A stretch of DNA of 64,000 nt, from assembly GCA_049852185.1 (NCBI GenBank), contig CP187540.1; one strand, given 5' to 3'. Source of the DNA: Methanocaldococcus sp. 28A. Its GTDB lineage: Archaea; AGJL01; Methanococci; Methanococcales; Methanocaldococcaceae. The notes under the pieces were generated by a model that saw only the letters and a list, made by a program, of their open reading frames with translations, searched no databases and had not been told where the DNA came from. Made by a program: the position numbers and the translations under genes. Shown here in pieces: positions 1-64,000 of this stretch. Numbering within the stretch: position 1 is the first letter of the stretch; each line of letters begins with the position of its first letter.

Positions 1-536
1 TTAAGGTTAATGGAAGATGTCTTATAGATTATGTCATTTTCCCTTTATTAAAATCAAAGGTAAAAAATATATTCATTGCTGTATCTCCCAATACTCCAAA
101 AACAGAAGAATATGTAATATCAACTTATAAAGGTTATAAAAATATTTCAGTTATAGATACTTCTGGTAATGGGTATATAGAAGATTTAAATGAATGCATT
201 GAATATTTCTCAGAGCCTTTTTTAGTCGTTAGCTCTGATTTGATTAACTTAACATCGAAAATTATTAATAGTATAGTTGATTATTTTTACTGTATTAAAT
301 CTAAAAATCCAGATGTTGAATCCTTAACAGTTATGATAAATAAAGAAAAGTATCCAAATCCATCAATATCATTTAATAACTTAGTTCCTGTGGGGATAAA
401 TGTTTTATCCCCAAAGCATGGATATCAAAAAGAAGAAATTATGGTTATTGATAGCTTGGTATTTAATGTTAATACTAAAGAGGATTTAAAACTTGCTGAA
501 ATACTTTTGAGGAATAACATAAATTTTGAGGGATAA
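1..536 (+). CDS. cobY: GTP:adenosylcobinamide-phosphate guanylyltransferase (CobY-like NTP transferase), 5'-truncated by window edge
   Basis: Frame open from base 3 (KVNGRCLIDYVIFPLLKSKVKNIFIAVSPNTPKT) to TAA at 534-536; SSD and FNVNT..DL motifs of MobA/CobY-type NTP transferases. Confidence 0.8.
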   Translation, partial: KVNGRCLIDYVIFPLLKSKVKNIFIAVSPNTPKTEEYVISTYKGYKNISVIDTSGNGYIEDLNECIEYFSEPFLVVSSDLINLTSKIINSIVDYFYCIKSKNPDVESLTVMINKEKYPNPSISFNNLVPVGINVLSPKHGYQKEEIMVIDSLVFNVNTKEDLKLAEILLRNNINFEG

Positions 537-537
537 A

Positions 538-804
538 ATGGAAAAAATTCCAGCTAAGTTGTTATTTGAAAGAAATGTAATAGGAAATATGGGTAGTGTA
601 ATTGGTAAAGTTAAGAATATTATTTTTGATGAAAAGATTGGAAAATTAGTTTCTTTAGAGATTGAACCAGTTGAACATAGTCCAGTATATATTGAAGAGG
701 GAAAAAATGTTTTAATTCCTTATAAAATTGTAGTTGCTGTTAAAGATGTTGTCTTAATAGATGAAAAATGTTTAAATAAGGTAAATATAAAACCTTCAAC
801 TTAA
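538..804 (+). CDS. PRC-barrel domain protein
   Basis: VIG..G..IGKVKNIIFDEK.GKLVSLEI and IPY..VVAVKDVVLI PRC-barrel signature; ATG 538 after GAGGGA. Confidence 0.8.
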   Translation: MEKIPAKLLFERNVIGNMGSVIGKVKNIIFDEKIGKLVSLEIEPVEHSPVYIEEGKNVLIPYKIVVAVKDVVLIDEKCLNKVNIKPST

Positions 805-856
805 TTTTATAATTTTAATTTTAAATATAAATAAAAACTATTTTTTGGTGTAGGAA

Positions 857-1744
857 ATGGAATTTACAAAGATGCATGCGCTTGGAAATGATTACATAGT
901 TATTAACGAATTTGATAGGGAGAAAGTTAAAGAGAAAGATAAAGCAGAATTTTCAAGAAAAATTTGTAGAAGAGGTTTTTCAGTAGGGGCTGATGGGGTT
1001 ATATTTATCCAAAAACCTACATCTGATGAATATGATGTGAGATTTAGAATCTTCAACAGTGATGGTTCTGAGGCAGAGATGTGCGGTAATGGTATAAGAT
1101 GCTTCTCAAAATATGTTTATGAGAGAATAATGAAAAAAAATCCTTTAAAAGTAGAGACAAAAGGAGGTTTAAGAATTTCTGAAATGGAAATAGAAGGAGA
1201 TGAAGTAAAGAAGATTAAAGTTTATATGGGAGTTCCAAAGTTTAAATTAAAAGATATACCAATGGTTATTGAGTGTTATAAGGAAGATGATGAATTTTTA
1301 AATGGAGAGTTAAAATTAAAAAATACATATTTACCTAAAGTTAAGTTAAGTGTTGTTAATGTAGGAAATCCACATGCGGTTATATTTGTTGAAGATAACG
1401 GCATTGATTTAGATTTTGTTAGAAAACATTTAAATGTTATTGGAAAAGAAATAGAACATCATGAAGCATTTCCAGAAAGAATTAATGTGCATTTTGTAAA
1501 GGTTTTAAATCATAATGAAATTAGAATTGTTACTTGGGAAAGAGGGGCCGGATACACAACCGCATGCGGAACAGGAACAACAGCTTCAGTTATTATAGCT
1601 CACAAACTTGGTAAAACAGGGAATAGGGTTTTAGCTCACTTAGATGGTGGAGATTTAGAGATTGAGATTAAGGATGATGGCGTCTATATGATTGGAGATG
1701 CAGTAATGGTTTATGACGCTAAATTATTAAATATTGGATGGTAA
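857..1744 (+). CDS. dapF: Diaminopimelate epimerase
   Basis: FTKMHALGNDY, EMCGNGIRC, GNPH, ERGAGYTTACGTG motifs. Confidence 0.97.
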   Translation: MEFTKMHALGNDYIVINEFDREKVKEKDKAEFSRKICRRGFSVGADGVIFIQKPTSDEYDVRFRIFNSDGSEAEMCGNGIRCFSKYVYERIMKKNPLKVETKGGLRISEMEIEGDEVKKIKVYMGVPKFKLKDIPMVIECYKEDDEFLNGELKLKNTYLPKVKLSVVNVGNPHAVIFVEDNGIDLDFVRKHLNVIGKEIEHHEAFPERINVHFVKVLNHNEIRIVTWERGAGYTTACGTGTTASVIIAHKLGKTGNRVLAHLDGGDLEIEIKDDGVYMIGDAVMVYDAKLLNIGW

Positions 1745-1747
1745 ATT

Positions 1748-2602
1748 ATGAAAGATATAAAAATTAACTTAAGTATTGAATACAACGGAAAATTAATTAC
1801 TCCAAATCAAATAAAACTTTTAATGGCTTTACATAAAACAAAATCCCAAAATGAGGCATCTAAGTTATTAAATATATCCCCTTCTTCATTTAATATTCAA
1901 TTAAAGAGATTAGAAAATAAGTTGAGAGTGAAACTATACTATTCCTCTCCAAATGGGACTATTTTAACAGATGCAGGATTGGAAATTTTAGAAACCTACA
2001 ACATACATAGTAAAAGGCTAAAACCTCACTTTTTTACAGTTTCTGGATTTGTGAGTGGAGAGATTGCCAAAATATTATTTGAAAATCCACTAATAACATC
2101 TTTTGATAATGCTTTAAGATTATTAAAAATGGGTTTTGTTGATATTTTGGGAGTTGATGACAGTTATTGGATTTATAGGGTAGGTGATGAGAGGTTTTTA
2201 AAGTCAGAAATTGGTAGCACTGATTTTAATATATTTTTAATAGCCTATGACAACTTTGTAATGGTTAGTAAAAAAGAGTTTGATTACAAAAATTTAGTGG
2301 GAATTAGATTTAGCTCTCAAAGAATAGTTTATAATATTTTAAAGAAGGAAGGGATAAAATTTAAGGTAAAAATTAAAACAAAAAATCCATTTAGAGCTAT
2401 AGAGTTAGTTGAAGAGGGCTATAGCTTATTTTTAAATGAGAGCTTGTTAAGATATGTAAATGATTTTAATGTAATTTATCCTAAATTTTATGAAAAGACA
2501 GTTCATGCAATAAACTTTATAAGTTTTGGTAAAGACGTTAAGATAGATAAAAAAGAACTTAAAAAAATAAAAAAATTGGGGTTTAAGTATGAATGCTTTT
2601 GA
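1748..2602 (+). CDS. LysR/ModE-type HTH transcriptional regulator
   Basis: N-terminal HTH SQNEASKLLNISPSSFNIQLKRLENKL...GTILTDAG. Confidence 0.75.
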   Translation: MKDIKINLSIEYNGKLITPNQIKLLMALHKTKSQNEASKLLNISPSSFNIQLKRLENKLRVKLYYSSPNGTILTDAGLEILETYNIHSKRLKPHFFTVSGFVSGEIAKILFENPLITSFDNALRLLKMGFVDILGVDDSYWIYRVGDERFLKSEIGSTDFNIFLIAYDNFVMVSKKEFDYKNLVGIRFSSQRIVYNILKKEGIKFKVKIKTKNPFRAIELVEEGYSLFLNESLLRYVNDFNVIYPKFYEKTVHAINFISFGKDVKIDKKELKKIKKLGFKYECF

Positions 2603-3248
2603 CAAATACGCTGAAGAATATGATAGATGGTTTGATGAAAACTTTATTATTTACAAATCAGAGATTGAGGCATTAAAAAGGCATATTCCAAAAGGAAAAG
2701 GATTAGAAATTGGTGTAGGAACTGGAAGATTTGCCAAACCTTTTAATATAAAAATTGGTGTTGATGTATCAAAAGAAATGGCAAAAATAGCTGAAAAGAG
2801 AGGAATAAAAGTTGTAATAGCAAAGGGTGAAGATTTACCTTTTAAAGATGAAGAGTTTGATTTTGTTTTAATAAATACTGTTTTGGAATTTTCAGAAAAT
2901 CCAAAAAAGATGATAGAAGAAGCAAAGAGAGTTTTAAAGAAGGGGGGGAGGATAATTATTGGAATTATAGATAAGAATAGCTTTTTAGGAAAGATATATG
3001 AAGAAAAAAAGGAAAAGAGTTTATTTTATAGGGATGCTAATTTTTTATCTGCAAAAGATGTTATAGAAATGCTAAATGAGTTAGGATTTAAAAATATAAA
3101 ATCTACTCAGACAATTTTTAAAGAAATTGATAAAGTTGATAAGGTTGAATTTAAAGAAGGTTATGGAGAAGGAGGATTTGTAGCCATCTCTGCTGAAAAA
3201 GTTTATAATTGTATGAGTTTGGACAAAAAGCGTATAAATAATAAATAA
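2589..3248 (+). CDS. Class I SAM-dependent methyltransferase
   Basis: LEIGVGTGRF motif I, GVDVS, EDLPF..EEFD. Confidence 0.9.
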   Translation: MNAFDKYAEEYDRWFDENFIIYKSEIEALKRHIPKGKGLEIGVGTGRFAKPFNIKIGVDVSKEMAKIAEKRGIKVVIAKGEDLPFKDEEFDFVLINTVLEFSENPKKMIEEAKRVLKKGGRIIIGIIDKNSFLGKIYEEKKEKSLFYRDANFLSAKDVIEMLNELGFKNIKSTQTIFKEIDKVDKVEFKEGYGEGGFVAISAEKVYNCMSLDKKRINNK

Positions 3249-3385
3249 CAAAAATAACGAGGATGTGAATGGATATAAAACGATATTTTATGTATTTTAG
3301 CAGATAAAGTATATGCATCAAGGTTAAACGCTCAATTAATAGCCAATAAAATAGAAAACCGTTTATAAACGTAATGCAATACAAT
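3245..3385 (+). pseudogene. Short decayed DDE (IS5/IS4-like) transposase fragment
   Basis: Manual translation ILADKVYASRLNAQLIANK then, after a frameshift, KPFI; resembles the LADKAY catalytic-Asp region; abuts repeat terminus TAGGACTTTCGCA at 3386. Confidence 0.45.
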
Positions 3386-3626
3386 TAGGACTTTCGCAAC
3401 TATGTTTAGGTATTCTGATATATTATTTACAATAATCTATTTCCAGATATTATAATAGGATTTTCGGTATTTCCAATTTCTTCAATTCTTTATCCCTATC
3501 TTTTTTTGTTATATCTCTTTTATCATTATATTTGTATACTTATACCTTTGATTGAGAACAATGGTATAAAAACCCAATTCAAATAAAATAATTTAAATTT
3601 TAAAAGTTAAAAAATAAAATATAGGT

Positions 3627-3893
3627 GGGTATGGGGGCTATAGCCCGCCTTCTGTAATTTCGGTGACATTCGGCTAAGCGCCGATACCGGCTTGCACCCC
3701 GGGTAGGGAAGATGCCCGTTTCACCGGTTCTCCGGAAGTCCTCAACTTTTACTATCATCGTCATCTCTTCCGGAGCCGTGTCGTTTCTGTTGCATCTTCC
3801 GCCCCTTCTCAGGGGACACTACCCATAAATGGGGTGGGCGGAACTTCCTCCCCTCTTATCTTAAAGAGGGGAAAGTCACCAGCCCCCTTACCC
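3627..3893 (-). ncRNA. rnpB: RNase P RNA, archaeal type M
   Basis: Minus strand has GAGGAAGUUCCGCCC and ACAGAAGGCGGGCUAU conserved regions; terminal P1 helix GGGUAAGGGGGC/GCCCCCAUACCC. Confidence 0.95.
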
Positions 3894-3953
3894 GCGTAAC
3901 TTTCTTAACTTAAAATTTAAATATATAAATATTATCTTCTAAAATAATAAAAA

Positions 3954-4072
3954 TGGCCGGCGGCGTCGCCCCTTTCCCGCCAGATGGCAGTACTCGGGGC
4001 ATCGCTGGGGGGCTTAACTTCCGAGTTCGGGATGGGTTCGGGTGTGGCCCCCCCGCTATGACCGCCGTACCA
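3954..4072 (-). rRNA. rrf: 5S rRNA
   Basis: UGGUACGGCGGUCAUAGCG...CCCAUCCCGAACUCGGAAGUUAAGC...GCCGCCGGCCA. Confidence 0.97.
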
Positions 4073-4094
4073 AGAAATAAATAGTGCCTTTTTA

Positions 4095-4135
4095 GGCCAT
4101 GCATAGGCTTCCACATCCGCTTAGTGTCTGGATAC
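4095..4135 (-). other. 3' arm of the 23S pre-rRNA processing stem (bulge-helix-bulge)
   Basis: Near-perfect inverted repeat with 7140-7180; GGUG/CACU 4-bp helix flanked by 3-nt bulges AAA and AAG. Confidence 0.85.
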
Positions 4136-7139
<3,004 letters not shown>

Positions 7140-7238
7140 GTATCCAGATTTCACCGGGATGTGGAAGCCTATGCATGGCCCTCATGTTTTTCAGGCCCTT
7201 CACCTGCAACTCTTTAGAGTCGCAGGCTGCATATATAG

Positions 7239-7311
7239 TGGACCCGGTGGGATTTGAACCCACGGCCTCCGGCTTGCAAGGCCGGCGCTCTCCCAGCTGA
7301 GCTACGGGCCC
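7239..7311 (-). tRNA. tRNA-Ala (UGC), CCA not encoded
   Basis: GGGCCCGUAGCUCAGCUGGGAGAGCGCCGGCCUUGCAAGCCGGAGGCCGUGGGUUCAAAUCCCACCGGGUCCA cloverleaf in the 16S-23S spacer. Confidence 0.97.
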
Positions 7312-7375
7312 ACTTTCCCTATGAGGCAAGCCCACGACTGGTTTGGTGCCCCGCAGCAACCAGCACTTTTTTCTC

Positions 7376-8857
<1,482 letters not shown>

Positions 8858-8900
8858 TAAGTAGGAGCACGGTCGCAAGAAAGGATAAACCTTTCTTGCG

Positions 8901-8944
8901 GCTGGTTGCTGCGGGGTTTCACCACCAGTCGTGGGCTTGCCTCA
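8901..8944 (-). other. 5' arm of the 16S pre-rRNA processing stem
   Basis: Inverted repeat with 7322-7364 (TGAGGCAAGCCCACGACTGGT...CCCCGCAGCAACCAGC). Confidence 0.8.
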
Positions 8945-9167
8945 GCCCCAACCCCTTCGGATTGGGGACGCATCCTTCGAGTGCATCCTATAGTGAGAAG
9001 TTGTTATATGTAATGTTTTTAGGTATTGAATTAATAATATTATGCCCAATAAAAAATATAGTTCATACGATAAATTAATTAATGATAGGGGATATCATAA
9101 AATAAACAGAAAATTTAATATTTTATAATATCAAATAGTTATTAAAAAAATAGGGGATGATAGAACA

Positions 9168-9930
9168 ATGAACGACATAAGATTGTCGGCTATAAAATCA
9201 TTTAATGAATTTAACGAATTCATAAACAAAGTTTTGCGAATTAATCTAAGGATTTATCGAGTTGAAGATTATACAAGAGGATTTATAAAGGCAATGTCGA
9301 ATAATACATATTTAGAGACCATTAGCAAGCTAAATTATCCATCGGCAGACTCTTACTATCGATATATAAATAAGGCAGGTAATTCTATGTTTAAAGAAAT
9401 TTATAAATCTTTTGTTAAAAATATATTTAATAATTTAAAAAAACAATAGAAATTTTTGCCTATCGATAGATACGCATTATTATGGTAATAATTTAGATTT
9501 AGAATTAATTTATGAATATAGAAAAGAGAGGAGCAGTACTGGTTCATATAAATATATAGCTGCTACTTTACATACTGAAGATTTTTCGTTAATAATCTAT
9601 TGTAATTATTCTTGTTAGATGCGTTATTCATAACTTTTGGATTAAAATAAAAGAAGTGTTTCTTTAAAATTCTTCATCGTCGAAATATGTAAGTTATTAG
9701 ATGAATTCGATTATTCAATCATGGTTATGCGTAATACTCGGTTGTATATGTCTAATGCATATTCGTAGATACTGTAGAACATTTAAACAATAAACATATC
9801 TTTCTATAAAGTAATTAAAGGAGGGTAGTAAAGAACTAATAAAGAATGGACTATCATAATCACACCGTCAGTAAATAAAGATAACATTTTTAATATATTC
9901 AATAAAAAATTTGTTACTGCGAAAGTCCTA
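9168..9930 (+). mobile_element. Decayed ISH3-like DDE transposase remnant ending in a terminal repeat
   Basis: 93-aa ORF with PSAD motif, then frameshifted PID and YYG...YRKERSSTGSYKYIAA segments; ends in CTGCGAAAGTCCTA (9917-9930). Confidence 0.6.
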
Positions 9931-9953
9931 TCTTTAAAAAATCTTTAAAAAAG

Positions 9954-10022
9954 ATTTGGCTCAGCTGCGGGAGTAGTCATCATCTAAATAATCAGATAGC
10001 GAAATTGTCATCATCGCCAAAT
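9954..10022 (-). ncRNA. Box C/D methylation guide sRNA
   Basis: Terminal stem AUUUGGC/GCCAAAU; C AUGAUGA, guide CAAUUUCGCUAU, D' CUGA, C' AUGAUGA, guide CUACUCCCGCAG, D CUGA. Confidence 0.93.
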
Positions 10023-10025
10023 TTT

Positions 10026-10976
10026 TTATAAATCTCCTATCATACCTTTAACAATTATTTCAGTTGCTTCATCCTCATCTAATCCTTTGGCCATCAATGT
10101 TTCCAATTGCTTTTTATCGACACTTCCAATAGCAGCTTCATGAGTTATCCTTGCTCTCTCATCCCTTACTACAACTATTGGACTTGATTCAACTTCTGCA
10201 TTTCCTTTAATAATCTCAGCACAGTCAATATGCCCTTTACTATAAGGGGCATTACCTTCAATTTTTAAGTTTAAAGTTATTTTGGAATTGTCCATTGCCG
10301 CTCCTCTACTTTTTAAGATACACTTGGCATTTTCTCCATCCAACTTAACAACTTCATTAATCTTAACAACATCATCTTTTATTGCATAAGTTCTTGTCAT
10401 TACATCAACTATTGCATCTTTTTTAGCAACAATCTCCTGATTAACATCTAAAACTCCTATCCTACCTTTTGTTAATGTGAAGTTTGAAATATAAACACCT
10501 CCCTCTCCAATTTCTACCTTTACCGTTGGTTTAACTAATATATCCCCTTCCATACCATGGTAATGGAATTCATTATAAGAAAATTTGGCATTCTTTCCTA
10601 TCTTTATAACACCATTCATTATATGCTTAATTCCCTTACCTTTTGGGAATGAGCAATGAGACATTAATGAGATAGCGCTATCATCTTCTAAAATAATTTC
10701 GACATCTATAATTTGAGAGATGTTTTCTTCTGTAATTCCAAAGCACATATGGATTGGTTGTTTAAATTTATAGCCCTTTTTAACAATGATTTTTGCTTTT
10801 ATCTTTCCATCTTCTTCTTTTCCTTCTAATATTATTCCCTCAACATCTTTCACATCAATAATTTTACTTTCTTTAACAATCATTCTCGGTCCTTTACCAT
10901 GAACAATTTCTTCAGGCTTTTCGGAAGTATATTTTATTGCCTCAATAATTTCCATTAATTCTTCTTTGATACTCAT
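10026..10976 (-). CDS. SufBD-family (SmsB-type) Fe-S cluster assembly protein
   Basis: IHMCFG, GHIDCAEII, ITHEAAIGSVDKKQLETLMAKGL. Confidence 0.9.
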   Translation of the reverse strand: MSIKEELMEIIEAIKYTSEKPEEIVHGKGPRMIVKESKIIDVKDVEGIILEGKEEDGKIKAKIIVKKGYKFKQPIHMCFGITEENISQIIDVEIILEDDSAISLMSHCSFPKGKGIKHIMNGVIKIGKNAKFSYNEFHYHGMEGDILVKPTVKVEIGEGGVYISNFTLTKGRIGVLDVNQEIVAKKDAIVDVMTRTYAIKDDVVKINEVVKLDGENAKCILKSRGAAMDNSKITLNLKIEGNAPYSKGHIDCAEIIKGNAEVESSPIVVVRDERARITHEAAIGSVDKKQLETLMAKGLDEDEATEIIVKGMIGDL

Positions 10977-11003
10977 AAGAATCCCTCATTATATTTTAAA
11001 ATT

Positions 11004-11735
11004 TTATTGAAATGGTTTATAACATTTTCCACATCTTTTTTTGTAGAATTCTCCAACTTCTTTTGGATTTCCAGTTTTTATAACTTCTCCAGCACAAATT
11101 AAGGAAGCTCTGTCAGCATGTTCAGCTAACTCTTCTCTATGTGTGACAACTAATAAAGAGCAACCTTTTTCTTTTAAATAATCAAAAACTCTTTTAATTT
11201 CATCAAATGATACAATGTCTATCCCACTATCTGGTTCATCCAATATTGCTAAATCTGGCTCTATACATATTATTGAGGCCAACTCTATCCTTTTCCTTTC
11301 TCCTCCACTCAAAGTTTCATCTACATATCTATCTAAATACTTATCTGGGTTTAAATTAACTAATTTCAAGGCTTCTCTAATTTTTTCTTCAGCTTTTTCT
11401 TTATCTTTTTTATATTTTTCATTCATTCCGAGCATTAAATAAGTCCTAACTTTAATTCCTTCAAATCTTGCTGGTTCTTGCCAAGCTAATGTTATTCCCA
11501 TTCTCGCTCTTTCAGTAATGTTTTTATCGGTTATATCTACACCTTTAAATATAATTTTTCCTTTAGTTGGCTTATATCCAGAAACTCCCATTATTGTATA
11601 AGCTAAAGTTGATTTTCCTGCTCCATTAGGTCCTATAATCACATGAATCTCATTTTCCTTTATATCTACATTTACTCCTTTTAAAATTTCTCTATTTCCT
11701 CTATAAACATGCAAGTCCTCTACTTTTAATAACAT
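11004..11735 (-). CDS. sufC: SufC-like (SmsC-type) ABC ATPase
   Basis: GPNGAGKST, LSGGERKRIELA, LDEPDSGID, C-terminal CxxC; start placed at the ATG after GGTGAG. Confidence 0.85.
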   Translation of the reverse strand: MLLKVEDLHVYRGNREILKGVNVDIKENEIHVIIGPNGAGKSTLAYTIMGVSGYKPTKGKIIFKGVDITDKNITERARMGITLAWQEPARFEGIKVRTYLMLGMNEKYKKDKEKAEEKIREALKLVNLNPDKYLDRYVDETLSGGERKRIELASIICIEPDLAILDEPDSGIDIVSFDEIKRVFDYLKEKGCSLLVVTHREELAEHADRASLICAGEVIKTGNPKEVGEFYKKRCGKCYKPFQ

Positions 11736-11941
11736 GATACTCACCAAAAATTATAAATAGGTCTTTTGTGAATGTTCATTAAAAGCGGATATATTTTTAT
11801 TTAATAATTATATACAATAAAAAGATTTCCCTTAAGCTTCATTTATTCAAAATTTGAAAAATATTATAAATAATAAATAATAAAAAAATAATAAAAACCA
11901 AAAGCCAGGTCTCTTTGGACTGGCGACCATCGGGTGATAGA

Positions 11942-12403
11942 ATGGCAAGAATGCATGCAAGAAAAAGAGGTCGCTCCGGTTCAAAGAGACCCGTCAGGAA
12001 AGAAGTTCCTGAATGGGTCCAATACACACCGGAGCAAGTAGAGCAGTTAGTAGTAGAGTTAGCTAAGAAAGGTTATCAGTCAGCACAGATTGGTTTGATA
12101 TTAAGAGATACTTATGGAATCCCAGATGTTAAATTAATAACAGGTAAAAAGATAAGCAAGATAATGAAAGAACACGGGTTATATCCAAAAGTTCCAGAAG
12201 ATTTATTAAACTTAATGAGAAGAGCTGTTAACTTAAGAAAACACTTAGAACAGCATCCAAAAGACTTACATTCAAAGAGAGGTTTACAGTTAATTGAGTC
12301 AAAGATTAGAAGATTGGTTAAATACTACAAATCAAAAGGAGTTTTACCAGCAGATTGGAGATACACACCAGAAACAGCAAGATTGTTGGTCGAGCAGGCA
12401 TAA
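11942..12403 (+). CDS. rps15: 30S ribosomal protein S15 (uS15)
   Basis: [17 protein letters not shown]...[23 protein letters not shown]; RBS GGGTGA. Confidence 0.98.
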
Positions 12404-12458
12404 AGTTTTTCTTTTTTTCTCTTTTATTTTCAAAATTAAAAGTTTGATAAGTGATTTT

Positions 12459-13172
12459 ATGGAGGAAAAAATTAAAATTAAAGATTTTTATATAACAGTT
12501 GATAGATGTTTAATTTATAAGGATTATGGTATAATAGCTGACATGCATATTGGCTTTGATGTCTTTTTTGGCGAAGGAGGAGCTAATTTCCCCTTATTGC
12601 AGAAAGATATGGTTATAAAAAAAGCTTTAAATATAATTGAAAAATATAAAATTAACAATTTAATAATTAATGGGGATGTGAAGCATAATTTTAAGCCCTA
12701 TCCAAGAGAAATTAAGTTTTTAAATGAGTTTATTGATTTTATGAGAGAGTATGTTAATATTATTTTAATTAAGGGAAATCATGACACTTTTATCTCATCT
12801 GTTGGCTGTGAAATTTTTGATTATTTTGAAATTGGAAATTATTTAATTTTTCATGGAGATAAAGAAATAGACAATAAAGAGTTATTAAAAAATAAGTTTT
12901 GGATTTTGGGTCATGAGCATCCATCAATAAAACTTAGGGATGAAGTTGGAGCAATTATGAAATTTCCAGTTTATTTATTAAATAAAAAATATATTGTTTT
13001 ACCAGCATTTAATCCACTATCACCCGGAAGTGATTTAATTAACAATCCTACTTCTTCAAAAGTTATAAAAAAGGATTACTTAGATGCAGAGATTATAGCA
13101 ATAACTGATATAGGTTTATTGAACTTTGGAACACTTAAAGAGTTGAGAGAATTTGCTAAATCTTATTTATAA
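12459..13172 (+). CDS. Calcineurin-like metallophosphoesterase
   Basis: IADMHIG, INGDVKH, KGNHD, FHGD, GHEHP. Confidence 0.9.
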
Positions 13173-13177
13173 AACTT

Positions 13178-13831
13178 TTATTCTTTTAGGTAGTATGCCA
13201 TTTCATCTTCATTAAGTATAATTCCCTTTTTCCATTTTACAAATAAGTAATATTTATTTTTTTTATCATCTGAAAGCTCTTTTTCAACTCTTTTAGCTAT
13301 AATTCTTACGGGGTTCTTTCCTATCCTCTCCTCAAAGTCCTTAAAGCTTTCAAATTTTTTTGCTTCCCTTTCTTCAATAATTTTCCACATATATTTCTTT
13401 TTGATTTCTGGTAGCAATTCTAAGGTGTGTAATCTTGTAGTTATTGGAGGACATTCATTAAAAAATCTAATAAATCTATCTTCTTGCATTTTAACAGCTT
13501 CCATTATAACATATAGAAGCTCTGACTTAGCTGTTGGAGTTAAATTATCATATTTAATCATTCTTCTAACGTGGTCAATCTTATCCCTCTTCCCTTTTCC
13601 AATATAAACTCTTTCACCCAATTGAATATCAACATTTGGTTTTGGAACCATCTCCATTAATACAAATTGGAATTCTCCTAGTCCTTGAACTATTGGCTCA
13701 TCAGGTTTGTTTGGATAACCGTAAGGTAGATAATCTAAAACCCATGCGTAGTTTTCAAATTTTTGAGGCTTATTTTTTTTAGGAAATCTCGTTCTTTCTT
13801 TATTTTGTTTTTTATATTGCCCTCTAACCAT
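13178..13831 (-). CDS. DUF655 family nucleic-acid-binding protein
   Basis: WVLDYLPYG, ERVYIGKGKRDKI, TTRLHTLELLP; conserved position after rpoF. Confidence 0.85.
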   Translation of the reverse strand: MVRGQYKKQNKERTRFPKKNKPQKFENYAWVLDYLPYGYPNKPDEPIVQGLGEFQFVLMEMVPKPNVDIQLGERVYIGKGKRDKIDHVRRMIKYDNLTPTAKSELLYVIMEAVKMQEDRFIRFFNECPPITTRLHTLELLPEIKKKYMWKIIEEREAKKFESFKDFEERIGKNPVRIIAKRVEKELSDDKKNKYYLFVKWKKGIILNEDEMAYYLKE

Positions 13832-13881
13832 AAAATTTCACCTTTTATTTAAATCTACAAATTTAAAGAAGTAATAAAAAA

Positions 13882-14205
13882 TTAGATGTATTTCCTAACC
13901 GTTTCTAAAATTTCCTCAGCGTTTTTAGGCAAATCTCTTTTGTAGTATATTGCTCTCAAATCATCCAAATCTTCGGGTAGAATATCAGCTATTTTAACTG
14001 CGGTTTTTTCATCTACTCCTAAAGATATCAACTCCTCGACCAATTTTTTTGCCTCTTCTTTATCTAACTTGGCAAATTTTTGTAAATAATCTAAGGCACA
14101 TCCCTGTTCATAGGATAACTCTCCAATCTGAGCTCTCTCTTCCATGATTTCAGCAGCCTCAGATATTGTCACATATTTCTCTCTAAGAATTTTTTTGCCT
14201 ATCAT
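13882..14205 (-). CDS. rpoF: RNA polymerase subunit F (Rpo4)
   Basis: ELSYEQGCALDYLQKF, AVKIADILPED. Confidence 0.95.
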   Translation of the reverse strand: MIGKKILREKYVTISEAAEIMEERAQIGELSYEQGCALDYLQKFAKLDKEEAKKLVEELISLGVDEKTAVKIADILPEDLDDLRAIYYKRDLPKNAEEILETVRKYI

Positions 14206-14341
14206 TCTCTCCCCCTTAATTCAATACAATAAAAATAACATTATTATATTATGACATTATTATAAGGACGAGTATTTAGAATTAAAGAAAAATAATTAAA
14301 GTGTTTTAAAAAATTTAGAGAAATTTAAAAATTTTAAAAAT

Positions 14342-14638
14342 TTAAGCTGTAGCTGGTCTTAAGTGTTGTGGATAAGCAATGATTTGTTTGTATTTTCCTC
14401 CATCTCTTACTTTAACGATAAATGCTCTTCCCTGCTTACCAACAACAATTCCAGTTCTTCCATGGAATCTTGGGTGTGGCATTCCCTTATGGACTGATGG
14501 GTCTATAACTATATGCACATACTCTCCTTCTTTATATTCTTTCAAAGCTCTTGTTATTGGGTAAAGTCCTCTTTCTCTTGGGTGTTTTGATAATTTTTTT
14601 CTTGTTTTTCTTCTAAATCCTTCACTCATTTGAACCAT
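14342..14638 (-). CDS. rpl21e: 50S ribosomal protein L21e
   Basis: [25 protein letters not shown]. Confidence 0.97.
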
Positions 14639-15953
14639 AATTCTCACCTTCAGAATCATTATCGTGTATCTTTAAAACATCCAATTCTTTACATATACAG
14701 TTTTTGTTTAATATAGATGAGACAGATGGGTTTGTTCTCCCATCATCTCCACTGATTAACTCTTTTATATATAATCCACCATCACAATGTATAATCATCT
14801 CAAAATGATTGTCATCTACTTTATTGGTTTTAACTTTATATACCTTACGGATTCTCTCTAAATCAGCTCTTCTATGTAATACTCTTTTAGGAGTTTTTTG
14901 ATATATAGTTCTATTTTCAAGTTCTTTTTCAAGTTTTTTTAATTCTTCCTCACAAATTTTTTCTGAGCATTCAACTAAAGCTCTATATGTTTTTCTATGA
15001 GGGGTGTTTTTAAATATAACTTTATCCTTCCTAACACCAAACTCTAAGTTTAAAACCTCTACCCTACCATCTTTATTAACTTCTTCAGCAATTTTATTTA
15101 AATCAATTTTTCTTATCTTTGGCTCTTTAATCTCTAAAACAAATGGTCTTCCATTTCCAAGCATTCTGACATCTATATCTTCTCTTCCCGCCCCATGGAA
15201 TTTTGCGTCTACACCTTTTGTAGCCTCTAAGAACGGTTTAGCAATGATTTCTTCAACAGATATTGGATATTTTTTACCTGTGTAGTTACAGAGCTCACAT
15301 CCTCTTCCTCTACATTTTCTACATGGCCATCTTGTTTGTGGAATACCTCTAACTAATTTTCTATATCTTCCTTTAATAAATAATGGGTTTATTTGTAAAT
15401 AAATCTCTTCAGTGTATGGATTTATATGCACAACAATATCTGGATATTCTTTATTTGGGGTTTTATCTAATCTAACTGCCAACATCTTTCCAAATTCTCT
15501 TCCAAATTCCTGCTTTATACTTTCCATAAATTCTGTTTCAATCTCTTTTTCAAGTTCTTTAATCTCTTTTGGGATATGAGTTCCAATTAAAAATGTGTCA
15601 AACTCATACTTTTTTAAAATCTCAATTGCTTTATTTAATAGTTTTTCCATTTTTTGTTTGTTAAAAATGCCTTTACACCATGGGCAATTTTCTTTTTCTA
15701 CTTCTTTTATATCCTCCAATCTTATTTCATCGACTCCACTTTTTGCCAAAGCTTTTAGTAACTCTAATTCTTCTTCATAATTTATTCCTTTTTCTTTAGC
15801 TTTTTTTATCTTTGCTTCAAGTTCTAAAGCTTTATATAGCTTTAACGCCTTACCTCTTTCAGTGTTTGTTGTATGCAATAACTTAGCATACAACCTTCCG
15901 AAACATCTATTACAGAGAGGATATTTTTTTAATATTTCATAATTTATAATCAT
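14622..15953 (-). CDS. pus10: tRNA pseudouridine(54/55) synthase Pus10
   Basis: [51 protein letters not shown]. Confidence 0.95.
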
Positions 15954-16086
15954 GTTTTCTCCCCAATTTAGTGTTTAAATAAAACTCATCAAAGTTCATT
16001 GTTATATTTATTAAAGTTCTATTAAATGATAAAATGATATTGGTTTTATAATTGCTATTAGATTTTTATAAATTTTTGGTGATACA

Positions 16087-18450
16087 ATGATAGCTAATGT
16101 TGATTTACACATTCATTCAAGATTCTCTGGTGGGACTTCTAAGGATATGAGTGTAGAGAATATTTTAAAATATGGAAAGCTTAAAGGATTAAACATCATT
16201 GGAACAGGAGATTGTTTGAATCCAGATTATTTGGAAGAGATAAAGCAATATAAAGATAGAGAGTTGGTTTTAACAACTGAAATTGAAGATAAGAATAGAG
16301 TTCATCATCTTATTTTATTACCTTCAATAAGTAAGGTTGAAGAGTTGAGAGAAGTTTTAAAAAAATATTCTAAGGATATTGATAAAGAGGGGCGACCAAG
16401 AGTAAATTTAAAAGGTAATGAAATCTTAGATATTGTTAGAGAGGTTGATGGATTGATTGGACCTGCTCACTGTGTCCCACCAGATACACTGCTGATATTA
16501 GAAAATGGTTTTAAAAGAATAGTCGATATAAAAGTAGGAGATAAAGTATTAACTCATGAAAATAGGTTTAAAAAAGTTGAAAAAGTTTATAAAAGAAGAT
16601 ATATTGGAGACATAATAAAGATTAGAGTTAGATACTTCTCAGAAGAAATAATCGTAACTCCTGAGCATCCAGTCTATATCATTAAAACAGAAAAGAGATG
16701 TGATGGCTCCCATGGAATATGTAAATTTAACTGCTTAACTCAATATACAAGTTCCTCATGTAAAAAAAGATATGAGATATATAAAAGAGAATGGATTATG
16801 GCTAAAGACTTAAAAGTAGGAGATGTAATAGTTTATCCAATACCTAAGGAAGTGAGAGATATTAAATTTTTATCATTAGGTAAATTTCTTAATAATATTA
16901 AGCAAAAATCTTGGAGAAATAGGATTCCAGAAAAAATTGAAGTTTCCGAAGAGTTTTGTAGGTTAGTTGGATATTTCTTATCTGAAGGTTATTGCTTTAG
17001 GGATGGGATTGGATTTGCATTGGGGGAAAATGAAAAAGAAATCATCAATGATATAGAATATCTAATGAAGAAAATATTCAACTTAAAACCAAAAATAAGA
17101 AATGATGAAAGAAGTGGAGGAATAGAATTAAAATATTACTCAAGAGTTTTAAGAGAATTCTTTGGAGACACATTCTACTGTGGAGATGAAAAAAGAGCTT
17201 GGAATAAAGCTCTTCCAAATGAGTTTTTGTATCTTCCTAAGAATAAGCAAATTCAGATATTTATTGGATGGTGGAGAGGAGATAAAGGAGTAACTACTTC
17301 AGAAATTTTGATGAATCAGTTAAGATTAATTTCTCTAAGATTAGGTTTTATAATAACATTTAGTAAGCTTGTTCCAAAAAATCCAAAAATTGGAGATAGA
17401 AAAGTTATTAATTATCATACAATATGGCAAGGGAGAATATCTCCATTAGATAAAGATAAAAAAATCATAAATGTATTAAGAAATGAAGATATAAAACTTC
17501 CAAAAAAGGATGTTAGATATGGGTGGATTAAAGGGAATTATCTATATACTCCAATTATAAAAATAGAAAGAGAGTATTATAATGGATATGTATATAACTT
17601 AGAGGTTGAAGACGATTCAAGCTATGTAACTGTTTCAGGAACTTTGCATAACTGCTTTACACCCTGGACATCTCTTTATAAATCATTTGATTCAATATAT
17701 GATTGCTATGAAAAAAAACCTGATTTTGTAGAGCTTGGTTTGTCAGCAGATACTGACATGGCAGATATGATTCCAGAACTAAGAGATTTGCCATTTTTAT
17801 CAAATTCAGATGCCCATTCATATCATCCTCATAGATTAGGTAGGGAATTTAATCAAATAGAGGTTGATTATATAGGTGGAATAGAAGATAACTTTGAACA
17901 AATAAAAAAAGCAATAAAGCATAATAAGATAATTGCCAATTATGGATTAGACCCAAAATTAGGGAAGTATCATTTAACCGCATGCTCTAAATGTCATACA
18001 AGGTTTAAATTAGAAGATGCTAAAAAATACAATTGGAAATGTCCAAAATGTAAGGGAAGTATAAAGAAAGGAGTTTTAAGTAGAGTTGAAGAGTTGAGTG
18101 ATGGAAAAATAGAGCATCCAGAATTTAGACCTCCATATTATAAGCTAATTCCATTAGCTGAGATGATTAGCTTAACCATCGGCAAAGGAATATTTACAAA
18201 GGCAGTCCAAAATTTATGGGAAGAGTTTATTAAAAAATATGGAAATGAGATAGAGGTTTTAATAAATGCTGATATTCAGGAATTAACCAAGATTCATCCA
18301 AAAGTGGCAGAAACAATTAATCTGTTTAGAAAAGGGAAGATATATATTTATCCTGGTGGTGGTGGAGAATACGGAAAGATTTCATTTAAACCACAAAAAG
18401 TAGAGTGGTATAGAGAAGAAGTAACCTTAGATAGGTGGTTAAAGCAATAA
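16087..18450 (+). CDS. EndoQ-like PHP-family endonuclease with intein
   Basis: DLHIHSRFS, VHHLI, GPAH, SNSDAHS, LGKYH..AC..C and CPKC zinc site, PGGGGEYG. Confidence 0.85.
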   Translation: MIANVDLHIHSRFSGGTSKDMSVENILKYGKLKGLNIIGTGDCLNPDYLEEIKQYKDRELVLTTEIEDKNRVHHLILLPSISKVEELREVLKKYSKDIDKEGRPRVNLKGNEILDIVREVDGLIGPAHCVPPDTLLILENGFKRIVDIKVGDKVLTHENRFKKVEKVYKRRYIGDIIKIRVRYFSEEIIVTPEHPVYIIKTEKRCDGSHGICKFNCLTQYTSSSCKKRYEIYKREWIMAKDLKVGDVIVYPIPKEVRDIKFLSLGKFLNNIKQKSWRNRIPEKIEVSEEFCRLVGYFLSEGYCFRDGIGFALGENEKEIINDIEYLMKKIFNLKPKIRNDERSGGIELKYYSRVLREFFGDTFYCGDEKRAWNKALPNEFLYLPKNKQIQIFIGWWRGDKGVTTSEILMNQLRLISLRLGFIITFSKLVPKNPKIGDRKVINYHTIWQGRISPLDKDKKIINVLRNEDIKLPKKDVRYGWIKGNYLYTPIIKIEREYYNGYVYNLEVEDDSSYVTVSGTLHNCFTPWTSLYKSFDSIYDCYEKKPDFVELGLSADTDMADMIPELRDLPFLSNSDAHSYHPHRLGREFNQIEVDYIGGIEDNFEQIKKAIKHNKIIANYGLDPKLGKYHLTACSKCHTRFKLEDAKKYNWKCPKCKGSIKKGVLSRVEELSDGKIEHPEFRPPYYKLIPLAEMISLTIGKGIFTKAVQNLWEEFIKKYGNEIEVLINADIQELTKIHPKVAETINLFRKGKIYIYPGGGGEYGKISFKPQKVEWYREEVTLDRWLKQ
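16471..17652 (+). mobile_element. Intein (394 aa) with LAGLIDADG-type endonuclease region
   Basis: Junctions GPAH/CVPPDT and VYNLEVEDDSSY...TLHN/CFTPW; block B VTPEHPV; LVGYFLSEG motif. Confidence 0.95.
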
Positions 18451-18454
18451 ATTA

Positions 18455-19234
18455 TTATAAAAAGTCAATTTCTGTTCCCTCTACTTTTCCTAATAAAGCT
18501 TTATAAATATTTTCTACTTTATTTCCGTTAAATACAAAACCTCTACACTTATTTTTTCTAATCATCTCTATCTTATATCTCATTCCACCAGTAACGTCTA
18601 TACTGTTAGAGCCACTTAAATAACTTAATATTTCGTCGATATTCTTTTCATCTATCTTTTTTATAGGTTTGTTGTTAATTAAAACACCATCAACATCTGT
18701 AGCATAAAGTATTAAATCAGCTTTTAATTCATTAGCTAAGTATGGTACTATATCATCTCCAGAAATTATTTTGTATCCGTTATTATCATCAACTACTATA
18801 TCTCCATGAATTACTGGAACTAAATCTCTTTTAAGCATCTCATTTATAGCGGAGATGTCAAAAATTAGTTTATTTCCAAAAACAACAAATGAAGATGGTT
18901 GTATAGAAACTGCAGGAATATCATAGCTCTGTAAAGTGTCAATAACTATGTTGTTAAATCTTCTCATCGCTTTTTGAATTTCCCAAAATCCCTTTTCCAT
19001 ATTTATAAATACTTTTTTACCATTTTCAACTTTTAAATATTTTTTAGCAACAGGATGTCCAAAAGCTCCACCACCATGAACGAGTATTAATTTCATCTCT
19101 TCATTTTGATTTTTATAATAATCTAAGGCGTTTTTTATTTCCATTGCTATCCTCTCTAAATTATCCCATTTTACTAAAAAAGGCATATTTTTGTCTGATA
19201 GAACACTACCTCCTAATTTTAAAATAGTTAGCAT
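18455..19234 (-). CDS. ipk: Isopentenyl phosphate kinase
   Basis: ILKLGGS, VHGGGAFGH, ISGDD, DVTGGM. Confidence 0.9.
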   Translation of the reverse strand: MLTILKLGGSVLSDKNMPFLVKWDNLERIAMEIKNALDYYKNQNEEMKLILVHGGGAFGHPVAKKYLKVENGKKVFINMEKGFWEIQKAMRRFNNIVIDTLQSYDIPAVSIQPSSFVVFGNKLIFDISAINEMLKRDLVPVIHGDIVVDDNNGYKIISGDDIVPYLANELKADLILYATDVDGVLINNKPIKKIDEKNIDEILSYLSGSNSIDVTGGMRYKIEMIRKNKCRGFVFNGNKVENIYKALLGKVEGTEIDFL

Positions 19235-20028
19235 TATTCCACCTTAGTTTTTATCCCTTTAATAATATACCTAATTCTATTTCCAGTTTTAATTTCATCA
19301 ACTTCAACATTTAAATCAACATCTTTCATTTTTTTAATAATTAGTTTTCTTCTAATTTCTGGTTTTTTTGGCATCATTAAGGCAATAACTCCTTTTTTAT
19401 TTAAAAAATTAATCCCTTCTTCAATTATTTTGAATGAAAATTCTTCCCCAAATTTCCCTCCTCCTATAAGTTCAATATCCTTAGCTAAAGCCCCTCCAAA
19501 CTTTCTCCCACTTGCAACAGAATTTTTTGAATAGAAAGGAGGATAAGAGATAATTAAATCAAATTTTATTCCTTCAATTTCTTTAATACCTTCAATAACT
19601 TTCCCTTTAGAATTTATAATCTTTATATCCAATTTATTTTTCTCTATGTTTCTTTTAGCAAAATCTATAAATTCTTCATCAACCTCAGTAGCATAAACCT
19701 CGGCATCATAAAATTTTTTTATTAATAGAGAGATTATAGCAGAGTGTCCTGTTCCAATCTCTAAAACCTTAGGTTTTTCTATGCATAGTTTTTTTAATGT
19801 TTCAAAAGTTGATTTTATAAAAAGATATCTGTTTATTGGTGTAGGAATTAGCCCATTTTTATGAAACTCAATATCTAAATCAAACAAAACTTTTAAAACT
19901 GTTTTGTTATATTCTACTAATGCCTCTTTATCTTTAAAGTCAATTCTAAGTTTATCTCCTTTTTTATACACATATCTTTTTAAATTCTCATTGTATTTTA
20001 TAGCATCTTCAATCTTTAATCCCAACAT
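19234..20028 (-). CDS. RlmF-related SAM methyltransferase
   Basis: GLIPTPINRY, LEIGTG, SYPPFY, GGGKFGEEF. Confidence 0.8.
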   Translation of the reverse strand: MLGLKIEDAIKYNENLKRYVYKKGDKLRIDFKDKEALVEYNKTVLKVLFDLDIEFHKNGLIPTPINRYLFIKSTFETLKKLCIEKPKVLEIGTGHSAIISLLIKKFYDAEVYATEVDEEFIDFAKRNIEKNKLDIKIINSKGKVIEGIKEIEGIKFDLIISYPPFYSKNSVASGRKFGGALAKDIELIGGGKFGEEFSFKIIEEGINFLNKKGVIALMMPKKPEIRRKLIIKKMKDVDLNVEVDEIKTGNRIRYIIKGIKTKVE

Positions 20029-20037
20029 ATTTCATCC

Positions 20038-21324
20038 TCAAATCCTTATTTTTTCTCCTAACTTTGGAACTATTGCATCAAAACCATGCTCTAAAGCCCA
20101 ATTTCTTAATGTTGTTGCTTGAACAACCTCTCCATGCTGTATAATTAATAGCTCAGGATTAACTTTTTTAATTATCTCATGTAACTCATCCATTCCAGCG
20201 TGGCACGAAAAGTTATAAATGCAAACCTCTAAGTTAGGCTTAACTTCATCTCTCTCAATAAATAATTTTCCAGTTTCAATCAAATGCCTTCCATTAGAAT
20301 CTCTAACTTGATATCCAGTTAATAGTAGAGCGTTTTTTGGATTGTGCATAAATAATTTTAGGTAATATAGAATAGGCCCTCCATCTAACATTCCTGCAGT
20401 AGTTACAACAATTCCTCCATCTTTTGATAAATTCTCAACTGCTTTAATCCTATCCTCTGATTTCTCATTCATTTTAACATTTTTTAGGGCTTTTTCTAAT
20501 TGATGATATTCATTTAATATATCTTTATACATTAACATTAACTTTGTAACTTCAACAGCCATTCCATCTAAGTAGATTGGGGCATCTATGCCATAATCAT
20601 TTAATATTAATAATATTTCTTGAGCTCTATCTACAGCAAATACTGGAATTAAAGCAACCCCTCCCCTAAATAAAACCTCTTTTATCTTTTCTATAAAACT
20701 TAGCTCTACAGCTTTTCTATTAGGATGTATGCTGTTTCCATAGGTTGATTCAATTATTAAAACATCAATATCATCTTTTATATAGCTTAAATCAGCTCCT
20801 TTTGTTAATCTTGTATCCCTAAGCTTTACATCTCCAGTATATAAGATAGTTTTGTTATTATTATATTCTAATAAAATTGATGCACTCCCTGGAATATGTC
20901 CAGCACTAAAGAGCTCATAGGAAAAATCTTTGTAGTATTTTTTATCGTTGTAATTTAATGGAATTGTATGTCGCATAGCCTCTTTTACATCATGGTTGTT
21001 GTAAGGAATCTCTCTATTTTCTGTTTCAGCAATTTTTACCATATCTTTTAGTAAAACCTTAATTAATTTTTTTGATAGCTCAGTTGTAATTACTGGAACA
21101 TCTATTTTTCTATGAAATAATATTGGTAAAGCTCCTGAGTGGTCTAAATGGGCATGTGAAATAAAAACTTTATCAATATCCTTTATTGATTCATCCAATA
21201 TTGGATATTCAATTTCTTTTCCAAGCTTAACTCCAAAATCCAATAATATTTTACTTTTATCAGTTTTTATTTCTATACAGCTTCTTCCAACTTCCAATGC
21301 TGCTCCTCTAAAAATAATTTCCAT
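20038..21324 (-). CDS. beta-CASP metallo-beta-lactamase ribonuclease
   Basis: EVGRSC, SHAHLDHSG, AGHIPGS, ESTYG, FSCHAG, QHGE. Confidence 0.9.
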   Translation of the reverse strand: MEIIFRGAALEVGRSCIEIKTDKSKILLDFGVKLGKEIEYPILDESIKDIDKVFISHAHLDHSGALPILFHRKIDVPVITTELSKKLIKVLLKDMVKIAETENREIPYNNHDVKEAMRHTIPLNYNDKKYYKDFSYELFSAGHIPGSASILLEYNNNKTILYTGDVKLRDTRLTKGADLSYIKDDIDVLIIESTYGNSIHPNRKAVELSFIEKIKEVLFRGGVALIPVFAVDRAQEILLILNDYGIDAPIYLDGMAVEVTKLMLMYKDILNEYHQLEKALKNVKMNEKSEDRIKAVENLSKDGGIVVTTAGMLDGGPILYYLKLFMHNPKNALLLTGYQVRDSNGRHLIETGKLFIERDEVKPNLEVCIYNFSCHAGMDELHEIIKKVNPELLIIQHGEVVQATTLRNWALEHGFDAIVPKLGEKIRI

Positions 21325-21502
21325 ATTGTCACCTTTTTATCTAATTTTAATTTCTGCATTTTTGCTATTAAATGTTTTTTATAAATTATATTCATATATG
21401 TAGTTATACAAATTAAAATAAAATTAACCTATGATATAAAGCTATCTAAACACCAAAAGGAGTCAAAATTCATTAGTTAATATACAAACTGTGAAAGTTC
21501 TA

Positions 21503-21772
21503 TATTTATGTCCAATTCCACCAATACAAAAAGTATTGAGCATGTTTTCCCTATTGAAAGTCTCTATAGATAAAGATAAATGCATAGATTGTTCTTTATG
21601 TGAAAAAAACTGTCCAATGGACATAAAACTTTTAGATTATAAAAATAAGGGCAAAAGAGTTCTATCAACAGAGTGTATTTCATGTGCCACCTGCTTAAAT
21701 GTCTGTCCAAAAGATGCCATAAATATAAATCTAAAATGTAATTTTGGGGAAAATATTTTGAATTATAAATAA
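21503..21772 (+). pseudogene. C-terminal remnant of a NapH/MauN-type membrane polyferredoxin
   Basis: Truncated YLCP motif then two CxxCxxCxxxCP motifs; the predicted GTG at 21491 lies inside a degenerate repeat terminus. Confidence 0.6.
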
Positions 21773-21776
21773 AACT

Positions 21777-21854
21777 TAGGACTTTCGCAGGAATAAATAT
21801 TAAAAAAAAGGCATATTTGGTGGTAATGTCATTATATAAAGTGCGAAAGTCCTA
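21777..21854. repeat. Palindromic MITE-like repeat, family A (MJRE-like)
   Basis: 13-bp TIR TAGGACTTTCGCA / TGCGAAAGTCCTA. Confidence 0.9.
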
Positions 21855-21859
21855 AATAT

Positions 21860-22048
21860 TTAACCTAAGATTTCTAAAATTTTAGCTTTAACTTTTCCTT
21901 TTCCACCTCTTGGCTCAACTAAAACTTTCCCACATGTTAAACATTTAACAACAGTAGCTGGGCTTCCAAAGACTACTTGCTCGTTGTTACATTCTGGACA
22001 CTGAACTCTCAAGAATTTTGTTCTTGGTTGTGGGATTAACTCCATCAT
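21860..22048 (-). CDS. rps27e: 30S ribosomal protein S27e
   Basis: [20 protein letters not shown]. Confidence 0.97.
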
Positions 22049-22105
22049 CTCCCCTCTCTACAATTTTATTTAAAGTGTTTAAAAAGAGTTTAAAGTTTTT
22101 AAAAT

Positions 22106-22390
22106 TTACTTCTCAACAAACTCAAATCTACCAGACCTAAAGCATCCATTTGCTTTTGTGTGCATTTTTCCACAAACTGTGCATTTAAATCTTAAGTCTA
22201 TCTTTTTAACAGGTTTTGACCTGTCTGGTAAAGGTCTTGGGAAACCTCCATAACCAGCCGTTACCCTTCTAAACTGCCTTTGACCCCAAGTTAACTCACT
22301 AGGTTTTCCTTTTTTTGCCTTCTCTACAGTGTGTATTGTATGTTTTTTACAGTATGGGCAGTATCTCCTAACTTTTTTCGGCATTTTCAT
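22106..22390 (-). CDS. rpl44e: 50S ribosomal protein L44e
   Basis: [24 protein letters not shown]. Confidence 0.97.
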
Positions 22391-22889
22391 AACTTTCACC
22401 TATTCTTGAGATAATTCTGTGTTTTTTTAAAATATCTGATATTTTTTTATCTAAGGTGAGGACATCATTTTTGTTTAGGTTATATATAAAAGTGCCGTCT
22501 GTGAATGGTGGAAAGTTTTTATCAACCTTTACAACATCAATATCATTTATTGTATATATAGGTTTTGGTATCTCAATCTCATCTACTTCATTAGATTCAA
22601 CATTTTTTTCAATTTTCAATTCAACTACAACATTTTCAATAGCATATATAATATTTATCTCTTCTGGAAGTAAGTTTTCTCTCTCATTGTCTAAATACAG
22701 GGCTTTATATATCCTTAACTTTCTAAGCTCTTTAAAATAATATTTAGCTCTCTCAAGCTCAATTTCATCTTTAATATTTTTTATATATTCTCTAACTTCA
22801 TCATAAAAATTATCAGGCAATTTTAATAATTTATCTGTCGTTATCTCTTCAAAAAAATAATTTTTTAATGTTTCATATAGTTCATGCAT
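22368..22889 (-). CDS. GINS subunit (Gins51-like)
   Basis: [24 protein letters not shown]-terminal B-domain PPF..G..Y.L.KND; adjacent to PCNA. Confidence 0.7.
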
Positions 22890-22898
22890 AATCCCACG

Positions 22899-23642
22899 TT
22901 AGGCTTCAATCCTTGGAGCCAAGAGGAAAGTTAAATTAACTCCAGCTAATGAATACTCTATCTTTACAGGCATGTCATTACCCAAGTAGATTTTGATAAT
23001 ATCTCCTGAACTAACTCCTTTAACCATATCCATTAGATAATCTAAGTTAAATGCACTTTTTGCTTCTTCTGTAACTTCTAAGCTAATAATTGCAGAACTG
23101 TCTTTTTCAAATATTGCTTCATTTTCGTTTAAATCTCCTTTAGCATGAACTACAAACTTATCTTCATCAACCTTTAAAATTACATAATCACTAAATAAAT
23201 TCGCATCTTTTAAAGCTTCTTTGAAAGCATCTCCCTTAATCATAATTACGTTTGGATATTCAATATCAGGTACTCTAACTGATGAAGCAGATAAATCTAA
23301 TAAAGCTAAACTAAACTTTCTCTTTCCTGTATTTTCAAAGATAACATTTAATTTATTCTTCTCTTCATCTAACTCTAATATTAATTTATCTTTTGATTTT
23401 GCCCTATTCATGACTTTTTTGAAAGCTTCTAAATCAATTCCAATCTCATGAGTGTCTGCTTCATATTCTTCAAACGCCAATCTTGGAATTTCTAAGCTAA
23501 CTAAAGCAACGTGACTTGGGTCCATTGCAGCAGCTTTTATTCCCTCTTCATCAACCTCAAAGCAAATCTCATCTAAAAGTGTTGATACTGTATCAACAAC
23601 TTTTTTAAACTCTTTTGCACTCTCCATAACTCCTCTAAACAT
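22899..23642 (-). CDS. pcn: DNA sliding clamp PCNA
   Basis: [10 protein letters not shown]-terminal FLLAPRIE. Confidence 0.97.
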
Positions 23643-23873
23643 AATATCACCAGTTCTAAATACTATAGGACTTTAACATATACTAATAAAAGTAAAAATA
23701 GTATTTGTCCTATAAAGATATAAAAACATTTTTATATTTCTTTTATACTTTTAGGTATTGTTATATTTGTTTTGACACTTTCTGTTGATACAAATATATA
23801 GGTCTTTCGTAGGAAAAAGAATGTTCCATATAAATAACAAACTTTATTAACATTTTAGTATAATAAGCATTCT

Positions 23874-24179
23874 GTGATTACAATGATAAAAAAGCTTGCT
23901 GAAATTAGGAAGAAAATTGATGAGATTGATAATAAGATATTAAAGTTAATTGCTGAAAGAAATAGCTTAGCTAAGGATGTAGCTGAGATTAAAAACCAGC
24001 TTGGCATTCCAATTAACGACCCAGATAGAGAAAAATATATATACGATAGGATAAGAAAACTTTGTAAAGAACATAACGTTGATGAAAATATTGGTATTAA
24101 AATATTTCAAATATTAATAGAGCATAACAAAACCCTTCAAAGAAAATATCTTGAAGAAACACAAAATAAAAACAAATAA
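23874..24179 (+). CDS. aroQ: Chorismate mutase (AroQ class)
   Basis: IRKKIDEIDNKILKLIAER, DPDRE. Confidence 0.9.
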   Translation: MITMIKKLAEIRKKIDEIDNKILKLIAERNSLAKDVAEIKNQLGIPINDPDREKYIYDRIRKLCKEHNVDENIGIKIFQILIEHNKTLQRKYLEETQNKNK

Positions 24180-24209
24180 ATTAAAAAAATAAAAATTTAG
24201 GCAGGTGAG

Positions 24210-24401
24210 ATGATGGGAAGGATTAGACAAGCATTAATCAAGAGAACTGCTATGGAATTAATTAAGAAATACAGAGATTTATTTACAACAGACTTTGAAA
24301 CAAACAAAAGAGTTTTAGAACAAGTAGCTCAAATCTCAACAAAAAGATTGAGAAATAGAATTGCTGGTTATATTACCCACAAAATGAGACAGCTCCAATA
24401 A
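24210..24401 (+). CDS. rps17e: 30S ribosomal protein S17e
   Basis: MGRIRQ, DFETNK, LRNRIAGYIT. Confidence 0.97.
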   Translation: MMGRIRQALIKRTAMELIKKYRDLFTTDFETNKRVLEQVAQISTKRLRNRIAGYITHKMRQLQ

Positions 24402-24411
24402 AGGTGAAGCT

Positions 24412-25281
24412 ATGTTTAAGGGGGTCTATCCCGCCATAATTACTCCTTTTAAAAATAATGAAATAGATTATGAAGGATTAGAAGAGAATATAAACTTTTT
24501 AATTGAAAATGGTGTTAGTGGAATTGTAGCTGTTGGAACTACTGGAGAAAGTCCCACTTTATCACATGAAGAGCATAAAAAAGTTATTGAAAAGGCTGTA
24601 GAGATTGTTGATGGAAGAGTTCAGGTTATTGCAGGAGCAGGTTCAAACTGCACAGAGGAAGCTGTAGAGCTATCTATTTTTGCTGAGGATGTTGGAGCAG
24701 ACGCAGTTTTGTCAATAACTCCATATTACAACAAACCTACACAGGATGGTTTAAGAAGACATTTTGGAAAGATTGCTGAATCAATAAATATTCCAATTAT
24801 CTTATATAATGTCCCTTCAAGAACATCTGTTAATTTAGAACCTAAGACCGTTAAGCTTTTATCTGAAGAATACAGTAATATTTCAGCAGTTAAAGAAGCG
24901 AATCCTAATTTATCTCAAGTTTCTGAGCTAATACATGATGCTAAGATAACTGTTCTTTCAGGAAATGACGAATTAACTTTACCAATAATCGCCTTAGGAG
25001 GAAAAGGAGTTATTAGTGTTGTAGCAAATATAGTTCCAAAGGATTTTGTTGAAATGGTTAATTCGGCATTAAACGGAGATTTTGAAAAAGCGAGAGAAAT
25101 TCACTATAGGTTATTCCCATTGATGAAGGCAATGTTTATTGAAACTAATCCAATTCCTGTAAAAACAGCTTTAAATATGATTGGTAGACCTGCTGGTGAG
25201 TTGAGATTACCTCTATGTGAGATGAGTGAAGAGCATAAAAAAATATTAGAAAATGTTTTGAAAGAACTCGGTTTAATCTAA
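24412..25281 (+). CDS. dapA: 4-hydroxy-tetrahydrodipicolinate synthase
   Basis: GTTGES, PYYNKP, YNVPSRT, VKEA, ETNPIPVK. Confidence 0.97.
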   Translation: MFKGVYPAIITPFKNNEIDYEGLEENINFLIENGVSGIVAVGTTGESPTLSHEEHKKVIEKAVEIVDGRVQVIAGAGSNCTEEAVELSIFAEDVGADAVLSITPYYNKPTQDGLRRHFGKIAESINIPIILYNVPSRTSVNLEPKTVKLLSEEYSNISAVKEANPNLSQVSELIHDAKITVLSGNDELTLPIIALGGKGVISVVANIVPKDFVEMVNSALNGDFEKAREIHYRLFPLMKAMFIETNPIPVKTALNMIGRPAGELRLPLCEMSEEHKKILENVLKELGLI

Positions 25282-25293
25282 ACGGTGAGTTTA

Positions 25294-25542
25294 ATGGATG
25301 AAAAAACCATTGAAAAAATAAAAAAAGAGGCTGAAGAAATTATCAACAAATTTAGCGAGGTCTTAGAGAAATTTGACTTAGAGATGGAAGAGAGCTACTA
25401 TATTATTGACAGCAGGAATGTTCTTAGAGATGATGAAGCAATTGAAAGTAATCCAGGATTCAGAGAGAAATTTCTAAAAATTGCTCCTAAGGTAAATAAA
25501 GAAGGTTATGTTGTTGTAGAAAAAGGTAGCTGGTTAAAATAA
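25294..25542 (+). CDS. gatC: Asp/Glu-tRNA amidotransferase subunit C, archaeal type
   Basis: NVLRDD and IAPK..EGYVVVEK motifs; size. Confidence 0.8.
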   Translation: MDEKTIEKIKKEAEEIINKFSEVLEKFDLEMEESYYIIDSRNVLRDDEAIESNPGFREKFLKIAPKVNKEGYVVVEKGSWLK

Positions 25543-25714
25543 AGGGGTGTTAAAACCAAAAAGTTTAAGTAAGAGTTCTTATATTATTTGGATGAAAAAC
25601 ATTAAAGAGAACATTACAAGAGTTTTGAAGAAGTTTCTTAGTTTCTACATCATTATCGTAATCTATAAATACCCAATAAGAGAATACCACTAAATAACTA
25701 CTTAACTATCAATA

Positions 25715-25750
25715 AATAACCGATGAGAGGGCTCTGCCTTCGAGGTTATT
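25715..25750 (+). ncRNA. K-turn hairpin
   Basis: AAUAACC-GAU-GA-GAGGGC-ucu-GCCUUC-GA-GGUUAUU: C-stem, 3-nt bulge, tandem G.A pairs, NC-stem. Confidence 0.6.
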
Positions 25751-25775
25751 ACAAATGTTTATAAATTTCATTTAA

Positions 25776-25862
25776 GGGGTTGTATCCGTTCAGCCCGAAG
25801 TTCAATGAGCCCACAGCAGAGGGAATTGTATTCCCGATGAATCTGTGGGTTAAGGACAGTCC
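25776..25862 (+). ncRNA. GC-rich structured RNA with K-turn upstream of rpl41e
   Basis: GCCCACAG-CA-GA-GGGAAU-ugu-AUUCCC-GAU-GA-AU-CUGUGGGU; TATA box TTTATAAA at 25758-25765. Confidence 0.65.
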
Positions 25863-25916
25863 ATGTTCTTCATGATTTTTATACTTAATCTATAAAAACA
25901 GGGAAACGGTGATACT

Positions 25917-26024
25917 ATAAAGAGGAGTTCAAGAAGATGGAAAAAGAAAGGAAGAATGAGATGGAAATGGTATAAGAAAAGATTAAGAAGGTTAAAGAGA
26001 GAGAGAAAGAGAGCCAGGTCATAA
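25917..26024 (+). CDS. rpl41e: Ribosomal protein eL41 (35-aa form from ATA; internal ATG at 25956)
   Basis: [35 protein letters not shown]; below the ORF-track size cutoff; RBS GGTGAT at 25908-25913. Confidence 0.92.
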
Positions 26025-26138
26025 TATTGAGATTTTATTAATGTCTTTTATGTTATTTTTAATTTAATATTAATTCATTATTCTTTTTATTTTTATACAA
26101 AAACTAATTTATAAATTTAAATTAATTACTGTGAGAGT

Positions 26139-26576
26139 ATGAAAGTTGAAGGTTTAACTAAAAAAATTATGGAACATTTAAAAGAGCCAATAACAATTAA
26201 AGAATTAGCAAAAAAACTAAATATCCATCCAAAAAACTTAGATGTTAAAATTAGGGTTTTAAGAGATTTAGGATTAGTAGAGACAAAAAAAGGTAGGAAT
26301 GGTGGAGTTAGATTAACAAAAGAAGGATTATATCTATTAGAAAAGGGAGAAATTACATTAGGAGCATTAAAATTACAGATTGTAGCTAAGGATAGAATTG
26401 GTTTATTGGCTGATATAACTTCAAGAATATCTAGGATTGGTGGGAATATTACTTCAACAGTTCTTGAGAGAGATGGAGAAAATGTAGTTATCTATTTAAT
26501 TGTAGAAAATGTAGATAAGGATGAAATAAAAAAGGCCTTAGAGGATGTTGTTAAAAAAATCTCTATTATTTGGTGA
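26139..26576 (+). CDS. wHTH (Rrf2/MarR-like) plus ACT-domain regulator
   Basis: GLVETKKGRNGGVRLT wing; DRIGLLADIT ACT motif. Confidence 0.85.
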   Translation: MKVEGLTKKIMEHLKEPITIKELAKKLNIHPKNLDVKIRVLRDLGLVETKKGRNGGVRLTKEGLYLLEKGEITLGALKLQIVAKDRIGLLADITSRISRIGGNITSTVLERDGENVVIYLIVENVDKDEIKKALEDVVKKISIIW

Positions 26577-26582
26577 GTTGTT

Positions 26583-27128
26583 ATGATAGAGGTTGAGATT
26601 AAGGTAAAGATTGACGATAAAGATAAAGTGATAGAGCAGTTAAAAAATCTTGGATTTAAATTTATTAAGAAGAAATTTCAAGAGGACATATATTTCAATG
26701 GAATTGATAGAGATTTTATGGAAACTGATGAAGCTTTAAGAATTAGAAATGAAGATGGTAATTTCTTTGTCACTTATAAAGGACCAAAAATAGATAAAAT
26801 ATCAAAAACAAGGGAAGAGATTGAAGTAAAAATAGAAGATAAAGAAAAGATGAGACAGATATTTAAAAAACTTGGATTTAAAGAAGTTCCACCAATTAGA
26901 AAGATTAGAGAGATTTACAAAAAGGGGGATATAGAGGCAAGTATTGATGATGTTGAGGGTTTAGGTTTATTCTTAGAATTAGAAAAGACAATATTCGATA
27001 TTAATGAAAAAGATAGGGTTTTGAATGAACTAATGGATATACTGAAAAGTTTAAATATTAGTAATGACAATATCATTAGAAAATCATACTTAGAACTAAG
27101 GGGGGAGTATGAAAAGCTCAAAAATTAG
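26583..27128 (+). CDS. cyaB: CYTH-domain protein (class IV adenylate cyclase-like)
   Basis: EVEIK, ALRIR, TYKGPK, REEIE, FLELE. Confidence 0.88.
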   Translation: MIEVEIKVKIDDKDKVIEQLKNLGFKFIKKKFQEDIYFNGIDRDFMETDEALRIRNEDGNFFVTYKGPKIDKISKTREEIEVKIEDKEKMRQIFKKLGFKEVPPIRKIREIYKKGDIEASIDDVEGLGLFLELEKTIFDINEKDRVLNELMDILKSLNISNDNIIRKSYLELRGEYEKLKN

Positions 27129-27207
27129 TAAAAGGCAATTATTAGCAATATTTGTAGCTCTAATTATAATATTATCAGTAATCCCTGTATTTTTAATGGG
27201 TATTTAA
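27109..27207 (+). CDS. Small single-pass membrane protein (32 aa)
   Basis: MKSSKISKRQLLAIFVALIIILSVIPVFLMGI; RBS GGGGAG; overlaps the CYTH gene end and abuts the next RBS. Confidence 0.6.
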   Translation: MKSSKISKRQLLAIFVALIIILSVIPVFLMGI

Positions 27208-27218
27208 ATATGAGGTGA

Positions 27219-27419
27219 ATGATGGCTGAAAATAAATATGAAGAGTATGTTACCTTTGGATTAATTGGATTAATTTTAGTAATAATTGGTGCTTTAATAT
27301 CTATCATTAATGAGAAACTTATAGCATTAGTATGGACTTTGATTGGTAGTGGAATTGCGATTATATGGTTAAGTTTTCATAAAGTATCTCATGAAAAACG
27401 TAGAGAAATAGAAAAATAA
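27219..27419 (+). CDS. Small two-helix membrane protein
   Basis: RBS GAGGTGA; two hydrophobic segments. Confidence 0.7.
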   Translation: MMAENKYEEYVTFGLIGLILVIIGALISIINEKLIALVWTLIGSGIAIIWLSFHKVSHEKRREIEK

Positions 27420-27441
27420 TATAATAATAAAATTTATCTAA

Positions 27442-28200
27442 TAGGACTTTCGTATCTACATTTAACTACTTAGATTAACGATAGACCTATTTCTTAACAG
27501 AGAGAATATATCATTGCCAACAGCCATTCGATTTAGTTTTCTTCTAAGTTTATACCCACTAAATATTTTTATCGATTCTAATTTTCTCTAAGAGGTAAAA
27601 AGCTCTCATAGAAAGGGAGGTATGACCTAAAATTGGAAATTTTCTTCTAACGAAGAAATTACCTATATTACAGCACTGTTTAACACCTCTATGGAATTAC
27701 TCGATTCTCCAAGAGGCGTTTTTGACATCTTGGAATTCTTCGAAAGACATAAATAGGTTATTAGTTATATAATATCTTGCCTTTCCGTTTTTGGAAAGGC
27801 AGAAGAGTCTGACATAGCCAACTTTTCGTAGATAAACGATTAATCCATTCTTAGGATTTTCCTTAATGTCTTCGATTGATACCCACTCTCTGTTTTTGGA
27901 GAGTTTTATCTTTCTATTCTTTTTAATTCTGCAGAGGTAGAATAAACCTAAACTATCGATAAGTTTTAAGTTATCTTTACTTGAATACCAACTATCGAAA
28001 CAGATATATCTAATATTTAATCCTTTATCTACTAAAGACTTTATTATCTCCCTACATAAATTATTTTTCGTCTTTCCATCTCTTGGTCTGTCATATACTC
28101 TAAAATCGATTGGAATAATATGTTTTCCATTTGTAATTATACAATCAACGATATGTATACCTTCAATTACTCGTTTATGTAGTCATTTTTAGCATATTCC
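27442..28200 (-). mobile_element. Decayed IS701-family transposase remnant
   Basis: Manual translation HKRVIEGIHIV...PIDFRVYDRPRDGKTKN...ICFDSWYSSKDNLKLI; 3' end carries TACGAAAGTCCTA. Confidence 0.8.
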
Positions 28201-28358
28201 TCCCAAAATAAACTTTTGTTTCGAAAAATTATAACATCTGATAAAAATAGATTATCATGAAATGTCTTATAAAAAAAAGGTATTTAAAGAAGTTTTGAAA
28301 TAAATTTTAATAAATTTTATTATTATTAAGAACTATTTTTTATTTTTTTATTTAAATA

Positions 28359-28565
28359 TTAAATCTTCCCTTCTAAAACAAGCTTTGCAAATGTTTCAAA
28401 ACTTCTATCATATGTTTTTTCTACATCAGGTGGGAAACAGCAAGCAGGTAACTGTCTATTTTTTAAATGATAATGCAAACATTCACAGCACATTCCCTTT
28501 TTAGAGCATGAAGGATAACTGCAATTACACCTATTTAAATTAGTTTCTTTGTTAGGACATTCCAT
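28359..28565 (-). CDS. Small Cys-rich protein (DUF6485-like)
   Basis: [19 protein letters not shown]...LPACCF. Confidence 0.75.
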
Positions 28566-28577
28566 TTTATCACCAAT

Positions 28578-29030
28578 TTAATTTTTTTGATTTTCTTCTA
28601 AGCTTTTTAAGAAATTAGCAATCTTATTAACTAAAATTTCTGCCTCTTCTTCATTTGTAGGGTATTTAACTCTCAATATTGGAATATTTTTTCTTCTTAC
28701 TAAATAGAGTGTCAATTCGTTTGTTCTTTGGCATCCAATGCATCCAAAGGCAATAGGAGCATCTTCCATTATTATTGCTGCTTCAGCCTCTTCAATTAAT
28801 GGACCAATTAAAGCCATTCTTCCTCTAACACCAGAAGGAACTTCTACAGCAGCATATTTTAAACCCTTTTTTGGTTCTTCATCGGTTATGTTCATAGGAG
28901 GGCTGTCTATTTCTGGATTCCTAACTAATTTTCCCATAACTATATTTAGGTTTAATGGCTTATGTCCTAATCTTTCAACTAAATCTGTTAATATTAAACT
29001 ATTTGGGGGATATATGAATATTTTTTTCAT
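28578..29030 (-). CDS. Methanogenesis marker protein 5
   Basis: [38 protein letters not shown]. Confidence 0.9.
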
Positions 29031-29048
29031 TCCATCACCTTAAAAATT

Positions 29049-29444
29049 TTATTTTGGAAAAGCATCTTCAGGAAGGAACTTATATAATTCAGGTCTTCTT
29101 GAAATAGCTATAACATCTTCAAATATTCCTGCTGTTATATCAACTACACCAATAGCACCTACTACTTTATCCCCATCTTTTATAGGAGCTACAATAACTG
29201 GAAGTCCAGCATAAGGTCCTACAATAGGTGTAGCTCTAATAACTTTCCCTTCTTTAATTGCTAATTTTAAAACATAACCTTCATAGTTTGTATCTACAAC
29301 TTCTCCTTTTTCTAATCTGACCCCAGGTTTGTTTTTACTTCTCATAGATACAGGAAGTTTATTAACTAAGATATGGACAGCTTGAGCTATAGGTAATATT
29401 TCTTTTGCTTCAGCATTTTCAGATATATTTATCATTCTTCCCAC
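29049..29444 (-). CDS. DUF2111 family protein
   Basis: LPVSMRS..KPGVRLEKG, GPYAGLPVIVAPI, AIGVVD. Confidence 0.75.
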   Translation of the reverse strand: MGRMINISENAEAKEILPIAQAVHILVNKLPVSMRSKNKPGVRLEKGEVVDTNYEGYVLKLAIKEGKVIRATPIVGPYAGLPVIVAPIKDGDKVVGAIGVVDITAGIFEDVIAISRRPELYKFLPEDAFPK

Positions 29445-29639
29445 CTAAAAATCTTTAAGTAATAGTTCAATAATTTTAATTTTTAAGTTATTCTATATAG
29501 GACTTTCGCACATTAATAAACTTATGTCATAATAACTCTAAATACTATAATACTACTATATACTATATTATTAAGCTTGATTAAGGTCTTAATGTTTAAT
29601 AGCAAAGCATATTTTTAATTTTTTATAGAGGTGGAAAAA

Positions 29640-30542
29640 ATGGAAAAAATTACCTGTGTAGGGCATACAGCTCTTGATTATATTTTCAATGTGGAAAAAT
29701 TTCCAGAACCTAATACTTCAATTCAAATTCCTTCAGCAAGAAAGTATTATGGAGGAGCTGCAGCAAATACAGCAGTAGGAATAAAAAAACTTAGGGTAGA
29801 TACTGAACTTTTATCATGTGTTGGCTATGATTTTAAAAACAGCGGATATGAGAGATATTTAAAGAATTTGGGAATAAATATTTCTAAACTTTATTATTCT
29901 GAAGATGAAGAAACACCAAAAGCATGGATATTTACAGATAAAGATAATAACCAAATTACTTTCTTCTTATGGGGAGCAGCTAAGCACTATAAAGAATTAA
30001 ATCCACCAAACTTCAATACAGAAATTATCCATATAGCTACTGGAGACCCAGAATTCAACCTAAAATGTGCAAAAAAAGCTTATGGGAATAATTTAGTATC
30101 TTTCGACCCTGGGCAGGATTTACCACAATATTCAAAAGAAAATTTATCAGAGATGATTGCGCATACAAACTTTTTGTTTATGAATAGGCATGAATTTGAA
30201 AGAGCCTCAAAGTTATTGAATTTTGAAATTAATGATTACTTAGAGAGAGTTGATGCATTAATAGTAACAAAAGGTTCTAAAGGTAGCGTAATATACACCA
30301 AAGATAAAAAAATAAAGATTCCATGTATTAAAGCCGAAAAAGTTATTGACCCTACAGGTGCTGGAGATAGTTATAGAGCAGGATTTTTATCAGCTTATGT
30401 TAAAGGATATGATTTGGAGAAATGTGGTTTAATTGGAGCTGCAACCGCTTCATTTGTTGTTGAGGCAAATGGTTGTCAAACAAATTTACCAACATGGGAT
30501 AAAGTTGTTGAAAGATTAGAAAAAAATGGATTTAAAATCTGA
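29640..30542 (+). CDS. PfkB-family nucleoside kinase
   Basis: GGAAAN, FDPGQ, DPTGAGDSYRAGF. Confidence 0.92.
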   Translation: MEKITCVGHTALDYIFNVEKFPEPNTSIQIPSARKYYGGAAANTAVGIKKLRVDTELLSCVGYDFKNSGYERYLKNLGINISKLYYSEDEETPKAWIFTDKDNNQITFFLWGAAKHYKELNPPNFNTEIIHIATGDPEFNLKCAKKAYGNNLVSFDPGQDLPQYSKENLSEMIAHTNFLFMNRHEFERASKLLNFEINDYLERVDALIVTKGSKGSVIYTKDKKIKIPCIKAEKVIDPTGAGDSYRAGFLSAYVKGYDLEKCGLIGAATASFVVEANGCQTNLPTWDKVVERLEKNGFKI

Positions 30543-30578
30543 AATTCGTCGTCAAATATTAAAATTATGAGGGATATT

Positions 30579-31499
30579 ATGGATATAGAAGAGAGAATAA
30601 ACAAATTAAAGGAAGAAAAAAATGCAATAATTTTAGCTCACAACTACCAGCCAAAAGAAATACAGAAAATAGCTGATTTTTTAGGGGACTCTTTAGAACT
30701 CTGCATTAAGGCAAAGGAAACAGATGCTGATATAATAGTATTTTGTGGAGTAGATTTTATGGGAGAGTCTGCTAAAATCTTAAATCCTGATAAGAAAGTT
30801 TTAATGCCAGAGATTGAAGGAACTCAATGCCCAATGGCTCATCAGCTAACTGCAGAAATTATAAAAAAATATAGAGAAAAATATTCAGAGGCTCCATTAG
30901 TTGTTTATATAAATACAACAGCTGAAACTAAGGCATTGGCGGATATAACTTGCACATCAGCAAATGCAGATAAAGTTGTTAATTTTTTAGAAGCAGAGAC
31001 AATTTTGTTTGGTCCAGATAACAACTTAGCTTATTATGTGCAGAAAAGAACTGATAAAAAAATTATTCCAATTCCAGAAGGAGGGGGTTGTTATGTGCAT
31101 AAAAAATTCACAATGGAGGATTTAAAGAGAGTTAAAGAGAAATATCCAAATGCTAAAGTTTTAATTCATCCAGAGTGTAGCCCTGAATTGCAAGATAATG
31201 CCGATTATATAGCAAGCACAAGTGGAATATTGAAAATAGTGTTAAATAGTGAGTATGAAGAGTTTATTATTGGAACTGAAGTGGGAATGATTAATAGAAT
31301 AGAATTAGAGCTTGAAAAAATAGGTAAAAAGAAAACTCTCATTCCATTAAGAGAAGATGCTATTTGCCATGAGATGAAAAGAATAACCTTAGAAAAGATA
31401 GAAAAATGTCTCTTAGAAGAGAAGTATGAGGTTAGATTAGACAAAGGTATTATTGAAAAAGCTCGAAAAGCTATTGAAAGAATGTTGGAAATTAAATAA
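30579..31499 (+). CDS. nadA: Quinolinate synthase
   Basis: LAHNYQ, FCGV.FM.E, CPMA, YINT, C.VH, HPEC. Confidence 0.97.
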   Translation: MDIEERINKLKEEKNAIILAHNYQPKEIQKIADFLGDSLELCIKAKETDADIIVFCGVDFMGESAKILNPDKKVLMPEIEGTQCPMAHQLTAEIIKKYREKYSEAPLVVYINTTAETKALADITCTSANADKVVNFLEAETILFGPDNNLAYYVQKRTDKKIIPIPEGGGCYVHKKFTMEDLKRVKEKYPNAKVLIHPECSPELQDNADYIASTSGILKIVLNSEYEEFIIGTEVGMINRIELELEKIGKKKTLIPLREDAICHEMKRITLEKIEKCLLEEKYEVRLDKGIIEKARKAIERMLEIK

Positions 31500-31546
31500 T
31501 ATTGGATTAGATAATAATTAAATAATAAGTATATGGAGAGATATAT

Positions 31547-31912
31547 ATGAGAGTGGAAGAAACTGAAATCTTCAAAAAATATTTTAAAAATTTAACAGAT
31601 AGGGAGAGAGCAGTTTTTGAAGGAGGCATTACCTTAGGAGCTTTATTTCATCAATTTGTTGGAACTCCAGTTAGCAAAGATAATAAAGAATCATTAGAAA
31701 GAGCTATAGAAGAGGCTATGAAAAATCAGCCATGTGTTTATGATATAAAAGTTAAAATTAAAAATGTTGGAGAAAAATATGTTTCTTTGGATGGAAAGAT
31801 GTTAGATGTTGATTTAAAAATAAAAATAAATAAAACTATTGCCCATTTAAAACTTGAATATATTCCAGATATTGATTATCCATTAATGTATGTGAAAAAA
31901 TTTGAGGAATAA
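31547..31912 (+). CDS. mptD: Archaeal dihydroneopterin aldolase
   Basis: ERAVFEGGITLGALFHQFVGTP, DYPLMY. Confidence 0.9.
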   Translation: MRVEETEIFKKYFKNLTDRERAVFEGGITLGALFHQFVGTPVSKDNKESLERAIEEAMKNQPCVYDIKVKIKNVGEKYVSLDGKMLDVDLKIKINKTIAHLKLEYIPDIDYPLMYVKKFEE

Positions 31913-31981
31913 ATATTTATTTTGCTAATTACAGATTTTTGGAATATAATATTAAATATAGAAATTATTTAGGTGAATGGT

Positions 31982-34087
31982 ATGAAAAAGTTTGTTTTTA
32001 TATTATTGATATTTGCTATACTTACCTGTGTTTATCCTTCAAACATTGAATATAAATATACAAGTTCAATTCCAATAGAATTTGTTCCATTATCAAAAGT
32101 TAAAAATGTTGAGACGCTTAAGGAACTTTTGGATGATAATACTCTAACTGTGTTTTGTTTAGATAATAATTCAATTGATAACGATATTTTATACTATTTA
32201 GGAATAAAGAAATACTTGCCATCAAAAATTCCTGATTATGGGAATTATACGTATGTAAATAAAAATGGAATTATTGTAGTGTATCCAAAGTCCAGTGTTT
32301 ATGAGAAAGATGGAGCTTTAATATTTAATCCACCAAAAGAAGAAAATTACAGTGAGTATGAGTTTGTAAAACCATATAAAATAAAAGTTCCAAATCCTTC
32401 AAGAATTCCTGACTATGATGGATATGTATTGATAAGAAATGCTACATTCATCCTATATCCAAAAAAATATATTGTTGTAGGAAAAGATGGAGAAATTTAC
32501 TATAATCCACCAAAAGAACCATCAGAAGAATACTACTACAAATATTCTTATACTTATCCTCCTAAAGTTATTCCAGATTATTATGATTATGTATTTATTG
32601 ATAACAATAGCAATTTTATAATTTATCCAAAAAAATATGTCATAAGAAATGATGATGGAGCTTTAATATTCCATCCACCAGCTGAAGTAAAAGAACTTCC
32701 AATTTATAAGATTAATTATAAGAAAGTAGCAGATGGAGTTTATGAAATTAAGAAAAATAAACTTCTCTTCCTATACCCTACATCATTAGATGATGAAAAA
32801 ACACTCAACATTATTGGAGAGTATATTGCTAAAAATGGAGGAGTTTTTGCATATATAAATAAAGTTCCACCATATTATAAGCATATACTCGTTACGGGAG
32901 TAGCTGTAGATAAAATAATCCCTGATGAGAATGGGGATTATGCTATAGACGTTGCAGGACGAAAAATTAAAGTAGATGTGTTAGATGATAAAATAATAAA
33001 TAAAAAATTAAAATACATAAAAGCTTTAAATGCTTTAGGAATAAATGTAAGTTATATAGTAACTGGTAGTGAAGGAATTGATATTGTTAAAAAATCTGAT
33101 GTGGATGTAAATGAGCTTGAAGATTTATATAATGAGTATTGGTTTAAAAAATGGTGGACAAATTATACACATCTATACTTTAATCCAGAAAAAATGAACG
33201 ATATATATGCTGAGGATATATTGGCTTTAAGTTATTACCCTCTAATATATGTAGATAAAGCTCCTGAGACATTTAGAAATGACCCAATTGGAGGATTTTA
33301 TCCAAAAGTTATAAGCTATAAAGGAACTGCTGAAAATGGTTATTGGGAAGATGGGGCTAAGAGTGAAAATATTTATTATCATTTAGATTATGGAGAACCT
33401 TATTGGGATGGTAAGGCTAAAGAGCCATCAAAATGGTATTATGAGGGAGAACCTGTTTCAACAACAGAAGATAGCGAAATGTGGGATAAATATAAATACT
33501 TTAATCATTGGTTCGTAAAAAACTATGCCTATGCATTGGCAAGAGGATGTGATGGGTTATTTTTAGAAAGCTCAGATAAATACCTAATAGATGCAATTTT
33601 AGGTAATGATAGTGAGGACTTAGATTGGAAGTTAGATATAAAAGGAAAAGTTGATTATTTAGTTATTCCAGGTGAGAAAGGATTTGAAATATACGATGGA
33701 ATTCCGATTATTAGAATTCCAACACCACTAAAAGATGTTTATGGAGTAAATATTGTCGATACTCTTTATATTCCACCTAAAGGTGAGGACTTTGGAGTTT
33801 ATGTTGCAGACATTAGGAATTATAGCATATATAAAATTATCAAACTAAAAGAAAATGGAACTGCTGTAGTTTCATTTAAAGATTTAGCTAAGTGGCTTTA
33901 TAAATACACTAAAAACAATATTTTCTACAACGGAACTACTATAAAGGTAAAAGATAATAATGGAATAAAAATAACTATATTTACTAAAAAGAATTTAAAT
34001 ATTAGCAATTATGATTATGAACTTTATGACAAAGAACACTATAAATATATTATTGCAAACCCTCCAAAAATAATTCCTTTAAATTAA
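31982..34087 (+). CDS. Secreted Tyr/Pro-rich protein with three internal repeats
   Basis: Signal peptide [14 protein letters not shown]; repeats IPDY..Y...N...I.YPK...DG..I..PP. Confidence 0.75.
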
Positions 34088-34108
34088 ATCTTAATTTTGG
34101 TGATAAAA

Positions 34109-34903
34109 ATGAAAATAGGGTTTTATAATATTCAAGGAGGTACTGGAAAAACCACAATTGCCGCAAATTTTGCATATATTCTTAGTCATTCAGTTAAAAC
34201 TATTTTAGTTGATTGCGATATTTATGGAGGAACGTGTGCTTTGATGTTTGGGCTAGAAGGTAGAGAACATAACTTAAATACCTATCTATCTGGAAATTCT
34301 GCTGTAGAGGATATAATTTATAATTATGATGATTTAGCTATTATCCCCACAGGAGTAACTTCTGATGTTTTTGGATATAAAACAGACATTGAAAATTTTG
34401 TAAGATTAATCGAAGTATTGGAAGAAGAATATGACGTTATTGTTTATGATTTCCCACCAAACATATCTGAGGAAAATATCCTTATATCTTATGCAGGATA
34501 TGACCTTGTTAATAAAGTTATAATAGTTGGTGAAGATAGTATTCCATCTATTGTAAATTCATTAAAAACTATTGAACTCTTAAAAGATTTGGGTATTAGC
34601 TTAACTGGAATTATTGTTAATAAATATCAGGGGATTACTGATATTAGCGAGATTATTGATGATATTATTGGAGTTTTACCTTACGACATTAATGTAGAGA
34701 GACAATGGTCTGAAAACTTACCTATTACAAAAATTAAAACAAAATTCACTAAGGAAATGACTAAATTAACCAATGAACTGGCAAGCGTATATTTAGAAAA
34801 AGATTTAGCATCATTAAGAGCTTTAAAATTAGCAAAAACTATTTCAGGTATAACTGAAGAAGAAAAATTGGATAGGGAATTAGAATTTAAAGATTTAGAA
34901 TAG
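34109..34903 (+). CDS. MinD/ParA-family ATPase
   Basis: QGGTGKTT, LVDCD, YDFPP, IIVNK. Confidence 0.88.
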   Translation: MKIGFYNIQGGTGKTTIAANFAYILSHSVKTILVDCDIYGGTCALMFGLEGREHNLNTYLSGNSAVEDIIYNYDDLAIIPTGVTSDVFGYKTDIENFVRLIEVLEEEYDVIVYDFPPNISEENILISYAGYDLVNKVIIVGEDSIPSIVNSLKTIELLKDLGISLTGIIVNKYQGITDISEIIDDIIGVLPYDINVERQWSENLPITKIKTKFTKEMTKLTNELASVYLEKDLASLRALKLAKTISGITEEEKLDRELEFKDLE

Positions 34904-34953
34904 GACTATCAGAGAATTAATTTTTATTTAAAAGCATAAGTGTGGAAGTCCTA
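34901..34953. repeat. Degenerate family-A palindromic repeat
   Basis: TAGGACTATC...GTGGAAGTCCTA. Confidence 0.65.
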
Positions 34954-34978
34954 TTAGGATTGAAATGAAGTGATATGG

Positions 34979-35797
34979 ATGTTAACAAAGAGAATAATTC
35001 CATGCTTGGATATTAAAGATGGGAGAGTTGTTAAAGGAACAAAGTTCTTGAATTTAAGAGATGCGGGAGACCCTGTTGAGTTGGCACAGTTGTATGATAA
35101 TGAAGGGGCTGATGAGCTTGTATTTTTGGATATAACAGCTTCAGCTGAAAAAAGGGATATAATTATTGATGTTGTGAAAAGAACAGCTGAGAAAGTTTTT
35201 ATTCCATTAACTGTAGGTGGTGGAATTAAATCAATTGAAGATTTTAGAAAGATACTGAGGGCCGGAGCTGATAAAGTTTCAATAAATACTGCAGCTGTAA
35301 AATATCCTAATTTAATTAAAGAGGCGAGTGAAATATTTGGTTCTCAATGTGTTGTTGTTGCTATTGATGCTAAAAGGCATTATGTTAATGAGGATGAGAT
35401 AGATGATATAGATAAAAATGTTGTTAAAGTAGAGGATGGTTATTGCTGGTTTGAAGTTTATATTTATGGAGGAAAAAAAGAAACTGGTATAGATGCCATA
35501 GAATGGGCTAAAAAAGTAGAAGAATTGGGAGCTGGAGAAATTTTATTAACAAGTATTGATAAAGATGGAACAAAAAGTGGTTATGATTTAATATTAACAA
35601 GAGAGATTTCTAAGAATGTTAAACTTCCTGTTATTGCCTCTGGCGGAGCTGGAAAACCAGAGCATGTTTATGAAGCTTTTGTTTATGGAAAAGCAGATGC
35701 TGCATTAATGGCAGGAATATTGCATTATAGAAAATACACAATAGAAGAGATAAAAAGATATTGTGCAGATAGGGGAATACCTATGAGATTTTTATAA
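34979..35797 (+). CDS. hisF: Imidazole glycerol phosphate synthase subunit HisF
   Basis: [39 protein letters not shown]. Confidence 0.97.
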
Positions 35798-35808
35798 AAA
35801 CAAAAAAA

Positions 35809-36582
35809 TTATTGTATCTTTATAGATTTTAAAACCTCGTCCTTCAAAATATTTAAAATCTTTTTTCTATATTCAAGGAAATCTATACTTGTTCTATCTC
35901 TTGGCCTTTCTAAATCAATTTCAATAATATCTTTTATTCTTCCAGGTCTTGCAGTTAAAACAACAACCCTATCTGAGAGATAAACTGCTTCATCAACACT
36001 ATGAGTAACAAAAAATACTGTCTTTCTCTCCTTTTGCCATATTTTTAATAATTCATTCTGTAGTATATTCCTTGTTTGGGCATCTAATGCTGCAAATGGT
36101 TCATCCATTAAAACAATCTCTGGGTCGTTGGCTAAAGTTCTTGCTATGGCAACTCTTTGCTGCATACCACCACTCAACTGATGAGGGTAAGCTTCTTCAA
36201 ATCCTTCTAATCCTACCATTTTAATGAATTTTTTTGCTATCTTTATTCTTTCATTTTTTGGAATGCCTTTTAACTCTAAACCAAATGTAACATTTTTTAA
36301 AACAGTTCTCCATGGCATTAGTGTATATTGTTGAAACACAACTCCTCTATCAGCTCCAGGCCCTTTAACTTCTTTTCCATCCAATAAAACTTTCCCTTCA
36401 GTTGGATAATCTAAACCAGCTATAATTCTTAATAATGTGGTTTTTCCACAACCACTTGGACCCATAACTGTTAAAAATTCATTTTCATAAACCTCTAAAT
36501 TGATATTGTCTAATGCTTTGACCTTGTTTCCATTGAATTCAAAAATTTTTGTTAGATTTTCAACTTTCAACTTTACTTTCAT
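35809..36582 (-). CDS. ABC ATPase, nitrate/sulfonate/taurine family
   Basis: [26 protein letters not shown]. Confidence 0.92.
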
Positions 36583-36594
36583 TTTTATCCCTTT

Positions 36595-37371
36595 TTATTT
36601 CATCATTTTTCTCCATACGAAATACTTGTCTTCAATATATCTTAGTCCTCTATCTAATATTAGACCAATTAATCCAATAATTATCATACAGGCAATAACA
36701 ACGTCCATTCTACTTAATGAATAGGCATACATAATTAAATATCCTAAACCGGCATTACTTGATGGTAGCATCTCTGCTGCAACAACACACATCCAAGCTA
36801 TACCAGCTCCAACTCTAAGTCCAGTTAAAATACTTGGGGATGATGCTGGAATAACAACCTTTATTAAAATATCTTTTTCTTTAGCACCTAAGGTTAAAGC
36901 CGCTTCAATTAATGGGGTAGGAACACTTTTAACTCCTGAGATTGTATTTATTAATATTGGGAAGAACGCTCCAATGAATATTATAAATATCATTGACATC
37001 TCTCCAAGTCCAAACCATGCCAACGATAGTGGAACCCAAGCTAATGGAGGAATTGGTCTTAATAACTCAATTAAAGTATCACATAAGCTATTTATTGTTT
37101 TATAATATCCCATCAATATTCCTAAAGGTATTGCTACAATTGATGCTAATAAAAAACCACCTAAAACTCTTTTTATACTAATTATTGTATTGTCAATTAA
37201 ACTTCCAGTTCCTAAGATTCCACTAAAAGGATGAATTAAGACATTAATAACTGCTTCAACTCTTGGCAAAATTACTGGGTTATTTAAATATATTGCTAAA
37301 ATTTCCCAGATAACAACAACACCTATTGGAAGAATAACTTTTAATATTATATTTCTTAAACTTAGTTTCAC
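36595..37371 (-). CDS. ABC permease, nitrate/sulfonate/taurine family
   Basis: RPIPPLAW, EAALTLGA, VVAAEM; true start probably GTG 37371 because the ORF-track start lies in a repeat. Confidence 0.88.
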   Translation of the reverse strand: MKLSLRNIILKVILPIGVVVIWEILAIYLNNPVILPRVEAVINVLIHPFSGILGTGSLIDNTIISIKRVLGGFLLASIVAIPLGILMGYYKTINSLCDTLIELLRPIPPLAWVPLSLAWFGLGEMSMIFIIFIGAFFPILINTISGVKSVPTPLIEAALTLGAKEKDILIKVVIPASSPSILTGLRVGAGIAWMCVVAAEMLPSSNAGLGYLIMYAYSLSRMDVVIACMIIIGLIGLILDRGLRYIEDKYFVWRKMMK

Positions 37372-37446
37372 ATATATCCCCTTCTTTTTTATAATACGTA
37401 TCTTAACTCGTAATAGTAATAATATATTAAAATTTTTTGCACAAAT

Positions 37447-37558
37447 TATAGTTGTGTGCAAAATAAATAAACTTTTATAATGGCAATTTGAATGCCTTTT
37501 ATAAGGAAGGCATTCTTTAATACCTTATTTTAATTAAGATAGTTTGCACACAACTATA
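37447..37558. repeat. Palindromic MITE-like repeat, family B
   Basis: TIR TATAGTTGTGTGCAAA / TTTGCACACAACTATA; central hairpin GAATGCCTT...AAGGCATTC. Confidence 0.9.
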
Positions 37559-37600
37559 ACAAAACTTTAAAAAGATTATGAAGTATTTAAATTTTATTAT

Positions 37601-38773
37601 TTATTCCCAAAGTGTTCCATTTAAATAGCTAATAATTTTATCGTTAGTTTTATTGTAAATTTTTCCAATTAACACTTTAATTTTAACTCCTTCATTGGTG
37701 TTAATTTCTTCAACATTTTTTATTGTTATAACCATCTTCATTTTTCTCATAAAATCTAAAAACTCATCAAAATCATCTTCATTATCAAATATTAGCTCAA
37801 AATCTTCAGAAACTCTTTTTCCATTAGCTACTTTACTAATTGTCTCGACCATTGGTAGTAAAATAGCTTCTCCTAAATCTTTAGCCCTCTTTTTTCTCTC
37901 CTCAATAGTTTCTTTAAACTCATAACTCATGAATCCTTCTCTTACAACCCTACTGAATATAAAGTCAATACCTAAATCAAAGAAAAATGTAAAGGCTGAT
38001 TTTAAATCTTCACACTGTGTAAAGTGTGTTGTGTATTTTATTGGGGGGATAGCCATATCAGGGTCTTTTAAAACTACTCCTTCTTTTTTTTCTTTATTTA
38101 ACTTTTCAATAATTTTCCTTACATGTATGTGAGCCTCTTCTTTATCAACAACTGCTAATGGCTTAACATAAGGCAGGTTATATTTTTCACACAACTTTAT
38201 TCTTTCTTTTATTGGTAGAGATTTGTTAGTTTCCCTCTCTTTTATATCAAATATATAAAATCCTAAATTTTCATAACCCCTATCGACTTCTTTATAATAA
38301 TAAGGAGTGTAAGGATTGTTTAAACCTATCATTTCCCCACATAGCATATAATAGTTATAATCATCTAAAATCTCTAAATTTAAGAATTTTTTAACTTTTT
38401 TTGTAGTGAATGGGCAGATGTATCCACTTCTCGTTAATGCATAAACTTCTCCATCTATTTTGACGATTCTTATATTATATCCATTTAATTTTTCTTCAAC
38501 AACAACTTTATCAATAAAATGGTTTTTTATTGTAGGATAGAGAGTTATGGCTCTATAGGTTTTTGGATAACCTCTAACAACATCAAGGTTATCGTTTAGA
38601 AATATAACTGTTCCTTTTTCTACTCCTCTAAATTCTTTTTTAAATAATAATGTTTTTGCTTCTTTGTATTCATTTTCCCTTAAAATTTTCTTTTTAAAAG
38701 CTTTATCTAAATCTTTTATAGATAAATTTAGTTTCTCCGCTATTTTATCTAAATCATAAGTAGAAATTTGCAT
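37601..38773 (-). CDS. ATP-dependent RNA ligase (Pab1020/Rnl3 family)
   Basis: VRGYPK, EEKLNGYNIR, LCGE, EGVVLK, IKYTT. Confidence 0.9.
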   Translation of the reverse strand: MQISTYDLDKIAEKLNLSIKDLDKAFKKKILRENEYKEAKTLLFKKEFRGVEKGTVIFLNDNLDVVRGYPKTYRAITLYPTIKNHFIDKVVVEEKLNGYNIRIVKIDGEVYALTRSGYICPFTTKKVKKFLNLEILDDYNYYMLCGEMIGLNNPYTPYYYKEVDRGYENLGFYIFDIKERETNKSLPIKERIKLCEKYNLPYVKPLAVVDKEEAHIHVRKIIEKLNKEKKEGVVLKDPDMAIPPIKYTTHFTQCEDLKSAFTFFFDLGIDFIFSRVVREGFMSYEFKETIEERKKRAKDLGEAILLPMVETISKVANGKRVSEDFELIFDNEDDFDEFLDFMRKMKMVITIKNVEEINTNEGVKIKVLIGKIYNKTNDKIISYLNGTLWE

Positions 38774-38833
38774 AATTATCCACTCCTTAGTATAAAATTT
38801 ATACAGATTTTTTAAAAGGTTTATACAAGGTGA

Positions 38834-39547
38834 TTAAATGTCTAATGCTCTTCTAACTTTTTTAATAACTTTGCTATATACTTCTATATTATATCTACTC
38901 CCTAATTTTCCATAGTGCCATCTTGTTTTCCATGGATTCTTTAATAAGTTAGATTTTAATTTTATTAGTTCTTTAGTTTTTATTTCTAATAAATTTAAAA
39001 ATTCCTTTGGTGACAAATCATCAGGTTTTTCTATATTTAACTCACTAAATTTTATATATGCATTTCCAACTTCCCAAATAAAGTGTGCATCACTTCCAAA
39101 AGCCATCGCAAAATCATATTTTTCAGCATACTCTAAAGCTTTTAAATTTGGTTCTATACTACGACATCTACTATTAAATACCTCAACAATATGCACATAT
39201 TTTAAAAATTCTTTCTCCTCTAACACATTAAATTTTGCTAAACTTCTTTTCCTCTTAAAATCAAATGGATGAGGTAAATAAACCAAAGCTCCCTGCTCTC
39301 TAACTCTATCTAATGCCTCATACAAATCTAAGTTAGGAGGAATTTCTTCATTTAAAAATAAGCCAATAAACTCTCCTCTATTTGTAGCTATTTCCTCTCC
39401 AGGTATTGCAAAATTTAGTTTAGTTAGTTTATTATGGTCACAAATCGCTGGGATAATATTTTTCCTTATACAAAATTTTTCTAAGAACCTCTTTGGATTT
39501 AAGGAACATTTACTTACTATGGAATGAACATGTAAATCTACTTTCAT
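38834..39547 (-). CDS. PHP-domain phosphoesterase
   Basis: DLHVHS, AICDHN, GEEI, PHPF, GSDAH. Confidence 0.9.
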   Translation of the reverse strand: MKVDLHVHSIVSKCSLNPKRFLEKFCIRKNIIPAICDHNKLTKLNFAIPGEEIATNRGEFIGLFLNEEIPPNLDLYEALDRVREQGALVYLPHPFDFKRKRSLAKFNVLEEKEFLKYVHIVEVFNSRCRSIEPNLKALEYAEKYDFAMAFGSDAHFIWEVGNAYIKFSELNIEKPDDLSPKEFLNLLEIKTKELIKLKSNLLKNPWKTRWHYGKLGSRYNIEVYSKVIKKVRRALDI

Positions 39548-39663
39548 TGATGTCCCCAAATATTATTTATATGAATTTTAAGGATTTATTCATTAACTTA
39601 ATATATTAATTTAAGTTTTACTACCATAAATTACCAATACTTTTATGATATCTGGTGATAATT

Positions 39664-40428
39664 ATGAAAAAAATTGGCATACTTGATATAGTTGTTATAT
39701 TAGCTATACTAATAACTTCTGTATCTTTAGCATATAAATTTTATAGTAGTAATGGAAATGATTATGAGTTTGATGGTAGTCAGATGTATAAATGTGCATG
39801 GGTTTGTGAAAATATATTAAATAAAAATTTTCCTTTAAACGCTACTGTAATTGGAAAATGGACATCCTCTAAAAAACCATTTAACGGAACTGTTGAGATA
39901 TACTATGCAAAAGGTGGAACTCTCTATGCCCTATATAATGGAACGCCAATAACTATTGGTGGAGAATTGGCTTATCAGGAAGACATAGCTGCAAAAAAAA
40001 TAATTTTACATCCAATAGGAAAATCAATAATAAAATATGAATTAAATCCAATTGAGGGGAGCTCATTTAGAGATATTGCAAACAATATAGAAAATACAAC
40101 AAAAAACTTTAAAGAGTTAAAAGTTGTTGATGTTATACTTGAAGGGAGTATTGGAGCTGATTCAAAAACATATAAGCCAGCTGAGAGACAAAAAATAATA
40201 AATAATCTAGATGTAGATATTAAAAAAGGAATGAATATATATTTTGTTGAGTATGGAGTTATATTTAATGGAAAAATGAACTTAAATACTTTAAAAAATC
40301 TTGATAGATATATAAAAGTTTCAAATATAACAACATCAAAATTAACAGTCTATGTAGTTGTAAATAATTCAATAGATGAAATACCCAATAAAATAAAAGA
40401 AAACTATGTTATTATTACATTGGGATAA
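39664..40428 (+). CDS. Membrane-anchored hypothetical protein
   Basis: N-terminal hydrophobic helix, soluble body; RBS GGTGA. Confidence 0.7.
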   Translation: MKKIGILDIVVILAILITSVSLAYKFYSSNGNDYEFDGSQMYKCAWVCENILNKNFPLNATVIGKWTSSKKPFNGTVEIYYAKGGTLYALYNGTPITIGGELAYQEDIAAKKIILHPIGKSIIKYELNPIEGSSFRDIANNIENTTKNFKELKVVDVILEGSIGADSKTYKPAERQKIINNLDVDIKKGMNIYFVEYGVIFNGKMNLNTLKNLDRYIKVSNITTSKLTVYVVVNNSIDEIPNKIKENYVIITLG

Positions 40429-40429
40429 T

Positions 40430-41470
40430 ATGAGGAAGATTGAACTTCATCATATATTTGTTATATTATCTTGCATTTATTTAATATTTTCAAACGTTTC
40501 AATAAATTCAGCAATTGTATTTTTATTTTCCGCAATATTTTTTTACATATCTTTTATTGTTGGTAAGAGATTATATTATTTAATTGATATAAATAAAGAA
40601 AATTTAAAAACAAACGTAAAAAAGCATTATAACTTTGGAATTTCTTTAATGATAATTGGGTTGATAGCGATAATCTCTGATTTAATTTGGGTAAAAGACA
40701 TTCCTTTATTTAACCCGTTATCAAGAAAATTTTTAAATGTATATTTTACAACATTGTCTCATCTCTTTTTAGTAGGTTGGGCAGTAGTAGTAGCTTCTTC
40801 TGACATAGACAAGAAAAAAATCTTATTATATACAATTATATTTTCAATGCTAATTATGCTTCTTGGATATAGGACAAATGTATTAGTTTTATTAATTTCT
40901 ATTGGAGTAGTCTTATATTATAAAAATAAAATAACCAATAGAGAAATTTTAAAATATGGACTTCTTATTTTTATTTTTTTGTTGGGATTGTCAATATTAA
41001 GATTGTATGTTTTGGGAGTTGAAGGGAATCCAATTACATCAAGGATAGCACTAACTATGAGTGTCTATGATATAATATTCAATAATTTTAATGGAATGTT
41101 TAATGGTTATATTCATTATGCAGCAGTATTTTCTTACTTAGGACTGAGTAATGGGGCAAGGGTTGTTATAGCCAAGATTTTAGGAATATCTGGGGTTAGT
41201 ATAACACCAACCATGGTTGGAGCCGTTGTTGGAGATTATGGAATTTTGGGGATAATACCTTACTTTGGAATATTGGGAATATTTTTAGGATTTTTCTATA
41301 AATTGGCAAAAGAGTTAGGAGGGATTTATTTAGGAATTTTTGGGATATTATTTGCTTATACATTAATAGGGATTGAAAGTGGAATTTTAGATTTAGATGT
41401 GATTCTCTATTACTTCTTTGGGTTGATACTATGCATCTATGCAATATTCTTGAGAAAATTAAAAAGATAG
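40430..41470 (+). CDS. Wzy-like oligosaccharide repeat unit polymerase family membrane protein
   Basis: Multiple TM segments; IPLF, LLGYRT, SITPT..G....DYG. Confidence 0.7.
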   Translation: MRKIELHHIFVILSCIYLIFSNVSINSAIVFLFSAIFFYISFIVGKRLYYLIDINKENLKTNVKKHYNFGISLMIIGLIAIISDLIWVKDIPLFNPLSRKFLNVYFTTLSHLFLVGWAVVVASSDIDKKKILLYTIIFSMLIMLLGYRTNVLVLLISIGVVLYYKNKITNREILKYGLLIFIFLLGLSILRLYVLGVEGNPITSRIALTMSVYDIIFNNFNGMFNGYIHYAAVFSYLGLSNGARVVIAKILGISGVSITPTMVGAVVGDYGILGIIPYFGILGIFLGFFYKLAKELGGIYLGIFGILFAYTLIGIESGILDLDVILYYFFGLILCIYAIFLRKLKR

Positions 41471-42552
41471 ACTTGTTTCATCCAGTATCTATTGTTATAA
41501 TTGGACATTTGATAATTTTTATTCTGGCAATTCCATATTTAGATGATATTGGATTATATTCTTTGCTTGAAATTTTAGGTGTTTTGTCAATTTTTATTAC
41601 GGGGTTTTCTTTGCCATTTCTTTTTTCTATGCAAATTAAATTTAATAAGTATCTCTTATATATCTCATTTCTTCTTTTATCTTTTTTATCAATATTTGGT
41701 GCTTTTAAAATTACACATTCTTTATTATTATCAATAATTTATTTACTCTTTATTCTTATAGTTGCAGAAATTTTTATAAGATTTTATAAAAAAAAGATAT
41801 TCTCTGATTTTTTGTTTGTTATTGGTGTTGTAGCATTTCTTTTAATAGTTTTGATTTATAAGGCTATTCCTTTATTTAATTATGAGGTAAGGATGGCTAT
41901 CAGTTCAGAACCTTTAAGATTAATATCCATGGGTGGTTTAATTTATGGAGGAATTGAAAATAAAGTTTATTTTATAATTGCATTTATAATTTTAGTATTA
42001 TTGGGTTATAAAGTTGGAGTTTTAATGCTTTTTATTGCTTATATTGTATATAAATATAGAAATATTCCATTTAAATATATGGTTTTATTGGCATTTGGAT
42101 TATTGATATTTTTAGGAGTTATGGGAAAAATCATTTTATTATCATCTAATCAGCAATGGAGACTAAATCCAATAGAGATTTTATGTTATAGGGCTTATTT
42201 TGATTTGTATGTTCTTAGCAAAATTATTGAAAGTAATATATTAACATTAGGAAAAATTACTTTAATTCCTAATGGAGAGCAACGTATAGGAGAGTTGTTG
42301 TTTAATTATAAACATAATATTACAACAACTTTATTTGGAACAATATATCTTGATTTTGGGATTTTTGGGATTTTATTTGCTATATTGTTAGGAATTGTAT
42401 CAAAATTTATATATGAGGGGGATAAAAAGCTCTATGCAATATATGCCTCTTTATTATTAGCTTATTGTGAAATAGGTATAAATTATGGATTTTTGGTAGT
42501 TTTATCTTTGTTATTCTATTTAAATGCAAGATTAAAACTAAAAGAGGGGTAA
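41431..42552 (+). CDS. Second Wzy-like polymerase-family membrane protein (paralog)
   Basis: IPLF, LLGYK, NITTTLFG..YLDFG; exact start uncertain. Confidence 0.65.
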   Translation: MHLCNILEKIKKIDLFHPVSIVIIGHLIIFILAIPYLDDIGLYSLLEILGVLSIFITGFSLPFLFSMQIKFNKYLLYISFLLLSFLSIFGAFKITHSLLLSIIYLLFILIVAEIFIRFYKKKIFSDFLFVIGVVAFLLIVLIYKAIPLFNYEVRMAISSEPLRLISMGGLIYGGIENKVYFIIAFIILVLLGYKVGVLMLFIAYIVYKYRNIPFKYMVLLAFGLLIFLGVMGKIILLSSNQQWRLNPIEILCYRAYFDLYVLSKIIESNILTLGKITLIPNGEQRIGELLFNYKHNITTTLFGTIYLDFGIFGILFAILLGIVSKFIYEGDKKLYAIYASLLLAYCEIGINYGFLVVLSLLFYLNARLKLKEG

Positions 42553-42553
42553 T

Positions 42554-43669
42554 ATGGAGAAATATATTATAAAAACTCAAAGAGGTTTTGAAAACATTGT
42601 TGTGAATAATTTAAAAGAAATTGTTAAAGATTTTAATTATATTGTCTCTCCTGATGGATTTCATGGAATTGTTATAGTTGAGAGTGATGAAGATATAGAA
42701 GATAAAATTTTACAAATTCCTGAAGTTGAGAGAGTTTTGAAGGTTTATTTTGAAACAGAGACAGATTTTGGCAAAATAGTTAATTTAGCAGAAAAGATTA
42801 AAGATTATATAAAAGAGGATGAAACTTTTGCAGTTGAAACTAAAAAAAGAGGAAAACATGATTTTAACTCAACAGATATAAACATTGTGTTGGGAGCTAA
42901 GATTAAAGATTTAACAAACGCTTCAGTTGATTTAAACAATCCAGATAAAGTTATTCATGTGGAAGTATTTAAACATAAAACTTATATATCGATAACTCCA
43001 GGAGAGAAGTATAAAAAATACACAAAAGAGAAAAAAGATGCAAGAAGATTATTTAAAAAAATTGTTATTGTGCAGATGCCTTATTTAGGAGAAAAAATTG
43101 TATGTAGAAGATTTGGAGAAGCTATTGGAAGAGCTGCTCAGGGATTTGAAGTTAAAGAGTTAATTATATCTCCAAAAGAGAAAGTAGATGCTTATGAGTT
43201 GATGGAATTTATTAGAGGAGTTAAGATAGGACAGAATTCAAGATATGAAATACAAAAAAGAGCTTATCCATTTGAGATTAAATTAGTTCCGGTAACTGTT
43301 CAAGATTTGTATCAGGTTGTTAGAGATAAGAGAAGAAATAATAGATTGTTAATAATTACTGACCCAAAAGGGGATGAGTTATCAAAAATTAAAGATAAAT
43401 TAGCAAAAGATTTAAGGGGAAAGAGGGAAATTATTGTATTTTGTGGTTCAAGGGAAGGGATTCCAAGGGGATTATTTAGATTTGCAGATTATGTAATAGA
43501 TTTAGCTCCACACATGACATTTGCTACTGAACATGCCATTCCAGCTGCTTTAATAGCCCTGTGGGGAGTTTATTGTGATGTTGATGAAGACTTAGAAGAG
43601 GAGGCAGGAGAGAATAACAATACAAATAATTATGAAGAAAAAACAGAATCTAACTCAAATGATGAATAA
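42554..43669 (+). CDS. THUMP-SPOUT RNA methyltransferase
   Basis: N-terminal THUMP (FAVETKKRGKHDF, VDLNNPD) and SPOUT knot (GSREGIP, IDLAP.MTFATE). Confidence 0.85.
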   Translation: MEKYIIKTQRGFENIVVNNLKEIVKDFNYIVSPDGFHGIVIVESDEDIEDKILQIPEVERVLKVYFETETDFGKIVNLAEKIKDYIKEDETFAVETKKRGKHDFNSTDINIVLGAKIKDLTNASVDLNNPDKVIHVEVFKHKTYISITPGEKYKKYTKEKKDARRLFKKIVIVQMPYLGEKIVCRRFGEAIGRAAQGFEVKELIISPKEKVDAYELMEFIRGVKIGQNSRYEIQKRAYPFEIKLVPVTVQDLYQVVRDKRRNNRLLIITDPKGDELSKIKDKLAKDLRGKREIIVFCGSREGIPRGLFRFADYVIDLAPHMTFATEHAIPAALIALWGVYCDVDEDLEEEAGENNNTNNYEEKTESNSNDE

Positions 43670-43700
43670 ATTTAGTCTTTAAATTTATATTATAGGTTAC

Positions 43701-43758
43701 ACCGCACCCACTATGGGGTGCGGTAGAGATATACACCCTACCTACTTTGAGGTAGGGT
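43701..43758. repeat. Tandem pair of 24-nt GC-rich hairpins
   Basis: ACCGCACCC-ACTATG-GGGTGCGGT (43701-43724) and ACCCTACCT-ACTTTG-AGGTAGGGT (43735-43758). Confidence 0.9.
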
Positions 43759-43808
43759 TAAAACAGCATTTTATTAATTAATTTTTATCTTATTTAAAAT
43801 TTTTGCTT

Positions 43809-44633
43809 TTAAAACTTAATATCATTCAATCCTAAGACATCAAATGTATTATAAATACCTTCTTTTTTGTTAGCAATAAATCTTATAGCTAATATAACTC
43901 CATTAACAAATGCCTGCCTATTACTTGCTCTGTGAGTGAGCTCAATTCTCTCTCCATCTCCAGCAAATATAACGGTGTGGTCCCCTACAACATCTCCCCC
44001 TCTTAGTGCATGTATTCCAATCTCTTCTTTCTTTCTTTCTCCAGTCATTCCTTTTCTACCAAAGACAAAGACACTGTCAATTCCCCTATTGGCTTTTATA
44101 ATCTCAGCAGCTCTTAAAGCAGTTCCAGAAGGAGCATCCTTTTTATACCTATGATGCATCTCTATAATCTCAATATCATAATGTCCAAGCTTTTTAGCTA
44201 AAAACTCTAAAGTTTTAAAGAATATATTCACTCCAATTGCAAAGTTTTGAGATATTACTGCTGCAACTTTATTATCTTTAATAGCTTTTTCAATCTCCAC
44301 CTTTTGCTCTTCTGTAAAACCAGTTGTTCCAATAACTAAATTCACACCATTTTTAGCAGCTATTTTAACATTTTCAACACATGCATCTGCAATAGTAAAA
44401 TCAACCAACACATCAGGCTTAGTTTCTTTTAAAACTTTATTTAGCTCATCTGCAGTTGATAATGGAACGCCAATTTTACCAATGCCTATTAATTCACCTA
44501 CATCCTCTCCTTTTTTTGGATGATTATGAACTTCAAATGCACAAACTACTTTCATATCATCTTGTTGAGTTATGGTTTTAATTATATTACTCCCCATCCT
44601 TCCTAAAGCTCCAGTAACAGCTACTTTAATCAT
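43809..44633 (-). CDS. dapB: 4-hydroxy-tetrahydrodipicolinate reductase
   Basis: GALGRMG, GTTG, EMHHRYKKDAPSGTA. Confidence 0.97.
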   Translation of the reverse strand: MIKVAVTGALGRMGSNIIKTITQQDDMKVVCAFEVHNHPKKGEDVGELIGIGKIGVPLSTADELNKVLKETKPDVLVDFTIADACVENVKIAAKNGVNLVIGTTGFTEEQKVEIEKAIKDNKVAAVISQNFAIGVNIFFKTLEFLAKKLGHYDIEIIEMHHRYKKDAPSGTALRAAEIIKANRGIDSVFVFGRKGMTGERKKEEIGIHALRGGDVVGDHTVIFAGDGERIELTHRASNRQAFVNGVILAIRFIANKKEGIYNTFDVLGLNDIKF

Positions 44634-44689
44634 TCTATCACCAAGAAACTTTTAAAACCATAAGGCTTCGCCTATAGGTATACCCAAAT

Positions 44690-44797
44690 TTTTGATGAAC
44701 CTTTTTTTAAAATGTTCATAGTAATAGAGGGTTTCCCTATATGCTTTTAGAAAAAGTTTCATCAAAACGGATGCATTGCTTCCTAAAGGAAGCAATG
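44690..44797. repeat. Cluster of short palindromes (third repeat type)
   Basis: TTTTGATGAA...TTCATCAAAA (44690-44767) and GCATTGCTTCC-TAA-GGAAGCAATGC (44773-44797). Confidence 0.7.
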
Positions 44798-44843
44798 CCT
44801 CTTAATATTGGATATTTGGCTTAACTATTCCACTTAATCTATA

Positions 44844-45383
44844 TTATTCTTCTAAACATCTTTTATGTTCTTCAATATCAAAATCGATTTCATAATATTT
44901 ATAGATTTCATCTGCAAGGTTTTCAGCAAATTCCTTAGCTTTTTCTTTACTTTCAAACCCTAAAACCCAAATTCCCCACATTGTTTCCCAATTGGATGAG
45001 AGCTTACAACTCTCTTTTATAGGATTTTTTCCATTAAATTTGTGGATAACTATCTTTTTATTCTTCCAATCAATATATAATGCATAGTTTTCTCCTTCAA
45101 TGTTAATATTCTCTATGTTATCTCCATAAGCTTTATTTTTAACATTCTTTTCTAAGTAAATTTTAATGAATTTGTTTAATGGTAGTCTTGAAATCTTAAC
45201 TCTTACATTTTTTAACATCTCTTCTAATGCTTCCTCAATTTCCTCCTCCTCAATCCAATTTAAAGTTATTGGTGTTAAAATTGTTATATATCTATCTCCG
45301 TCTAGTTCTATATCTAAAATTTTTAAGTATTCATTATAAATGCCAAATTGCTGTAATATTTTTATTAGATTCTTCATATTCAT
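44844..45383 (-). CDS. Hypothetical protein translationally coupled to the HEPN-like gene
   Basis: 179-aa acidic ORF; ATGA overlap with the upstream stop at 45380-45383. Confidence 0.75.
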
Positions 45384-45679
45384 TCCCCTAACATTATATA
45401 AAGCTTTAAGAGTTTTTCAATAATTTCAAGCTTTTCAATAATGATTGCTATAAGTTGATTCTCTTTATAGCTATACAGTTCCTGCCTTATTATATGCAAA
45501 TAGTGAAAAAATTTTAATTTTAGATAGCTCTCTTTAAATTCCTCCCAATGTTCCTCATAATGCTTTCCATGCTCTAATCTTGGGGATAAAATATAATCAG
45601 ACGCATGCCTATAAAGCTTTAAATCCATCAAAAAGTTTCTAATCTTTTTGTTGAAATTTGCATATCTCTCTTTATTATG

Positions 45680-45967
45680 CCGTTTGAAATAGTTTAATTT
45701 TTCATATGCAAATATATACATTTATAGATTATCATTACCAAAAAGTTTATATGTGAATATATATAAGTTTTAAATAGAAATTATAACTGCCCCAAATGCG
45801 GGAGTGAAATGGAGTCCCAAGAGAGTAGTCATAGCCAAATTTTAATTGATGGAAGGAGCTGGGGTCCCCTCGACAGGGGCAGAGACCTAAGCCAATGAAC
45901 CCAGAGGGTTGATGACGCCCAAGTCCAACGTGGATTTATATATAATTGTCCATGTTGGACAGACCCC
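45680..45967 (+). mobile_element. Non-autonomous IS607/TnpB-derived mini-element
   Basis: CC at both junctions versus a single CC in the rebuilt empty site; TnpB-like remnants CPKCGSEMESQE and MEGAGVPSTGAET*; left end has a second copy at 63852-63905. Confidence 0.75.
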
Positions 45968-45985
45968 AATCTTCTATATTTTCTC
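45850..45985 (+). ncRNA. Putative omegaRNA (HgcC/sotRNA-like) with host-derived guide; limits approximate
   Basis: GC-rich hairpins CCCCU-cgac-AGGGG, AACCC-aga-GGGUU and GUCCAACGUGGA/UCCAUGUUGGAC overlapping the TnpB 3' remnant; upstream TATA-like boxes at 45740-45775. Confidence 0.6.
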
Positions 45986-46128
45986 TAATATAAAACTCAA
46001 ATGCATTTAGCAGATATAGCATTCCATAATAAAATCTTGACACAAAAGTTCTCAAATCAAATTCTTTTAATGCATTTATACAGCTATCTAAAAAATGAAT
46101 ACATTCTTTTAAGTATGTATTGTTTAGG

Positions 46129-47406
46129 TTATGCATTCTTTCCATCACCTAAGACATAAACTTTAAATCCTTCTTTTTCCCAAGCTGCCCTATTTATTAT
46201 ATTTTTTGTATCAAGGATTATTTTATTTTTTACTTTTGAGGCAATATTTTTAATATCTTTTTTATTAAAATCTTTGTATTCATTGTGGTCTGCCAATACA
46301 ACAATAATATCTGCTTTATCAACAGCTTCATCTAAACTACATAGTGGATAGATAAAATCTCTCGCATAGCTATCATAGCATTTAACTTCAAAACCATCTT
46401 CAATTAATTTTTTGACGACCTTTTCAGCAGGACTTTCTCTTGTATCATCTACATTTCCTTTATATGTTACTCCAAATATTGCCACTTTTCCAGTATCTTT
46501 TTTTATTATTTTTTTAATCTTCTCAACGACAAATAGTGGCATTGAATCATTTATTTCTCTTGCAGTTCTTATAAGCATAGCATTTTTTGATTTCTCTACA
46601 ATAAACCATGGGTCTATGCTTATACAATGCCCTCCAACTCCAGGACCTGGTTTTAAAATATTAACTCTTGGATGTTTATTAGCTAAGCTAATTGCTTCCC
46701 AAACATCAATGCCAATTTCTTCTGCAATTTTTGCAAATTCGTTGGCTAAGGCAATATTAACATCTCTATAAGTATTTTCCATTAACTTAACCATTTCTGC
46801 TGTTTTGGCGTCAGTTAAATATATCTTTCCAGTAACAAAGGTTTTGTAAATCTCTTTTGCCATCTCAGCAGATTTTTCATCAACTCCTCCAATAACTCTG
46901 TCGTTTTCAACCAATTCTTTTAATATATTTCCAGGTAAAACCCTTTCTGGACAGTGAGCTAAATAAATTTTTTTATCTTTTGATAAATTTTTATAAATAT
47001 CGTCAGTAGTTCCTGGGGGTATTGTACTCTCTATAATAATTAGATTTCCATCCTCAAGATAGGGCTTTATGTTTTCAATAGCCTTATGCAAATAGCTTAA
47101 ATCACATCTTTTTTCTCCATCACACTCTATGCAAGGTGTAGGTACACAAATAATATAAATATCTGCTTTATCTGGTTTTGTTTGCACTTTTAAATTTCCA
47201 GAGTTTATAGCTCCCTTAACTAATGTCATTAAATCCTTCTCTGTAGTTTTAAAGCTTAATTCTTTAATCTCTTTTACTCTTTTTTCATTAATATCTACAC
47301 CTATAACATCAAATCCATGTATTGCTAACATTGAAGCTGTAGGTAATCCTATGTAACCTAATCCAATTACACATATTCTTTTTCCATTATTATTTTTCTT
47401 TACCAT
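46129..47406 (-). CDS. wecC: UDP-N-acetyl-D-mannosamine dehydrogenase
   Basis: [41 protein letters not shown]. Confidence 0.93.
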
Positions 47407-47522
47407 TCTATCCCAATTTAGTGTTTTAGATTATTTATACTATACATAAAACCTTAAATAAAACCTTTGGTATAGTTATCTTCACAAATATTAATATAAA
47501 AAATATTCTGTGAGGGATTGTT

Positions 47523-48710
47523 ATGGAAAAAATTGCAGTTTTAGCCTACTCTGGAGGATTAGATACAAGCTGTTGTTTAAAGTTATTGGAAGATAAGTAT
47601 GGATATAAGGTAATTTCTGTCTGTGTAGATGTTGGACAGCCAGAAGAAGAAATAAAGGAGGTTGAAGAGAAAGCTAAAAAACTTGGAGTTTTAAAGCACT
47701 ATACCATAGATGCTAAGGAAGAGTTTGTTAAAGATTACATATTTAGAGCTATAAAAGCGAATGCAGTTTATGAGGGTTATCCATTATCAACAGCATTGGC
47801 AAGACCTCTAATAGCTTACAAAGTGGTAGAAGTTGCTTTAAAAGAGAATGCTGAGGCAGTAGCTCATGGATGCACTGGAAAAGGAAACGACCAATTTAGA
47901 TTTGAAACAACCATAAGAATCAAAGCACCACATTTAAAAATTATTGCTCCTATCAGAGATTTAAACTTAACAAGAGTTGAAGAAATTGAGTATGCAAAAG
48001 AAAAAGGAATTCCAATCCCAACAGAAAGTAAAAAATATAGTATAGATGAAAACTTATGGGGAAGAAGTATTGAAGGTAGTGAATTAGAGAATCCTGACTT
48101 TGTTCCACCAGAAGAGATATATGCATGGACTAAAAATCCAGTTGAAGATAAAGAAGAAGAGATTGTTGAGATTGAATTTAAAGAAGGAGTTCCAATAGCC
48201 ATAAATGGGGAGAAATTAGAACCTGTTGAGTTGATAAAGAAAGCTAATGAAATTGCAGGTAAGCATGGAGTTGGAAGAATAGATATTATAGAAGATAGAA
48301 TTATTGGATTAAAATCAAGAGAAAACTATGAATGTCCAGGAGCTGTTTTATTACTAACAGCTCACAAAGCTTTAGAGCAATTAGTTTTAACAAGAGATGA
48401 ACTTAGATTTAAAGAGATAGTTGATAGCTTATATGGAGAATTGATTTATAAAGGATTGTGGTTTGACCCATTAAGGGAAGATTTAGATGCATTTATAGAT
48501 AAAACTCAAGAAAGAGTTACTGGAACTATAAAAGTTAAATTATTTGGGGGAACTGCAAGAGTTGTTGGTAGATACAGCGATTATGCATTGTATAGTAAAG
48601 AGATGGTTTCATTTGATGAAAAAGAGATTGACCAAAATGAACTTGCAGGAATGGTTAAATATCATGGATTGCAGGCAATGTTGTATGAGATGGTAAAAAA
48701 TAAAAAATAA
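47523..48710 (+). CDS. argG: Argininosuccinate synthase
   Basis: [32 protein letters not shown]. Confidence 0.98.
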
Positions 48711-48746
48711 TAAATATTTATTTTTAACAATTTTTATCTTTTAAAA

Positions 48747-48838
48747 TAGGACTTTCGTAGGAATAAATATTTTATTGGAATAGACACATTAAAGGTGTCT
48801 AAATTCAAACATTAATATATAAAGTAGCGAAAGTCCTA
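48747..48838. repeat. Family-A palindromic repeat
   Basis: TAGGACTTTCG...GCGAAAGTCCTA with central hairpin TAGACAC/GTGTCTA. Confidence 0.88.
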
Positions 48839-49441
48839 TTAAAAGTCCTTATGAATTAGTGAAGGCATAACACTTTTTTGGTATGCATATTTTGATGTTT
48901 TCTTTTCACAATATCCTATTTCAGCAGGAGAGTTTAATTTAAAAAATATTAATTGTCCAATTCTCATGTTTGGATATAATATCACTGGTTTATCATGAGC
49001 AACAATTTCTAAGGTAATCTTTCCTTTAAAGCCTGCATCAATAAATCCTGCTGTTTGGTGAGAAGTTAAAAATACCCTTCCCAAACTACTTCTACCTTGA
49101 TAAAAAGAAGTGATATCTTTTGGAAGCTCTATGTATTCATTGGTAGTTCCTAAAACTCCTCCCTTAACAACATAATCTACATTATACTTTTCTTTGAAAT
49201 AATTAATTTTTTTCTCACTTAAATTATAATTTAGCGGACAAACTAAAATAGATTTTTTTATCTTTATTTTTTTGTAATTTAGTTGTTTTGATAAATCATA
49301 AACTTCGTCATTATAAATTATAAATTCATCGCCTAAGGTTACGTCATATGATGAAGGTCCTAAAAAGTCTCTATTAAATGGCTCTATAATTAATTTATTT
49401 TCATCTATTAATTTTAATATGTCTTTATCACTTAAAATCAT
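48839..49441 (-). CDS. dcd: dCTP deaminase (bifunctional dUMP-forming type)
   Basis: MILSD, SYDVTLG, GRSSLGR, AGFIDAGFKGKITLE, RIGQL. Confidence 0.93.
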   Translation of the reverse strand: MILSDKDILKLIDENKLIIEPFNRDFLGPSSYDVTLGDEFIIYNDEVYDLSKQLNYKKIKIKKSILVCPLNYNLSEKKINYFKEKYNVDYVVKGGVLGTTNEYIELPKDITSFYQGRSSLGRVFLTSHQTAGFIDAGFKGKITLEIVAHDKPVILYPNMRIGQLIFFKLNSPAEIGYCEKKTSKYAYQKSVMPSLIHKDF

Positions 49442-49554
49442 TAATATTCACCAATTAGATAATTTGAAAATAATTAACAAAAGAAAATATTTTTAAAGTT
49501 TTTGGATTTTATTTTTAAAATTTAATATGAAAATATAACAAAAATAATTTTTAA

Positions 49555-49728
49555 TAGGACTTTCATATGAATAAATATTAAACGGAATTTTTAATGCTAA
49601 ATGCATTATTTTTTCCCTGTTAAGTATATAAACTACGAAAATCTTATTTTAATTTTTTGTAATGCTTGTTATAATATAATATATAAATATTAATATTATT
49701 AATATATTTATTCCTGCGGAAAGTCCTA
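49555..49728. repeat. Two degenerate family-A repeat remnants
   Basis: TAGGACTTTC...CGAAAATCTTA (49555-49646) and ATTTATTCCTGCGGAAAGTCCTA (ends 49728). Confidence 0.65.
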
Positions 49729-49778
49729 TATTATTTCTCGATGCGTAATATTTTTAGGGTAAAACAATTTTGTAGCAC

Positions 49779-50009
49779 TTATGATACATTTATGTCCATA
49801 ATTTTTTGAGTAACGTTATAGGTTTTGTTTGCCAAATTTGTTACTGTCTTATTTGCAGTTTTTCCTGTTAAGTCCATTTGGGTATTTTTAATATTTTTTA
49901 CATAGGAATAAGCTACAATTATACTTACTAACACTGCAGATGCGACGATAATGCCGAGTTCTGTAGATATTTGCCCTCTTTTTGACGATATCAGTGAAGT
50001 AATGGACAA
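49779..50009 (-). CDS. Type IV pilin-like protein (class III signal peptide)
   Basis: SKRG/QISTE cleavage motif then hydrophobic helix; TTG start after GAGGTGA. Confidence 0.85.
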   Translation of the reverse strand: MSITSLISSKRGQISTELGIIVASAVLVSIIVAYSYVKNIKNTQMDLTGKTANKTVTNLANKTYNVTQKIMDINVS

Positions 50010-50201
50010 TATATCACCTCAAAATACCAAAATAGAGAGTATTATAATATTTCACATTAATAAACAATATAATCAATATAATTAATATTTTATCTAATTT
50101 AATTAATCAATTTAAATTATTAGAACCATACTTTAATAAAACATTATTTATTAATTAAAAAATAAATTTATTTTAAAAAATAAAATAAAAAGTAAGTTAT
50201 A

Positions 50202-50429
50202 TTATGATACACTTATATTTGTAATTTGTCCTGTAATTTCAGATGCTTTTTGTGCTAATTGGGTTGTTGTATTATTTGCAACCTCTCCTGCTTTACTAGC
50301 TTGGGAGCTAACGTTCTTTACATAGTAGTATCCTGCAATAATTGCAACTAATACAGCTGCAGCAACTAATATCCCAATCTCCATTGAGATTTGCCCTTTC
50401 TTTGACAACAATTTTTTAATTAATTTCAT
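50202..50429 (-). CDS. Type IV pilin-like protein (class III signal peptide)
   Basis: SKKG/QISME then hydrophobic helix; RBS GGGTGA. Confidence 0.88.
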   Translation of the reverse strand: MKLIKKLLSKKGQISMEIGILVAAAVLVAIIAGYYYVKNVSSQASKAGEVANNTTTQLAQKASEITGQITNISVS

Positions 50430-50621
50430 TATTTTCACCCTCTTTATTATTGGAATCTTTATCATAGATTTGTGCATTGTAGGGTATATATACTTTTTTA
50501 TTTTTTGCATTACAAAGCAACATTTAGACTTTTCTTTTGTGTCTTTTTAATATTTATCTTTTTAATAACTTTTCATTTAATAATTTTTCATCTTTTTATC
50601 ATTTAAATTATAATCCTAAAT

Positions 50622-50903
50622 CTATTTAAGTATATTTCCTTTAGACAAATTCAAAATCTCATAAATATACTTTTTAAACTCTTCTTTCCCTTTATCAGTT
50701 ATTTTAATTATTGTTTTAACTTTTCCTTTTATTATTGATTTTTTTATTTCTATATAATTCTCATTCTCTAAGATTTTTAAATGATGTTCTAAATTCCCAG
50801 GTGTTAAATTTAATTTTTCTAATAAATACTTAAATTCACAATACTCTAACCCGTACAACAAAGCTAATATTTTAACTCTAACAACCGAGTTAAATATTTT
50901 CAT
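50622..50903 (-). CDS. ArsR/MarR-type wHTH regulator
   Basis: VRVKIL, LTPGNLEHHLKILE, ITDKGK. Confidence 0.85.
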   Translation of the reverse strand: MKIFNSVVRVKILALLYGLEYCEFKYLLEKLNLTPGNLEHHLKILENENYIEIKKSIIKGKVKTIIKITDKGKEEFKKYIYEILNLSKGNILK

Positions 50904-50907
50904 GATT

Positions 50908-51438
50908 TCACGTTTCTTTACATATTAAAAAACACAATGCAATTAAAAATTGAACCATAGCAAAAATTAGAAATTGATAGACATTAAAAATAAACATAGG
51001 TATTGAAGAAAAAATCATTAAGCTTCCTAAAATCTTCCTTTTTTTTGATTTAAATAAAATTCCATCAATTATTAATAAAAATCCGAAGAATACTGCAATC
51101 TCTATTCCAACAATATTTGGATAGGTATATAATGTAATGGAAGATAAAATAACAATAGTAATTATTCCATAAAATACAATTTCCTCAAAAATTTTTTCAA
51201 AATAGCAATGAGTTTTTTTAAATAGATTTTTTTGTCTAATAATTAATATTCCTCCAATAATAATTAATAATGAAATTATAAAAAGAATATTAAAACTCCA
51301 AAATTTTATGGAGATATGGATTAGGATAAAAATTAACCCACTTAAAAAATATGAAATAAAATAAACTTTATTTTTATATTTTACATCCTCTGAGGAGTAA
51401 CTTCTTTCTACTAACTCTAAAATTTCTTTTGCATCCAT
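50908..51438 (-). CDS. Hypothetical multi-pass membrane protein
   Basis: Five to six hydrophobic segments; upstream of the wHTH gene. Confidence 0.7.
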   Translation of the reverse strand: MDAKEILELVERSYSSEDVKYKNKVYFISYFLSGLIFILIHISIKFWSFNILFIISLLIIIGGILIIRQKNLFKKTHCYFEKIFEEIVFYGIITIVILSSITLYTYPNIVGIEIAVFFGFLLIIDGILFKSKKRKILGSLMIFSSIPMFIFNVYQFLIFAMVQFLIALCFLICKET

Positions 51439-51448
51439 AAAAATCCCC

Positions 51449-51766
51449 TTATATCCTTAAATAAATATAAACCTCATATTTCTTTCCATTTTCATCTACA
51501 GCTACTGTTTTCTCTCTAATGTAATAAACATTTAAATCTTCATAATCATCAAAAATTTTTAGTTCTTTATCATTAATATCTAATAATATAATACCATCAA
51601 TATAACTATTTTCTTTTTTCCTAGCTCCATAATATCCAATTGTTTCATCAAAAAACTTTTCATAGCCATACACTCTACCTATAATCATCTTTGGCACTCT
51701 ATTTATCAATTCCAATAATCTCTCTTTTTTCATTAACTCTCCATAAGCGAATATATTATATTTCAT
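51449..51766 (-). CDS. Gamma-glutamylcyclotransferase/AIG2-like protein
   Basis: IFAYGELM, FDDYE, YIRE, YIY. Confidence 0.8.
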   Translation of the reverse strand: MKYNIFAYGELMKKERLLELINRVPKMIIGRVYGYEKFFDETIGYYGARKKENSYIDGIILLDINDKELKIFDDYEDLNVYYIREKTVAVDENGKKYEVYIYLRI

Positions 51767-53726
51767 CTTTTATACCACCTCTAACTTTAACTGCCAATCC
51801 ATAATCAAATTCTTTCAATTCTATGCTATTTAATATAACTGTTCCATAAGCTAAGAGTTCATCATCTTCATTTACTACTAAAACTTCTTCATAAGGTCTT
51901 AGTTCTTCATCACAATCAATAACAAATTTAGCAAATACATTTCTACCTTCTCTTGCAAATTTTTCAGCCTCTTTATTAACAACAACTCTATATCTTGGGA
52001 AAGGAATCTTTTTCCACAATAATTTAGCTCCTTTTTCAGAAGGTATTAAAAAATTGTCGTTACTTCTAATTGAGAATAAAATTTCTCCATTTTCATCTAA
52101 AACCTGCCTTAATCTACCTGTAGTTTTACTCCTAACAACATTTATTTTATCAATTAGCTCATCATCAATTATATCAAAACCATATTGATACTGTAACATC
52201 TTCCTAATCCTTATGGCATCAGTATTGATTTTTTTTGTAGCAGAGAAATAATTTATGTAGTAGTTGTAAGTCATTATATCTAATATATTGTCTTCTCCAA
52301 CTTTTTTCTTTAACCAATCAATAAATTCATCAACAAACCTCTTGTTTATTTCTTTTTCATAATCAAAGAGTTCAGGAATTTCATGTTGGGATAATGGATA
52401 TATTGTATCAACATAATATGGAATAAATCCAAAGACTGGGTCTTTAATTAAAATGTCAATATCTGTTTCAACTACATTTAAATTCTCGTGATATGGCTTA
52501 TCTATAGAGATTGATACGGTTGTTATATAAACTTTATTATATTTTATTCTCTTTAATCTCTTCTTATGTCTCAAAACCTCTGGTCTAAACATTGATTCAA
52601 TGCCACTATAGAAGAAGGCAGATTTTTTAGTTACTGGGTCGAATTTTTCTATATAATCCATATACTTCCTAACAACTCTATAACCCTCTAAAAGTTTTGG
52701 ATGGCATCTACATCTCTCTTCAACCAACTCCCATAAACTCCCCTCTCTTATTGCCTGTTTTATTCTATCTATCTCTTCAAAAGTTACATATAAATTATGT
52801 TCTGCCAATAATCTTTCTCTATCTTTTTTATTTAAACTGCTTAATTCTTTTGGTGTATAAGATGAGCAAACAGGACAGGAACAAGGGAATTCCTTTAAAT
52901 CTTTAATCTCTTCTAAGTGTAAGGTTCCTCTTTCAGTTAAGTATCTATCATCTTTAGCATATAAGGCATAAGCAGCAGAATCAAACAAATCACATCCTAA
53001 AGCAACAGCCAAAGCAAAGAACATTGGATGCCCACAACCAAATAAATGAACTGGCTTGTTTGTAGGTAGATACATCTTTGAGTTTATTATAATTTCAGCA
53101 ACTTCTCTATATCTATATTGTTCCATCAATGGTACAACAGCTCCAATTGGATAGATATCAAAGCCTAACTTTGTCATCTCTTTAGCAGATTTTTGCCTTA
53201 AATCTAAATAGGTTGAACCCTGAACAGTTCCATTTAGTAATAATTTAAATCCTTTCTCTTTTTTTAATTCTATTGATGCCTTAGCCCTCTTTAAAGTTTC
53301 TTCTAATTCTTTCTCAGCTATTTCTCTATCAACATCTGGTGGAGTTGGAATATCTAATATTGTCCCTACATCTACCCCTATCCTTTCTTGAAACTCTATA
53401 ATTTCTAATGGCTCTATCTCTACTTTTCCATAAACACCCAATTGAAAAGAACCACTGTCTGTAACAATTACTTTATCAAAGCCAATTAATTTATGAATCC
53501 CATATTCTTCAGCAATCTCTCTTAAATGTTTTGTTCTATAAGTTATGTATGAGTTTGTAATAATAACATCTGCCAATTTATTTATTAAATCCATTGATAC
53601 AATCTGTTTTTTTGGATTTGGGTGAATAACAGGCATTATTGTAGGAGTTTCAATTTTCTTTTCATTTATGTTTAAGATTCCAATTCTTCCCATTGCATCC
53701 CTGTGTTTTATTTCAAAAGTCATCAT
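51756..53726 (-). CDS. tgtA: Archaeosine tRNA-guanine(15) transglycosylase
   Basis: TDSGSFQL, HLFGCGHP, DLFDSA, CSCPVC, C-terminal PUA domain. Confidence 0.97.
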   Translation of the reverse strand: MMTFEIKHRDAMGRIGILNINEKKIETPTIMPVIHPNPKKQIVSMDLINKLADVIITNSYITYRTKHLREIAEEYGIHKLIGFDKVIVTDSGSFQLGVYGKVEIEPLEIIEFQERIGVDVGTILDIPTPPDVDREIAEKELEETLKRAKASIELKKEKGFKLLLNGTVQGSTYLDLRQKSAKEMTKLGFDIYPIGAVVPLMEQYRYREVAEIIINSKMYLPTNKPVHLFGCGHPMFFALAVALGCDLFDSAAYALYAKDDRYLTERGTLHLEEIKDLKEFPCSCPVCSSYTPKELSSLNKKDRERLLAEHNLYVTFEEIDRIKQAIREGSLWELVEERCRCHPKLLEGYRVVRKYMDYIEKFDPVTKKSAFFYSGIESMFRPEVLRHKKRLKRIKYNKVYITTVSISIDKPYHENLNVVETDIDILIKDPVFGFIPYYVDTIYPLSQHEIPELFDYEKEINKRFVDEFIDWLKKKVGEDNILDIMTYNYYINYFSATKKINTDAIRIRKMLQYQYGFDIIDDELIDKINVVRSKTTGRLRQVLDENGEILFSIRSNDNFLIPSEKGAKLLWKKIPFPRYRVVVNKEAEKFAREGRNVFAKFVIDCDEELRPYEEVLVVNEDDELLAYGTVILNSIELKEFDYGLAVKVRGGIKDEI

Positions 53727-53800
53727 TTTATCACAACACTTTAATTTGTTCTGTATATTTTTATTAAAAATTTCAAATTATTGATAATAAAAATTTTAAT

Positions 53801-53934
53801 TATAGTTGTGTGCAAAATAAAATAAACTTTAAAAAGGAAATTTTGAAGGCCTTCCTTATGGAGTATTCTTTAATACATTATTTTATTTAAGATATAGTTC
53901 TGCACACAACTCCATATTCCTGCAAAAAGTCCTA
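53801..53934. repeat. Family-B repeat abutting a family-A right end
   Basis: TATAGTTGTGTGCAAAA...TGCACACAACT then TATTCCTGCAAAAAGTCCTA. Confidence 0.8.
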
Positions 53935-53937
53935 TAA

Positions 53938-54177
53938 TTATTCATCTATTCTTTGAGTTCTTCTAACTGTGAAGGCAAATAATGCTGGTAATATAGCTCC
54001 TCCTAAAATTGCCTCTGTTAAAGCAACATCTGGGGCTAACAATGCATAGTATAAATAAGCCATACACAAACCAGCAAAGCCAGATAGTATAATACATTTA
54101 ATTAAATCTTTTTGTAGAAGGGAAGCTAAACTTGATAACAATGTCATTATTATAACTATGTAGTGTATGATTTCCAT
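53938..54177 (-). CDS. DUF4040/MnhB-related energy-converting hydrogenase subunit
   Basis: LLAPDVALTEAILG motif. Confidence 0.8.
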   Translation of the reverse strand: MEIIHYIVIIMTLLSSLASLLQKDLIKCIILSGFAGLCMAYLYYALLAPDVALTEAILGGAILPALFAFTVRRTQRIDE

Positions 54178-54266
54178 TTAGCTCACCTTACAATGTTTAT
54201 CACTAATAATTTTATCACATAACCAATATAAAAAATTCTACATTAAAATAAAAAAGAGGGATTTTT

Positions 54267-55412
54267 ATGGATTACTATGTTACACTATCTCCAGGACTTG
54301 AAAAGATATCAAAAAATGAAATTGTATCTTTTGGAGGAAAAATTAAAGAGATTAGAGAAAATAAAGGCAGAATATTTTTTAGTGGTGATTTAGAACTGAT
54401 TCCTAAGATTAACTACCTTTCAAGAACTATAGAGAGGTTAAATATCTTACTATATAAGGAAGAAATTCCAAACATATCCTTAGATGATATTTATGAGAAA
54501 GTCTATAATATTGATTGGACTAAATGGATTAGAGAAGAGCAGGCTTTTGCCATTCGCCCATTAAGAGCTGGGGAGCATAACTTTACATCAATAGATATTG
54601 GAAGAGTTGCAGGAGAGGCCTTAATAAAATCATATCAAAAAGATAAAAATGTTAGGCTTAAAGTTAATTTAGATGAACCAGATGTTATTGTTAGGGTTGA
54701 AGTTATATTTGATGAGCTAATTATTGGAATTGATACAACGGGAGATACAGCGTTAGATAAGAGAGGATATAGAATCTTCAACCACCCAGCACATTTGAAT
54801 GCCACTATAGCAGCATCATTAATTTATTTAAGTGATTGGAAAGATGATGAGATGTTATTAGACCCAATGTGTGGAAGTGGAACTATCCCAATAGAAGGGG
54901 CTTTAATAAAAAGAAATATCCCTCCAGGAAAGTTTAGAGAGGAAAAATATGGGTTTAAGTTTGTTGATATTTTTGGTTATGAGCTTTTAAATAAAATAAA
55001 AAAAGAGATTGTTGAGAATAAAAATAACTATAAGATAATTGGATTGGATAAAAATCAAAAATATTTAGATGGAGCTAAAGAAAATGCCAAAAACGCTGAG
55101 GTTTTGGATACAATTGATTTTATTTGTGGGAATGCTACAAAACTGCATGAGAAATTTAATGATATTGATGTTATTATAGCAAATCCACCTTATGGTATAA
55201 GAATGGGAAATAAAAGAATGATTAAAAATTTATACAATGAATTTTTATTATCATCAAAAAAAGTTATGCATGGTTCTTCCAGGTTAATAGTTATAACTGC
55301 AGAAAATAAGAGTTTTAAAGAGGCAGTTTTTAAAAATAATTTAGAAATTAAAGAGGAGTTTGAAGTTATGTTTGGAGGATTATTGACAAGGGTTTTTTAT
55401 ATCACAGTATAA
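54267..55412 (+). CDS. trm14: tRNA (guanine6-N2)-methyltransferase, THUMP plus Rossmann fold
   Basis: HPAHLN, LDPMCGSGTIPIE, NPPYG. Confidence 0.88.
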   Translation: MDYYVTLSPGLEKISKNEIVSFGGKIKEIRENKGRIFFSGDLELIPKINYLSRTIERLNILLYKEEIPNISLDDIYEKVYNIDWTKWIREEQAFAIRPLRAGEHNFTSIDIGRVAGEALIKSYQKDKNVRLKVNLDEPDVIVRVEVIFDELIIGIDTTGDTALDKRGYRIFNHPAHLNATIAASLIYLSDWKDDEMLLDPMCGSGTIPIEGALIKRNIPPGKFREEKYGFKFVDIFGYELLNKIKKEIVENKNNYKIIGLDKNQKYLDGAKENAKNAEVLDTIDFICGNATKLHEKFNDIDVIIANPPYGIRMGNKRMIKNLYNEFLLSSKKVMHGSSRLIVITAENKSFKEAVFKNNLEIKEEFEVMFGGLLTRVFYITV

Positions 55413-55424
55413 AGAGGGAAATTT

Positions 55425-56240
55425 ATGTTCCAAGGTATAAAAGATGATATTTATAATTTTATTTATAAGTATTATATTGAACCAGCTGAGAAAGGAACTG
55501 GCTACAACTTAATCCAAGAAATAACTTATGGAATTATCTTAGCATTGGCTTTGTATTTATTTTATAAAGCTCTAAGAAAGCTAAATATAAATATTGATGA
55601 AAAATTTGCAATTCCTGGGATTGTTTTTACTGTTTTAATTGCCTTGATAAGAGCTTTAGTTGATTGTGGATATATAGAAAGGACTTTTTTAACAATAACT
55701 CCAGGAATTGTATTTCTAATTGGTGGATTTTTTATATTGACTATTTTAACTACTGGATTGATATTTAAAGAAAATTATTATAAAGTATCTGCAATTGTAG
55801 GATTGATTCCATTGTTATACTTTTTTATTATATTTTTACAGCATGTAGTTCATTTAGAAGCAATATTATATGTTATAATTTTGGTAGGGGTATTTTATTA
55901 TTTAATTAAATTTTTAGATAAAAAATTAAACTTGAATATTTTAACATCAAAAATTGACCATTATGTTATAATAGGGCAGTTAATTGACGCATCAGCCACA
56001 ACTGTTGGAATTGGTATTTATGGTTATTGGGAACAACATCCAATCCCAAGATTGTTAATGGAAACTTTTGGAGTTTATTCTTTCATCCCTTTTAAACTTT
56101 TAGTAGTTTTATTGGCCCTCTATATTTTAAATAGAGAAGTTGAAGATAAAAATATAAAAAATATTATAAAGCTCTGCATAATGGCTCTTGGATTAGCTCC
56201 AGGACTTAGAGATTTATTTAGAACGGTTATGGGCGTATAA
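55425..56240 (+). CDS. DUF63 family membrane protein
   Basis: GYN....[27 protein letters not shown]. Confidence 0.8.
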
Positions 56241-56268
56241 GACTTAATTTAAATTTTTTGGTGATTAA

Positions 56269-57054
56269 ATGAAATTTATAATTTTTTTACCCCTGCTTAT
56301 ATCTGTTGGATTTATTATAGGAATATTAGGAAGTTTACTTGGGATTGGCGGGGGATTTTTAGTAGCTCCAATTTTAACATTTATTTTTGATTATTTTGGC
56401 ATTCCAAATGGAATAAAATTTGCTATAGGAACGTCATTATTTGTTGTATTTATAAACTCAATAATATCAATATTTAGACATGCAAAAATTAAAAATATAA
56501 ATTGGAAGGCATCAATAATAATTGGAACTATTAGCTTAATTTTTTCATACTTTAGTGGGTTTTTAGTAGTTAATTATATTGACTCTTATATTTTAAAAAA
56601 GATATTCGGGATTTTTTTAATATCAACTGCAGTATATTTAACAAAATCGCATCATATTGACAAAATTTCTGAGAGGGACGATAACTTAGCTCATTTTGTT
56701 TTTTGTGGAATTATTACTGGTTTCTTATCAGGTTTATTTGGTATTGGTGGTGGGATAGTTATAATTCCAATTTTAGCAATGGCAAAATATCCTGTAAAAA
56801 GAGCTGTTGCAATCTCTGTAGGTGTGATTCCTTTAACTTCAGTTGGTGGGCTTGTCTCATATTTAATGGCTGATACAAAAAGCTATATTTACAATATTGG
56901 ATATGTATCAATTCCAATAGCTCTAATTATAGCAATTCCAATAATATATTCTTCAAAATTGGGCATAATGATAAATCAGAAAATTTCTCCAAAATATCTA
57001 AGAATTATACTTAGTGCCATATTAGGAATAATGGGATTGGTTATGCTTTATTAG
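56269..57054 (+). CDS. TSUP/TauE-family transporter
   Basis: Duplicated GIGGG motifs, AIGTSL. Confidence 0.88.
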   Translation: MKFIIFLPLLISVGFIIGILGSLLGIGGGFLVAPILTFIFDYFGIPNGIKFAIGTSLFVVFINSIISIFRHAKIKNINWKASIIIGTISLIFSYFSGFLVVNYIDSYILKKIFGIFLISTAVYLTKSHHIDKISERDDNLAHFVFCGIITGFLSGLFGIGGGIVIIPILAMAKYPVKRAVAISVGVIPLTSVGGLVSYLMADTKSYIYNIGYVSIPIALIIAIPIIYSSKLGIMINQKISPKYLRIILSAILGIMGLVMLY

Positions 57055-57225
57055 GACTTTTATATATAGTTGTGTGCAAAACTATCTTAAATAAAATAAG
57101 GAATTAGTGAATGCCTTCCATAAGGAAGGCATTCAAATTGTCCTTATAAAAGTTTATTTTATTTTGCACACAACTATAATTTGGAATTTTGACTCCTTTA
57201 GGTATTTATATTCAATAACGTCCTA
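57052..57225. repeat. Family-B repeat (57065-57178) nested in a family-A repeat
   Basis: TAGGACTTT - [TATAGTTGTGTGC...GCACACAACTATA] - GAATTTTGACTCCTTTAGGT...ACGTCCTA. Confidence 0.8.
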
Positions 57226-57879
57226 TTTAACACTCTTCTCAATAAACTCTAAAACCTTATCAAATCCTTCCATTGTCTTTAAACTTAATAAAACAACTTC
57301 TGCTTCAGGATTTATTTTTTTAGCATCGTTTTTCATTTTATTTATGTTAGCTCCAACCGCCTCTGCCAAATCAATCTTATTGATTATTATTAAATCAGCT
57401 GTTTTCATAATTCCAGGATGTTTTTCTATTGTATCATCTCCTTCAGTTGTTGATACTACAACAATTCTTTTATGAGTCCCCAAATCAAAATCAGCTGGAC
57501 AGATTAAATTTCCAACGTTCTCTATAAATAATAAATCAATTTCTTCTAAGTTTAAATCCTCTAAGGCATGTCCTACTAAATGAGCATCTAAGTGGCATTC
57601 TTTACCTGTATTTAAAGGAACAACTTTAACCCCATGCTTTTCCATTCTTTCAGCGTCAAATTTTGCTATAACATCTCCAGCAATACATGCAATTCTATAT
57701 CTATCTTTTAAATTATCAATTAATTTTTCAATTAATAAGGTTTTTCCGCTACCAATAGCTCCCATAAAGTCAAATGCAACAACACCATGTTTATCTAATA
57801 GTTTTCTATTTTTATCAGCCAATCTTTTATTTGCCTTTAATATATCTTTGGCAATGTCTAAAATCCCTACAATGTGCAT
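57223..57879 (-). CDS. hypB: Hydrogenase nickel incorporation GTPase
   Basis: GAIGSGKT, ECHLDA, ENVGNLICPA, EGDD, NKIDL. Confidence 0.97.
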   Translation of the reverse strand: MHIVGILDIAKDILKANKRLADKNRKLLDKHGVVAFDFMGAIGSGKTLLIEKLIDNLKDRYRIACIAGDVIAKFDAERMEKHGVKVVPLNTGKECHLDAHLVGHALEDLNLEEIDLLFIENVGNLICPADFDLGTHKRIVVVSTTEGDDTIEKHPGIMKTADLIIINKIDLAEAVGANINKMKNDAKKINPEAEVVLLSLKTMEGFDKVLEFIEKSVK

Positions 57880-57896
57880 ATTATCACCAAAAAATT

Positions 57897-58547
57897 TTAT
57901 TCTTCTTCATCTTCTTCAACATCATCATAATTTGGATTCATCTTTTCATATAACTCATCAACTTCACTTTTCTTCTTCCATAACTCAAATTTAGTCCTTT
58001 TAATTTTTTGTCTCTCCCTTTCTAAAAACTTAAAAGTTTTTGCATGTGAAGCACCTCTTAAAAGCATTTCAACAGCCTCCTTAGCTATTTGAACTGGTTC
58101 ATGCTCTCCAACTATTGCAACTGTTTTTCCATAAACAGATACATTTGCTCCTGTTAGCTCCTCTATATACCTCCTTGACTTTCCTTCTTTACCAATTACT
58201 CTTCCTTTTAATCTTCTTACACCATTTTCAGAGCTTGTATAGTCTTCAATATCAATAACTTCTAAAATATATTCATCACTAACTAATTTTAGAGCAATTT
58301 CTGGATTAAACCCTCTGCCAATAGCTTTAACTATATCTTTCGCTTTCCAAACGGCTAAAGGGTCGTTCTGCTTATCAGTTCCATAAATGGTTACAGTTCC
58401 GTCTTCATCTATCTCTAACTTAACTCCCAACTCTTTTTCAATGGTTTTTTTAACATTTCCTTTTTTTCCTATTAAAACTCCAACTCTTTCTCTTGGAATT
58501 TTTAAAATCTCAATATTTTTATCTTGTCCAATATTTCCAAACACCAT
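57897..58547 (-). CDS. KH-domain pre-rRNA processing protein (Dim2/Pno1-like)
   Basis: GVLIGKKG, AIGRGF, RLKGRVIGKEGK. Confidence 0.9.
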   Translation of the reverse strand: MVFGNIGQDKNIEILKIPRERVGVLIGKKGNVKKTIEKELGVKLEIDEDGTVTIYGTDKQNDPLAVWKAKDIVKAIGRGFNPEIALKLVSDEYILEVIDIEDYTSSENGVRRLKGRVIGKEGKSRRYIEELTGANVSVYGKTVAIVGEHEPVQIAKEAVEMLLRGASHAKTFKFLERERQKIKRTKFELWKKKSEVDELYEKMNPNYDDVEEDEEE

Positions 58548-58622
58548 TTTTATCACCAAAAAATAAAAATTAAGATTTAAAATTAAATAGGACATTTGTA
58601 GGAATAAAGAGAAATTCTTAAT

Positions 58623-59480
58623 TTACAATTGCTTAATCATCGCCTCGTCAATTGGGTCAATCTCTTTTCCAGTTATATATTTATATAACTCCTTATAATT
58701 ACAATCTACTCTCTTTCTTCTAAAGAAATTGCATATATTTATGCAATCCCTAATTAATAGTGGATGAGCTAAGGGATGTTGAGTTATAACACTCTGAGAA
58801 AAATCTATAAATACAGGTTCATCATCTTTAACTAATATGTTGTATTCACTTAAATCTCCATGAACCAATTCTCCCTCTTCATAAAGCTTTTTCATACTCT
58901 CTTTTATGATTTTAAAATATCTCTCCCAATCTAAATCTTGTATATCTTTTAATTTAGGAGCAGGAATTCCCCTATAACCAACAAAATCCATAACTAATAC
59001 GTTTTCTCTCCTTAATCTTGCTTTTGGGGCATTGATAATTTCAGAAGCCCTTCTTAAATTTCTAAATTCTTTTTCAACCCATGCGTGGATTATCTGCCTT
59101 CTACTGCTCTTTCTTAAATGAAATCTTGGGTCTCCTTGTATGTATTTGCTCATTGTTTTAAAATCGCATGTAGCAACTCTATAAACTTTAACAGCTCTGT
59201 AAAACTTTCCTTTTCGTGCTTTAAATACAACTGCCTCTTTTCCAGAATTAACTATCCCTATATATTCCGTTAAATGCTTTCCAGCTAATAAACTAAATAG
59301 AGTCATTAAAGTTCTTTTATCAAAAACTTCATTAGCAGTCTTTAAATCTTCTAAAAACTTCTTTTCTTTTTCTAAAATTTCTTTTTGGTATTCTTTATCC
59401 AATTGAAATTCTTCCTTTTCAGTTAATAATTTATTTAATTCATAGAGTTCTTCATCAATGTTTTTAGCTATATCCATCAC
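58623..59480 (-). CDS. rio1: RIO1 serine kinase
   Basis: SGKEA, AVKVY, VHGDLSEYNIL, IDFSQ. Confidence 0.93.
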   Translation of the reverse strand: MMDIAKNIDEELYELNKLLTEKEEFQLDKEYQKEILEKEKKFLEDLKTANEVFDKRTLMTLFSLLAGKHLTEYIGIVNSGKEAVVFKARKGKFYRAVKVYRVATCDFKTMSKYIQGDPRFHLRKSSRRQIIHAWVEKEFRNLRRASEIINAPKARLRRENVLVMDFVGYRGIPAPKLKDIQDLDWERYFKIIKESMKKLYEEGELVHGDLSEYNILVKDDEPVFIDFSQSVITQHPLAHPLLIRDCINICNFFRRKRVDCNYKELYKYITGKEIDPIDEAMIKQL

Positions 59481-59482
59481 CT

Positions 59483-59788
59483 TTATAACAACTCATCTAA
59501 GTAACCTTTTCTTTTAAGCCATTCAACTTGTGTTTTTGTGTATCTCCAAATGATATCACACTTCTGGTCTCCTTGAACTTCCCATGGTTTTACAATAACG
59601 ATATCTCCCTCTCTAACCCAAATTCTATTCTTTAATCTTCCTGGAATTCTTCCTAATCTTGTTTTTCCATCTAAACATCTAACTCTAACTCTACTAGCCC
59701 CTAACATTTGCTCTATAATACCTAAAATCTCATTTTCTTCTTTTTTTGGAATTCTTACTCTAATTTGCTGTTCTTGTTGTTCTGTCAT
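59483..59788 (-). CDS. eif1a: Translation initiation factor aIF1A
   Basis: [30 protein letters not shown]. Confidence 0.96.
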
Positions 59789-59945
59789 TAGTATCACCTT
59801 TTTACTTTTTTGTGTTTTGATGTTAATAGTTTTATGAGATTTTATTAAAAATGAGTGTTTCAAAAACATAAATTTTTGTGTTATTAAAGTATTTATTTTA
59901 TATATTGCTCTCTGTATATATATATTTGTTCATAGTTTATTTAAA

Positions 59946-59993
59946 TATGACTTCCGCAGTTTATTATAGACATTTACTCCTGCAAAAGTCCTA
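59946..59993. repeat. Internally deleted family-A repeat
   Basis: TATGACTTCCGCAG...CTGCAAAAGTCCTA. Confidence 0.65.
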
Positions 59994-60022
59994 TTAATTT
60001 TCTTTATTGAAGGTGAGATAAA

Positions 60023-61099
60023 ATGATAAGTAGAGAAGAGGCTATTAACTTCCTTAATTCTACATCCTCCAAGAATATATTGGATAAATTAACTCAAATT
60101 AACAATTTATTTAAGAGGGAATATATAACTTACTCAAAAAACGTCTTCATTCCACTATCAAAGTGGTGCAGAAATAAATGTGGATACTGCATTTTTAGAG
60201 AAGATAAACCAAGTTTAATGAAACCAAATGAAGTTAAAGAAATCTTATTAAGAGGAGATAAGTTAGGTTGTAGAGAGGCTTTATTTACATTTGGGGAACA
60301 TGTGGATGAAAATAAAGAGATTAAAGAGCAGTTAAAATCTATGGGTTATGATAATATATTAGAATATCTCTACGATTTAGAGGAATGGACTTTAAATAAT
60401 ACTTCTTTATTACCTCATACAAATTGTGGAATCTTAAATTATGATGAGTTAAAGATGCTTAAGGAAGTTAATGCATCTATGGGTTTGATGTTAGAAAATG
60501 CTTCAGAAAGATTAATGAATACAGTAGCACACAAACACAGCCCTGGAAAGCATCCAAAGTTAAGGATAGAGATGATTGAAAATGCTGGAAAGTTAAAAAT
60601 TCCATTTACAACTGGTTTGTTAATTGGTATTGGAGAAACTAACGAGGAAATTGTTGATTCCCTCTTTAAAATAAAAGAAATCCATGAAAAGTATAAACAT
60701 ATTCAAGAAGTTATAATTCAAAACTTTAGAGCTAAGAAAGGCATACCTATGGAAAATTATAAAGAACCTTCTCCTATAAAAATGTTAAAAGTCATTATTT
60801 TAGCAAAGTTGATTTTAAAAGATATTTCCATCCAAATTCCTCCAAATTTAAATAGAGAAACAGGACAGTTATTTTTATTGGCAGGAGTTGATGATTGGGG
60901 TGGAGTTTCTCCACTAACAAAGGATTATGTTAATCCAGAGGCTGAGTGGCCAGAGATAGGAGAGTTGAGAGATTGGACTGAAGAATTAGGGTTTAAGTTA
61001 AAGATGAGACTCCCAGTCTATGATAAATATATAACTGAGGAATGGTTAAGTGAGAAAGTTTATAATAAGATTATTGAAATTGGATGGTTAAAGGAATAG
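60023..61099 (+). CDS. cofG: FO synthase subunit 1 (radical SAM)
   Basis: [38 protein letters not shown]. Confidence 0.96.
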
Positions 61100-61556
61100 C
61101 GTTCTCGATTATAGATAATTGCTTTTTTAAAATATCTTCATATCTATTTTTTAATATTTGTAGAGCTTTATAAGTTGATTTTCCATCTAAATACATAACT
61201 TCCTCTTTTCCTCTTTCCATATATTTAACATAAGCCATGTTTTCATCAAAACTTATAGTTAAAGATATAAACTTATTTGAACTTAAAATGTCTTTTAACA
61301 TCTCTTCATAGACATTATTACCACAAAATAAATTTAACTTAGCAATTTCATTTATATCCTCATCTTCAATAAGTTTTTTTATCTTTTCATACTCAGTAAT
61401 ACACAGCTCTAAATTATCCACCAACTCTTTAAAACTTTCAGCTCTTTCAATTAAACAAATTAATTTAATTTCAATTTTTCCTTTTCCTTTCCATCTCCAC
61501 TCTCTATTTTTCCAATCTTTAATTTTTTCTTTAAGTTCTTTGAGATTTATATCCAT
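61071..61556 (-). CDS. Hypothetical protein
   Basis: RBS GGTGA before ATG 61556; 161 aa. Confidence 0.65.
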
Positions 61557-61635
61557 AATTTCACCAAAAAACCATAAAGTATTTATCCACATAAGTGGGA
61601 AATTATATCCTAATAAAATATTTTTAGGTGGAAAT

Positions 61636-62406
61636 ATGATTAAAATATTGGTTGATAACATAGCCTATAAAAAATTTTTTGCTCAACATGGATTTTCAGC
61701 TTTAGTAGAAGTTAATAATAAAAGAATTTTATTTGATGCAGGTCAAAACCCAATAACTCTGAGAGAAAACTTAAAATTGTTTAATGAAAAGGAAGGATTT
61801 GACTATATAGTTTTATCTCATGGACATTACGACCACTGCGATGGACTAAAATATGTCATAGAGAATGATTTAATTAATGGGAAGGTTATAGCTCACAAAG
61901 ATGCATTCTTAGATAAATACTCTGGCAATAGATATATTGGTATAGATAAAGAAATAAAGGATTATTTACTAAAAAAAGCTGATTTAAATATTATTGAAAA
62001 GCCTTATAGGATAGATAAAGATATTATTGTCTCAGGTTATATCAAAAGAGAACATGAATATGAAATGGAAGAATTTCAGTGTATTAAAGATGGGAAGAAA
62101 GTAAAAGATAATATAAACGATGATATGTTTTTAATAGCAAAAGGAATTTTGATAACAGGCTGTTCTCACAGTGGGATTATTAATGTAATTGAATATGGAA
62201 AAAAGTTAAGTGAAATTAGGGGAGTTTTAGGGGGTTTTCATTTAGTTAATGTGTCAGATAGCTATTTAAATAAAGTTGTTAATTATTTCAAATCCCAAAA
62301 ATTCTGGTTTATGCCTATGCATTGTACTGGATTTAAAGCTTTAACAAAATTATCTCAATTAAATAACTTTGTTTATGGACATGTTGGTAAAATCATTGAG
62401 ATTTAG
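61636..62406 (+). CDS. MBL-fold metallo-hydrolase
   Basis: HGFS, LFDAG, SHGHYDH, TGCSH.G, GGFH, HCTG. Confidence 0.9.
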   Translation: MIKILVDNIAYKKFFAQHGFSALVEVNNKRILFDAGQNPITLRENLKLFNEKEGFDYIVLSHGHYDHCDGLKYVIENDLINGKVIAHKDAFLDKYSGNRYIGIDKEIKDYLLKKADLNIIEKPYRIDKDIIVSGYIKREHEYEMEEFQCIKDGKKVKDNINDDMFLIAKGILITGCSHSGIINVIEYGKKLSEIRGVLGGFHLVNVSDSYLNKVVNYFKSQKFWFMPMHCTGFKALTKLSQLNNFVYGHVGKIIEI

Positions 62407-62415
62407 GGGTTAATT

Positions 62416-63267
62416 ATGAGAGATGTTGAAAAGCCATTGATTTTGAGTATTATTGGAAATCTTCTTTTAGGAGTAATAAAAATAATAGTGGGATATATTT
62501 ATTCAAGTATATCTTTAATTTCTGATGGGATACATTCGTTATCTGATGTTATAACAAGTGTTATAGGAATTATTGGTGTAAAAATAGCATCAAAGCCAGC
62601 TGATGAGTCTCATCCTTTTGGTCATTCAAGATTTGAATGCATATTCTCTTTTTTTATTGGTTTAGCTTTATTTTTTACAGCTTATGAAATTGGGAAATTT
62701 GCAGTAGAAAGAATTATTTATGGGAAAGTAATTGAGGTAAATACTATAATGATTGTAGTAGCTATTTTATCAATAATTGTTAATGAGTTAATGACTCAAT
62801 ACACTTTATTTGTTGGAAAAAAACTAAATAACCAAATTTTAATAGCAGATGCCTATCATCATAGAAGTGACGCTTTAAGTAGTATTGTAGTTTTAATTGG
62901 ATTGTTATTGCAAAAATTTGGAATCTGTTATGGAGATGCTATAGCTGGGATAATAGTAGCTTTTATGATAGCAAAAGTAGCTTATGATATATGTCTAACG
63001 AATATTCACTATCTAACTGGAAGAGCTCCATCTAAAGAGGTTTTTGAGGTTATTAAAAAAGAAGCTTTGAAGGTGGATAAAGTTATTGGAGTGCATGATA
63101 TAAAAGCTCATTATGTGGGACCAAAACTTCATGTTGAGTTACATGTAGAACTTCCTTCAAACATTTCAGCAAAAGAGATGCATGATATTGAGGTAGAGGT
63201 TAAAAATAGATTAGAAAGCTTAGATAATATTGAGAAAGCTTATGTTCATGTGGATATTGTTGATTAA
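62416..63267 (+). CDS. Cation diffusion facilitator transporter
   Basis: DGIHSLSD, HPFGH.R.E, HHRSD, HVE, HVD. Confidence 0.95.
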   Translation: MRDVEKPLILSIIGNLLLGVIKIIVGYIYSSISLISDGIHSLSDVITSVIGIIGVKIASKPADESHPFGHSRFECIFSFFIGLALFFTAYEIGKFAVERIIYGKVIEVNTIMIVVAILSIIVNELMTQYTLFVGKKLNNQILIADAYHHRSDALSSIVVLIGLLLQKFGICYGDAIAGIIVAFMIAKVAYDICLTNIHYLTGRAPSKEVFEVIKKEALKVDKVIGVHDIKAHYVGPKLHVELHVELPSNISAKEMHDIEVEVKNRLESLDNIEKAYVHVDIVD

Positions 63268-63273
63268 TTTTAA

Positions 63274-63350
63274 TAAGACTTTCGCACTTTATATATGTAG
63301 CTATGATGCCAAAGGCATCAGCTACCTTAATTAATATTTATTCCTACGAA
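63274..63350. repeat. Family-A repeat truncated at its right TIR
   Basis: TAAGACTTTCGCAC, hairpin GATGCC-AAA-GGCATC, ends ATTTATTCCTACGAA. Confidence 0.8.
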
Positions 63351-63841
63351 GAGTGTGTCTAAAATCAAGTAATATTTTATATATTAATTTATATATTAAT
63401 ACTACAAAATAAAAAAATATGGTAACGAAAAGATGGAACTCTAAGATAGATAATATAAACGAGATATTAGAAGTTTTTGATGAGATTATAGAGGATATTA
63501 AATTCTTATGGAGAGGGATATTTTTATAATTATGAAGAATACGATGACAAGAATACATTAAATAAAATAGTTAAATTCAACTACAAGCCAATAATAAAGA
63601 AAACAAAAAGAGGTAGTAAGAGCTATGGTGCTAAAATTAGGGATAAAATCTTCGATAAAAAAGAATATAATAAAAGAGGAATATACGAGGGTTTCTTCGG
63701 AGCTTTAACCAACATATTCGGAGATAAATTGAATACTTTCTTAACTTCGATTTCTATTACTCGAATCGCTATCTGGGTTTGCATATATTCTTTAATCATG
63801 TTGCTGAGGTATCGTATGTAAGTCCTATTTTAGACACACTC
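63351..63841 (+). mobile_element. Internally deleted IS5-like element
   Basis: Perfect 15-bp TIR GAGTGTGTCTAAAAT / ATTTTAGACACACTC; remnant EYDD...KPIIK...FDKKEYNKRGIYEGFFGAL (YxxRxxxE motif). Confidence 0.8.
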
Positions 63842-63844
63842 CTC

Positions 63845-63903
63845 TAAATATTTATCCATAAATGTCTATCTTTGTCTATAAAAAATTAATCTGTTTCAAA
63901 CGG
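63845..63903 (-). mobile_element. Left end of a second IS607-like element copy
   Basis: 45/54 ungapped identity with 45678-45731; ATAGACA/ATAGACA/ATGGATA repeats at 10-bp spacing. Confidence 0.75.
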
Positions 63904-64000
63904 CAGTTTCTTTATCAAAACCATCAATTAATATATATTTAGCTCTACCATCAAGCATAGCCACATTATAAACCTTCTCAATAAACAAACTATCAGAGCT
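63896..64000 (-). CDS. 3' end of a gene entering from the window edge, apparently truncated by the IS607-like end
   Basis: [34 protein letters not shown]; the TGA lies inside the element end. Confidence 0.5.

Follow-up and report, generated by a model that had tools for sequence, protein, structure and literature searches.

A 286-bp non-autonomous mobile element with IS607-like ends and a GC-rich structured RNA domain in Methanocaldococcus

The stretch of DNA analyzed here (referred to as the window; 64,000 nucleotides) derives from an AT-rich archaeon of the Methanocaldococcus type. Its overall GC content is 31%, it contains an archaeal rRNA operon, an RNase P RNA and a C/D sRNA, and the proteins adjoining the element under study share 85-97% identity with Methanocaldococcus proteins. 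Two minus-strand open reading frames abut this element, one of 70 aa at 45936..46148 and one of 113 aa at 45380..45721. In silico deletion of 286 bp, with one CC kept, fused both frames to a protein of 160 aa that reads ...YIRENIEDW/HNKERYANF... (the slash marks the join). The C-terminal half matched three intact orthologues, P0005, P0006 and P0007 (160, 156 and 159 aa, respectively), the first of which is MJ_0427 of M. jannaschii. Both halves covered the three orthologues end to end, colinearly and with zero indels. The intact proteins contain IEDWHNK across the join, and the core GG is carried by the Trp codon TGG. Since all three are intact at this point without an indel, the empty site has exactly one CC. 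Three other genomes thus carry no insertion at the orthologous position.

The insertion comprises positions 45680-45967 of the window, which corresponds to 286 bp counting one CC, and is oriented antisense to the host gene. Its left junction reads TTATG-CC-GTTTGAAA (45675-45689) and its right junction CAGACC-CC-AATC (45960-45971). Both junctions were part of the original prediction and are present in the sequence as claimed, and the single-CC empty site that it had reconstructed is supported by the in silico excision and the indel-free orthologues. The element is thus precisely inserted into the MJ_0427 orthologue at 5'-TTATG-CC-AATC. The coordinates of all features are compiled in Table 1.

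Table 1. Features of the element, the interrupted host gene and the second family member in the window. A slash marks the boundary between flank and element.
Feature	Position	Strand	Description
Left junction 5'-TG/CC	45678..45681	+	TG belongs to the flank; the CC at 45680-45681 represents the shared crossover dinucleotide on the left side
Element body	45682..45965	+	284 bp; aligns end to end with six copies of 303-304 bp; removal restores the host ORF
Left end, proposed transposase binding sites	45682..45735	+	Begins GTTTGAAA; 7-mers ATATGCA (45704-45710), ATATACA (45714-45720), ATAGATT (45724-45730)
Two TATA-like boxes, proposed promoter	45746..45766	+	TTTATAT (45746-45752) and TATATATAA (45758-45766); about 25-40 nt upstream of the RNA
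GC-rich structured RNA	45788..45967	+	About 180 nt abutting the right end, the position of an omega RNA; 148.9 bits with covariance model R1
Right-end hairpin	45923..45960	+	Arms 45923-45934 and 45949-45960; contains the inverted motifs ATGGACA and ATATATA
Right CC crossover dinucleotide	45966..45967	+	Element ends ...CAGACC-CC; identical in 8/8 complete copies
Right flank, possible guide portion of an omega RNA	45968..45987	+	Proposed by position only; flanks of the copies are unrelated
Interrupted host gene, N-terminal part	45968..46148	-	97% identity to P0005, residues 1-60
Interrupted host gene, C-terminal part	45380..45679	-	94% identity to P0005, E = 1.3e-51
Solo left end, second diverged family member	63854..63905	-	Junction TG/CC-GTTTGAAA; motifs ATAGACA, ATAGACA, ATGGATA

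A scan of genome contigs (one genome per species) with an exact pattern of the left end resulted in 10 loci. Seven of these are situated in two Methanocaldococcus MAGs and three are chance matches in bacteria (L002, L003, L007); neither the window nor the genome it belongs to was among them. The MAG loci represent seven further copies, six of 303-304 bp and one micro-copy of 111 bp (L008) composed of approximately the first 53 and the last 58 bases of the element. Aligned from the first to the last base, the window copy shares 74.6-76.8% identity with the six long MAG copies, and six copies within one MAG share 94.7-99.7% identity with each other. This identity pattern indicates two diverged lineages, one of which has undergone a recent burst.

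All eight complete copies have identical boundaries, G/CC-GTTTGAAA on the left and GGACAGACC-CC/A or T on the right, and their flanks are unrelated. An exception at the right tip is L001, which reads GGGCAGACC-CC instead of GGACAGACC-CC. The family ends can be written as CC-GTTTGAAAYAG... and ...CCATGTTGGACAGACC-CC. The MAG flanks are housekeeping regions, coding for a GHMP kinase, TrkA, PheRS beta, RNA cyclase, archease, CbiD, Cas1 and a glycosyltransferase, among others. At least three additional distinct right flanks were seen in a protein collection as the read-through ORFs P0001-P0004, where they all follow ...HVGQTP, corresponding to CAGACCCC. A second diverged member in the window consists of a solo left end with 84-85% identity over 50-52 bp and an exact match to TGCCGTTTGAAA. 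It shares the left boundary with the eight complete copies, and no second right end belonging to it was found within the window. Covariance model R1 was applied to the window and the seven loci with filters off and revealed no additional copy. For a GC island at 25775-25866, whose resemblance had been noticed by eye, this model gave a score of only 5.1 bits, and the island was dismissed. BLASTN searches against plasmid and phage collections gave zero matches.

None of the ORFs inside the element has a family match, and no transposase is encoded within 2 kb at any of the 7/7 MAG loci or beside either of the two window copies. In the Pfam scan of the MAG flanks, which covered 29 of 38 ORFs of at least 90 aa (the nine omitted are mostly contained in longer opposite-strand ORFs), housekeeping genes and Cas1 were the only matches. 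The original prediction of a mobile, non-autonomous element agrees with eight copies sharing the same boundaries in unrelated contexts, with the lack of a transposase inside or near them, and with the empty orthologous sites. We regard this assignment as practically certain, and the transposon family is real and recently active. Differing boundaries among the copies would have spoken against an IS607-type element; the boundaries are identical in 8/8 copies, and this reading survived the comparison.

The junctions provided information on the target site. The base preceding the left CC is G in 9/9 cases and the base before it T in 7/9, and the right CC is followed by A in 5/8 and by T in 3/8 cases. 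In the window, G precedes 750 of the 4737 CC dinucleotides. Against this background the invariant G represents a real preference, and the target site can be described as 5'-TG-CC. We propose that TGCC at the left junction serves as a target or TAM-like motif. There is no duplication beyond the shared CC, and across eight to nine copies the flanks have nothing more in common than TG-CC-A/T. The core is CC on the RNA-carrying strand and GG only on the opposite strand, and which end is to be called left could be fixed by a parent element only.

Formally, a dinucleotide that occurs at both junctions and once in the empty site equals a 2-bp target-site duplication, as would be left by a MITE if the DDE transposase mobilizing it cut CC with a 2-bp stagger. 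An IS5-type transposase remnant adjoining the solo left end (E = 2.3e-4) would suit this explanation. However, the remnant shares no sequence with the family, and the supposedly duplicated CC is invariant in 8/8 copies and preceded by G at 9/9 left junctions. Furthermore, the ends are asymmetric with three sites on the left and two on the right, and terminal inverted repeats are missing. Transposition by a DDE enzyme is thus very improbable.

The tips themselves, CCGTTTGAAA and GGGGTCTGTC, carry no inverted repeat except for GTTTG/CAGAC, which match in 4/5 positions with an offset of one base. Owing to this match, abutted ends would read CAGAC-C-CC-GTTTG, a near-palindrome about the core. In addition, an imperfect subterminal inverted repeat is located at equal distance from both tips (left site 25-31 versus right site 25-31), with 13/16 matching positions in L010. 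The claim that a terminal inverted repeat is absent hence applies to the tips, apart from the offset match, and has to be supplemented by this subterminal repeat.

The first 24 bp of the left end are near-invariant among nine sequences. They are followed by ATAGAYA-like 7-mers at element positions 25, 35 and 45, and this register recurs in three diverged lineages. The 7-mers of the MAG copies read ATAGATA, ATGAATA and ATAGAYA. At the right end, two inverted 7-mers are situated 15-21 and 25-31 bp from the tip, namely ATGGACA (45947-45953) and ATATATA (45937-45943) in the window copy and ATGGACA and ATAGAYA in the MAG copies. The motif variant co-varies at both ends according to lineage, being of the ATATAYA type in the window copy and of the ATAGAYA type in the MAG copies. 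Such co-variation would result if one binding protein were common to both ends.

The three left 7-mers starting at 45704, 45714 and 45724 and the inverted ATGGACA at the right end were correctly located by the original prediction. Its claim of helical phasing holds with regard to the register shared by three lineages, whereas the 10-bp periodicity within a single copy is modest. Self-similarity at lag 10 within one left end reached shuffle p values of 0.005-0.02, and the other even lags (6, 8, 12 and 14) were raised too because this stretch is AT-alternating. Pairs of ATAGACA-like motifs with at most one mismatch and a distance of 10 or 20 bp occur in only two places of the 64-kb window, one of which is the solo left end. 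The recurrence of the motif register in three lineages is a stronger argument than the single-copy periodicity.

Apart from these motifs, the right end can form a hairpin as single-stranded DNA, with z scores of -3.0 for the window copy and -5.3 for L010. It is retained in 8/8 copies, including the 111-bp micro-copy. No single-stranded DNA hairpin was detected at the left end of the window copy, a MAG copy and the solo left end (z of +0.43, -0.13 and +0.83, respectively), which thus offers nothing like the right-end structure in three lineages. These observations bear on a second explanation, in which the element is a PATE-like IS200/IS605 derivative that is moved as single-stranded DNA by a Y1 (HUH) TnpA and inserted 3' of TGCC. 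The element proper would then comprise 45682-45967, and the right hairpin, which ends 7 nt from the right tip, would be the recognition structure of TnpA. The conserved tetranucleotide directly 5' of the left end and the lack of a target duplication would be expected of such an element also, and to this extent they count against an exclusive IS607 reading. Y1 transposases such as that of IS608 recognize similar, related hairpins at both ends. Since the left end lacks one, the IS200/IS605 model is disfavored. On visual inspection, the left ends of the MAG copies show an AT palindrome of 8 bp; it is missing from the two window copies, whereas the phased direct 7-mers are kept. Moreover, the target motif is GC-rich and contrasts with the TA-rich TAMs described for IS605 elements (10.1101/2023.11.20.567912). 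PATEs bearing an omega RNA have been documented in IS200/IS605 (PMC10055086), and RNAs associated with IS1341-type tnpB (HgcC) were first found in M. jannaschii (PMC4615843), but HgcC does not match the element RNA. Altogether, movement by a Y1 transposase seems improbable.

The original prediction had further assumed that the interior keeps scraps of tnpB, which was not borne out. The only hint of tnpB, a CPKCG motif, occurs in a single frame of the window copy; in the other lineage this frame is not conserved and is disrupted by a 1-nt indel. A search with the 43-aa CPKCG frame against 1.84 billion representatives yielded nine matches, none of which contained the TnpB core family OrfB_IS605. 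These matches look repetitive or zinc-ribbon-like, and one of them (253 aa) has a score below the Pfam cut-off to the Cas12f1-like TNB zinc-ribbon domain. A word-indexed search with the same 43-aa frame gave zero candidates. When the RNA region of a MAG copy was translated (50 aa) and used as query, four matches among 15 candidates were obtained, and all four are read-through ORFs. For a non-autonomous derivative, the absence of tnpB does not exclude descent from a tnpB-carrying element. Among the 10 loci of the left-end scan no full-length parent was found, only miniature copies. The missing parent is weak evidence, as it relies on one exact-pattern scan of one genome per species.

With respect to the enzyme, two traits of the IS607 family are present in the element. 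It is inserted without duplication at a shared dinucleotide, with CC at both junctions in 8/8 copies and a single CC in the empty site, and it combines a lack of terminal inverted repeats with subterminal motifs and an imperfect inverted repeat. A third trait, tnpB with an omega RNA at the right end, is missing, as neither a tnpB ORF nor a detectable remnant is present, though a structured RNA occupies the omega-RNA position. Judged from the ends, the IS607 type fits all testable features and fits them better than the IS200/IS605 or DDE alternatives. The RNA-strand core CC, which differs from the GG of IS607, ISC1926 and CboIStron, argues against it. Because no autonomous relative was found, IS607 membership and the type of transposase are inferred from the ends alone. 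The original IS607-type assignment is supported in part, by the ends, and the full-length relative that would complete it was not among the loci found. Such an autonomous member encodes a serine-recombinase TnpA composed of an N-terminal HTH and a resolvase catalytic domain. On this basis we consider it rather probable that the element is moved by an IS607-type serine transposase.

The right part of the element differs markedly from its surroundings in composition. In 60-nt windows across 45788-45967 the GC content amounts to 0.43-0.62, compared to 0.31 for the window overall. Measured against shuffled sequences, folding was better for the plus strand (z of -2.9) than for the minus strand (z of -1.5). 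The consensus fold of the seven long copies comprises 54 pairs in 8 helices, including a 3' hairpin of 18 pairs and a long-range helix GGGGUC/GACCCC in which the six terminal bases of the element are paired. If read on the plus strand, 307 of 317 cells are paired (96.8%), versus 274 of 317 on the minus strand, and there are 38 G-U cells versus 5 A-C cells. These counts point to an RNA encoded on the plus strand. Compensatory changes were found in four pairs, a value reached by 1 of 500 shuffles, although all covariation derives from only two diverged lineages and thus reflects few independent events. Slid-alignment controls showed 36-50% pairing. The RNA domain is conserved between lineages that are only about 76% identical, and the covariance-model match ends exactly at the right tip. 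Conserved UGAUGA was considered as a K-turn upon inspection by eye, but this reading was dropped as unprovable.

The TATA-like block upstream of the RNA is kept between the window copy and the MAG copies. TATA boxes are typical of archaeal promoters, and the block may have this role. With a start past the left end, a terminus at the right tip and a putative continuation into the flank, the RNA is laid out like a TnpB omega RNA. The overlap with the 3'-end of tnpB that characterizes an omega RNA scaffold was not detected. A role in guiding a TnpB that is provided in trans is quite possible, and we put this at slightly less than an even chance. Searches of Rfam with the element RNA yielded no match at the gathering thresholds and chance-level matches only at E values up to 10 (e.g. 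HgcG with 11.8 bits versus a cut-off of 77).

The lack of an Rfam match is also compatible with a different explanation, according to which the family is a mobile RNA-gene cassette that depends on an enzyme other than TnpA_S and TnpA_Y. Its RNA would not be a TnpB guide and could serve a recombinase or the host. Neither transposase nor TnpB homology is linked to the family, the core on the RNA strand is CC rather than GG, and the RNA domain is conserved in spite of the divergence of the lineages. In contrast, every testable feature of the ends has a close precedent in IS607, and the missing parent carries little weight. Guidance by an RNA of the IS110 bridge type would require conservation of about 10 flank bases or more, which the short TG-CC-A/T consensus does not provide. 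We consider a cassette of this kind rather unlikely. An IS110 bridge-RNA element as such was rejected for the unrelated flanks of the eight to nine copies. A group I intron was likewise rejected on account of the unconserved flanks, the absence of an Rfam intron match and the insertion antisense to the host gene.

For the favored IS607-type reading, a mechanism can be proposed in which a serine transposase (TnpA_S), encoded elsewhere in the genome, would move the element in trans. Dimers of TnpA_S would bind to the three left ATAGAYA-like sites (element positions 25-51), which are spaced by about one helical turn, and to the two inverted sites 15-31 bp from the right tip, and would thereby pair the ends. 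Strand exchange at CC would excise a double-stranded circle with the junction CAGAC-C-CC-GTTTG, and this circle would reinsert at another CC, preferably one with TG just upstream. The cargo retained by the element would be the promoter-like TATA block and the GC-rich structured RNA of about 180 nt. As the 3'-end of the RNA coincides with the right tip of the element, transcripts would run into the flank. Such an RNA may act as an omega-RNA-like guide for TnpB supplied in trans. TnpB would then cut the empty site, i.e. TGCC followed by the right flank, and the element would be restored by homologous repair. The occupied site would be spared because CCCC replaces TGCC.

Taken as a whole, this would describe an RNA-only hitch-hiker that encodes neither of the two enzymes it uses. 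The copies would be moved by a serine transposase, and each insertion would yield a new guide, composed of the constant scaffold and a guide portion copied from the flank, by which a TnpB-like nuclease encoded elsewhere defends or re-homes that copy. The complete scenario is doubtful at present. In view of the absent tnpB homology, the missing parent and the core CC instead of GG, the scaffold may represent an undescribed archaeal class of omega RNAs or have a partner other than TnpB. If the hitch-hiker reading is true, the 111-bp micro-copy, with 53 bp of the left and 58 bp of the right end, would mark the smallest substrate that the transposase naturally accepts.

Since IS607 elements have neither inverted repeats nor target duplications, their limits are difficult to define. 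Here, miniature copies together with an orthologous empty site show precisely where the element begins and ends, which dinucleotide is used for crossover and which target is preferred (TG-CC), and the natural deletion series of 304, 286 and 111 bp indicates the minimal ends. Should the RNA be a guide RNA, the lifestyle of PATEs, which keep the ends and the guide RNA and borrow TnpA and TnpB, would exist on the serine-transposase side too. Since the host is a hyperthermophilic archaeon, the RNA scaffold would be heat-stable. With regard to annotation, the element explains both the split MJ_0427 orthologue and the spurious read-through 'proteins' P0001-P0004 in public databases. In the literature searched, neither this Methanocaldococcus family nor any IS607-type mini-element for which core, target motif and RNA are defined was found to be described; supplementary catalogues of insertion sequences and omega RNAs could list the family.

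Several known systems resemble the element in part. In Staphylothermus marinus, about 14 short MITEs of approximately 260 nt disrupt ORFs and have been linked by sequence to orfB elements of the IS607 family (PMC2678158). Compared by description only, these are similar to our family as short, ORF-disrupting and IS607-linked repeats of a hyperthermophilic archaeon; unlike it, they are reported to be flanked by inverted repeats and to be similar to the region upstream of orfB (PMC2678158). Pyrococcus abyssi sRk48, sRk52, sRkB and sRkC and the haloarchaeal sotRNAs are described as non-coding RNAs from the 3'-ends of orphan orfB (tnpB) genes of the IS607 or IS200/605 type (PMC3124441; PMC4615843). 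Like the element RNA they are GC-rich archaeal non-coding RNAs, in their case transcribed from repeated loci. They match annotated orfB 3'-ends, whereas the RNA found here has no detectable orfB homology and is located inside a complete mini-transposon with defined ends. PATEs are gene-less derivatives of IS200/IS605 elements that often contain an omega RNA and need TnpA and TnpB in trans (PMC10055086; PMC4615843). Fused ends, the lack of a protein gene and a structured RNA at the right end are shared features, and the dependence on TnpA and TnpB in trans would be another one. PATEs differ in having hairpins at both ends and a Y1 transposase, in contrast to the phased direct repeats and the hairpin-free left end of our element.

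The IS607 family is described as lacking terminal inverted repeats and target duplications, as having a dinucleotide at both termini and at the target, and as carrying, close to the ends, short motifs in direct repetition together with an imperfect inverted repeat (PMC6188088). In IS1535, four helically phased motifs start 20 bp from the left end and two are located 10-28 bp from the right end, and the structure of an IS607-type serine recombinase from M. jannaschii (PDB 3LHK) implies that such an enzyme exists in the genus (PMC6188088). The present element has a fixed shared dinucleotide, no duplication and no long terminal inverted repeats in common with IS607, IS1535, ISC1926 and CboIStron. 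Subterminal motifs about 10 bp apart, in larger number at the left end, and an imperfect inverted repeat close to the ends are further similarities to the family, as is a left-junction motif of 4 nt that overlaps the core and differs from the tetranucleotide at the right end. It departs from the family in its size of 286 bp without tnpA or tnpB, compared to about 2 kb, and in the core CC (RNA strand) and the motif TGCC in place of GG and TGGG. The TAMs of IS607 elements are reported to be G-rich, and CboIStron, an IStron of the IS607 family, uses 5'-TGGG as its insertion site, with the final GG as the core (10.1101/2023.11.20.567912). Its TnpB uses TGGG as TAM too, so that transposase and TnpB share one motif, and the element spares itself because its right end reads TCGG rather than TGGG (10.1101/2023.11.20.567912). 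The left TGCC and the right CCCC of the Methanocaldococcus element parallel the TGGG and TCGG of CboIStron.

The host gene split by the mini-element, the minus-strand MJ_0427 orthologue, is called a HEPN-domain protein in some sources, but searches of Pfam and NCBIfam returned no significant match for either of its halves. The ORF that follows, which encodes 179 aa with a weak match to DUF7336, starts immediately where this gene stops, suggesting that both form a two-gene cassette inactivated by insertion of the mini-element.

Two reduced forms of the family were found. The 111-bp micro-copy in L008, a locus from a Methanocaldococcus MAG, has lost the RNA scaffold and retained the right-end hairpin, and a 2-bp insertion places the third motif of its left end at position 47 instead of 45. 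The copy represents either a dead remnant or a candidate for the minimal substrate. A second diverged family member is represented by a solo left end, whose similarity to the family ends beyond approximately 52 bp; it may have been truncated by insertion of the IS5-type transposase whose remnant lies beside it.

Coordinates of the features discussed (window positions unless a locus is named)
Feature	Position	Strand	Remarks
Interrupted MJ_0427 orthologue and next ORF	44844-46148	-	
Micro-copy	L008 2001-2111		~53 bp left end and ~58 bp right end
Solo left end	63854-63905	-	motifs ATAGACA, ATAGACA, ATGGATA
IS5-type transposase remnant, C-terminal part	63492-63821	+	NCBIfam transpos_IS5_2, E = 2.3e-4, well below cut-off; adjoins solo left end
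GC-rich island	25775-25866	+	92 nt, GC 0.50; within long intergenic region
Second GC 0.50 stretch	11897-12053		157 nt; overlaps start of ORF 11915..12403
UGAUGA in mini-element RNA	45910-45916		
UGAUGA equivalent in one of the MAG copies	L010, about 2246-2252		

The mini-element also left traces in public protein collections. Four predicted "proteins" of 140-148 aa (P0001-P0004) start within its copies (..TGEETDDLLPMNPEG..HVGQTP) and continue into unrelated flanks; these are annotation artefacts made by the element.

Of the two other GC-rich stretches in the window, the 92-nt island is preceded by a TATA-like TTTATAAA and represents a candidate unannotated ncRNA. It had no Rfam match at E-values up to 1, and its 5.1 bits with R1, the covariance model of the mini-element RNA, mark it as unrelated to the latter.

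Within the mini-element RNA, a C-box-like UGAUGA is conserved at the equivalent site in the MAG copies. These carry an additional 8+8-nt stem extension bordered by GAUGA...CUGA, which the window copy lacks. Inspection by eye did not establish a K-turn at the UGAUGA; for the orfB-derived RNAs of Pyrococcus, L7Ae binding via K-turns is reported in PMC3124441.

Follow-up and report, generated by a model that had tools for sequence, protein, structure and literature searches.

A protein-less tnpB-derived mobile element with a candidate stand-alone omegaRNA in a Methanococcales-type genome

The 286-nt element at positions 45682-45967 of the window (the whole 64,000-nt stretch of DNA that was analysed) is best described as a non-autonomous deletion derivative (MITE/PATE) of a tnpB-only insertion sequence (IS) of the IS200/IS605 superfamily, IS1341-like in type. 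Its most likely function, to which a probability of roughly 0.6 is assigned, is that of a stand-alone omegaRNA gene whose transcript would take the right flank of the element as its guide and would be used in trans by a TnpB protein. The anatomical part of this reading is right, and the functional part is plausible and fits published models. The host genome is archaeal, AT-rich and 1.56 Mb in size, and its rRNA operon and RNase P RNA are both of Methanococcales type.

Insertion site and anatomy of the element

The borders of the element were placed from homology between copies and from empty sites in relatives. In a BLAST search of positions 45400-46300 against the same genome, copy homology begins at about 45678-45680 and ends at 45967-45969. 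The sequence-only reading of this DNA had proposed a cassette at 45735-45990; the element is real, but its borders are those given above, and a start at 45735 corresponds only to the promoter. Every feature listed in that reading (the promoter boxes, a tnpB scrap, a GC-rich region, AATGA and TGATGA words, a 12-bp hairpin, the right flank and TGCC) is present in the sequence. The stretch has 26 BLAST matches in its own genome, and its listed features are far beyond chance.

The site is empty in 10 of the 40 relatives searched, where both flanks abut with the same 2-nt overlap, and nearly so in two more; the element was found at this site in none of the 40. The empty site reads ...TTATTATGCC joined directly to AATCTTC... 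in the relatives, and was read directly in G011, the nearest relative (flanks 97% and 93% identical), as ...ctctctttattatgcc followed by aatcttctatattttctc.... Because the flanks abut in these empty sites, insertion is taken to have occurred 3' of TGCC without target-site duplication, save for an ambiguity of 2 nt: the element ends in CC, the junction slides by 2 nt, and a fixed 2-bp duplication of CC is possible. Since the site is empty in so many relatives, the element is mobile, as had been claimed for it, and the family to which it belongs is plainly mobile. In the window, both left ends follow TGCC (45678-81 for the element, and next to a scrap at 63901 on the minus strand for the other), and so do all six complete copies in the genome. 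Across copies the left flank is TGCC in most cases and otherwise AGCC, CGCC, TACC or TTCC, and the TGCC-like motif first noticed at the left ends thus generalises to NDCC. The own end of the element reads CCCC, versus NDCC at the left flanks; such an end would let a reader of the target-adjacent motif (TAM) distinguish an empty site from a filled one.

The insertion split a minus-strand gene of 160 aa between W61 and H62; the intact orthologue is a 160-aa ORF in G011 (L042:1320-1802). The gene had been called HEPN-like, an identity for which no support was found: the intact orthologue has no Pfam HEPN match even at E values up to 10, and the protein has no match in NCBIfam. The features of the locus are as follows, IS A and IS B being the two intact full-length relatives in the same genome.

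45380-45681, minus strand: 3' part of the split 160-aa gene (uninterrupted in the G011 orthologue)
45678-45681, plus strand: TGCC motif, presumed TAM (host-gene sequence, present in the empty site of G011)
45682-45739, plus strand: left end (LE), GTTTGAAAYWGTTTAATT..., where copy homology starts; its subterminal inverted repeat has a decayed left arm here
45740-45781, plus strand: putative tnpB promoter, an A-rich BRE-like run and boxes; in alignments, its counterpart in IS A and IS B lies ahead of the tnpB ATG
45782-45828, plus strand: hairpin H1, from the CPxCG zinc-ribbon codons of tnpB (BLAST to tnpB; stem covariation)
45829-45848, plus strand: AT-rich linker, the least conserved part
45849-45967, plus strand: core omegaRNA-like scaffold and right end (RE), 119 nt; homologous to the ~160-300 nt that close the full-length IS and overlap the tnpB 3' end
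45861-66 with 45962-67, plus strand: core helix P1
45877-80 with 45917-20, plus strand: core helix P2
45892-45907, plus strand: K-loop-like hairpin of the core
45895-45899, plus strand: AATGA word
45910-15, plus strand: TGATGA of the core
45923-34 with 45949-60, plus strand: terminal hairpin P5, 12 bp, ending 7 nt before the right end
45968-45985, plus strand: presumed guide from the flank, AATCTTCTATATTTTCTC, so named by position only (the first bases past the right end); antisense to the 5' fragment of the split gene
45968-46148, minus strand: 5' part of the split 160-aa gene (uninterrupted in the G011 orthologue)

Among the ORFs listed, none of at least 40 aa lies inside the element on its own strand, and all overlapping ORFs are on the minus strand. 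The promoter region holds AAAAAGTTTATAT at 45740-45752, TTTATATG at 45746-53, TATATAAG at 45760-67 and a copy-specific TTTTAAATA at 45768-76; in copies from other genomes, the family-conserved boxes are TTTATATR and TATATAAG. The two TATA-like boxes originally singled out, AAAAAGTTTATAT and TTTTAAATA, are both present, but the latter was created by a 4-nt insertion private to the window copy. We infer that the kept tnpB region acts as a promoter. The zinc-ribbon scrap at 45787-45822, within H1, reads CPKCGSEMESQE and is 86-89% identical to tnpB of the same genome (C1:632572-632607, 1519407-1519441 and 1077691-1077726). Further downstream, a GC-rich island reaches 0.62 GC against a background of 0.2-0.3, and the terminal hairpin, folded as DNA, has a z-score of -4.58, with 0 of 200 shuffles as stable.

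The multi-hairpin region had been described as apparently intact, which holds for P1, P2 and P5, and also for the promoter, but not throughout. The window copy is without a 47-nt two-hairpin module that most relatives have; the module is present in four of the five other complete copies in the genome and in IS B; IS A, partial copy c65 and many copies elsewhere lack it. Also missing, here and in four other copies in the genome, is an extension of the P3/P4 stem by 8+8 paired nt, which is present in most relatives, and H1 has an eroded 3' arm.

Origin and distribution of the family

Six complete copies occur in the genome: the window copy and those at C1:638519-638850, 957098-957445, 1226543-1226890, 1265341-1265662 and 1425758-1426042. 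The genome also holds partial copies and solo ends, together with two intact full-length elements that are 89% alike, IS A (~C1:1519049-1520550) and IS B (~C1:632167-633700), both of which lack tnpA. When the MITE is aligned to these, it is found to comprise the LE and tnpB promoter, the zinc-ribbon hairpin, and then the sequence from codons IMGGSG through the right end, three internal deletions having removed the remainder of tnpB. Both of its ends are therefore homologous to those of a full-length IS of the same genome from which the protein gene has been deleted, in agreement with the original proposal that the protein was lost while promoter and RNA module were kept. The homology to tnpB 3' regions on which that proposal depended is likewise present, the core aligning to the tnpB 3' end and the RE.

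A covariance model built from nine copies of this genome was run on 41 Methanococcales genomes, and the family was found in 18 of them, spread over two families and four genera, with 42 matches in one genome. In some genomes protein-less copies outnumber intact tnpB genes; G008, an assembly 89% complete, has 13 model matches and one decayed tnpB. One partial model match, at C1:200521-200603, was considered as a free-standing 47-nt module and rejected, being a 5'-truncated full-length IS. Many solo left-end and right-end scraps are present in the window copy's genome, where the family decays.

Architectures were read from 20 further loci. In type I, to which the window copy belongs, the LE is followed by promoter, H1, linker and core. 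In type II (five loci, G028) the promoter is joined straight to the core at ATGGGTGGAGC, with no H1, and in type III (two loci, G023) about 100 nt of other sequence lies between promoter and core and H1 is again absent. Two further loci have a longer left part. All architectures retain a TTTATATA-type promoter and the core from ATGGGnGGAGCTGGGGT (ATGGGnGGAGC) to GGACAGACCCC. The promoter is thus kept in all three types, and its distance to the RNA start region is constant.

Conservation and RNA structure

Mean identity between genomes, taken over 19 type I copies, is highest in the core (0.83), followed by the LE (0.77), the promoter and H1 (0.68 each) and the linker (0.53), and falls to about 0.30 in the flanks. 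Pairing was counted over 34 core sequences after seven of the 41 matches (L008, L070, L074, L075, L082, L086 and L088) had been dropped for a mislocated 5' anchor or truncation. P1, formed by GGGGUY with the last six bases of the element (GACCCC), is paired in 182 of 188 cells, a count that depends on a manual register, since MAFFT misplaced the 5' 17 nt of copies without the 47-nt module and these residues were moved by script. The corresponding counts are 144 of 170 for P2 (GGGCG/CGCCC), 119 of 124 for P4 (CUCCC/GGGAG) and 398 of 403 for the terminal hairpin P5. The helices are thus 85-99% paired, a figure that drops to 28-77% if the partner is shifted by one column; the copies are kin, so that these counts overstate independence and part of the conservation is shared descent.

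Two-sided exchanges are seen in P2 (GC/AT), P4 (CG/TA/AT) and P5 (CG/TA). P2 covaries among the full-length copies too (GGGAC/GUCC, GGGGU/ACCC), and its variants GGAUG/CAUCC and GGGAA/UUCCC occur only in protein-less copies, being absent from the 10 full-length copies read. The outer stem of H1 occurs as CUGCCCC/GGGGCAG, AUGCCUC/GAGGCAU and CCCACUU/GAGUGGG in MITE subfamilies sharing one left end and junction, and its inner stem as GGGA/UCCC versus AGGU/ACCU, the loops GAUG, UGGAG and AAG remaining constant; the H1 stems covary between MITE subfamilies and full-length IS. An RNAalifold consensus of nine copies from the window's genome proposed a long-range helix of GGGGCAGUUAUUAUC with GGUUGAUGACGCCC that competes with H1, and this helix was not adopted because type II and III MITEs lack its 5' arm.

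The module therefore derives from the tnpB 3' end and the right end, makes use of the last 6 nt of the element in P1, and has a conserved secondary structure with covariation in P2, P4, P5 and H1, as an omegaRNA would. P1 closing exactly at the element edge is the anatomy expected of an omegaRNA with the flank as guide. The segment CC-AAU-GA-ACCCA-GA-GG (45892-45907), read by eye, has the word order of a K-loop; most relatives add a CC-RAU-GA...YGA-GG loop below this K-loop-like hairpin, and in type II MITEs and group-1 IS (see below) a plain hairpin replaces it. For the GAGA/UGAUGA internal loop a canonical k-turn geometry could not be fitted by eye, and the resemblance is a word match only. 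No UUCA-tetraloop was found here.

Searches of five family loci against Rfam returned no family at E values up to 0.01, and no C/D model passes on the element. HgcC (RF00062), an RNA reportedly described by Klein et al. in 2002, had been named as a model to check, and membership was rejected as below the gathering threshold: there is no match in 45500-46200 at E values up to 10, and the best score in the genome, 24.8 bits against a cut-off of 50, lies at other places. An HgcG match of 11.8 bits (cut-off 77) is noise.

Retention of the promoter, the highest conservation falling in the core, maintenance of helices far from the end and compensatory changes confined to MITEs, taken together, point to selection on the RNA module in the protein-less copies. 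The chief competing explanation is that the element is a mere decaying non-autonomous transposon, its structure being needed in cis as single-stranded DNA or its copies being young, and its RNA without a role. The eroded state of the window copy (47-nt module, stem extension, H1 arm and inverted repeat) is what decay would leave, as are the many solo LE and RE scraps; the terminal hairpin is no less stable as DNA than as RNA, and the covariation described above is the pattern that pairing of top-strand DNA would also give, the two being inseparable on this evidence. Nevertheless, P2 and P4 lie 50-110 nt from the end, and the end hairpins needed by IS200/IS605 transposases are generally, though not specifically for this family, nearer the end than these. 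The core is also better conserved than the LE (0.83 vs 0.77), the promoter persists in all three architectures at a constant distance from the RNA start region, and compensatory pairs specific to MITEs are found. Decay without an RNA role is accordingly considered unlikely, while deserving to be taken seriously.

TnpB partner and transposase

If the element provides a guide RNA, a protein to use it would have to be made elsewhere. The expectation of an intact tnpB in the genome was borne out twice over: IS A encodes a protein of 444 aa and IS B one of 407 aa, both of group 1 and the only intact TnpBs in this genome; one of the two genes lies at C1:1519094-1520425. Their identification as TnpB rests on NF040570 (110.5 bits, cut-off 100), PF01385 (OrfB_IS605) and PF07282 (Cas12f1-like_TNB). 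A relative of TnpB A at E values up to 1e-20 occurs in 15 of the 41 genomes. In an alignment of 19 family proteins, two further rows having been set aside as unrelated ORFs, Asp of RuvC-I (GVDSN) and Glu of RuvC-II (FEDL) are conserved, and the DRD motif of ISDra2 reads NRQ, or DRQ in three proteins, with Gln at the position of the RuvC-III Asp in all 19, including the two of this genome. In a HMMER alignment with the TnpB of ISDra2, whose structure is solved, Gln356 stands opposite the catalytic Asp361. Because this Asp is replaced throughout, cleavage by the family TnpBs would not be assured. PMC10691335 describes TnpB branches with a rearranged RuvC-III, some nearly confined to archaea; there, conserved substitutions in mobile branches are taken as altered but active sites, and inactivated TnpBs recruited for regulation are also reported.

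Two groups can be told apart among the full-length elements, with proteins about 60% identical between them, and the P3/P4 hairpin of the MITE, CC-AAUGA-ACCCA-GA-GG, is of the group-2 type. Group 2 is represented in this genome only by a pseudogene with four stops (C1:352099-353003); in a relative, L113 holds a group-2 TnpB. The scaffold of the group-1 TnpBs differs from that of the MITE in its P3/P4 hairpin and in its right-end tip, GGGAGAACCYC versus GGACAGACCCC; the last bases before the guide in the MITE differ from those of both groups, and the 47-nt module occurs in some group-1 elements. Naming the parent by overall core identity was attempted and was not decisive, the MITE core being 0.74-0.88 identical to group 1 and group 2 alike. 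The C-terminal tail of TnpB is translated from the omegaRNA core, and the 47-nt module shifts its frame.

The genome has one Y1 tnpA (PF01797, C1:830896-831249), which lies within another IS and adjoins a different tnpB; no LE or RE motifs of this MITE family were found near it. A weak HgcC-like match lies directly 3' of the tnpB beside the Y1 tnpA. Classical IS200/IS605 elements carry an imperfect hairpin just inside each end, both on one strand, and lack terminal inverted repeats. The ends here depart from this arrangement: the RE hairpin is strong, no significant LE hairpin was detected (z 0.38 in the window copy and 0.01 in c957), and ATAGACA/TGTCTAT units make up a subterminal inverted repeat between LE and RE, which measures 25 nt (96%) in IS A and 17 nt (94%) in c957 and was not found in the window copy at seed 8. 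Because of the missing LE hairpin and the inverted repeat, the element is placed in the superfamily (tnpB-only, IS1341-like), outside the classical IS200/IS605 PATEs. The genome paper on M. jannaschii (1996) is said to describe ISAMJ1 elements with inverted repeats.

Proposed function

Under the favoured reading, the retained promoter would start transcription near 45776-45790, and the RNA would fold into a scaffold closed by P1 (GGGGUC/GACCCC) at the element edge. The RNA would read on into the flank, of which some 16-20 nt (AAUCUUCUAUAUUUUC...) would become the guide. The MITE RNA would be loaded by a TnpB encoded at another place in the genome, which would recognise TGCC followed by AATCTTCTATATTTTC; the target would be the empty allele, either left behind on excision or carried by other copies of the chromosome. 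The MITE would in this way be a parasite of its relatives, exploiting their transposase as well as their guide-RNA nuclease. The guide position that this demands is the one given by the sequence-only reading, strand and location both agreeing with a transcript antisense to the 5' piece of the split gene.

Sixteen right-end guides, each represented by the first 16 flank bases, were searched for second targets after ..CC in the genome with up to two mismatches, and none was found beyond their own loci, save for two 2-mismatch sites that belong to two guides of full-length-type right ends. Nothing here would suggest regulatory off-site targets or the guide "library" that had been envisaged for the dispersed copies, none of whose guides has another target in the genome; for each guide, its own empty allele would be the only sensible target.

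The substitution in RuvC-III gives rise to two further readings, in both of which the RNA would still serve as a guide. The first, which is rather improbable, is that the protein-less copies of the Methanococcales form an RNA lineage of their own, with their own scaffold, serving a Gln-TnpB that acts as an RNA-guided binder or nickase and marks or guards insertion sites in a polyploid archaeon, in place of a plain homing nuclease. The scaffold features belonging to such a lineage are the K-loop/k-turn-like hairpin (a candidate L7Ae site), the added 5' hairpin and the compensatory pairs found only in MITEs. The second, for which the prospects are poorer, is that the element provides the guide for a DNA-binding, non-cutting TnpB of the TldR kind, its dispersed copies marking or repressing sites. 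Gln occupies the RuvC-III Asp position in 19 of 19 family TnpBs, which are intact and multi-copy, and regulatory recruitment of inactivated TnpBs is on record in PMC10691335. That same text, however, reads conserved substitutions in mobile branches as a rearranged but active site, and the RuvC-I Asp and RuvC-II Glu are retained here, each guide matches only its empty allele, and the family is plainly mobile. The weakest proposal, a very improbable one, is that the element is a portable outward promoter whose antisense read-through regulates the 5' fragment of the split gene or its neighbours, with the scaffold as a stabilising 5' structure; the strong BRE/TATA-like promoter does face outward, and the element and the split gene do lie on opposite strands (plus and minus, respectively), but the gene was already destroyed by the insertion, leaving antisense control without evident use here, and neither guide nor flank has a second genomic match.

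The stand-alone omegaRNA used in trans is therefore retained as the leading interpretation, and its concept, like that of omegaRNA-coding PATEs, is already published. No paper on this Methanococcales MITE family was found in a literature search whose reach excluded most subscription journals, and Rfam 15 has no family for the RNA. What is gained is an example with testable details and no new principle: a cleanly resolved archaeal, mobile, protein-less guide-RNA gene, with an exact empty site, a TGCC-type motif and a retained promoter, spread over two methanogen families. Because the family is absent from Rfam 15, its model is offered as an annotation aid for GC-rich islands in AT-rich methanogen genomes. 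The system would also be a natural test bed for the sharing of omegaRNAs in trans in archaea, for whether Gln-RuvC-III TnpBs still cut, and for the question of what mobilises tnpB-only elements whose ends carry inverted repeats in place of an LE hairpin.

Comparison with known systems

The closest parallel is provided by the stand-alone omegaRNAs of the OMEGA systems, which, according to PMC10691335 (summarising Altae-Tran et al. 2021), act in trans with a compatible effector. Like them, the element is a mobilised omegaRNA locus without an effector or transposase gene, with effector-bearing copies in the same genome and the guide just past the transposon end. Unlike them, it is known from sequence alone, whereas those have been shown to work in trans; it further differs in its hyperthermophilic methanogen host, in its Gln-RuvC-III TnpBs and in the almost direct fusion of the tnpB promoter to the RNA.

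PATEs were stated to "often encode omegaRNAs" needing TnpB in trans in the Meers et al. preprint (10.1101/2023.03.14.532601). The PATE-like IS200/IS605 elements of Geobacillus stearothermophilus are, like the element described here, minimal and non-autonomous, consist of left and right ends and are inserted beside a TAM. As presented there, they have palindromic ends and a known Y1 TnpA of the same genome, whereas the element here has no LE hairpin, its family has an inverted repeat in subterminal position, and the search for a matching transposase found none.

Among archaea, Gomes-Filho et al. 2015 (PMC4615843) describe in Halobacterium salinarum a transcribed PATE-derived RNA, VNG_R0052, and a truncated tnpB remnant with a sotRNA, the RNA being proposed by those authors as the reason such remnants persist. 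The sources of these RNAs are similar: the 3' end of tnpB in IS1341-type elements, fused ends that lack a protein gene, and truncated tnpB remnants. VNG_R0052 belongs to a different sequence family, is transcribed and has a growth effect on overexpression, in contrast to an element whose description comes entirely from genome sequence. HgcC of Methanocaldococcus jannaschii is, like the RNA proposed here, a GC-rich RNA of AT-rich hyperthermophilic methanogens and differs in that its covariance model has no match on the element; it too has been linked to IS right ends, by Gomes-Filho et al. (PMC4615843).

Conserved TnpB C-terminal tails

The C-terminal tails of the TnpB proteins of the Methanococcales family loci (L092-L119) are translated from the omegaRNA core, and they are conserved at the protein level across groups that are ~60% identical, with the motifs GGxGV..G.EV, LMxPNPxV and VYxVDxNG recurring. 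This conservation as protein points to dual coding of the tail region, in which the same nucleotides would serve as RNA scaffold and as coding sequence. The Asp of VDxNG is replaced by Asn in 3 of the 15 tails, including that of IS A, a full-length tnpB element of the same genome (C1:~1519049-1520550). A 47-nt module of two hairpins lies within the omegaRNA region of a second such element, IS B (C1:632167-633700), and of relatives L110 and L117; its presence varies among full-length IS and among MITEs alike, and where it is present the TnpB C-terminal tail is frameshifted and truncated.

Family remnants and other repeats

Within the window, a solo left-end scrap of the MITE family is found at 63850-63901 (-), preceded by AAACTGCC. 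The sequence just past it resembles the right flank of c1512, a partial family copy (C1:1512787-1512828), which suggests that the scrap is an internally deleted copy within a repeated gene. Two right-end scraps of the family, overlapping each other in inverted orientation, are located at C1:134458-134599. The 16 nt flanking the right end of IS A recur exactly at C1:574491 (-), where CCTT precedes them; this second copy is probably repeated host sequence. The small contig C2 (10393 nt) carries three identical weak matches (830-870, 4726-4766 and 8622-8662) spaced 3896 nt apart, and appears to consist of a ~3.9-kb circle concatenated head to tail.

Other RNA genes and a possible HgcC-like RNA

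The following RNA genes are located elsewhere in the window:

within 3629-10018; -; rRNA operon (16S, tRNA, 23S, 5S)
within 3629-10018; -; RNase P RNA
within 3629-10018; -; C/D sRNA sR39

Outside the window, within C1:829308-831249, the sole Y1 tnpA of the genome adjoins a different tnpB, which has two zinc-ribbon matches 317 nt apart. A weak match to the Rfam family HgcC (RF00062) lies directly 3' of this tnpB, and the omegaRNA of the Y1-tnpA-linked IS may be an HgcC-like RNA.
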